IMG/VR virus record: IMGVR_UViG_2582580966_000016
DNA from: a virus
Lineage: Duplodnaviria; Heunggongvirae; Uroviricota; Caudoviricetes
Direction: 5' to 3' (one strand)
Length of the DNA stretch: 4,462 bases
Shown here: piece by piece, positions 1 through 4,462 of the stretch
Layout of the letters: the number at the start of each line of letters is the position of its first letter
Numbering within the stretch: the stretch's first letter is position 1
The notes under the pieces: model-generated
Databases searched by the model: none
What the model saw: the letters and a program-made list of their open reading frames with translations, nothing else
What the model was told of the DNA's origin: nothing
Position numbers and translations under genes: made by a program

Positions 1-316
1 TATAATAAACTTACTTTTTTATCATTTTTCCACTTTAACAACATTTTGCTCCACTTTTCCACGACCAAACAACTTGAAATCTGGTTAAAATAACACGCAA
101 CACTATTCTTCTTCCTTGAGTCCGCCCGGAACTCGAAAAACAAACCGAGTTAAAGCCATTTTTCACAAAATCGATTTTGGGTCTCACCAAAGTTACGGGG
201 TTGCATACGCATTCGTTTATTTTCGAACGTGTACATACAAATATGCACAAAAATAATCAAAATTATTTTCTGAGATGCATTATGATATGAACACCAATTT
301 CGTATAGAGTCTCACT

Positions 317-907
317 ATGTCTCGAATTTTTGCTTACTGTCGGATATCAACGCTGGATCAGACCACCGAAAATCAACGCCGGGAAATCGAAAGTGCAGGT
401 TTTAAAATCAAACCTCAGCAAATAATCGAAGAACACATTAGCGGCTCAGCAGCAACCAGTGAGCGTCCTGGTTTTAACCGGTTGCTTGCTCGCCTGAAAT
501 GTGGTGATCAATTGATTGTGACAAAACTGGATCGCCTTGGTTGTAATGCAATGGATATCAGGAAAACAGTGGAACAACTGACCGAAACAGGTATCAGAGT
601 GCATTGCTTAGCATTGGGGGGCATTGACCTGACCAGTCCAACAGGAAAAATGATGATGCACGTAATTTCAGCAGTCGCTGAATTTGAACGAGACCTTTTA
701 CTTGAACGCACTCATTCCGGGATAGTAAGAGCCCGCGGCGCAGGGAAACGTTTTGGTCGACCACCTGTGTTAAATGAAGAACAGAAACAGGTGGTATTCG
801 AACGAATTAAGTCAGGTGTAAGTATAAGTGCCATTGCCCGGGAATTCAAAACCTCGCGGCAAACCATTTTAAGAGCCAAAGCAAAACTTCAGACACCTGA
901 CATATAA
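317..907 (+). CDS. pinQ: Serine recombinase / DNA invertase of the Gin-Hin-Pin-Cin family (PinQ/PinR-like), 196 aa
   Basis: 196-aa ORF in the ORF track. N-terminal catalytic motif [12 protein letters not shown] with the active-site Ser at position 11, resolvase-type catalytic core, and C-terminal helix-turn-helix ([20 protein letters not shown]). Near-identical to my recollection of E. coli K-12 PinQ/PinR, which I cannot tell apart by eye; the symbol follows the Qin-like context (adjacent nohA-like gene). Convergent with tfa as in Rac/Qin. Confidence 0.92.
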
Positions 908-1004
908 AAAATAATCTCGGTGTGAGATGCTTTACGTCTTCCAAGCCCCCTTCCTTGCCGTAAATGGAGAGATACATCTAATTATAGAATTTATATGTTT
1001 TACC

Positions 1005-1580
1005 CTACGGCAGTGCTGGCCATTCAATATCCGGTGCAGTTGATGTATCAACACGGTTCAGCAACACCCGATACTTTTTCCAGGCTTCCAGCAACAAGGT
1101 TTCTTCCTCCGTTGCGATCTCCAGATCCACAGCATCCTGAAGCGGCGCTATATGCTCACTGGCTATCTGCATCAGGCTGTTTTTTGTTTCTTCCGCCTCC
1201 CGGATCCGGAACAGTTTTTCTGCTTCCGTATCCTTCACCCAGGCTGTGCCGTTCCACTTCTGATATTCCCCTCCCGGCGATAACCAGGTAACATTTTCCG
1301 GTAACGGACCGAGTTCAGAAATAAATAACGCGTCCCCTGATGCCACGTCATAAACCGTTTTACCCCGATGATCTTCAACGAGATGCCACGATGCCTCATC
1401 ACTGTTGAAAACAGCCACGAAGCCTGCCGGAATATCTGGCGGTGCAATATCGGTACTGTTTGCTGGCAGACCTGTATGAGGCGGAATATATGCGTCACCT
1501 TCACCAATAAATTCATTAGTTCCGGCCAGCAGATTATAAATTTTTATGGTCCGTGGTTGTTCACTCATTCTGAATGCCAT
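1005..1580 (-). CDS. tfaQ: Tail fiber assembly protein (lambda Tfa family, TfaQ/TfaR-like), 191 aa
   Basis: 191-aa ORF; N-terminus [51 protein letters not shown] matches my recollection of K-12 TfaQ/TfaR. Its ATG overlaps the stop of the upstream stf remnant (TAATG on the minus strand), the usual stf-tfa coupling arrangement. A GAGG lies about 10 nt upstream. Confidence 0.88.
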
Positions 1581-1888
1581 TACGCAAGCCTCACAATATA
1601 GTTAAATGCGATGTTTTTGACGGTGTTTTCCGCGTTACCAGCAGCGTTAACGGTGATGGTATGTCCATGTGAACCAATCGCAACGGAGTGCGTATGAGCA
1701 CCAATACCGACAGTATGTGCGTGTGCACCTGCGCTTGCAGCAGTACCCGATACAGAGTGCGTATGAGCGCCTGCAGAAGAAGTGTTAACACTGTATTTAG
1801 AATAATCAGGTGATCCACTTCCCGGAGCACCACTGGAACCACCTGAAACAAATGTCATCGAATGGGTATGTGCACCGGCTGTCCCCAT
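1580..1888 (-). pseudogene. stfQ: Side tail fiber protein, C-terminal remnant of about 100 codons (stf'), with four GAHTHS His-box repeats
   Basis: Translation [17 protein letters not shown]...[64 protein letters not shown] is glycine/HxH-rich and typical of lambdoid side tail fiber C-termini. Only the C-terminal part is present; upstream DNA in this frame changes into J-like sequence near 1880. Confidence 0.7.
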
Positions 1889-2170
1889 GCATTTACCGCC
1901 CGGACTGTCAGCCTGTAATTTCCCAGCGCCAGCTGCGTGAAGCGATATGTGGTTTCCGTCGTCCGGGCCGTGCTGACCAACCGCTCACTGCCGTCGTCCG
2001 CTGCCACGGTCAGGCGAAGCATAAAGCTCACCCCCTTCACCACCTTCGGCGTGTCCCAGCGCGCCAGCACCTGGTATTCCCCGCTGTCTGCGGTGACTTC
2101 TGCGGTCAGGTGCTGAACTGCTGGCGGCGTGACACCATTCACCGTGCCGCTCTGGTCACCGTCAAAGTGC
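1855..2170 (-). pseudogene. Internal fragment of a lambda J-like tail tip / host specificity protein (J')
   Basis: Minus-strand translation ...[91 protein letters not shown] matches my recollection of an internal segment of lambda gpJ. It diverges after AVNAWGQ (about 1880) and starts where the Nu1 homology ends (about 2170). Its frame differs from both nohA and stf' (codon phases 0, 2 and 1), so there is no in-frame fusion. Confidence 0.65.
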
Positions 2171-2684
2171 GCCCCGTTATCAGTTCATCCAGCGCGGCTG
2201 CTTTGTTCATGGCTTTGATGATATCCCGTTTCAGGAAATCAACATGTCGGTTTTCCAGTTCCGGAAAACGCCGCTGCACCGACAGGGGGATCCCGTCGAG
2301 AATACTGGCAATTTCACCTGCGATCCGCGACAGCACGAAAGTACAGAATGCGGTTTCCACCACTTCAGCGGAGTCTCTGGCATTTTTCAGTTCCTGTGCG
2401 TCGGCCTGCGCACGCGTAAGTCGATGGCGTTCGTACTCAATAGTCCCTGGCTGGAGATCTGTCTCGCTGGCCTGCCGCAGTTCTTCAACTTCCCGGCGCA
2501 GCTTTTCGTTCTCAATTTCAGCATCCCTTTCGGCATACCATTTTATAACGGCGGCAGAGTCATAAAGCACCTCATTACCCTTGCCACCGCCTCGCAGAAC
2601 GGGCATTCCCTGCTCCTGCCAGTTCTGAATGGTACGGATACTCGCACCGAAAATGTCAGCCAGCTGCTTTTTGTTGACTTTCAT
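2139..2684 (-). CDS. nohA: Terminase small subunit, lambda Nu1 homolog (NohA-like), 181 aa, with the last ~14 residues replaced at a deletion junction
   Basis: N-terminal 167 residues (MKVNKKQLADIFGASIRTIQNWQEQGMPVLRGGGKGNEVLYDSAAVIKWYAERD...) are nearly identical to my recollection of lambda gpNu1 (winged-HTH cosB-binding domain). Lambda-like RBS GTGGAATGAACAATG. C-terminus ...DELITGRTLTVTRAAR differs from lambda ...DELIPGLLSEYIEQSG, placing a junction near 2170-2184. Confidence 0.85.
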   Translation of the reverse strand: MKVNKKQLADIFGASIRTIQNWQEQGMPVLRGGGKGNEVLYDSAAVIKWYAERDAEIENEKLRREVEELRQASETDLQPGTIEYERHRLTRAQADAQELKNARDSAEVVETAFCTFVLSRIAGEIASILDGIPLSVQRRFPELENRHVDFLKRDIIKAMNKAAALDELITGRTLTVTRAAR

Positions 2685-2704
2685 TGTTCATTCCACGGCC
2701 CAAA

Positions 2705-2861
2705 ACAGAGAAAGGAAACGACAGAGGCCCAAAAGTTCGTTTTCAGCACCTGTCGCTTCCTTTCTTTTCAGGGGGTATTTTAAATAAAAACATTAAGTTA
2801 CGACGAAGAAGAACGGAAACGCCTTAAACCGGAAAATTTTCATAAATAGCGAAAACCCGCG
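2705..2861 (-). other. cosB-like region (terminase small-subunit binding sites) between cosN and the nohA start
   Basis: The reverse complement closely matches my recollection of the lambda left-end sequence ...CGCGGGTTTTCGCTATTTATGAAAATTTTCCGGTTTAAGGCGTTTCCGTTCTTCTTCGTCATAACTTAATGTTTTTATTTAAAATACCC..., and contains inverted R-site-like repeats AAAGGAAACGACAG (2711-2724) and CTGTCGCTTCCTTT (2749-2762). Confidence 0.65.
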
Positions 2862-2873
2862 AGGTCGCCGCCC
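2862..2873 (-). other. cosN: lambda-type 12-nt cohesive end (GGGCGGCGACCT on the minus strand)
   Basis: Plus strand 2862-2873 is AGGTCGCCGCCC, the reverse complement of the lambda cohesive end GGGCGGCGACCT, flanked by lambda-like GTTACGGGG and CGCGGGTTTTCGC context. It sits about 180 bp upstream of the Nu1-like gene, as in lambda. Confidence 0.82.
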
Positions 2874-2908
2874 CGTAACCGGTCGGATCGCCGGAAAGGA
2901 CCCACGAA

Positions 2909-2925
2909 ATGATAATGATTATCAT
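2909..2925. promoter_or_regulatory. Perfect 17-bp palindrome ATGATAATGATTATCAT; core TGATAATnATTATCA equals the 7-1-7 Fur-box motif
   Basis: Read directly: positions 2910-2924 are TGATAATGATTATCA, a perfect 7-1-7 inverted repeat that extends to an 8-1-8 palindrome at 2909-2925. It lies 36 bp from cosN and about 155 bp upstream of the RHH ORF. Assignment as a Fur site is inference from the motif match. Confidence 0.4.
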
Positions 2926-2985
2926 CTATATAAGGTTTATCACAACATGTGTGTACGCCATCAAACCACGAGAAATAATCAATTA

Positions 2986-3018
2986 TGACGCAGGTATCGT
3001 ATTAATTGATCTGCGTCA
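2986..3018. promoter_or_regulatory. Inverted repeat TGACGCAG-N17-CTGCGTCA upstream of the RHH ORF; candidate operator
   Basis: Perfect 8-bp arms at 2986-2993 and 3011-3018 with an AT-rich 17-bp spacer, 62 bp upstream of the ATG at 3080. Function is inferred only. Confidence 0.3.
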
Positions 3019-3079
3019 AATTAACGTAAAAGCAACTTCAGATAATACAAATCAGCAACACTGAATATGGGAAAACATT

Positions 3080-3280
3080 ATGTCATCAAAGAACAGAACC
3101 CGCAGAACAACAACCCGCAACATCCGATTTCCAAACCAGATGATTGAACAAATTAACATCGCTCTTGATCTGAAAGGTTCAGGAAACTTTTCAGCGTGGG
3201 TTATTGAAGCCTGCAGGAGAAGGCTGGCAACAGATGCAACGCATCTGCGCCCGGCCAGCATGAAAAATAACGAGAAATGA
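3080..3280 (+). CDS. Small ribbon-helix-helix-like DNA-binding protein, 66 aa (cos-proximal lambdoid ORF, probably YnfO/YlcI family)
   Basis: 66-aa ORF with a basic N-terminus (SKNRTRRTTTR), a predicted beta-strand NIRFP, then two helices (NQMIEQINIALDLKG / NFSAWVIEACRRRL), which is the RHH (Arc/MetJ-like) pattern. Weak SD GGGA 8 nt upstream. Position and orientation (divergent from nohA across cos) match my recollection of ynfO/ylcI in K-12 Qin/DLP12, but I do not recall those sequences well enough to assign the symbol. Confidence 0.75.
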   Translation: MSSKNRTRRTTTRNIRFPNQMIEQINIALDLKGSGNFSAWVIEACRRRLATDATHLRPASMKNNEK

Positions 3281-3411
3281 ACGTTCGGTTACAGGAGCAG
3301 GTACCCACTGTCCTCCAACAATATTTCATCTTCATATCCGACGGAACAAGACTTACCCTGCCGGGATGTACAGAATAACAACAGAGTGATAATTAATTTC
3401 TGATGAAATAA

Positions 3412-3744
3412 TCAGGGTGCAGAAGGACTAAAGATAAACGTTTTCTTCACGCCTTTACACGGCCTGTCCTTCTCAAATCGCCATTTTGCCATCGCCTTTA
3501 CAACCTGCTCATCAAACAAATGGTGCGGCTCTGAACGGATAAACTCAATTCGGGTGACAGTACCATCAGCACCAATATCAAACTTCACATCAACCCGTCC
3601 CTTTATATAATTTGCCGCTGCATAGGCCGGATATTGTGGTAATGCCTTAACCAACTGTCGGGGCATATCTGTTTTATGTTGCGTACAGCCCATAACCAGA
3701 GAAGACAACAAAATAATTAACGGAAGGTTTCTTTTCATTTTCAT
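3412..3744 (-). CDS. Predicted outer-membrane lipoprotein whose mature part is a TonB C-terminal domain (TonB_C-like), about 110-aa precursor
   Basis: Signal peptide MKRNLPLIILLSSLVMGC with lipobox LVMG-C and Thr at +2 (no Lol avoidance Asp, so predicted outer-membrane sorting). Mature region PQYPAYAAANYIKGRVDVKFDIGADGTVTRIEFIRSEPHHLFDEQVVKAMAKWRFEKDRP aligns by eye to E. coli TonB residues ~160-230 (YP...[49 protein letters not shown]). Start is ambiguous: GTG 3753, ATG 3744 or ATG 3738; 3744 chosen. Confidence 0.8.
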   Translation of the reverse strand: MKMKRNLPLIILLSSLVMGCTQHKTDMPRQLVKALPQYPAYAAANYIKGRVDVKFDIGADGTVTRIEFIRSEPHHLFDEQVVKAMAKWRFEKDRPCKGVKKTFIFSPSAP

Positions 3745-3758
3745 TCCCGGCACAGATA

Positions 3759-3776
3759 AGAATAAGTCTTATTCTA
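3759..3776 (-). promoter_or_regulatory. 17-bp perfect palindrome AGAATAAGtCTTATTCT overlapping a putative -10 (TAGAAT on the minus strand) directly upstream of the TonB_C lipoprotein gene
   Basis: Positions 3759-3775 form a perfect 8-1-8 palindrome. Minus-strand TAGAAT is at 3771-3776, a possible -35 TTGATG at 3796-3801 (19-bp spacer, suboptimal). The start codon is about 20-30 nt downstream. Operator/promoter role is inferred. Confidence 0.35.
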
Positions 3777-3983
3777 ACAATGCCACCCTGTCGGTCATCA
3801 ATCCTCTGCTTAATGGCAACGACAATTATCCGACTTAAATCACAAATCAGACACATGACATAACAGAGCTTGCGAGGTAACACATCGTCCGGTTTCTTCC
3901 ACCATCGCACCGGACCAGCGACCATGAGGGGACAACGCCGCGCTCCGTTAACACGGTAAACCCCGGTGTGTATCGTTTTTGAT

Positions 3984-4048
3984 TATCCCCGCACACTCGC
4001 GCAGAGGAGTCTCCCGGTCGGGCTGCGGTCTCTGTTAATGCGGGGATA
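3984..4048. repeat. Perfect 10-bp inverted repeat TATCCCCGCA / TGCGGGGATA enclosing a 45-nt GC-rich segment; candidate stem-loop or protein-binding element
   Basis: Arms at 3984-3993 and 4039-4048 are exact reverse complements. The enclosed segment has further self-complementarity (CAGAG 4002-4006 with CTCTG 4030-4034; GGAGtCTCC 4006-4014). It lies in a 329-bp ORF-poor gap (3754-4082) between two minus-strand genes. Confidence 0.35.
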
Positions 4049-4082
4049 CGGCGACAATACCGCGCATGGTTAATAAGGTCGC

Positions 4083-4307
4083 TCAACACACTGGCTGTAA
4101 TGCAGCGGATACCATGCGGCATTTAGCGGCATTCATCGTACACTCAACGGTTAGCTCTTCATTCGTGGCATTCACCTGAAAGGTCCGGGAGTGTAATTGC
4201 GTACATTTACCACTGAACGAACCTTCAACAAGAACACGACCACGCTGCAAAATACGGAACGGAATTGTTCCCTGAAAAGGCTTTACGGTTACCAGTAATT
4301 TCTTCAT
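4083..4307 (-). CDS. Hypothetical 74-aa protein, unrecognised, encoded directly downstream of Rz/Rz1 in the late-operon orientation
   Basis: ATG at 4307-4305 preceded by GGAG with 5-nt spacing (tccGGAGaatgcATG); the ORF-track start at 4325 is a TTG 18 nt upstream. Codon usage looks enterobacterial (CTG, CGT, GGT, ACC). No signal peptide; four Cys (34, 54, 61, 74). Translation MKKLLVTVKPFQGTIPFRILQRGRVLVEGSFSGKCTQLHSRTFQVNATNEELTVECTMNAAKCRMVSAALQPVC. Begins 23 nt after the Rz stop. Confidence 0.6.
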   Translation of the reverse strand: MKKLLVTVKPFQGTIPFRILQRGRVLVEGSFSGKCTQLHSRTFQVNATNEELTVECTMNAAKCRMVSAALQPVC

Positions 4308-4330
4308 GCATTCTCCGGATAACAAAAATA

Positions 4331-4462
4331 CTAGTTAATACACTGAGTGCGGATATATTCCTGCGCCCCTTCCAGTTGCTTCTGCATTGTCATCAACCGC
4401 TCTCTGAGGGTGAAATAATCCCGTTCAGCGGTGTCTGCCAGTCGGGGGCCGGTTGCATTATC
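4331..4462 (-). CDS. Rz: Rz (i-spanin, inner-membrane spanin subunit), C-terminal 43 codons; gene continues beyond the window end
   Basis: Not in the ORF track because no start lies in the window. Minus-strand frame open from the window edge to TAG at 4333-4331; translation DNATGPRLADTAERDYFTLRERLMTMQKQLEGAQEYIRTQCIN closely matches my recollection of the lambda Rz C-terminus (...SPRLADTAERDYFTLRERLITMQKQLEGTQKYINEQCR). Confidence 0.85.
   Translation of the reverse strand, partial: DNATGPRLADTAERDYFTLRERLMTMQKQLEGAQEYIRTQCIN
4393..4461 (-). CDS. Rz1: Rz1 (o-spanin, outer-membrane lipoprotein spanin subunit), C-terminal 22 codons, embedded in the +1 frame of Rz
   Basis: Second minus-strand frame translates IMQPAPDWQTPLNGIISPSESG then TGA (4395-4393), matching my recollection of the lambda Rz1 C-terminus (...AWIMQPPPDWQTPLNGIISPSERG). 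Embedded out-of-frame within Rz as in lambda. Confidence 0.8.
   Translation of the reverse strand: MMQPAPDWQTPLNGIISPSESG

Follow-up and report, generated by a model that had tools for sequence, protein, structure and literature searches.

A predicted nohA/nohB-type Fur operator beside cosQ in a Qin-like prophage segment and its recurrence in lambda-like phages

Genes and cos region of the window

The analysed stretch of 4,462 nucleotides (the window; IMG/VR record IMGVR_UViG_2582580966_000016) comes from a Qin-like cryptic lambdoid prophage of Escherichia. Its part 1-3214 was about 98% identical to many complete E. coli genomes (98.5% in the best complete-genome match), in which the genes of this part are annotated as pinQ, tfaQ, tail-fibre remnants and nohA, the gene to which a Fur site is assigned in published work. 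Compared with complete E. coli genomes, the contiguous Qin homology ended at 3214, within the YnfO-like open reading frame, and the sequence beyond 3214/3215, from the TonB_C lipoprotein onward, is a different mosaic segment. The features considered here are the following:

317-907, plus strand: pinQ open reading frame
1005-1580, minus strand: tfaQ
2139-2684, minus strand: nohA, a homolog of lambda Nu1, the terminase small subunit (Pfam Phage_Nu1, E = 8e-101; named nohA in annotated E. coli genomes)
2709-2830 (approximate, set by lambda homology), minus strand: cosB-like region with R-box repeats between cosN and nohA, nearly identical to the K-12 Qin and DLP12 regions
2862-2873, minus strand: cosN cohesive-end sequence, GGGCGGCGACCT on the minus strand (AGGTCGCCGCCC on the plus strand), aligned with the lambda end
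2897-2903, minus strand: cosQ, the packaging-termination subsite, GGGTCCT in minus-strand letters (plus strand AGGACCC), the 7 bp that the curated record of phage 434 likewise labels cosQ
2909-2925, no strand: predicted Fur operator, the 17-bp perfect palindrome ATGATAATGATTATCAT, with a 15-bp core of the 7-1-7 type; ortholog of the K-12 nohA Fur site
2918-2945, minus strand: sigma-70 promoter-like hexamers TTGTGA-16-GATAAT, directed towards cos and nohA, from a simple scan; the -10 hexamer lies within the palindrome
3006-3019, no strand: FNR-type box TTGATCTGCGTCAA, with one mismatch to TTGAT-N4-ATCAA; ortholog of the K-12 nohA/nohB FNR site
3080-3280, plus strand: YnfO/YlcI-family DUF3950 gene (Pfam DUF3950, E = 5e-19; phrog_949), called an RHH open reading frame in the first-pass annotation
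3412-3744/3753, minus strand: gene for a TonB_C-domain lipoprotein of 110 aa (Pfam TonB_C, E = 1e-14)

The stretch 1580-2142, which abuts the 3' end of nohA, holds remnants of tail-fibre and J-related genes in the form of short overlapping open reading frames with the histidine-rich repeat GAHTHS. The head and tail genes that normally lie 3' of the terminase gene are deleted in the window. A sequence search of the PDB with the protein encoded at 3080-3280 gave no match.

A complete cos region of the lambda type separates nohA from the DUF3950 gene; across cosN, cosQ and the palindrome it aligned near base-for-base with the lambda right end and with K-12 Qin and DLP12. Relative to these three sequences the window carries a 7-bp insertion within 2927-2937 (alignment columns 247-253), just distal to the palindrome. 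The cosB-like region contains an inverted repeat (2709-2734 / 2740-2765), and its repeats are taken to be R boxes from what is known of lambda cosB. The cos elements named for packaging are cosQ (7 bp), cosN, I2 and cosB; the 7-bp cosQ is highly conserved, and packaging termination needs cosQ, cosN and I2 only (PMC4669245).

The palindrome and the Fur motif

The palindrome ATGATAATGATTATCAT is a perfect 8-1-8 inverted repeat centred on G2917, and its core TGATAATGATTATCA (2910-2924) matched the 7-1-7 Fur motif TGATAATNATTATCA without a mismatch, which bears out the perfect 17-bp palindrome and the exact motif match reported in the first-pass annotation. When the 19-bp Fur consensus GATAATGATAATCATTATC was applied, about 15 of the 19 positions matched on either strand. 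The only other match to the 7-1-7 motif in the window is a weak one with three mismatches at 3387-3401, beyond the 3' end of the TonB_C lipoprotein gene. The first base of the palindrome is 36 bp away from the cohesive-end sequence, and the palindrome is situated between cosN and the open reading frame at 3080-3280, both as originally described; what had been overlooked is cosQ, which sits between cosN and the palindrome and is separated from the latter by 5 nt.

The palindrome had also been called unlikely by chance. This assessment held for its Fur content, since the 17-mer pattern occurred once in the window and in none of 200 dinucleotide-preserving shuffles. It failed for the size of the palindrome: 34 of 300 mononucleotide shuffles of the window contained a palindrome with arms of 8 or more, and the window itself contains a second one at 3759-3775. 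The size alone is unremarkable, and the exact Fur-consensus content together with the conservation is the significant part. The frequency of such arms in shuffles would allow for an AT-rich palindrome that arose by chance and has no function, but the exact Fur-motif content was absent from the shuffles, the ortholog is bound by Fur in published experiments and the box is conserved across unrelated flanks, as detailed below. Conservation and published binding effectively refute this reading, and its probability is negligible.

Relation to published Fur sites of E. coli K-12

The Qin prophage of E. coli K-12 contains the identical core TGATAATGATTATCA, centred at position 3601 of locus L002, which is coordinate 1636600 of NC_000913.3. 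The gene nohA was placed at 1634391-1633822 of U00096.2 by Chen et al. (2007) and starts at 1636367 in NC_000913.3; the resulting offset of 1976, applied to 1636600, puts the K-12 core centre at U00096.2 1634624. At this very coordinate, 233 bp upstream of nohA (-233), Chen et al. (2007) located a nohA Fur site of 22.3 bits. The distance from the palindrome centre (2917) to the nohA ATG (2684) in the window is also 233 bp, equal to that in K-12. Purified Fur at 150 nM retarded an oligonucleotide with the nohA site in a gel shift (Chen et al. 2007), and a nohA fragment had earlier been selected in vivo (Vassinova and Kozyrev 2000, as cited by Chen et al. 2007).

The copy in DLP12 is the 17-bp palindrome ATGATAATAATTATCAT and corresponds to the nohB Fur site. 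Chen et al. (2007) score the nohB site at 25.3 bits and credit it to Fur titration by Stojiljkovic et al. (1994); among the strong clusters in the part of their Table 4 considered here, it stands third. The gene nohB is furthermore named among Fur-regulated genes in the review-style introduction of one paper.

These published experiments on orthologous K-12 sites support the reading of the palindrome as a Fur box. The binding site proposed in the first-pass annotation has one ortholog with a published Fur gel shift (nohA) and another with a cited titration result (nohB). Judged by this orthology, the window palindrome is a predicted Fur site of the kind already known as the nohA/nohB-type site of E. 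coli K-12, and the window copy probably binds Fur equally well as the K-12 copy. The annotation of the nohA/nohB-type site can be transferred to the window with confidence. As the palindrome represents this known site, there is no new iron-regulated system to propose.

The window shares with the K-12 nohA site the 15-bp core, the distance to the ATG and the flanking cosQ, cosN and cosB. The two differ in the extent of the palindrome, which is 15 bp in K-12 and 17 bp in the window owing to one extra pair, and in the 7-bp insertion distal to the box, which gives the window a better-spaced -35/-10 pair; the window moreover stems from another strain. The K-12 nohB/nohD site of DLP12 is likewise a 17-bp palindrome at the same place relative to cosQ, but its central base is A in place of the G in the window, and the gene on its far side is ylcI.

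Direction of action

The promoter-like hexamers listed above point from the box towards cos and nohA. It is the 7-bp insertion in the window that puts TTGTGA at a 16-bp spacing from the GATAAT within the box. One promoter match per 800-bp region is the level given by shuffles. DLP12 has a similar promoter-like match, GTGACA-16-TATCAT, which overlaps the box on the same strand, and the simple scan of K-12 Qin and lambda gave no match above threshold.

A transcription start at this place is also indicated by work on FNR. Grainger et al. (2007) identified the FNR site TTGATCTGCATCAA at K-12 nohA/nohB by ChIP-chip and gel shift, with its centre at 1634713.5, that is -85.5 from the nearest transcription start (nohA). 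This distance implies that nohA transcription begins at about 1634628, at 4 bp from the Fur box centre, and that the transcript crosses cosQ, cosN and cosB into nohA. A nohA/nohB::lacZ fusion had low activity under the conditions of Grainger et al. (2007). The low activity fits repression, and it fits equally a very weak promoter or no real promoter.

Myers et al. (2013), who used an FNR antibody, list a ChIP-seq summit at 1634625 under Fur-repressed operons. In U00096.2 numbering this coordinate corresponds to window 2917; the summit coincides with the Fur box centre and is 89 bp away from the FNR box.

We propose that the host Fur protein uses the palindrome as a high-affinity operator that was inherited with the cos module and overlaps a weak promoter directed towards nohA, which Fur represses. 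The probability of this reading is put at about 0.8. The palindrome would have come into the window together with the cos module of a Qin-type, lambda-like prophage. When iron is sufficient, Fur-Fe2+ dimers would occupy this 7-1-7 operator. The -10 and start region of a putative weak minus-strand promoter overlaps with the box; transcription from this promoter would run over cosQ, cosN and cosB into nohA, so that bound Fur would keep this transcript off by classical occlusion, and iron limitation would relieve the repression. The nohA-ward promoter is presumably active, and its repression may have a physiological effect in the decayed prophage. Classical Fur operators such as those of fhuA, fepD-entS and ryhB share the same consensus and the overlap of operator and promoter core; the window differs from them in its downstream gene, which belongs to phage DNA packaging and shows no evident iron function.

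In the first-pass annotation, the main target of Fur had been the divergent YnfO-like (DUF3950) gene at 3080-3280. The box does lie in the intergenic region upstream of this gene, and palindromic operators can work both ways. However, the palindrome centre is 163 bp from the DUF3950 ATG, and an FNR-type box and a -10-like hexamer, GATAAT at 3041-3046, are nearer to it. The FNR box is perfect (TTGATCTGCATCAA) in K-12 Qin, DLP12, lambda and 434. From their arrangement in the sequence, the FNR-type box and the hexamer would fit the geometry of a class II promoter of the YnfO-like gene with a start near 3054. With this inferred geometry the Fur box lies about 137 bp upstream of the start, which is too far for simple occlusion. 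Furthermore, phages phi80, N15 and 21 keep the box and have no adjoining divergent DUF3950 gene. Control of this gene by Fur is unlikely, and the likely target is the cos/nohA side.

Another candidate, an operator bound by the neighbouring DUF3950 protein itself, was rejected, as phages lacking a DUF3950 gene keep the box. In the record of phage 434 (L251), consensus CII-binding sites TTGY-N6-TTGY are found at 152-165, between the Fur box and the DUF3950 gene, and at 227-240, inside the gene. The first of them, equivalent to about 3030-3046 of the window, is degraded in the window.

Fur boxes beside cosQ in lambda-like phages

A sample of IMG/VR was scanned for cosQ-N(21-25)-GGGCGGCG with no requirement on the upstream sequence, and the 70-100 nt before cosQ were read. 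This yielded 79 distinct genuine cos sequences, which were grouped into 39 clusters of unrelated upstream context. With a box defined as GATAATNATTATC with at most two mismatches within 32 nt upstream of cosQ, 26 of the 39 independent contexts contained a box, versus 0.3% of 32-nt windows drawn at random from these loci. The box centre was located 11-15 bp before cosQ, a spacing that varies by 4 bp. The conservation across lambdoid cos regions, which had been left for checking at first reading, is thereby confirmed.

The sequence at the right end of lambda is identical to the window box, and phage 434 has the DLP12 variant. Further variants were found in phi80 (TTGATAATTATTATCA), N15 (CGATAACTATTATCG), phage 21 (GTGATAATTATTCTCG), VT1-Sakai (TGATAACCATTATCA) and the Klebsiella phage Kp4865-4 (CGATAATCATTATCT). 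The box is kept in active phages and not in relics alone. BLAST homology of the window with 21, phi80, N15, HK225, mEp237 and Stx1a phages stopped at 2923-2925, the distal edge of the palindrome, and in the cos type of mEp213, mEp043 and Kp4865-4 the homology with the window started at the first base of the box. These limits indicate that the box marks the edge of a shared cos block.

The motif-aligned logo was TGcAAaTGATAATcATTATCATTT, and in phi80-like sequences the palindrome extended to about 25 bp. Among 24 distinct variants, 35 arm positions deviated from the palindrome, none of them as part of a compensated pair, and the central base varied freely. The absence of compensated changes together with the free centre indicates a site for a dimeric protein with Fur-like half-sites rather than a hairpin, and a hairpin or cruciform reading was rejected on the grounds that none of the 35 deviations was compensated.

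In columns anchored on cosQ, the mean conservation was 0.30 bits in the palindrome zone versus 0.71 bits in the spacer between cosQ and cosN. The cosQ-anchored value is blurred by the 4-bp variation in the distance between box and cosQ, and the motif-based count is preferred for this reason. The idea that the cosQ-cosN spacer diverges faster than the box was dropped, since the column conservation was the opposite.

The box is not universal. Genuine cosQ-cosN pairs without it were found in paired-cos elements, in an Enterobacter Ravinvirus and in a few other loci. The paired-cos elements (L004, L013, L016, L043, L066 and L071 of IMG/VR) carry two inverted cosQ-cosN copies 560-900 bp apart and adjoin lambda-like head genes (major head, decoration and protease-like), with a Fur box in neither copy. 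Immediately before cosQ, one of the copies has a hairpin that resembles a terminator, GGCCGGAGAAATCCGGC and then a T run. These elements may be satellites or resemble phage-inducible chromosomal islands (PICI). In a scan of genome contigs for cosQ-N-cosN, almost all of the matches listed were chance matches in GC-rich genomes.

In the searched literature there was no mention of Fur in connection with cosQ, the cos site or terminase in such a sense. Phage or packaging is nowhere mentioned by Chen et al. (2007), and the curated record of phage 434, which has 213 features and annotates cosQ and the CII sites, has no annotation at the box. The searchable literature yielded no description of a Fur box a few bases away from cosQ in lambda and many related phages. 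The record of phi80 contains a 55-bp feature named 'cosQ; aka R4 region' that covers the box. The box is thus immediately adjacent to and co-inherited with the cosQ or 'R4 region' of lambda-like phages, but cosQ proper is the 7-bp GGGTCCT and the palindrome is a separate element. The IHF site I1 in cosB offers a parallel, since there, too, a host DNA-binding protein has its site inside the lambda-like cos region; I1 differs in having a demonstrated accessory role in the initiation of packaging, whereas the Fur box has no known packaging role.

Possible roles of the box in the cos region

One of the strongest Fur boxes of the E. coli genome is in fact part of the phage lambda cos region and is conserved in many lambda-like phages despite unrelated flanks. 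To our knowledge, decades of cos genetics have assigned no role to it. Regulation of the nohA promoter leaves unexplained why the box is retained near cosQ in phages with unrelated upstream sequence. The box may control unscheduled transcription across cos into the terminase genes, or its position may reflect simple linkage, with cos as the sole non-coding block common to these phages.

A broader function linked to cos is suggested here only tentatively. The strong Fur operator would be a conserved fourth cos element that is kept upstream of cosQ by selection, and iron status or Fur occupancy would then affect terminase expression across cos, the efficiency of packaging termination, or Fur titration while the phage replicates. 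If Fur occupancy does affect terminase expression, packaging termination or host iron homeostasis in infected cells, iron physiology would be linked to phage assembly.

The first-pass annotation had offered a cos-associated element as the alternative to a Fur box. This stands insofar as the box travels with the cos module; evidence that packaging needs the box was not found. More specifically, the palindrome could be a functional cos subsite, acting through Fur or through the DNA itself, that slows or positions terminase before cosQ or organises the DNA end. Such a role would agree with the box centre at 11-15 bp before cosQ in 26 of 39 contexts (0.3% of background windows), with the homology limits at the palindrome edges and with the position of the box as the last element that the packaging motor would meet before cosQ, as inferred from the known direction of packaging. 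On the other side, cosQ is described as 7 bp and termination as dependent on cosQ, cosN and I2 only (PMC4669245), genuine cosQ-cosN pairs without a box exist, the 4-bp variation in the spacing to cosQ means that helical phasing is not kept, and fur goes unmentioned in a genome-wide screen for lambda host dependencies. We regard a cos subsite as quite improbable.

The box might also act as a Fur decoy, in which at least a hundred replicating genome copies titrate Fur and derepress the iron uptake of the host. The principle is that of the multicopy Fur titration assay, for which Chen et al. (2007) cite a positive result with a cloned nohB fragment. The box is among the strongest predicted Fur sites of K-12, with nohB third in the part of Table 4 referred to above, and it is conserved in active phages. 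The idea is nevertheless entirely inferential, and one site per genome may be too few for titration. A decoy would also leave the adjacency to cosQ unexplained, except that cos is the one non-coding segment common to all these phages. This possibility appears very unlikely, and repression of a nohA-ward promoter by Fur is preferred as the explanation of the window palindrome.

The TonB_C lipoprotein segment

A link between iron and this prophage module had also been suggested, as speculation, from the TonB_C lipoprotein encoded nearby. This link is unsupported, because the lipoprotein gene belongs to a different mosaic segment, the Qin homology ending at 3214. The top PHROG match of the lipoprotein was phrog_1267, labelled 'Rz-like spanin' (E = 6e-43), a label that looks doubtful for a TonB_C-domain protein that occurs by itself at this place. 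A moron that disturbs TonB-dependent uptake is one possibility for this protein.

The second perfect 8-1-8 palindrome of the window, AGAATAAGTCTTATTCT (3759-3775), is located 15-31 nt upstream of the probable ATG of the lipoprotein gene (3744). It lies within GATAAGAATAAGTCTTATTCTAAC, which has a loose likeness to a Fur box with a different spacing of the half-sites.

Follow-up and report, generated by a model that had tools for sequence, protein, structure and literature searches.

Two accessory gene slots flank a conserved non-coding element, a candidate structured RNA, downstream of Rz in lambdoid prophages

Layout of the Rz-to-cos interval

The window analyzed here is the whole 4,462-nt stretch of viral DNA in IMG/VR record IMGVR_UViG_2582580966_000016. 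Its Rz-to-cos interval probably closes the lysis segment of the late operon in a defective lambdoid prophage of the Qin type. The window, a Qin-type remnant, has lost the head and tail genes and carries a fusion of Nu1 with a J fragment. The two cargo genes, orf74 and a TonB_C gene, lie on the late (minus) strand together with Nu1 and Rz, as originally predicted, and are flanked by Rz on one side and by the YlcI/YnfO gene, cos and Nu1 on the other. The features are as follows.

4331–4462, minus strand: 3′ end of Rz (i-spanin), the conserved upstream flank (Pfam Phage_lysis, E 2.4e-16, profile positions 85–125 of 126)
4083–4307, minus strand: orf74, a 74-aa ORF without signal peptide, in the upstream slot, which elsewhere holds bor, ant or nothing
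3888–4067, minus strand: EL, a non-coding element of ~180 nt, the anchor between the slots (398 phage records, 76–98% identity)
3984–4048, minus strand: predicted 5′ hairpin of EL, with helix P2 of 10 bp (4039–4048 with 3984–3993) enclosing P3 (5 bp) and P4 (tip CCC/GGG)
3771–3798, minus strand: promoter-like site of the TonB_C gene (ATGACC, 16-nt spacer, TG-extended TAGAAT; nine of 12 consensus matches)
3412–3738, minus strand: gene for the TonB_C lipoprotein, in the downstream slot (108 aa from the RefSeq ATG at 3738)
3080–3280, plus strand: YlcI/YnfO (DUF3950) gene (PF13132, E 4.8e-19, 68.4 bits against a cut-off of 25)
2862–2873, minus strand: cosN, 12-nt cohesive end GGGCGGCGACCT, the conserved downstream flank (read from the sequence)
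2139–2684, minus strand: small terminase subunit gene Nu1/nohA (Pfam Phage_Nu1, E 8e-101; labeled nohA in Qin-type genomes)

RefSeq relatives annotate a “lysis protein” at the position of Rz, and the cosN region is 87% identical to the right end of lambda (48169–48502) up to cosN. The plus-strand ORF at 3080–3280 had been predicted to encode an RHH protein. The ORF is there, but its product is a DUF3950 protein of the YlcI/YnfO type, which also passes NCBIfam NF041551 (35.5 against a cut-off of 30), and the sole hint of an RHH fold is a weak HicB-like PHROG match (E 0.007). This gene is convergent with the TonB_C gene, has a dN/dS of 0.09 and is an optional though frequent neighbor of cos (61 of 131 loci); similarity to the Qin-type genomes stops within it, at ~3214. 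The gap between the orf74 and TonB_C ORFs is exactly 329 bp (3754–4082), the length given in the original prediction. The content also differs, as that prediction held, from that of lambda (bor, p78, p79) and of K-12 DLP12 (bor, ybcV/DUF1398, ybcW, ylcI). A scan of the interval for tRNA and tmRNA genes yielded none, and none of the PADLOC-DB 2.0 defence models matched any of the three proteins better than E 0.02.

Two cargo slots assort independently around EL

The complete block of orf74, EL and the TonB_C gene was found in 92 of 5,426 complete E. coli genomes and its separate halves in about one third of E. coli genomes. The TonB_C half was seen in O157:H7 86-24, Stx1a phages and O103/O111/O145 strains; O157:H7 and Stx2 phages have the orf74 half. 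The expectation that the cargo would be unusual did not hold: the cargo itself is routine, two more uncharacterized accessory genes in a known variable region, widespread in prophages of pathogenic E. coli.

The TonB_C module (3381–4067) and the orf74 module (3888–4330) are also found apart and overlap only at 3888–4067. This stretch, EL, is found alone too, directly after Rz. A survey of slot occupants, proposed with the original prediction, covered 131 loci. The order was always Rz, then nothing, orf74, bor or ant, then EL, then nothing or TonB_C, then nothing or ynfO, and finally a terminase, of which there were at least three types. Since most slot combinations were observed, EL divides two independent cargo slots. 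The module boundaries and the independent assortment are seen directly in these loci, and we hold the architecture of two slots flanking EL, with cargo assorting independently, with high confidence.

The three modules of the interval (orf74, EL and the TonB_C gene) are probably inherited separately, EL being the fixed point while the cargo on both sides would be swapped through recombination at or beside the EL ends. Places matching the interval are repeated within E. coli genomes, with a median of two and a maximum of nine per genome.

EL is non-coding and constrained

In all 398 phage records EL lies downstream of Rz. In phage lambda it occupies 46,866–47,033, between bor and p78, and it is also carried by DLP12 and by Stx phages. 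The non-coding segment had been regarded as a spacer between cargo genes, yet within the interval it is the core of this segment that is conserved. Both the 5′ and the 3′ end of EL are sharp, with at least five upstream and at least seven downstream contexts.

Of 58 EL variants, 32 have each of the three frames interrupted by stop codons, and the other 26 have one frame open. There is no codon periodicity, the three codon phases being equally variable (0.360, 0.372, 0.359), and the lengths (164, 167, 172, 181 and 182 nt) show differences that are not multiples of three. The Jukes–Cantor (JC) distance of EL is ~0.19–0.20 where the linked Rz has a dS of 0.76–1.14 and a dN of 0.35–0.42, so that EL evolves about 4–6 times more slowly than Rz synonymous sites; most copies were gathered with a 34-nt pattern fixing 26 bases, which lowers this measured divergence somewhat. 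We conclude that EL is non-coding and constrained.

A search of the whole window against Rfam 15 gave no match with E ≤ 1 in the interval, and with the 329-nt gap alone the best matches were mir-1421 (E 1.3) and Twister-P5 (E 4.6), far below gathering scores. No intrinsic terminator was seen in or after EL and no promoter signal within it. Full-text literature searching turned up no paper on a conserved element after Rz, and we found no annotation of EL. Scanning one-genome-per-species contigs with the EL pattern gave 30 matches, by our estimate about the number expected by chance, of which the sole plausible one was from Escherichia sp.; this poorly designed scan says only that EL in the exact scanned form is rare outside Escherichia. 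EL contains GATGGTGG or GGTGGTGG, one mismatch from Chi.

A candidate RNA hairpin in the 5′ half of EL

The 5′ half of EL is predicted to form an extended, irregular hairpin in which a 10-bp basal helix (P2) is followed by a conserved internal loop (AUUAAC/GAGUG) and an upper stem; helices P5–P7 are predicted in the 3′ half. P2 is present in the minimum free energy (MFE) fold of five EL variants. Folding z-scores of the 72-nt hairpin are −2.24 for the copy in the window and between −1.9 and −3.2 for those of four further variants; the 329-nt gap taken whole scores −1.40 in late-strand and −0.16 in opposite-strand orientation. The non-coding segment had been described as structured, which holds for the inner hairpin and not for the segment as a whole. 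The opposite strand of the hairpin folds about equally well. In the L186 and L198 variants the hairpin is not the MFE fold and the 3′ half is absent. A further helix, between the EL 5′ end (CGCGGTA) and positions 110–116, was rejected as position 7 varies freely and uncompensated.

When 80 lambda-type Rz loci picked regardless of EL were searched with a covariance model, 43 gave a match to the hairpin, all of them downstream of Rz on the Rz strand. The predicted pairs are formed in ~96–97% of cells (95.8% in the model-fitted alignment) compared with 36–78% when the partners are slid. In the model-fitted alignment, which adds more divergent copies and leans towards structure, seven pairs carry changes in both partners, where shuffles have 2.8 (0 of 500), and the seven fall to five after removal of a doubtful row. 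The significant pair count comes from this alignment; in MAFFT alignments, which are not structure-fitted, the double-changed pairs are not above shuffles (four, reached in 130 of 500, and two, in 151 of 500).

Compensatory changes are seen in the 5′ hairpin. One P2 pair appears as C-G, U-G, G-C and U-A across copies. CCCGCA/UGCGGG in the window corresponds to CCCGGA/UCCGGG in lambda, with a G·G intermediate in Stx1 and DLP12. The L340 variant retains P2 through two U-A replacements around an unrelated interior, and where a 9-nt deletion removes the P4 tip the MFE fold retains P2 and P3. Read on the late strand, stem transitions that give G-U account for 150 sequence cells and those that give C-A for 18, although counted by site the strand test is not significant (17 vs. 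9 sites, p = 0.08). Entropy is 0.42 in loops and 0.25 in stems.

On balance, these observations lead us to slightly favor the view that EL is a functional structured RNA, and as such it would presumably act in cis within the late transcript.

orf74 reads as a late-operon gene

If an upstream TTG (4325) is taken as the start, the orf74 frame encodes 80 aa. The sequence GGAG lies 5 nt before its ATG, and the start is only 23 nt past the Rz stop. The gene has a Shine-Dalgarno sequence of its own but no space for a promoter, and it reads as part of the late operon and not as a classical self-transcribed moron with its own promoter and terminator. Its message would be the Q-dependent late transcript, on which it would form an additional gene behind Rz/Rz1. 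We found 66 homologs, in E. coli and Salmonella only, with identities of 56–100%, equal length and in-frame indels. The dN/dS is 0.40, measured at dS ≤ 0.1 only, i.e., at very little divergence, and G+C across the gene is 0.49–0.51. The protein belongs to PHROG 2571, a family of unknown function. An AlphaFold2 model (pLDDT 90.2) shows a beta-sandwich, for which fold searches gave no significant match (best E 0.2 in the PDB and 0.1 in BFVD). The product is probably a late, cytoplasmic, all-beta protein.

The downstream slot encodes a TonB_C protein

Other starts of the TonB_C gene lie at 3744 and 3753; with the GTG start (3412–3753) the product has 113 aa. The protein is a member of the TonB_C domain family (PF03544, E 1.4e-14, 54.7 bits with a cut-off of 24.6; TIGR01352, 54.6 with a cut-off of 27.1). 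It aligns with residues 153–231 of E. coli TonB (PDB 1u07, 2gsk and 2grx, E ~1e-16) and shares 39% identity with the TonB C-terminal domain, which is present in full, YP motif and beta3 region included. TonB residue Q160 is not conserved in the TonB_C lipoproteins, which have Leu or Tyr. The protein does not qualify as TonB itself in the NCBIfam equivalogs (PRK10819), scoring 74.2 bits against 315 and covering the profile at ~152–240 only.

We counted a protein as a lipoprotein if its signal peptide closes with a lipobox, [LVI][ASTVI][GAS]C, that its relatives share. In the window the signal peptide reads MKRNLPLIILLSSLVMG|C, with the lipobox LVMG|C, and full-length homologs keep the lipobox as LVMGC, LAVGC or LSVGC. 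The protein is thus predicted to be lipidated and sorted.

With a dN/dS of 0.13 at a dS of ~1.4, the TonB_C gene is intact and clearly under purifying selection. Its G+C of 0.41–0.47, compared with 0.55–0.59 in EL, is of the kind expected for a moron. The promoter-like site upstream is by itself weak evidence, as the region holds four such sites where 3.4 are expected by chance. A 17-nt palindrome read from the sequence (3759–3775) overlaps it. A Fur box at this site was considered and dropped (~12 of 19 consensus matches by eye). No intrinsic terminator was seen after the gene. The best phage-family match of the protein is PHROG 1267 (E 7.7e-43), labeled “Rz-like spanin”. The gene does not look like that of a spanin: the TonB_C domain is globular, the gene lies at least 0.6 kb from Rz beyond EL, and Rz/Rz1 are already there.

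Pfam, PHROGs, NCBIfam, PADLOC and the PDB hold no described function for either cargo protein, and full-text literature searching found no paper on orf74 or on a prophage TonB_C lipoprotein, which bears out the prediction that the cargo is uncharacterized.

Interpretation of the interval

Overall we regard this account of the interval, with the functions proposed for its parts, as fairly likely. A bolder reading, somewhat less likely than not, is that EL is an undescribed cis-acting structured RNA of the lambdoid late operon, lambda included, which by its conserved sequence doubles as the recombination joint for bor, TonB_C and orf74, with lipid-anchored copies of the TonB and TolA C-terminal domains as decoys against phages and colicins as a second strand. 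The shape of the hairpin would fit a processing, stability or regulatory signal between the lysis and morphogenesis messages, e.g., an RNase III-type site, a particular role suggested by analogy to which we give little weight. The most serious competitor, rather less likely in our view, is that EL does nothing in itself and is neutral shared homology, a “linker” where mosaic modules meet, which persists because recombinants arising there are viable and stays alike through frequent exchange between co-resident prophages. The mosaic boundaries do match both EL ends, the many matching places per E. coli genome offer ample chance for gene conversion, covariation is weak on the alignments that are not structure-fitted, and both strands fold equally. 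Against this, EL divergence levels off near 0.2 next to an Rz with a dS above 1 and a dN of 0.4, stem changes are mostly G-U compatible or compensated (the C-G to G-C change in lambda, the U-A pairs in L340), indels take out or replace whole hairpin tips, and loops vary more than stems. A small protein encoded by EL is barely conceivable. The window has a 91-aa ORF (3847–4122) that is open across EL, as is one frame in the 26 variants, and GenBank records annotate hypothetical proteins over it, e.g., ORF B85 of an Stx1 phage; yet the stops in the majority of variants, the lengths and the equal phase variability argue against coding, and Pfam gives no match. The original prediction of a single moron-exchange hot spot, with the unusual cargo as the point and the 329-bp segment as a mere structured spacer, is accurate as regards exchange between Rz and cos. 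The interval varies among lambda, DLP12 and the window, neither protein has a known function, and low G+C and a promoter-like site fit a moron, though for the TonB_C gene only and not for orf74. As a whole we consider this view improbable: the cargo is common, orf74 and TonB_C assort independently around EL in two slots and not one, the core of the spacer is conserved and present in lambda and DLP12, and orf74 has no room for its own promoter and is no classical moron. Even less credible is that the interval is decaying debris left by a dead prophage and both ORFs are untranscribed pseudogene remnants, an outcome that had been named as counting against the prediction. With the head and tail genes gone and Nu1 fused to J, the late operon is probably never productively induced in this host. 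Both ORFs are nevertheless full length, free of frameshifts and stops relative to family members and near-identical to those of the intact inducible phages JLK-2012 and Lys8385Vzw and of Stx1a/Stx2 phages, and neither the dN/dS of TonB_C nor the constant length of the orf74 family at 56–100% identity fits decay.

For the TonB_C lipoprotein, we tentatively propose a periplasmic decoy for TonB boxes. The gene would be a moron-like insert, with its low G+C and promoter-like site. In solved complexes the beta3 strand of TonB pairs with the TonB box of FhuA (PMC11658791). An anchor-less TonB_C domain with no link to ExbBD would sit, unenergized, on the TonB boxes of transporters and might block TonB-dependent phages (T1, phi80) and group B colicins at the cost of some siderophore and B12 uptake. 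Periplasmic TonB fragments reportedly inhibit FhuA and FecA transport, a result attributed to Howard and colleagues in 2001. A sister prophage encodes a lipoprotein with a TolA C-terminal domain, so these phages carry putatively lipid-anchored copies of both periplasmic energy-transducer domains exploited by phages and colicins. Speaking against a decoy, it would tax iron uptake, Q160 is replaced, the promoter-like site is no better than chance and no terminator follows the gene. An accessory envelope or lysis function, either as a peptidoglycan/outer membrane lipoprotein acting with the spanins or as a Bor-like surface or serum-resistance factor, seems unlikely to us. The PHROG 1267 label and the location beside the lysis cassette, in an interval shared with bor, another lipoprotein moron, would agree with it. 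The label, however, was probably copied from the GenBank annotation of an unrelated ORF, these phages already have a complete Rz with Rz1 embedded, and the domain is a globular TonB C-terminal domain and not a short proline-rich o-spanin. Moreover, bor and TonB_C fill different slots and are found together in some loci, and the two are thus not alternatives.

Taken together, lambda, among the best-studied genomes, appears to carry a constrained non-coding element of 170–180 nt after its lysis genes. If EL is a functional RNA, it bears on the processing and balance of the 25-kb late transcript and would explain why accessory genes gather exactly here. The TonB/TolA decoy reading, if true, would matter for phage therapy and for how fit lysogens of Stx phages are.

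Comparison with known systems

The lambda genes bor and lom have reportedly been described as “morons”, and the Rz-to-cos region as an accessory interval, by Juhala and colleagues (2000) and by Barondess and Beckwith (1995). As with bor, which lies in the same genomic interval, the cargo described here consists of optional genes that differ among otherwise similar lambdoid phages. Both bor and the TonB_C gene encode lipoproteins and are low in G+C. They differ in that bor is on the opposite strand and upstream of EL, whereas the TonB_C gene is on the late strand and downstream of EL.

Compared with E. coli TonB, the phage protein carries a lipoprotein signal peptide in place of the N-terminal anchor, the SHLS motif and the proline-rich spacer, and should therefore not be energizable by ExbBD; Gln160 is replaced as well. 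The outcome proposed for it, shutting a TonB-dependent receptor to other phages, is that of the small outer membrane lipoproteins Cor (phi80, N15, HK022) and Llp (T5), both of which block FhuA (for Llp, PMC9586334; bioRxiv 10.64898/2026.03.26.714494). There is no sequence relationship, and while Cor and Llp bind one receptor each, the TonB_C lipoprotein would act on the TonB box, which every such transporter has.

Small RNAs of lambdoid prophages were considered as identities for EL and rejected. The synteny sections of one report put Pas sRNAs near RusA/TerB/DUF1627, antiterminator Q/LpxR and a sialate esterase, with no mention of the Rz-to-cos interval (bioRxiv 10.64898/2026.05.13.724894). 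AgvB, AsxR and the other EcOnc sRNAs lie downstream of PR′ and Q, are 51–60 nt long and have terminators (PMC4104026). Like EL, they are non-coding and hold fixed positions beside moron slots of lambdoid prophages; unlike EL, which sits after Rz and matches neither family, AgvB and AsxR are in Rfam (RF02702, RF02703). The EcOnc05/08/21 cluster (Sp4, 1,179,806–1,180,101), the one mapped of 55 EcOnc sites, lies between tRNA genes and ECs_1088 and not at Rz.

Conserved “linker” or boundary sequences at lambdoid mosaic joints were reportedly described by Clark and colleagues in 2001 for HK620. Like EL, linkers are short conserved stretches that join different modules in different phages. EL differs from them in its 180 nt, in evolving more slowly than the synonymous sites of the neighboring gene and in its compensatory base-pair changes.

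RNase III processing hairpins in phage polycistronic transcripts include the T7 R-sites, lambda sib and the N-leader. The 3′ half of EL (P5–P7) has no counterpart in these hairpins. The likeness, which is one of predicted shape, lies in the 5′ half: both are long irregular hairpins in which a basal helix of ~10 bp is followed by a conserved, asymmetric internal loop and then by an upper stem, and both lie between the functional blocks that make up a long transcript.

Layout of the Window

The features of the window, whose late genes are on the minus strand, are as follows.

317-907, plus strand: Pin-type invertase, the first gene of the window
Between the invertase and Nu1: tail-fibre assembly gene, tail-fibre fragment and J Ig-like fragment, the last abutting Nu1/nohA
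2139-2684, minus strand: Nu1/nohA
2862-2873: cosN (GGGCGGCGACCT), with adjoining DNA 87% identical to the right end of lambda
3080-3280, plus strand: YlcI/YnfO (DUF3950) gene, beyond cos
3412-3738/3753, minus strand: TonB_C lipoprotein gene
Between the TonB_C gene and the 74-aa ORF: gap of 329 bp
4083-4307, minus strand: 74-aa ORF (orf74)
4331-4462, minus strand: last 43 codons of Rz

ORF calls and Pfam agreed with the original prediction on the coordinates and descriptions of the ORFs, with two qualifications. The ‘RHH’ ORF is where it was expected but on the other strand, the plus strand. The 329-nt segment is noncoding and lies between the ORFs, but its stability as a whole is not significantly higher than that of shuffled sequences (z = -1.40 and -0.16).

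Over positions 1-3214 the window has ∼98% matches to Qin-type remnants (pinQ, tfaQ, nohA) in many E. coli. On the minus strand at 1855-2684 the J Ig-like fragment (PF24421, E 6e-35) is directly joined to Nu1/nohA, followed by tail-fibre fragments and pin; this arrangement is a Qin-type deletion remnant without any head genes and without most tail genes. The 98% homology ends at ∼3214, inside ynfO, and from ∼3070 on the window matches prophages carrying TonB_C or orf74. The recombination joint that brought in the cargo therefore lies within ynfO. No complete genome contained the whole window at 80% coverage or more, or the full combination.

Rfam IS009 matched at full length (221 bits, gathering score 117) at 1039-1237 (minus strand), within the tail-fibre assembly (tfaQ-like) gene. 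In lambda, a ynfO-like frame was seen just left of cos at ∼48,148-48,303 on the complement strand (2749-2904 of our lambda locus L161; tblastn, 88% over 52 aa). It is without annotation in NC_001416; p79, which is annotated there, is another ORF.

Two Cargo Modules Share a Non-coding Element

Far from exceptional, the cargo is common: 3381-4330 has partial matches in 1,915 of 5,426 complete E. coli genomes, and in 92 of the 5,426 the match covers at least 80% of its length. In RefSeq the genes of the series are labelled lysis protein, hypothetical protein, TonB family protein and YlcI/YnfO family protein. The TonB_C module (3381-4067) occurs without orf74 in O157:H7 86-24, in O103, O111 and O145 strains, in phage JLK-2012, in Lys8385Vzw and in Stx1a phages, and the orf74 module (3888-4330) without TonB_C in O157:H7 and Stx2 phages. 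The modules overlap at 3888-4067. In strain HS13-1 this segment, here called EL, follows Rz immediately and on its own, and in K-12 DLP12 part of it lies between bor and ybcV. No description of EL was found in the literature searched.

The ends of EL are sharp in alignments (5′ ATGCGC..., 3′ ...GGAAGAAACNGGA), with at least five contexts beginning outside it upstream and at least seven downstream. Using 3860-4090 as blastn query, EL was detected in 398 phage records at 76-98% identity, including lambda-like, Stx1, Stx2a/c/d, Shigella and Salmonella phages. Every annotated example lies downstream of the lysis genes, preceded by Rz, bor, an antirepressor gene (ant) or orf74, and the terminase 3′ of it may be Nu1, HNH plus terminase, DUF1441 or the Stx1-phage (Traversvirus) type. 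In lambda, EL lies within the unannotated bor-p78 intergenic region (46,866-47,033; L161 1467-1634).

We surveyed 131 EL-carrying loci, comprising the window, fetched loci and IMG/VR contigs. The order was invariable (131/131): Rz; nothing, orf74, bor (opposite strand) or ant; EL; nothing or TonB_C; nothing or ynfO (opposite strand); terminase. Most of the possible slot combinations were observed, with TonB_C at 26 loci, orf74 at 20, bor at 18 and ynfO at 61. EL thus separates two cargo slots that assort independently. When 80 lambda-type Rz loci, selected irrespective of EL, were searched with a covariance model of the EL hairpin, 43 gave a match, in all cases on the Rz strand and 24 to ∼600 nt beyond the Rz end.

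Constraint and Proposed Structure of EL

Stops are present in all three frames in 32 of 58 distinct EL copies, length differences are not multiples of three, and variability is equal across the three codon phases. The Jukes-Cantor distance of EL is 0.19-0.20 where adjacent Rz has a dS of 0.76-1.14 and a dN of 0.35-0.42 (1,475 locus pairs), for copies gathered by a pattern fixing 26 of the ∼180 bases and with the caveat that frequent recombination could have given EL and Rz separate histories. Judged from these comparisons, EL is non-coding and constrained.

Our structure model has seven helices (P1-P7). When 58 copies are aligned with MAFFT, 96.9% of the cells are paired, compared to 37-62% when the partners are slid, and both sides are changed in 23 cells versus 8.2 in shuffles (0/500); the both-side changes fall in only 4 pairs, which is not above shuffles (130/500). 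In a model-fitted alignment of 49 copies, which is biased towards structure, 7 of 18 pairs have both-side changes (shuffles 2.8 ± 1.2, 0/500) and there are 21 further pair types versus 16 (0/500); five both-side-changed pairs remain after dropping a doubtful row (E = 0.64). At the EL-type locus L166, 6912-6975 (plus strand) is a weak second match (E 0.64) with the helix variant of L340, lying on the opposite strand to the main copy and ∼4.7 kb away from it.

The 5′ hairpin (P2-P4, 3984-4048) is the best-supported part of the model. P2 is present in the minimum-energy folds of the window, lambda, Lambda_4B5, Stx1-phage and 9-nt-deletion variants (z -1.9 to -3.2); the deletion takes out the P4 tip, and P2 and P3 still form in the predicted fold. 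P2 pairs as CCCGCA/UGCGGG in the window and CCCGGA/UCCGGG in lambda, a C-G to G-C swap that leaves the lambda basal helix perfectly compensated, and Stx1 and DLP12 have a G.G intermediate at this pair. The minimal variant L340 (3483-3554, plus strand; A+T-rich, between Rz, which ends 24 nt upstream, and a convergent ynfO) keeps P2 via two U-A replacements, retaining only this basal helix and an AUUAAC motif; the interior they enclose is unrelated and contains a direct repeat. Variant L354 has U-A at the P3 base. A shorter family lacking the entire 3′ half (L186 5674-5743, L198 6582-6651) changes P4 from CCC/GGG to UACC/GGUA, and its minimum-energy prediction is unlike the fold of the other variants.

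Stem transitions giving G-U on the late strand outnumber those giving C-A by site (17 vs 9, p = 0.08) and by sequence (150 vs 18), which is weak evidence that the late strand is the functional one; the opposite strand folds thermodynamically equally well. EL matched no Rfam family, tRNA or tmRNA. AgvB and AsxR, which are located after PR′, were ruled out as identities. We lean slightly towards EL being a functional structured element, most likely an RNA on the late transcript. From its shape and position only, it could conceivably be a hairpin for RNase III-type processing or stability.

Genes in the Cargo Slots

A GGAG lies 5 nt before the orf74 start, which is itself 23 nt past the Rz stop, and the gene would therefore most simply be translated from the late transcript. 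Its 66 homologues, from E. coli and Salmonella only, are 56-100% identical and constant in length, with the N-terminal 55 residues conserved and indels in-frame; dN/dS is 0.40, measured only over dS ≤ 0.1. The AlphaFold2 prediction is an all-beta sandwich of high confidence (pLDDT 90), with no significant relatives in PDB or BFVD. Neither a signal peptide nor any match in Pfam, NCBIfam or PADLOC was found. orf74 is a real gene; the upstream slot contains either it, bor or ant, or is empty.

The TonB_C product (108 aa) has a signal peptide and a lipobox (LVMG|C) with Thr at +2. The mature protein is essentially the TonB C-terminal domain alone (39% identity to E. coli TonB 153-231), retaining the YP motif and beta3 region. 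It failed all full-length TonB models (74 bits, cut-off 315) and was rejected as a TonB; the PHROG label ‘Rz-like spanin’ is at odds with its anatomy. Homologues were found in E. coli only, as two types ∼72% identical that both keep the lipobox, and dN/dS is 0.13 at dS ∼1.4. The prophage most closely related to the cargo block, L001 of E. coli CB6837, encodes a 142-aa lipoprotein (14723-15151, minus strand; lipobox LTTGC) with a TolA C-terminal domain (PF06519, 79 bits), adjoining tRNA genes and upstream of esterase and lysis genes. Such prophages therefore carry lipid-anchored C-terminal domains of both TonB and TolA. A CP-933O gene of EDL933, described as a TolA-type membrane protein, is induced 32-fold by ciprofloxacin (PMC11125564).

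Because of the lipobox, the TonB C-terminal domain with beta3, the dN/dS of 0.13 and the TolA-domain counterpart, we tentatively propose that the TonB_C lipoprotein, tethered at the outer membrane and unenergised, might act as a decoy for TonB boxes and so exclude TonB-dependent phages and colicins. Periplasmic TonB fragments reportedly inhibited FhuA and FecA function in work by Howard et al. in 2001. In solved complexes the FhuA TonB box pairs with TonB beta3 (PMC11658791). The proposal has three weak points. One is that the literature searched contained no mention of a TonB_C-type prophage lipoprotein, and no defence-system model covers one.

The other two are that the promoter-like site before the TonB_C gene (3771-3798) scores no better than chance sites and that no terminator was found after the gene. 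A 17-nt palindrome (AGAATAAGtCTTATTCT, 3759-3775) overlaps the -10 hexamer of this site and may be an operator; it matches the Fur box only weakly.

Taken together, the exchange hot spot of the original prediction holds in outline, with two slots in place of one, and the Rz-to-cos interval, whose functional assignments we infer throughout, is best described as two cargo slots flanking a conserved, constrained non-coding element. The part taken for a mere separator is a more interesting feature than the cargo: its core is EL, which is present in lambda itself.

Follow-up and report, generated by a model that had tools for sequence, protein, structure and literature searches.

We identified, in the window (the whole 4,462-nt stretch of DNA that was analysed), a gene for a protein of 108 aa that combines a lipoprotein signal peptide with a TonB C-terminal domain (CTD). 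Judged by sequence comparison, it is a member of a wider family of ~110-aa TonB-domain lipoproteins, newly recognised here. By analogy with what the same fold does in TonB, we consider it quite possible, though at somewhat less than an even chance, that this lipoprotein competes with TonB for TonB boxes and so damps TonB-coupled entry. Its product could either shut or modulate iron-uptake gates through which some phages and toxins also enter.

The gene and its surroundings

A minus-strand open reading frame spans positions 3412-3753 of the window. Translation likely begins at ATG 3738 rather than at GTG 3753, which gives a coding sequence at 3412..3738 on the minus strand with its stop codon at 3412-3414. 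ATG 3738 is the start used in RefSeq (the equivalent entry is WP_000828068, 'TonB family protein'), and a Shine-Dalgarno-like GGGA, read from the sequence, lies 6 nt 5′ of it (3745..3748, minus strand). The alternative starts GTG 3753 and ATG 3744 were dropped on ribosome-binding-site spacing and because ATG 3744 is mutated in some alleles where 3738 is kept.

The window is part of a decayed Qin-like prophage. Among complete E. coli genomes there was no full-length match to the whole window, and the best matches end at 3214. On the 5′ side of the gene are conserved non-coding blocks (3880..4080, minus strand) common to window-type and phage-21-type loci; indels in these blocks between the two types are not multiples of three, and a search of the blocks against Rfam gave no match. 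Further upstream, also on the minus strand, come a 74-aa hypothetical protein (4083..4307, phrog_2571) and the 3′ part of an Rz-type lysis (spanin) gene (4331..4462), which is cut by the window end and is colinear with L001 13031-13489, annotated 'lysis protein'. The downstream neighbour, on the opposite strand to the TonB_C gene, encodes a YlcI/YnfO family protein (DUF3950; 3080..3280, plus strand). Beyond it lies the first of the packaging genes, a nohA-type terminase small subunit (Phage_Nu1; 2139..2684, minus strand), co-oriented with the TonB_C gene.

This neighbourhood bears on the PHROG label for the protein, 'Rz-like spanin' (phrog_1267, E = 6e-43), by which it would be a lysis accessory or spanin. 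The match is strong, the product is a predicted outer-membrane lipoprotein, and the gene lies just 3′ of the lysis cassette, with which it would be co-transcribed. Nevertheless, every phage examined has its own Rz/Rz1 pair. In the window ~590 nt and another open reading frame lie between the gene and Rz, with about 330 nt of non-coding DNA, and the gene is neither embedded in nor adjacent to the i-spanin gene. The product has a globular TonB_C domain instead of the short proline-rich form of an o-spanin, without the C-terminal transmembrane segment of a u-spanin, and the chromosomal relatives described below are far from any lysis genes. A role as a spanin is therefore very improbable. We set the label aside as evidently wrong, given the separate Rz/Rz1 genes in carriers and the globular domain.

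A predicted lipoprotein with a TonB C-terminal domain

Residues 1-17 (MKRNLPLIILLSSLVMG; 3688..3738, minus strand) have the features of a signal peptide, with K2 and R3 in the n-region, a hydrophobic core and the lipobox L-V-M-G. They are followed by Cys18 (3685..3687, minus strand), predicted to be lipidated and to start the mature protein; this Cys is invariant in 29 sequences. As a lipobox test we used a PROSITE-type pattern, {DERK}(6)-[LIVMFWSTAG](2)-[LIVMFYSTAGCQ]-[AGS]-C, which the window protein and 28 of 29 diverse relatives match. This cleavable lipoprotein signal peptide is the sole hydrophobic segment of the protein. In the window protein Thr19 occupies +2; the relatives have T, S, A or V there, never D. 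Sorting of lipoproteins by Lol follows the +2 rule, and Thr19 predicts that the window protein is sorted to the outer membrane. A sequence-only reading of this DNA had called the product a lipoprotein with lipobox LVMG-C and Thr at +2, predicted to be anchored in the outer membrane, and both the pattern search and the +2 residues agree with this prediction.

A short tether (residues 19-25, TQHKTDM; 3664..3684, minus strand) leads from the putative lipid anchor to the region of TonB homology, the alignment to TonB starting at residue 24-26. The domain itself occupies residues 26-104 (3427..3663, minus strand) and is equivalent to residues 153-231 of E. coli TonB. It includes the PQYP motif, F53, G59, F75, W86 and the β3 edge strand (94-103). 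Profile searches assigned it to Pfam TonB_C (PF03544; 54.7 bits, E = 1.4e-14, gathering cut-off 24.6) and to TIGR01352 tonB_Cterm (54.6 bits, cut-off 27.1), as the sequence-only reading had expected. TonB_C and TonB_2 were the only Pfam matches, which agrees with its statement that the fold differs from that of Cor and Llp. A phmmer search of the PDB gave a 79-residue gapless alignment to the E. coli TonB CTD chains 1u07, 2gsk_B and 2grx_C (E-values ≈1e-15 to 6e-16), with 1ihr and 1qxx also among the matches. In this alignment F53, G59, F75, W86, F88 and F103 correspond to TonB F180, G186, F202, W213, Y215 and F230. The conserved blocks that had been aligned by eye are thus recovered in a gapless match to TonB 153-231, except that the block read as 'IEG' is IKG here.

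The AlphaFold2 model of the protein alone has a pLDDT of 86 overall and above 95 across residues 31-100, with about 50-80 in the tether. It was built from an alignment of 29 diverse sequences; an earlier run with 14 near-identical sequences (pLDDT 58.6) was set aside. The model has the TonB CTD fold (a short helix, two strands, a helix and the edge strand β3), so the structural check that the sequence-only reading proposed for the protein alone came out in its favour. In Foldseek comparisons with 1u07, 2gsk_B and 2grx_C, it gave a probability of 1.00, an rmsd of 1.0-1.2 Å, 37-39% identity and a target-normalised TM-score of 0.88-0.92, so that its shape is nearly that of TonB as bound to BtuB and FhuA. 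A search of BFVD returned no viral structural neighbour.

The remainder of TonB is missing. The 108-aa protein has neither the N-terminal transmembrane anchor that couples to ExbB/ExbD nor the proline-rich spacer that spans the periplasm; only 7 residues separate Cys18 from the domain, and homology starts at TonB residue 153, in line with the earlier claim that both regions are absent. Scores against TonB equivalogs (NCBIfam PRK10819) were 49-74 bits, below the cut-offs of 265-448. Lacking the energising parts, the window protein cannot transduce energy. It shares with the E. coli TonB CTD (150-239; 1U07, 2GSK chain B, 2GRX chain C) the fold, topology, PQYP motif, core aromatics and β3. Full-length TonB, in contrast, has the membrane anchor, ExbB/ExbD region, spacer and energy transduction. 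The window protein also differs in its predicted lipid anchorage to the opposite (outer) membrane, in having Tyr for R166 and Leu for Q160, and in missing the last four residues.

One reading of these similarities is that TonB itself is the target, with the lipoprotein pairing with the TonB CTD as a heterodimer and so keeping TonB parked or sequestered at the outer membrane. Dimers of TonB CTDs are seen in crystals, and they can be cross-linked in vivo, reportedly through F202, W213, Y215 and F230. These aromatic positions are conserved in the window protein, whose length is also close to that of the short TonB fragments found as intertwined dimers in crystals (1ihr/1qxx). However, it is disputed whether TonB CTD dimers matter physiologically, and the AlphaFold2 model shows a compact monomer resembling 1u07 and 2gsk_B. 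We regard sequestration of TonB as quite unlikely.

Chromosomal relatives

Members of the family are also found in the chromosomes of Raoultella, Klebsiella, Serratia, Erwinia, Pantoea, Rahnella and Salmonella, and Pfam together with pre-computed annotations places many of them among housekeeping genes outside prophages. When the distant loci were compared by blastx with lambdoid proteins, phage genes appeared in L091 alone. In a neighbour-joining tree the E. coli phage clade is nested within the chromosomal family. The protein is therefore no invention of phages; it is a branch of a chromosomal lipoprotein family.

The chromosomal ~110-aa proteins share with the phage copy their architecture, 35-52% identity in the domain and a family signature consisting of Y39 and S69-E-P-x-H-L-F-D. 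The equivalent of TonB R166 is a near-invariant Tyr throughout the family, and that of Q160 is Leu or variable. Unlike the phage copy, the chromosomal members are stand-alone genes, mostly behind strong Fur boxes. They are annotated just as 'TonB family protein' and are equally uncharacterised.

Upstream sequences and Fur boxes

Upstream of the window gene there is a promoter-like site on the minus strand (3771..3798), with ATGACC, a 16-nt spacer, TAGAAT and an upstream TG, that matches the consensus at 9/12 positions. The number of such promoter-like matches is not above shuffle expectation. A TGTyAGAATAAGAC block is kept in the phage-21 allele, which is the commoner E. coli allele and is 72% identical to the window allele.

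Overlapping the -10-like hexamer is a perfect 8-1-8 palindrome, AGAATAAG-T-CTTATTCT (3759..3775), which the sequence-only reading had proposed as an operator belonging to the gene. It sits inside a 13/19 Fur-box match (3755-3773), a score that shuffled windows also reach. Its right half is missing in the phage-21 allele, so the two E. coli alleles do not share the palindrome, and single-base variants break it without compensation. These observations do not support it either as a Fur box or as a private operator. In the phage-21 allele the best Fur-box score is 10/19, with no recognisable Fur box.

Other members of the family look different. Fur boxes scoring 14-17/19 lie 16-65 nt 5′ of the ATG in 11 of the 15 family loci examined. 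The loci come from seven or more different genomic contexts, and each box is the single best window within its 9-16 kb locus. A Serratia prophage copy retains a 16/19 box. The chromosomal relatives are accordingly predicted, from their upstream sequences, to be switched on when TonB-dependent uptake is needed. Since strong Fur boxes imply induction just when uptake is needed most, this would be odd for a pure inhibitor.

Because the chromosomal relatives are predicted to be iron-regulated, a helper function in iron uptake has to be taken seriously as an alternative, although we consider it rather unlikely. In this reading the protein is an accessory of TonB-dependent iron uptake, a TonB-CTD paralogue docked at the outer membrane under iron starvation, which might hold the TonB boxes of loaded transporters ready, spare TonB from unproductive receptors, or recruit periplasmic binding proteins. 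The phage copy would then be a fitness factor of lysogenic conversion, like sitABCD or iss. Apart from the Fur boxes, including that of the Serratia prophage, such a role draws support from the many members among housekeeping genes outside prophages and from the co-occurrence of the gene with sit genes in phage 21 and its placement by iss in ExPEC-type prophages. The TonB CTD reportedly binds FhuD and BtuF, and TonB is said to be limiting relative to its receptors. Against this, no protein is known to work by such a mechanism, the Fur boxes of the two prophage alleles in E. coli are weak (13/19) or absent (10/19), and a TonB-box binder that is not energised would more simply be expected to compete than to help.

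Prevalence, selection and position in prophages

Of 5426 complete E. coli genomes, 417 have one of the two E. coli alleles and 1225 have the other, and the gene is intact at more than 1600 places in complete genomes. Between the alleles dN/dS is ≈0.11-0.13, with silent sites saturated (dS above 1), and the gene is under purifying selection. These data speak against a non-functional captured tonB fragment, as an old annotation ('partial tonB-like membrane protein') would have it. That description fits a protein matching just the last ~80 residues of TonB and a window in a decayed Qin-like prophage. It does not fit dN/dS of about 0.13 with dS above 1, a gene kept intact so often, the conservation of an acquired signal peptide and lipobox, or the possession by the family of its own signature. 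The case against a dead fragment is already strong, and we give that explanation next to no probability.

In phages of E. coli, Klebsiella and Serratia, the gene is invariably on the late-gene strand and comes after the lysis genes and before the terminase, and this post-lysis, pre-terminase slot recurs in three unrelated temperate phage lineages. The prophage moron setting described in the sequence-only reading is supported. Its comparison with the bor slot of lambda proved right about the lysis-cos region. The gene, however, is on the late-gene strand, unlike bor, and adjoins bor/iss without replacing it: phage 21 and ATCC 11775 have the two side by side, and in ExPEC-type prophages the gene is beside iss. 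Bor and Iss are likewise small outer-membrane lipoprotein morons between the lysis genes and cos, but they belong to an unrelated family that is encoded on the other strand and has a separate promoter; the TonB_C gene is co-oriented with the late operon. Membership of Bor/Iss itself was rejected on the lack of a Pfam Lambda_Bor match and the presence of bor/iss as a separate neighbouring gene. Phage 21 carries the TonB_C gene together with sit iron/manganese transporter genes.

No functional study of the protein was found in the literature, and the gene goes unmentioned in the paper on the phage 21 genome. Database annotation goes no further than the family name, and PADLOC defence-system models gave no match below E = 0.02. 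The function therefore appears to be undescribed, as had been supposed.

A possible TonB-box decoy

Competition for TonB boxes is the reading we prefer, and it is one for which localisation, TonB-box binding, inhibitory direction and the timing of expression are all inferred. Sec would export the small lipoprotein, which would then be lipidated at Cys18. A complete TonB CTD, the sole folded part, would be separated from the lipid anchor by just ~7 residues and so lie where TonB-dependent transporters open to the periplasm. The TonB box binds β3 of TonB through β-augmentation (PMC11658791). In the same way, the exposed β3 edge strand of the lipoprotein would pair with the TonB boxes of FhuA, BtuB, FepA, CirA and others, and likewise with those of TonB-dependent colicins. 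Since it would transmit no energy, it would compete with TonB. Phages such as T1 and φ80 as well as group B colicins and microcins would then enter less readily, and so, in some measure, would siderophores. In E. coli lambdoid prophages, the late-strand position between the lysis cassette and cos/terminase leads us to expect the gene on the late transcript, possibly with a weak extended -10 promoter acting in lysogens.

Retention of the core aromatic and glycine residues and of the β3 strand of the TonB CTD supports this decoy model, and the close match in fold, the invariant lipobox, the purifying selection and prevalence of the gene and its recurrent slot in phages also speak for it. The idea is plausible and has a precedent. 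TonB C-terminal fragments exported to the periplasm reportedly inhibit transport through FhuA and FecA as well as sensitivity to φ80 and colicin M. To our knowledge, these engineered fragments are the only experimental precedent for the effect of such a protein. They too are isolated CTDs in the periplasm without an energising part, but they are soluble, artificial and overproduced, whereas the window protein is natural, predicted to be lipid-tethered and about 39% identical.

Several features count against a decoy. R166 of TonB, which reportedly contacts the FhuA plug in 2GRX, is replaced by a near-invariant Tyr in the family, and Q160 by Leu or a variable residue. The last residue of the protein corresponds to TonB residue 235, and β3 is shortened by Pro105. 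The 7-residue tether may limit the orientation required to reach a TonB box, and the iron-starvation induction predicted for the chromosomal relatives is something a simple inhibitor would counteract. Furthermore, the lack of a recognisable Fur box and of a conserved operator in the commonest E. coli allele leaves expression in lysogens in doubt, and the protein matches no PADLOC defence model.

A broader version, which we would call somewhat improbable, is that Enterobacteria and their temperate phages share an unstudied class of outer-membrane 'anti-TonB' lipoproteins that sit beneath TonB-dependent transporters and occupy their TonB boxes, the host versions being induced by iron starvation. 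If so, the prophage copies would be a broad exclusion factor of a new fold class; roughly a quarter of E. coli genomes carry them, often with iss as a neighbour. Lysogens would gain simultaneous protection from every TonB-dependent phage, colicin and microcin, and their uptake of siderophores and siderophore-antibiotics would be altered too.

TonB-dependent transporters are the gates for iron and vitamin B12 and are also the entry route for classic phages (T1, φ80), group B colicins, microcins and siderophore-conjugated antibiotics, cefiderocol among them. A mobile TonB head domain tethered to the outer membrane in many E. coli, including ExPEC and STEC prophages, could shift all these sensitivities together, and fitness under host iron limitation could change as well. 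If the chromosomal relatives are under Fur control, as predicted, the iron-starvation response would gain a new component. The phenotypes should be large, and the question is directly testable by standard assays.

The closest functional comparison is with Cor (φ80, N15, HK022) and Llp (T5), small phage outer-membrane lipoproteins that act on a TonB-dependent receptor from its periplasmic side, as the window protein would. They are unrelated to the window protein in sequence and fold, and FhuA, which they block, is the receptor of the phage itself. In phage 21 the J protein is of the lambda type, and the tail region shown has no annotated cor gene, so an own-receptor block of the Cor/Llp kind is not what the gene provides; any exclusion would thus hit other phages, through their general dependence on TonB.

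A TonB C-terminal domain in a predicted lipoprotein

The minus-strand ORF at 3412-3753 codes for a TonB_C protein. Its product matches the Pfam TonB_C model expected from the sequence-only reading (E = 1.4e-14, 54.7 bits; cut-off 24.6) and TIGR01352 tonB_Cterm (54.6 bits; cut-off 27.1). In a phmmer search of PDB sequences, residues 26-104 aligned without gaps over 79 residues to E. coli TonB C-terminal domain chains, including 2gsk_B and 2grx_C (E ~1e-15). These two chains are TonB crystallised with BtuB and with FhuA, respectively, and by our count along the E. coli TonB sequence the aligned segment corresponds to TonB 153-231. PQYP, F180, G186, F202, W213, F230, and the β3 strand (TonB numbering) are kept, and the Y215 position is a Phe. 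An AlphaFold model from fourteen close sequences was poor (pLDDT 58.6). The model from twenty-nine diverse family members had a pLDDT of 86 (over 95 across the domain) and superposed on 1u07, 2gsk_B, and 2grx_C with an rmsd of 1.0-1.2 Å and a target-normalised TM of 0.88-0.92. The domain is genuine and far above chance, and the profile, phmmer, and structural comparisons bear out the fold proposed earlier.

The lipoprotein layout also held. The signal peptide ends in LVMG, directly before the lipobox Cys, and a PROSITE-type lipobox pattern is satisfied by the window protein and 28/29 relatives. The Cys never varies in this set, and position +2 is occupied by T, S, A, or V, with Asp absent throughout. 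In the mature protein a tether of only seven residues (TQHKTDM) separates the lipid-bearing Cys from the first TonB-homologous residue. We found no second domain, proline-rich region, or hydrophobic segment beyond the N-terminal signal peptide, in agreement with the earlier claim of a TonB_C domain lacking a spacer and transmembrane region. The ORF itself stands as first drawn, but its start has moved: RefSeq begins at ATG 3738, which has GGGA 6 nt upstream and is retained in alleles where ATG 3744 is mutated, and this is the probable true start, giving 108 aa.

Between the window allele and the phage-21 allele, dN is 0.18 and dS is 1.37 (dN/dS = 0.13, or 0.11 for the domain alone); closer alleles give the same ratio. 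The protein is therefore maintained, and the reading as a dead tonB fragment is rejected because of this selection and because the lipobox was acquired and conserved. It belongs to the TonB_C domain family but is not a TonB, having none of the three defining TonB features tested, and it is unrelated to Bor/Iss and to Cor and Llp. PADLOC has no model for it, and the BFVD viral structure library holds no neighbour at E ≤ 0.001.

Predicted competition for TonB boxes

The C-terminal domain of TonB binds the TonB box of a transporter, which is added as a strand to β3 (PMC11658791). Compared with TonB, the lipoprotein keeps the β3 strand and fold without everything required for energy delivery. The lipid anchor and short tether would hold it on the periplasmic side of the outer membrane, the site at which TonB boxes emerge, and there it would occupy them competitively and damp TonB-dependent entry. 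When delivered to the periplasm in soluble form, C-terminal fragments of TonB reportedly inhibit FhuA- and FecA-dependent transport and protect against φ80 and colicin M. Given this precedent, the retained β3 and fold, the missing energy-delivery parts, and the predicted position, competition for TonB boxes is the simplest prediction, though we hold it tentatively and would stop short of calling it probable. Sequestration of TonB itself through CTD-CTD pairing appears quite improbable. A block of the phage's own receptor, of the Cor/Llp type, is ruled out because the J protein of phage 21 is lambda-type and no cor gene is annotated in the tail region shown.

The wider family and its Fur boxes

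The lipobox-then-TonB_C layout recurs in many proteins of ~110 aa retrieved by an exhaustive HMMER scan, and NCBIfam has no model specific to this family. The profile search drew members from Rahnella, Salmonella, Pantoea, and Erwinia, and the genome scan added loci from Raoultella, Klebsiella, Serratia, Erwinia, Pantoea, and Pseudescherichia. Family members differ from TonB in having the lipobox, a near-invariant Tyr at the R166 position, and a common S-E-P-x-H-L-F-D motif. In a neighbour-joining domain tree (without bootstrap), the E. coli phage clade nests within the family beside a Raoultella/Klebsiella group, and the entire family branches off enterobacterial TonB C-terminal domains. Many members sit outside prophages: the Serratia grimesii gene lies between minCD and dsbB-nhaB-fadR, the Raoultella gene near lacZ and lacI, and the Pantoea agglomerans gene among metabolic genes, while that of Salmonella Choleraesuis adjoins a YegR-family gene and a hydrolase.

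Fifteen loci (thirteen from the genome scan plus the family loci L098 and L099) were scanned with the 19-bp Fur consensus GATAATGATAATCATTATC. Matches of 14-17/19 begin 16-65 nt 5' of the start codon in 11/15, and in each of these the upstream window alone reaches that score within the 9-16 kb locus. Ten of the eleven are chromosomal, from Raoultella, Klebsiella, Serratia, Erwinia, and Pantoea (within loci L083-L099), and the other is a Serratia prophage. The Serratia grimesii match (GGTAATGAAAATCATTATC) scores 17/19; those of Klebsiella sp. R390, Erwinia typographi, Pantoea agglomerans, and the Serratia prophage copy each score 16/19. Several of these loci are orthologous, leaving at least seven distinct genomic contexts. 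Because strong matches recur in so many loci and contexts, the family very probably belongs to the iron-starvation response, which implies a previously unnoted family of putatively Fur-regulated outer-membrane lipoproteins.

The chromosomal relatives' Fur boxes argue for production when TonB-dependent uptake is needed most, under which a pure inhibitor would be paradoxical. A positive role in iron uptake, by docking, priming, or scaffolding, would accommodate this, and the accompanying sitBCD (phage 21) and iss (ExPEC-type prophages) fit a fitness-factor reading; we consider such a role rather unlikely. The decoy or exclusion function first proposed is plausible, with a serious rival. The E. 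coli phage copies depart from the relatives' pattern: in the window copy the equivalent position (3755-3773) scores 13/19, a level also reached by shuffled windows, and the best match in the phage-21 allele is just 10/19.

The window's best match, 15/19 on both strands, is an AT-rich near-palindrome at 2905-2929 (CGAAATGATAATGATTATCATCTAT), located between nohA and ynfO in the cos region. Positions 2874-2924 share 82% identity with a stretch of phage 21 that overlaps its annotated cosQ (L002 5070-5076) and likewise contains a 15/19 match, and a Klebsiella phage has a match just 5' of its terminase genes (L102 8616). The element may be a packaging or IHF-type element instead of a Fur site.

Upstream region and expression

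Positions 3759-3775 form a perfect 8-1-8 palindrome, AGAATAAG-T-CTTATTCT, which shares bases with a -10-like TAGAAT preceded by TG; the promoter scan that yielded TAGAAT found no more sites than in shuffles. The left part, TGTyAGAATAAGAC, is kept across eighty-two loci including phage 21, but in several window-type variants uncompensated changes disrupt the palindrome, and the right arm is wholly missing from phage 21. A weak extended -10 promoter is thus possible. The dedicated operator proposed by the sequence-only reading is unsupported. No terminator-like site was found between the gene and the lysis genes or cos. The safest reading of its expression is read-through from the late promoter.

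Non-coding blocks 5' of the gene, at 3880-4080(-), are strongly conserved between window-type and phage-21-type loci (e.g. TCTGCGyGAGTGTGCGGGrATAATyAAAAACGATrCACACCGGG), with indels whose lengths are not multiples of three. They have no Rfam match, and the 45-aa ORF that the phage 21 annotation places here has no conserved counterpart in the window.

Genomic setting and distribution

The window is a decayed Qin-like prophage with pinQ (317-907), tfaQ (1005-1580, minus), a tail-fibre fragment carrying phage-fibre repeats (1580-1888, minus), nohA encoding a Nu1-type small terminase (2139-2684, minus), and a YlcI/YnfO gene (3080-3280, plus). The fibre fragment follows nohA within ~250 nt (1580-2684), the intervening head and tail genes all being deleted, as in the Qin defective prophage. 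Wholly within tfaQ, at 1039-1237(-), the Rfam family RF02111 'IS009' is matched over its full length (221 bits, E = 3e-55). Positions 1-3214 match Qin-type prophages (pinQ-tfaQ-stf-nohA-ynfO) at ~98%, and from 3080 to its end the window is colinear with a prophage of strain 14EC001 (97.8% identity). There the late-gene strand reads holin, lysozyme, antirepressor, Rz ('lysis protein'), 74-aa hypothetical, TonB family protein, HNH, terminase, and head and tail genes, with YlcI on the opposite strand between the TonB family protein and HNH. An end-to-end copy is absent from all complete E. coli genomes in the collection, the best matches ending at 3214. Judged from these alignments, ~3214 is a recombinant junction joining the Qin-type part to a different lambdoid prophage.

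The window allele (≥95% nucleotide identity) occurs in 417/5426 complete E. coli genomes, always on the chromosome, and the phage-21 allele, whose protein is 72% identical, in 1225 of the 5426 (≥95% identity). Deposited carriers include phage 21, four Stx1a-converting phages, Lys8385Vzw, JLK-2012, ev017, Perceval, three PhiR phages, and a Klebsiella phage (40% protein identity). Existing annotations read 'protein TonB', 'TonB fragment', 'TonB C-terminal domain protein', or 'partial tonB-like membrane protein encoded within prophage CP-933N', and the gene and domain have been visible since EDL933 was sequenced. The gene goes undiscussed in the phage 21 genome paper, and full-text searches yielded no functional study, consistent with the sequence-only reading, which knew of no such characterised phage protein. 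The prophage gene is thus real, common, conserved, and uncharacterised, and it places a known domain in an architecture and a location that are new; the family, lipoprotein architecture, probable Fur control, prevalence, and any function appear undescribed.

Phage 21 has the order S21, R21, Rz/Rz1, bor (opposite strand), 45-aa ORF, TonB_C gene, two small ORFs, and cos; the E. coli type strain has quuD, ompC-like porin, essD, rrrD, rzpD, iss (opposite strand), TonB family protein, and terminase. Since both genes are present in each, the TonB_C gene adjoins bor/iss and does not replace them, contrary to the earlier placement in the bor slot, and its late-operon orientation is unlike that of bor. 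The same-strand slot after the spanins and before terminase recurs in the Klebsiella phage and in a Serratia montpellierensis prophage (Q, Mom, P21-type holin, lysozyme, Rz-like, Rz1-like, TonB_C lipoprotein, terminase, portal). In the Serratia prophage L091 the TonB_C stop codon shares bases with the ATG that opens the gene for the small terminase subunit (8318-8321), which suggests translational coupling to the packaging genes.

The family corresponds to phrog_1267, labelled 'Rz-like spanin'. A spanin reading is rejected because every carrier already encodes an Rz/Rz1 of its own, no i-spanin gene is nested with this one, and its product is a globular protein. The label appears to be a mis-annotation, which automated phage annotation will spread. 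A non-genic ORF at 3847-4122(-) matches phrog_6954, also labelled spanin.

In ATCC 11775, the E. coli type strain, the serum-survival gene iss directly adjoins the TonB_C gene (L104 5227-6327), and studies of chromosomal iss alleles probably included it unknowingly. Phage 21 carries the iron/manganese ABC-transporter genes sitB, sitC, and sitD downstream of its tail-fibre genes (L103 21967-24502) and, with the TonB_C lipoprotein counted, therefore has two metal-uptake-related cargo loci.

Follow-up and report, generated by a model that had tools for sequence, protein, structure and literature searches.

RNase III signals are known from phage T7, where those of the R1.1 type lie between cistrons and span about two helical turns, and from lambda, where sites occur in the N leader and at sib. 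In HK022, which has no N, the put RNAs (two stem-loops, ~70 nt), located just downstream of the early promoters, act in cis in antitermination. Small RNAs have also been described from lambdoid phages. AsxR and AgvB (51–60 nt) have their own starts and lie just 3′ of PR′, before the lysis genes (PMC4104026); they form the Rfam families RF02702 and RF02703, with a conserved 3′ region. The lambda RNAs PreS/LPR1, LPR2 and 6S, expressed mainly during lytic growth, were recognised recently, with LPR1 placed between ea10 and ral and ending at tL2a, and LPR2 and 6S near PR′ (bioRxiv 10.1101/2024.10.31.621285).

Here, we describe an element found in a 4,462-nt stretch of Caudoviricetes phage DNA (the window, numbered from its first letter), in which a sequence-only reading had put forward the segment 3754–4082 as a candidate structured RNA or regulatory element. 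Pairing and covariation across alleles support that proposal, and the selected strand, which the reading had left unnamed, is the minus strand of the window, that is, the late-sense strand. We tentatively favour the interpretation that this non-coding lambdoid module is a folded RNA acting in cis within the late transcript, most likely as a signal for processing or stability. The case is built on comparison rather than stability, because the predicted folding energy is unremarkable.

Limits, occurrence and coding content of the element

The arms TATCCCCGCA (3984–3993) and TGCGGGGATA (4039–4048) are exact reverse complements with a 45-nt spacer, precisely as the reading had described its 10-bp inverted repeat. 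No other perfect 10-bp inverted repeat (loop of 3–150 nt) occurs in the whole window, and such a repeat arose in 120 of 5000 dinucleotide-preserving shuffles of 3754–4082 (~2.4%). The inverted repeat is the core of a ~180-nt non-coding element. The 329-bp segment originally proposed does contain this conserved element, but its limits were drawn too wide, the gap consisting of two parts:

3888–4067, minus strand: the whole conserved element, ~180 nt, delimited by unrelated flanks in a nine-phage alignment and by the extent of the BLAST cores.
3754–3887, minus strand: AT-rich stretch outside the element, lying upstream of the TonB_C lipoprotein gene.

The second part carries a promoter-like site at 3798–3771 and a palindrome, AGAATAAG/CTTATTCT, at 3759–3775, is kept only in relatives that carry the lipoprotein gene too, and looks like the promoter region of this TonB-like lipoprotein gene.

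The element matches 398 phage records and 1,911 of 5,426 complete Escherichia coli genomes (about a third), with copies at up to nine places per genome. It is common to lambda, 933W-type Stx phages, BP-4795 and many prophages; HK97, HK022 and P22 are without it, and it is therefore accessory and dispensable for late expression in general. The lambda copy (46,868–47,033) occupies the stretch between bor and lambdap78, which is unannotated in the RefSeq record; a CRISPRi essentiality map of lambda scores both of these genes as non-essential and does not address the element (PMC10695390). The literature search found no published description of the element, a full-text search with the core sequence returned unrelated primer matches only, and no mention of it was found in the supplementary files of the sRNA papers examined.

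In lambda-, 933W-, BP-4795-, 4A7- and PhiR40_1-like phages, whose terminases differ, the ~180-nt core has sharp edges and unrelated flanks. Wherever it is found, the element lies close behind the lysis genes: all 225 loci with an Rz homologue have it upstream on the strand of the element, and the orientation relative to late transcription is invariant at these loci. In the 110 cases with bor, this gene is antisense throughout and stands between Rz and the element. What lies downstream varies: the window has a TonB-like lipoprotein gene there, 933W has terminase, and lambda and BP-4795 have genes in antisense orientation. The next gene in the sense direction follows at widely differing distances, and in 933W-type phages the element ends ~55 nt ahead of the small terminase gene. 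A position exactly at a mosaic junction, with both flanks unrelated, is consistent with a DNA element, either a linker for homologous exchange of lysis and packaging modules or a single-stranded DNA hairpin acting as a priming or recombination site. At one locus (L137), an inserted gene lies between two direct copies spaced 950 nt apart, and several loci have copies truncated at differing breakpoints, as such an element might leave. On the other hand, no recombinase, integrase or replication gene accompanies the element in the phage loci examined, its orientation to late transcription does not change, and a recombination linker requires identity, not pairing. Taken with the strand preference described below, these observations make a DNA element improbable.

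The description of the segment as ORF-poor holds. Two ORFs of the window overlie it, one of 91 aa on the minus strand and one of 35 aa on the plus strand, and neither is conserved as a frame (stops in 22/64 and 9/64 alleles, respectively). A gene for a small protein, whether a plus-strand ORF of 35–60 aa or a sense ORF of 81–91 aa (PHROG 6954), would be in keeping with a plus frame that is open in 80/83 and 55/64 alleles, with an in-frame 9-nt deletion in one allele, and with the ORFs annotated over the element in several records (on the plus strand in 4A7, D2 and PhiR40_1), of which the sense ORF has a PHROG family. However, the strand of the annotated ORFs differs among records, and variable sites fall at the three codon positions in the ratio 11:6:9, with no third-position excess. 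At the most variable site, an in-frame TGA interrupts the sense frame; the plus frame would start with GTG, with no Shine-Dalgarno-like sequence seen ahead of it, and ends after 22 codons in lambda and 933W types, in which nucleotide conservation runs past the stop. Lambda and its sister allele differ by a 1-nt indel within the conserved core, and no Pfam family matched. Thus on neither strand is a frame open in all alleles with variation concentrated at third positions, a coding function is highly improbable, and the ‘hypothetical protein’ and ‘Rz-like spanin’ calls over the element are probably annotation artefacts. A 10-codon sense mini-ORF (AUG CGC ... CAU UAA) was also rejected, as its third codon is UGA in the lambda and 933W alleles.

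Helices and covariation on the late-sense strand

The fold was examined over about 90 distinct alleles (94 distinct sequences) and, for the 5′ domain, in alignment A3 of 64 distinct alleles. Its parts are as follows:

3965–4066, minus strand: 5′ domain P1-P2-P3-P3a, a long irregular hairpin, the best-conserved 102 nt, represented by covariance model R1.
4054–4060, minus strand: P1 5′ arm, GUAUUGU, partner of 3970–3976.
3970–3976, minus strand: P1 3′ arm, ACGAUAC, partner of 4054–4060.
4038–4048, minus strand: P2 5′ arm, UAUCCCCGCAU, the right arm of the inverted repeat plus one U·G pair.
3984–3994, minus strand: P2 3′ arm, GUGCGGGGAUA, the left arm of the inverted repeat plus one base.
4023–4027, minus strand: P3 5′ arm, CGCAG, partner of 4000–4004.
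4000–4004, minus strand: P3 3′ arm, CUGCG, partner of 4023–4027.
4013–4022, minus strand: P3a terminal hairpin, CCC-NNNN-GGG, with the variable bases in the loop.
3928–3964, minus strand: P4 (GGG/CCC) around the variable hairpin P5, tentative.
3888–3914, minus strand: P6 hairpin, UCCGGU/15-nt loop/ACCGGA, the loop ending in the invariant GGAAGAA.

The mean column identity of A3 is 89%, and model R1 scores 121 bits for the window and 98.8 bits for lambda. The seven pairs of P1 are formed in 97.8% of cells, with changes from U·G to C-G and from U-A to U·G, and the eleven pairs of P2 in 98.7%, with both-sided changes of the series UA/UG/CG, CG/UG/UA and CG/UG/GC. In P3, a C-G pair becomes U·G in 28/64 alleles, and where the variable base is G a sixth pair forms. 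The P3a hairpin is absent through a 9-nt deletion in four loci (L006, L051, L062 and L158), and the P3 stem is retained in the Lyz12581-type allele despite this loss. Further downstream, P5 is CCGUG/CGCGG in the window (3952–3956 with 3938–3942) and appears in other alleles in self-complementary versions (CCGCG/CGCGG, CUGUG/CGCAG, CUCAU/AUGGG and CCGCGC/GCGCGG); P4 and P5 are uncertain because single-sequence folds differ among alleles, and the 3′ domain as a whole folds inconsistently from allele to allele in such predictions. At the central pair of P6, 52 alleles have G-C, 24 have U-A, 11 have G·U and seven have a mismatch, and a possible alternative to P6 pairs CCGGUG with an upstream CACCGG. 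Three unpaired stretches, AUUAAC, AAUCAAAAACGAU and GGAAGAA, are invariant. Pairing between the P6 loop and the P3 junction, sought by eye on the alignment, proved inconsistent between alleles and was rejected. As a side observation, CGCAUUAAC resembles a boxA sequence, a resemblance only.

The lambda arms, TATTCCCGGAT (46886–46896) and GTCCGGGAATA (46940–46950), contain TTCCCGG/CCGGGAA, exactly as stated in the sequence-only reading, and the covariation proposed from this comparison is real and reaches beyond the one stem to P1, P2, P3 and P6. In the minus-strand alignment, 98.1% of 2896 cells are paired, compared with 36–63% when partners are slid by 1–3 columns, and substitutions among the aligned alleles therefore keep pairing beyond both slid and shuffled controls. 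The observed covariation score was reached by none of 500 shuffles, as was that of the 5′ domain with the lambda alleles included (95.2% paired, four pairs altered on both sides, 0/500), although shuffle controls overstate significance for a set of related, mosaic sequences such as this one. Both-sided changes affect three P2 pairs and one P6 pair. The L137-type allele, retrieved without conditioning on the stem, completes a path from C-G through U·G to U-A; L140, L146 and L155, retrieved in the same way, have G·U at another pair, and the lambda allele shows a C-G to G-C transversion. The P2 pyrimidine arm varies at five positions and the purine arm only where the change is compensated or wobble-compatible. 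About 4–5 pairs are fully compensated, so few because divergence is shallow and the alleles are mosaic and related. Real mismatches also occur, namely U·C at one P2 pair in ~15/94 distinct sequences (6/64 5′-domain alleles) and G·G in 933W and DLP12.

The tolerated changes differ by strand, leaving 98.0% of minus-strand cells paired and 88.8% of plus-strand cells. Among pair types seen in at least two sequences, those that are G·U on the minus strand outnumber those that are A·C by 20 to 4 (binomial p = 0.0015); with all pair types counted, the numbers are 24 and 9 (p = 0.014), and unpaired columns have no purine/pyrimidine bias (13 vs 12). The minus strand has the lower RNAalifold consensus energy, −26.9 against −15.1 on the plus strand. 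The fourth P2 pair is a minus-strand U·G, and hence a plus-strand C·A mismatch, in 45/94 distinct sequences, and further pairs behave alike; the constraint is strand-specific because what would be C·A on the plus strand is G·U on the minus strand in most alleles. The symmetric pairing on both strands expected of a DNA cruciform or palindromic protein site is thus not seen, and the protein-binding cruciform offered in the sequence-only reading is disfavoured. In a DNA hairpin, too, G·T wobbles do the least harm of all mismatches, so strand-specific pairing alone is no proof of RNA; a one-strand wobble preference of 20 to 4 would nonetheless be unexpected of a recombination linker. Pairs compensated or kept as wobbles on one strand are those of a conserved structured RNA, albeit in a set that is related and mosaic, and we conclude that an RNA structure on the late-sense strand is probably under selection.

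Folding energies bear on the same question. The minimum free energy fold of the window sequence recovers P1 and P2, but the energy is barely better than that of shuffles: z-scores are about −1.9 and −1.6, with −0.1 for the full length, and the energy of the whole element does not differ from that of shuffles on either strand. These modest values, the few fully compensated pairs and the shallow divergence (76–99% identity, with hosts essentially Escherichia, Shigella and, for a few phages, Salmonella) would suit a shared mosaic segment without function, for example an old gene-end remnant hitch-hiking with the lysis module, in which covariation arose by chance among relatives. A scan of species-representative genomes gave seven matches, in Escherichia and likely contaminant contigs, and therefore no deeper divergence. 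We nevertheless hold such a remnant to be very improbable, given the strand asymmetry that is unmatched in unpaired columns, the restriction of purine-arm variation in P2, the retention of P3 after loss of the terminal hairpin, and the persistence of the element beside many different neighbour genes.

Possible roles in the late transcript

The element has neither a terminator nor a conserved promoter. A scan found no intrinsic terminator at the element on either strand, nor a GC stem with a U/T tract; P2 is followed by AUCAAAAACG in the minus-strand sequence and by CGGCGAC in that of the plus strand, and no T run follows the arms, in agreement with the earlier view that the stem is not a canonical terminator. 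A weak promoter-like site on the plus strand (TTAACA-17-TATCGT, 3948–3976) was rejected because many alleles have CATCGT as its −10 and its −35 falls within the region of the variable hairpin P5, and a conserved promoter is absent because the flanks are unrelated between alleles. Unconserved flanks, together with the absence of a conserved promoter and of a terminator, fit a cis element within a longer RNA, and we infer that the element is transcribed only within the late transcript.

In our preferred reading, the Q-dependent late transcript would run through the element on the minus strand, after the lysis cassette and before the packaging genes. There, the RNA is predicted to form an irregular hairpin of ~100 nt, in which internal loops separate P1 (7 bp) from P2 (11 bp) and P2 from P3 (5–6 bp), with a small hairpin at its tip; the variable hairpin comes next, and then the 3′ hairpin with the GGAAGAA loop, the fold being the object of selection. 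It may act in cis to direct the processing or stability of the long polycistronic RNA: RNase III, or another nuclease specific for double strands, would cleave the bubble-interrupted helix and part the RNA of the lysis genes from that of the packaging and head genes, and the hairpins would protect the new RNA ends, as they do at T7 intercistronic RNase III sites. P1, a 5 × 7 internal loop and P2 are conserved and covarying, with a geometry that is compatible with RNase III and not specific to it, and by analogy would span about two helical turns, the size of a T7-type signal. The strong conservation of unpaired bases argues against a plain nuclease site, which leaves it unexplained. The processing or stability mechanism itself is accordingly put forward with some reserve, as a possibility inferred from the fold and its setting.

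The invariance of the unpaired stretches AUUAAC, AAUCAAAAACGAU and GGAAGAA suggests specific recognition, not mere pairing, and would suit a stable, structured non-coding RNA acting in trans, cut from the late transcript or made from an allele-specific upstream promoter, with a protein or RNA of the host or phage as its binding partner in lytic growth. The element is a moron-like accessory module, missing from HK97, HK022 and P22 yet carried by so many E. coli genomes, and lambdoid phages do encode regulatory RNAs at moron positions (AsxR, AgvB; PreS/LPR1, LPR2). However, it has no conserved promoter, terminator or U tail, and so lacks the own promoter and U-tailed terminator hairpin of an Hfq-dependent sRNA gene. 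It is not among the lambda RNAs recovered by Hfq RIL-seq (bioRxiv 10.1101/2024.10.31.621285), nor in the supplementary files noted above. With E values up to 10 allowed, an Rfam 15 cmscan covering the whole window matched no family in 3754–4082, and ARAGORN found no tRNA or tmRNA gene in the window; the sole real Rfam match in the window is IS009 at 1039–1237. An RNA acting in trans is thus unlikely. Known RNAs were considered as candidates and set aside: the element, lying after Rz, ~180 nt long and unmatched in Rfam, does not belong to the AsxR/AgvB group; AsxR/AgvB, PreS/LPR1, LPR2 and 6S, as well as ylcJ of K-12, are located elsewhere; and identity with PasB, a Pas sRNA, is unlikely because PasB is described as lying among structural genes.

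Alternatively, the element may be a leader or switch for the downstream genes (terminase, morons), in which CCGGUG pairs with either the upstream CACCGG or the downstream ACCGGA of P6. Three mutually complementary CCGG-type segments are conserved, single-sequence folds alternate between both pairings across alleles, and the 933W-type element ends shortly before the small terminase gene. Nevertheless, the downstream gene is not constant among phages and the next sense gene lies at a widely varying distance, neither pairing hides a terminator or ribosome-binding site, and covariation backs P6 (G-C to U-A, 24 alleles), with the alternative helix in L099 only. We therefore regard a switch of this kind as having little probability. 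There is a modest chance that the element is, in lambda and the Shiga-toxin phages, a functional RNA not described before, placed between the lysis genes and cos/terminase, whose conserved internal loops and GGAAGAA loop would be read by a specific host or phage factor, either switching the expression or timing of lysis versus packaging or being released to act in trans.

Relation to known systems

If the fold is real, it would be a new regulatory part in the late operons of Stx-converting phages, in which late transcription drives toxin release, and of lambda, whose genome is one of the best annotated but is blank at this stretch. Hundreds of phages, and some third of the complete E. coli genomes, would share the fold.

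AsxR and AgvB resemble the element as non-coding modules with a fixed position in mosaic surroundings, carried by lambdoid prophages of pathogenic E. coli in their late region; the element differs in following Rz, in its ~180-nt length, in having neither its own promoter nor its own terminator, and in matching no Rfam family. None of PreS/LPR1, LPR2 and 6S maps to 46.87–47.03 kb of lambda, where the element lies. Like integron attC and other folded single-stranded DNA sites, the element has imperfect inverted repeats constrained on one strand, and its copies can flank an inserted gene (L137). Unlike attC, which keeps structure and not sequence, its sequence is highly conserved, no integrase is near it, and its orientation is tied to late transcription. 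The put RNAs, which are likewise defined by stems and not by a protein, offer a parallel as structured cis RNAs in a lambdoid operon, to the extent that the action proposed for the element is correct; late transcription, however, already has Q, and HK022 itself is without the element.

The T7 R1.1-type signals and lambda RNase III sites differ from the element in having no sequence similarity to it, and in being shorter than its ~180 nt with a second domain; the unpaired bases of the element are also far more conserved than a nuclease site would require. They share with it a hairpin without promoter or terminator in a long phage polycistronic RNA, lying between gene blocks and strand-specific, with two helices of ~7–11 bp joined by an internal loop. 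A role in processing or stability, if borne out, would make the element a lambdoid counterpart of the T7 intercistronic RNase III sites.

Genomic setting and limits of the element

The element is a sharply bounded, non-coding, strand-specifically paired module in the late transcription unit. The window is a piece of an E. coli lambdoid prophage, reversed in orientation relative to the lambda map, with the following features.

4330–4462, minus strand: Rz C-terminus
4083–4307, minus strand: 74-aa ORF, between Rz and the gap that holds the element
3412–3738, minus strand: lipoprotein of 108 aa with a TonB_C domain (PF03544, E = 1.3e-14)
3080–3280, plus strand: DUF3950 (YnfO/YlcI) gene
about 2862–2873: cos sequence, between the lipoprotein and the Nu1-type gene
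2139–2684, minus strand: Nu1-type small terminase gene

From this gene order and established lambda biology, we infer that late transcription from PR' runs along the minus strand. The prophage of strain CB6837 is 99.5% identical to the window, with identical gene order, and continues into intact terminase and portal genes. In the window (1580–2684), a large terminase gene is missing after the Nu1-type ORF; its place is taken by short ORFs that by eye resemble tail-fibre or J fragments, and then come tfa and a pin-type invertase (317–907). As terminase and portal are intact in the near-identical relative L001, the window's prophage appears to be a cryptic one whose head and tail genes have been lost. 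The 74-aa ORF aligns to only positions 100–172 of the 291-position PHROG profile phrog_2571 (unknown function), and could be part of a longer gene rather than complete in itself. A full-length Rfam match to IS009 (RF02111; 1039–1237, minus strand, 221.5 bits, E = 2.9e-55) sits within the tail-fibre-assembly ORF (1005–1580, minus strand), so that this ‘sRNA’ family overlaps coding sequence here.

The sequence-only reading had proposed the whole 329-bp gap (3754–4082) as a candidate structured RNA or regulatory element. The element does lie within this gap, but the common core defined by BLAST is narrower, at 3888–4067, leaving 3754–3887 outside. The latter stretch is kept only in relatives that also carry the lipoprotein gene, and directly upstream of that gene it carries a promoter-like site (3798–3771, minus strand) and a 17-bp palindrome, AGAATAAGTCTTATTCT (3759–3775), which overlaps the −10 of the site and shares 13 of the 19 bases of the Fur-box consensus. 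The stretch looks like the lipoprotein gene's own control region, and the Fur-box resemblance hints that iron regulates this TonB_C moron. The top Fur-box-like match of the window is elsewhere (2905–2929, 15/19, a GATAATGATTATC-type palindrome 30–60 bp from cos on the right-end side), and may be just the AT-rich palindrome that lambda also has near cosQ.

Distribution, neighbours and coding potential

In BLAST searches, 398 of 50,697 phage records and 1,911 of 5,426 complete E. coli genomes share the core, the genomes having it at a median of two and up to nine places each. In an alignment of nine phages, including a lambda-like phage, a 933W-type Stx phage, BP-4795, 4A7 and PhiR40_1, similarity begins and ends abruptly at 3888 and 4067, and the flanks are unrelated. 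Identity among copies falls no lower than about 76%, and when each species was represented by a single genome, the matches were essentially confined to Escherichia. Its position is constant, 3' of the lysis cassette and 5' of the packaging genes, while its neighbours differ as follows.

Lambda and DLP12: flanked by bor and a DUF1398 gene, each antisense to the late transcript
933W type: flanked by bor and the gene for the small terminase subunit, ending about 55 nt before the latter
BP-4795: 10 nt downstream of Rz
Other phage types: other arrangements

An Rz homologue is present at 225 of the 252 collected copies, in every case upstream and on the same strand (73–1820 nt away, median 506), and bor, present at 110, is always antisense and between Rz and the element. 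The lambda copy occupies 46,868–47,033, where no feature is annotated. R1, a covariance model of the 5' domain (3965–4066), scores the window copy at 121 bits and lambda's at 98.8 bits, and returned no match in the complete HK97, HK022 and P22 genomes; by this search the module is thus accessory, and late expression in lambdoid phages does not generally depend on it.

In contig L137, two direct copies (5057–5157 and 6007–6107; R1 scores of 115 and 117 bits) lie 950 nt apart and flank an inserted ORF on the late-sense strand, with Rz and a 103-aa ORF preceding them and the second copy about 330 nt before Nu1. Several loci hold truncated copies with differing break points, which fits a place at a recombination-prone module boundary. 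One rival reading would make the element a functionless hitch-hiker. The K-12-type DLP12 prophage (L171:1508–1609, in a K-12-like genome, between ybcV and bor) has a complete 5' domain (100.7 bits), with the 3'-domain BLAST match being only a 15-nt piece, and could be a convenient K-12 experimental locus.

A small protein would be another rival reading, and it was excluded. Records disagree on whether the core contains an ORF and on which strand it lies. The sense frame (a 91-aa ORF in the window) is stopped in 22 of 64 distinct alleles, with TGA at the most variable site, and the plus frame (35 aa in the window) is open for just 22 codons in the lambda and 933W-type alleles, with nucleotide conservation running past the stop. 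In the best plus frame, variable sites are spread 11:6:9 over the codon positions. Lambda also differs from its commonest sister allele (42 IMG/VR contigs) by a 1-nt deletion within the core, in an internal-loop A-run (UUAAAACGAU versus UUAAAAACGAU), and a Pfam search of the element ORFs gave no match, all of which bears out the sequence-only reading that there is no credible coding frame. In 933W-type phages, gene callers put an ORF across the element (L003:1443–1688) that matches phrog_6954, labelled ‘Rz-like spanin’, as is phrog_1267, which the lipoprotein matches; both labels look wrong, and the name is repeated in RefSeq phage records.

Covariation and strand asymmetry of the pairing

The arms TATCCCCGCA (3984–3993) and TGCGGGGATA (4039–4048) are exact reverse complements separated by 45 nt, as first noted from the sequence, and form the sole perfect 10-bp inverted repeat with a 3–150-nt loop in the window. 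When the 329-bp segment is shuffled with its dinucleotides preserved, such a repeat arises 2.4% of the time; by itself it is mildly unusual, and the comparative evidence is the strong part. IMG/VR copies were gathered with three anchor patterns, chosen to keep the search from fixing any one stem, and BLAST-derived loci were added, giving alignments of 76 distinct full-length copies (A2) and of 64 distinct 5' domains, lambda types among them (A3). The RNAalifold consensus is −26.9 kcal/mol for the minus strand versus −15.1 kcal/mol for the plus strand. The helices, read off the alignment in window coordinates and all on the minus strand, are as follows.

P1: 4054–4060 with 3970–3976
P2: 4038–4048 with 3984–3994, the inverted repeat plus one U·G pair
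P3: 4023–4027 with 4000–4004
P3a: terminal CCC-NNNN-GGG hairpin
P4/P5: variable hairpin closed by a tentative GGG/CCC helix
P6: 3909–3914 with 3888–3893

In A2, 98.1% of 2896 cells are standard-paired, falling to 36–63% when partners are slid by 1–3 columns, and none of 500 shuffles attains the observed pairing or covariation score. In A3, 95.2% are paired (98.7% in P2), four pairs are changed on both sides, and the covariation score is again reached in 0/500 shuffles; the sequences are related and mosaic, so this control overstates significance. Three P2 pairs show substitution paths: U-A/U·G/C-G, then C-G/U·G/U-A (the U-A allele coming from a search without this stem fixed), then C-G/U·G/G-C, whose G-C form is lambda's TTCCCGG/CCGGGAA, exactly as given in the sequence-only reading. 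The central pair of P6 is G-C in 52 alleles, with 24 others carrying U-A and 11 carrying G·U. P2 has real mismatches as well: about 15 of the 94 distinct sequences show U·C at one pair, and the alleles of 933W and DLP12 show G·G. The terminal hairpin (9–10 nt) is missing from a 933W-related allele that retains P3. Folding energy lies marginally below that of shuffles for the 5' domain (z = −1.9 minus, −1.6 plus), but at about 0 for the full length.

A Watson-Crick pair can undergo two transitions, one of which leaves G·U on the minus strand and the other on the plus strand. Pair types wobble-compatible on only one strand favour the minus strand by 20 to 4 among types in at least two sequences (p = 0.0015) and by 24 to 9 among all types (p = 0.014), with 98.0% of cells paired on the minus strand versus 88.8% on the plus. 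Unpaired polymorphic columns are unbiased (purine/pyrimidine 13 versus 12), so mutational strand bias does not explain the asymmetry. The asymmetry rules out a symmetric DNA palindrome, and with it the cruciform once proposed for the repeat, and in these alignments points to RNA in the late-transcript sense. A DNA-level linker or single-stranded DNA site is a rival reading, and single-stranded DNA of the minus strand is a less likely source. An RNA structure is the probable reading. The original observation is confirmed, and the interpretation given with it is supported and made sharper, with tighter limits, a defined strand, and the cruciform and coding alternatives ruled out.

Possible roles and comparison with known RNAs

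Scans and the nine-phage alignment revealed no promoter or terminator belonging to the element, and no terminator-like site at the repeat, as had been anticipated. We infer that the element acts as an RNA inside the late transcript; release from that transcript as a trans-acting RNA is a rival. A leader or switch is another, as the 3' domain, whose fold differs between alleles, holds three conserved, mutually complementary minus-strand segments, CACCGG, UCCGGUG and ACCGGA (3960–3967, 3909–3914 and 3888–3893), permitting two exclusive pairings; a change in L099 would compensate in the alternative helix.

Our preferred reading, put forward tentatively, is that the element may be a processing or stability signal on the late transcript. 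In the predicted fold, P1, the bubble and P2 would together span some two helical turns, as in the intercistronic RNase III signals of T7, placed where the transcript would exit the lysis genes into a stretch with perhaps few or no sense-strand genes. In lambda, this stretch covers about 1.3 kb between the stop codon of Rz (46,427) and lambdap79 (47,738), antisense to bor and lambdap78.

Rfam contains no family matching the element. In a full-text literature collection with few older lambda papers, nothing relevant turned up either for the core sequence or for any conserved non-coding stretch separating spanin from terminase genes. As far as we can tell from this collection, Rfam and the RNAs named below, the element represents a structured-RNA motif of lambda-like phages that is new and has no name, and its main interest is that it is present in lambda and Stx phages and directly testable. 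Among known lambdoid RNAs, lambda PreS/LPR1 occupies the interval from ea10 to ral, with LPR2 and 6S near PR'. Of the Pas sRNAs, PasB is described as located among structural genes, so that identity with the element is unlikely. The prophage anti-sRNAs AsxR and AgvB (51–60 nt) lie just after PR', whereas the element follows the lysis cassette.

Follow-up and report, generated by a model that had tools for sequence, protein, structure and literature searches.

A probable mobile accessory gene between Rz and a conserved non-coding module in the late region of lambdoid phages

We analyzed a 4,462-nucleotide stretch of phage DNA, hereafter the window, and found that a 74-codon open reading frame on its minus strand, ORF74 (4083–4307), is a catalogued but uncharacterized accessory gene that occupies a variable slot in lambdoid phage genomes. 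Our overall reading, to which we give a probability of roughly 40%, is that ORF74 is a late-transcribed mobile accessory gene for a cytoplasmic binding protein, possibly one that counters host defenses or modulates the host; a role as a core lysis factor can be set aside with good confidence. The gene is found in 23% of complete Escherichia coli genomes, often in multiple copies, and in the Stx1 and Stx2 phages of EHEC, yet it has no assigned function. A counter-defense or host-modulating role would mean a new fold among such factors and would bear on the spread of Stx phages between strains, whereas a gene without a phenotype would be one more conserved phage orphan.

The window comes from a defective lambdoid prophage of E. 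coli that resembles the cryptic prophage Qin. It carries the genes for the Pin invertase (317–907, plus strand) and Tfa (1005–1580, minus strand), tail-fiber and J fragments (1580–2142, minus strand), a Nu1-like gene for the terminase small subunit (2139–2684, minus strand), a YlcI/YnfO gene of the DUF3950 type (3080–3280, plus strand), a gene for a lipoprotein with a TonB C-terminal domain (3412–3753, minus strand), a conserved non-coding module (3886–4066, minus strand), ORF74, and the last 43 codons of the i-spanin gene Rz (4331–4462, minus strand), which is truncated at the window edge. The Rz segment matches the Pfam family Phage_lysis (E = 2.4e-16, profile positions 85–125 of 126), is annotated as “lysis protein” and lies with ORF74 on the late-operon strand. 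The 3′ end of the Nu1-like gene runs straight into a J fragment (1855–2142, an FN3-like segment), which indicates that the prophage has lost all its head and tail genes by deletion and is defective, in a manner like that of Qin (nohA-stfQ-tfaQ-pinQ). A near-identical stretch (99.7%) was found inside a complete prophage of E. coli CB6837, in the order holin, lysozyme, Rz, ORF74, TonB_C gene, YnfO, terminase and head genes. ORF74 is intact in the defective prophage, and its protein is identical to the copy in complete phages. Within tfa, we also observed a full-length match to the Rfam family IS009 (RF02111) at 1039–1237 on the minus strand (221.5 bits, E = 2.9e-55).

ORF74 extends from an ATG at 4307–4305 to a TGA at 4085–4083, and a GGAG Shine–Dalgarno (SD) motif at 4316–4313 precedes the start by 5 nt. 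The Rz stop, TAG at 4333–4331, is separated from the ATG by a 23-nt spacer (4308–4330). The original prediction, made from the letters of the window, had described a 74-aa frame with a GGAG ribosome-binding site and a 23-nt gap to the Rz stop, and we confirmed all of these on the minus strand. A possible earlier start at TTG 4325, giving an 80-aa frame, was rejected in favor of the ATG, as it lies upstream of the SD and every homologue starts at MKK. The protein has four cysteines, at residues 35, 56, 63 and 74, and ends in the last of these. A transmembrane segment is not expected because the highest 19-residue Kyte–Doolittle mean is only 0.76, nor is a signal peptide because a beta strand begins at residue 2 in the structural model; the cysteine count and the lack of export or membrane signals had been noted before, and hydropathy and the AlphaFold model bear them out. 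Members of the enterobacterial clade keep two of the four cysteines, C35 and C56. These are replaced in distant members, the other two are not conserved in the clade, and we rejected a zinc site or essential disulfides on these grounds. Across the family, only F17, Q21, L26, G33 and K34 are invariant, with no cysteine among them. The gene has a GC content of 46% and a GC3 of 44%, against 52 and 59% in the adjoining Rz segment; these values are close to those of the neighboring TonB_C moron (44 and 43%) and do not agree with the host-like codon usage previously ascribed to ORF74.

Frames of this length are common by chance, with 2.3 ± 1.4 ORFs of at least 74 aa per mononucleotide-shuffled window, and the case for a gene thus rests on conservation. 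We drew 35 distinct ORF74 coding sequences from 105 related loci. Nei–Gojobori pairwise dN/dS was 0.14–0.6 for all pairs with unsaturated dS, and for five full-length alleles with 63–100% protein identity the median was 0.30 in frame, in comparison with 1.21 and 1.43 in the shifted-frame controls. Among 23 near-identical alleles, 11 synonymous and 12 nonsynonymous changes were segregating on 52 and 170 sites, respectively, giving a pN/pS of ~0.33. The indels were solely in frame (–15, –9 and +27 nt). The SD, in the form GGAG, GGAGG or AGGAG and located 5–7 nt before the start, was kept in 25 of 25 distinct upstream contexts having their own start codon, including relatives of 32–36% identity from Yersinia and metagenomic phages; one fused form (L084) has no start codon of its own. 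Frame conservation and dN/dS across related prophages had been proposed as a check on the original prediction, which on both counts came through. At the level of sequence comparison, ORF74 was shown to be under moderate purifying selection, and it is almost certainly a genuine protein-coding gene.

ORF74 had been presented as unrecognized. The exact protein is, however, already in RefSeq as WP_000735655.1 (“hypothetical protein”) and in UniRef as A0A0D6ZJZ6 (“Uncharacterized protein”), with at least 1000 public contigs carrying it. It is also a member of PHROG 2571 (“unknown function”; E = 2.8e-28, 99.9 bits). Residues 1–73 align to profile positions 100–172; the profile has 291 positions and some members carry extra N- or C-terminal domains, while ORF74 is the bare domain. 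Using blastn, we found ORF74 in 1,244 of 5,426 complete E. coli genomes, some of which carry as many as six copies. Using tblastn, we found it in 26 phage records, among them Stx1a-, Stx2a- and Stx2c-converting phages at 76% identity, and some of the phage records leave it unannotated. Relatives are also present in Salmonella and Yersinia. A search of 5.8 billion clustered proteins and 1.8 billion cluster representatives returned relatives from E. coli/Shigella, Salmonella, Yersinia and metagenomic contigs only, none of them with a functional name. A scan of one genome per bacterial species found no relative, which indicates that the family belongs to the accessory prophage pool. Searches of a literature library by the ORF74 accessions, the PHROG identifier and the genomic context returned nothing on the protein.

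In the enterobacterial clade, ORF74 is always on the late strand, with the lysis cassette on one side and the packaging genes on the other. The upstream cassettes are of the Rz type or consist of holin_8, holin_3_7 and an M15 peptidase, and downstream there are three types of terminase: lambda-type Nu1/A, HK97-type Terminase_4/TerL, and the Stx-phage terminase with an HNH gene. ORF74 moves together with the Rz 3′ end, and the homology among phages picks up again in the non-coding module, 17 nt past the ORF74 stop. The interval between Rz and the module contains bor, on the opposite strand, in Stx2 phage II, mEp332 and the K-12 prophage DLP12; most phages with a closely related Rz lack ORF74 and have bor in its place. 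In other copies of the module, the 5′ flank reads as the Rz C terminus (IRTQCLK and a stop), so the module appears to follow Rz directly. With ORF74, bor or nothing between Rz and the module, we consider ORF74 one alternative cargo of a known variable slot. It is the slot that bor/borD occupies in lambda, DLP12 and 933W-type phages, with the Rz 3′ end and the module as its borders, but bor is on the strand opposite to the late operon whereas ORF74 is co-oriented with it, has no promoter-like site of its own and shows no sequence relationship to bor. In these phages, insertions of unrelated genes such as Ant and DUF1327 into the lysis cassette are frequent. In some prophages of E. coli and Salmonella, ORF74 is followed by an ORF of 66–71 aa, which in three of the four loci checked matched PHROG 4280 (phrog_4280, “unknown function”); ORFs of this PHROG (68–71 aa; L097 3266–3481, L098 4265–4471, and L100 4182–4397) showed a weak match to DUF7457. 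The ORF was rejected as an obligatory partner of ORF74, having no counterpart in the window, and no conserved partner gene was found among the loci compared.

A simple consensus scan, and hence a weak negative, found no promoter-like site upstream of ORF74, no terminator-like site between Rz and ORF74, and no terminator downstream on the ORF74 strand. A gene that lies on the same strand and right after Rz, with no promoter- or terminator-like site in between, is most naturally read as sharing a transcript with the lysis cassette, as the original prediction proposed, and we consider it likely that ORF74 is transcribed late together with the cassette. The junction itself has been remodeled. In Stx-type alleles (L094–L095 and L002; locus positions 3001–3004 or 4001–4004), the Rz TAG is replaced by AAG or CTG, and Rz is nine codons longer and overlaps ORF74 in an ATGA. 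The same junction DNA is thus a spacer in one lineage and coding in another. Under the mechanism that we propose, ORF74 would be read from the Q-dependent late transcript along with S, R and Rz, with its own conserved SD driving translation and, for certain alleles, with coupling to Rz through the ATGA overlap; its expression would be confined to the late phase.

A rival reading is that of a lysis modulator, a cytoplasmic protein co-expressed with S, R and Rz/Rz1 that tunes the timing or completeness of lysis, for instance via the holin or endolysin or via the part of Rz in the cytoplasm, its tail. Adjacency and the possible translational coupling to Rz are the main arguments for such a role, and the joint movement of ORF74 and the Rz 3′ end could also signal a functional tie to lysis. 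We nevertheless regard it as unlikely. Rz consists of an N-terminal transmembrane helix and a periplasmic coiled coil, and Rz1 has a lipoprotein signal with a lipobox cysteine; ORF74 is all-beta, has no Pfam match, transmembrane segment or lipobox, and its first cysteine is at residue 35. Spanins act in the periplasm, whereas ORF74 carries neither a transmembrane segment nor a signal peptide. Nor does it resemble a holin or antiholin, with no transmembrane segment and no match to a holin family in Pfam or PHROG. Most phages with a close Rz carry bor instead of ORF74, while ORF74 is also found after the unrelated M15-peptidase cassette, and its distant homologues P0074 and P0078 are located away from lysis genes. 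Adjacency itself loses weight given how common unrelated insertions are in these cassettes. A structural match to XepA of the Bacillus PBSX lysis module was weak, showed no sequence similarity and was no better than those to dozens of generic beta-sandwiches; XepA is an exported, two-domain protein of 276 aa. The original prediction had offered a lysis regulator or a host-modifying factor as possible roles: for the former we found nothing beyond adjacency, and the latter is the better of the two.

Unlikely, too, is a moron of benefit to the lysogen, that is, a gene expressed from the prophage that excludes superinfecting phages or alters the host in the manner of Bor, Lom and Cor of the same region. 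Under the definition of a moron reportedly given by Juhala et al. in 2000, ORF74 shows several of the features: it stands between conserved genes in some phages and is absent from their close relatives, and its GC and GC3 are unlike those of the neighboring Rz. It also sits in the bor slot, its composition is moron-like, and it has remained intact and protein-identical in a defective Qin-like prophage without head and tail genes. A typical moron, the gene for the TonB_C lipoprotein, follows next downstream and has a promoter-like site of its own. Classical morons have a promoter and a terminator of their own, which permit expression while the prophage is repressed, however, and for ORF74 the simple consensus scan, a weak negative, found neither an upstream promoter-like site nor a downstream terminator on its strand. 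Moreover, ORF74 is oriented with the late operon and bor against it; Bor is an outer-membrane lipoprotein expressed in the lysogen, and the exclusion proteins of this region are located in the envelope, whereas ORF74 is predicted to be cytoplasmic and has no match in PADLOC.

To obtain a structure, we ran AlphaFold2 on an alignment of 26 sequences. The model has a mean pLDDT of 90.2, a pTM of 0.76 and no low-confidence segment, and the predicted fold is all-beta with seven strands and one short helix. According to the model, ORF74 would be a soluble, cytoplasmic, single-domain protein of ~8 kDa forming a small beta-sandwich. The searches for characterized relatives were negative: Pfam (E ≤ 1) and NCBIfam contained no family for ORF74; PADLOC-DB v2 returned 0 families at E ≤ 0.1 for ORF74 and its distant homologues P0074, P0076 and P0078; the family profile found nothing below E = 0.8 among all PDB sequences; and Foldseek found no match at E ≤ 0.001 in the PDB and predicted viral structures. 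The earlier statement that no family could be assigned was sound to this extent, PHROG 2571 itself being labeled as “unknown function”: the PHROG match shows that the protein was already catalogued, but neither a family nor a structural relative of known function was found. Kinship with the lambda J protein (Phage_Tail_Tip) was rejected, as hhalign gave a probability of 0.2% for the family profile against gpJ and BLASTP also argued against it. The giant repeat proteins retrieved by phmmer (P0068, P0069, P0071, P0073, P0079 and P0080) contain unrelated Pfam repeats (He_PIG, DUF5122 and TQ) and were treated as compositional or beta-strand artifacts.

The shapes nearest to the model were lectin- and CBM-like modules, although the likeness is weak and no homology can be claimed from it. 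LecB/RS-IIL, CBM36, CBM35 and CBM6 scored at the level of generic beta-sandwiches, with at most 18% identity; lectins and CBMs are larger, 110–140 aa, whereas ORF74 has 74 aa and is predicted to be cytoplasmic, and no sugar- or calcium-binding residues could be identified in it. These weak fold resemblances are the argument for a role in morphogenesis or outside the cell, in which a small lectin- or CBM-like module would join the virion, aid its assembly, or be released at lysis to bind surface glycans, and we consider such a role very unlikely. That the ORF is spurious, its frame left open by accident or because overlapping DNA or RNA signals are under constraint, may draw on the chance frequency of such ORFs (approximately two per shuffled window), on the phage records lacking an annotation and on the lack of a known function, but is effectively refuted by the frame-specific dN/dS of 0.30 in comparison with >1.2, the exclusively in-frame indels, the conservation of the start and SD down to 32% identity, and the confident predicted fold.

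The distant homologues all fit PHROG 2571 at positions ~100–170 (E = 1e-17 to 1e-22) and are found in varied surroundings. A 204-aa gene runs into the start of P0074 (81 aa) in an ATGA overlap; downstream come an Acb2_Tad1_hairpin gene (E = 2.3e-17) and then Nu1. In P0076 (225 aa, from L084), the two are joined into one protein, in which a related N-terminal domain (phrog_11851) is fused to the ORF74-like domain, and an Acb2-like gene follows. P0070 (181 aa) has an additional C-terminal domain (phrog_2091) and sits between Q and the holins, and P0078, from Yersinia, is located in an early/accessory region between a Ser/Thr kinase gene and ParDE, Erf, Xis and Int. The cluster of the 204-aa gene, the ORF74 homologue and the Acb2_Tad1_hairpin gene ahead of Nu1 was observed in several metagenomic lambdoid phages (L087 5390–6598, L088 2392–3600, and L084 131–1147), and these three genes may form a small counter-defense cluster. 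The Acb2 neighborhood is confined to one distant lineage (P0074/P0076) and was not seen in the E. coli clade. Acb2/Tad1 proteins, which are cyclic-nucleotide sponges, are, like ORF74, small and single-domain, have no enzymatic motif and show a patchy, mobile distribution, but their fold is a helical hairpin whereas that of ORF74 is all-beta, and the likeness is one of context only; ORF74 has no match to PF24729 (Acb2_Tad1_hairpin), which is matched solely by the gene adjoining the distant homologues.

In the reading that we prefer, ORF74 would be a mobile, moron-like accessory module that fills the slot between Rz and the non-coding module and is not part of the lysis machinery. Its protein would work by stoichiometric binding, as suggested by the lack of a catalytic motif, the small size and the few conserved residues, and the likeliest target would be a component of the host or of an anti-phage defense. 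That this binder acts in counter-defense or host modulation is a tentative proposal, favored by the movement of the family among accessory slots of temperate phages, by the dispensability of ORF74 for the phage type, by its fairly fast evolution (dN/dS ~0.3), and by the one lineage in which it adjoins an Acb2/Tad1-type gene at the same pre-terminase position. Counter-defense genes are more typically early, which counts against a counter-defense role. On the doubtful side, we place the wider idea that ORF74 and PHROG 2571 are the founders of a new family of small beta-sandwiches that neutralize a host defense or host factor late in infection, are carried by Stx-converting and other lambdoid prophages, and shuttle between slots, sometimes beside Acb2-type genes.

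The non-coding module forms the downstream border of the slot in which ORF74 or bor is found. Like ORF74, it is on the late-transcript strand, and it starts 17 nt past the ORF74 stop. In lambdoid phages, the module (~170–180 nt) has the lysis genes on one side and the terminase region on the other; it is conserved with sharp homology borders in 398 phage records, far above the count for ORF74. Of 5,426 E. coli genomes, 4,540 were matched by a 1,163-nt query that spans the Rz 3′ end, ORF74, the module and the TonB_C gene. The module is separately mobile and is not a part of the ORF74 gene. No reading frame is open on either strand across all 22 diverse copies, which vary in length from 169 to 184 nt with indels of 1–2 nt. 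A 91-aa ORF at 3847–4122 on the minus strand, overlapping the ORF74 3′ end, covering the module and labeled as “Rz-like spanin” (phrog_6954), was rejected as coding, given the stops that several copies have in every frame and the 1–2-nt indels. ORF C87 of Stx2 phage II (L106 2476–2721) and the phrog_6954 label are very probably annotation artifacts.

The module is instead a candidate structured RNA, as indicated by its homology borders, covariation and a covariance-model match. RNAalifold predicted eight helices with 43 pairs, and 98.0% of the cells pair in this structure in comparison with 34–60% when the 3′ partners were slid. Five of the pairs vary on both sides; for example, columns 162/182 contain G–C 13 times, U–A six times and G–U three times. 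None of 500 shuffles matched the covariation score, a significance that is overstated since the copies are closely related. Because 87 of 943 cells are G–U, the pairing depends on the strand, at 98.0% for that of the late transcript and 89.2% for its complement. The compensatory changes and wobble pairs are suggestive of a structured RNA. The module also contains an invariant single-stranded AUAAUCAAAAACGAU and a GGAAGAA loop.

A covariance model scored the module in the window at 215.9 bits and found it also in the K-12 MG1655 prophage DLP12, in the gap between borD and ybcV (115.9 bits; NC_000913.3 ~579,009–579,176, L230 3010–3177), where RefSeq annotates no RNA, as well as in a Salmonella prophage; a further copy lies at L098 5167–5332. 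Rfam contained no match to the module at E ≤ 1, and literature searches on borD/ybcV returned nothing relevant to it. The Pas sRNAs and the anti-sRNAs AgvB and AsxR are located at other prophage positions (10.64898/2026.05.13.724894; PMC4104026); none of them map to the module, and we rejected these identities for it. Possible identities for the module are a cis-acting element within the late mRNA and a processed sRNA. It is carried by most E. coli genomes, K-12 among them, has no Rfam entry, and may be more interesting than ORF74 itself.

Beyond the module, the TonB_C gene encodes a lipoprotein of 108–113 aa with the lipobox LVMGC and a match to the Pfam family TonB_C (E = 1.4e-14). Its promoter-like site, ATGACC-16-TAGAAT with a TG, is at 3798–3771 on the minus strand. 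The protein carries the label “Rz-like spanin” from PHROG 1267 (phrog_1267), which looks wrong; like the phrog_6954 label on the module, the second such label near ORF74, we interpret it as annotation carry-over. In a putative role, the lipoprotein could act as a periplasmic TonB-C decoy against TonB-dependent phages or colicins.
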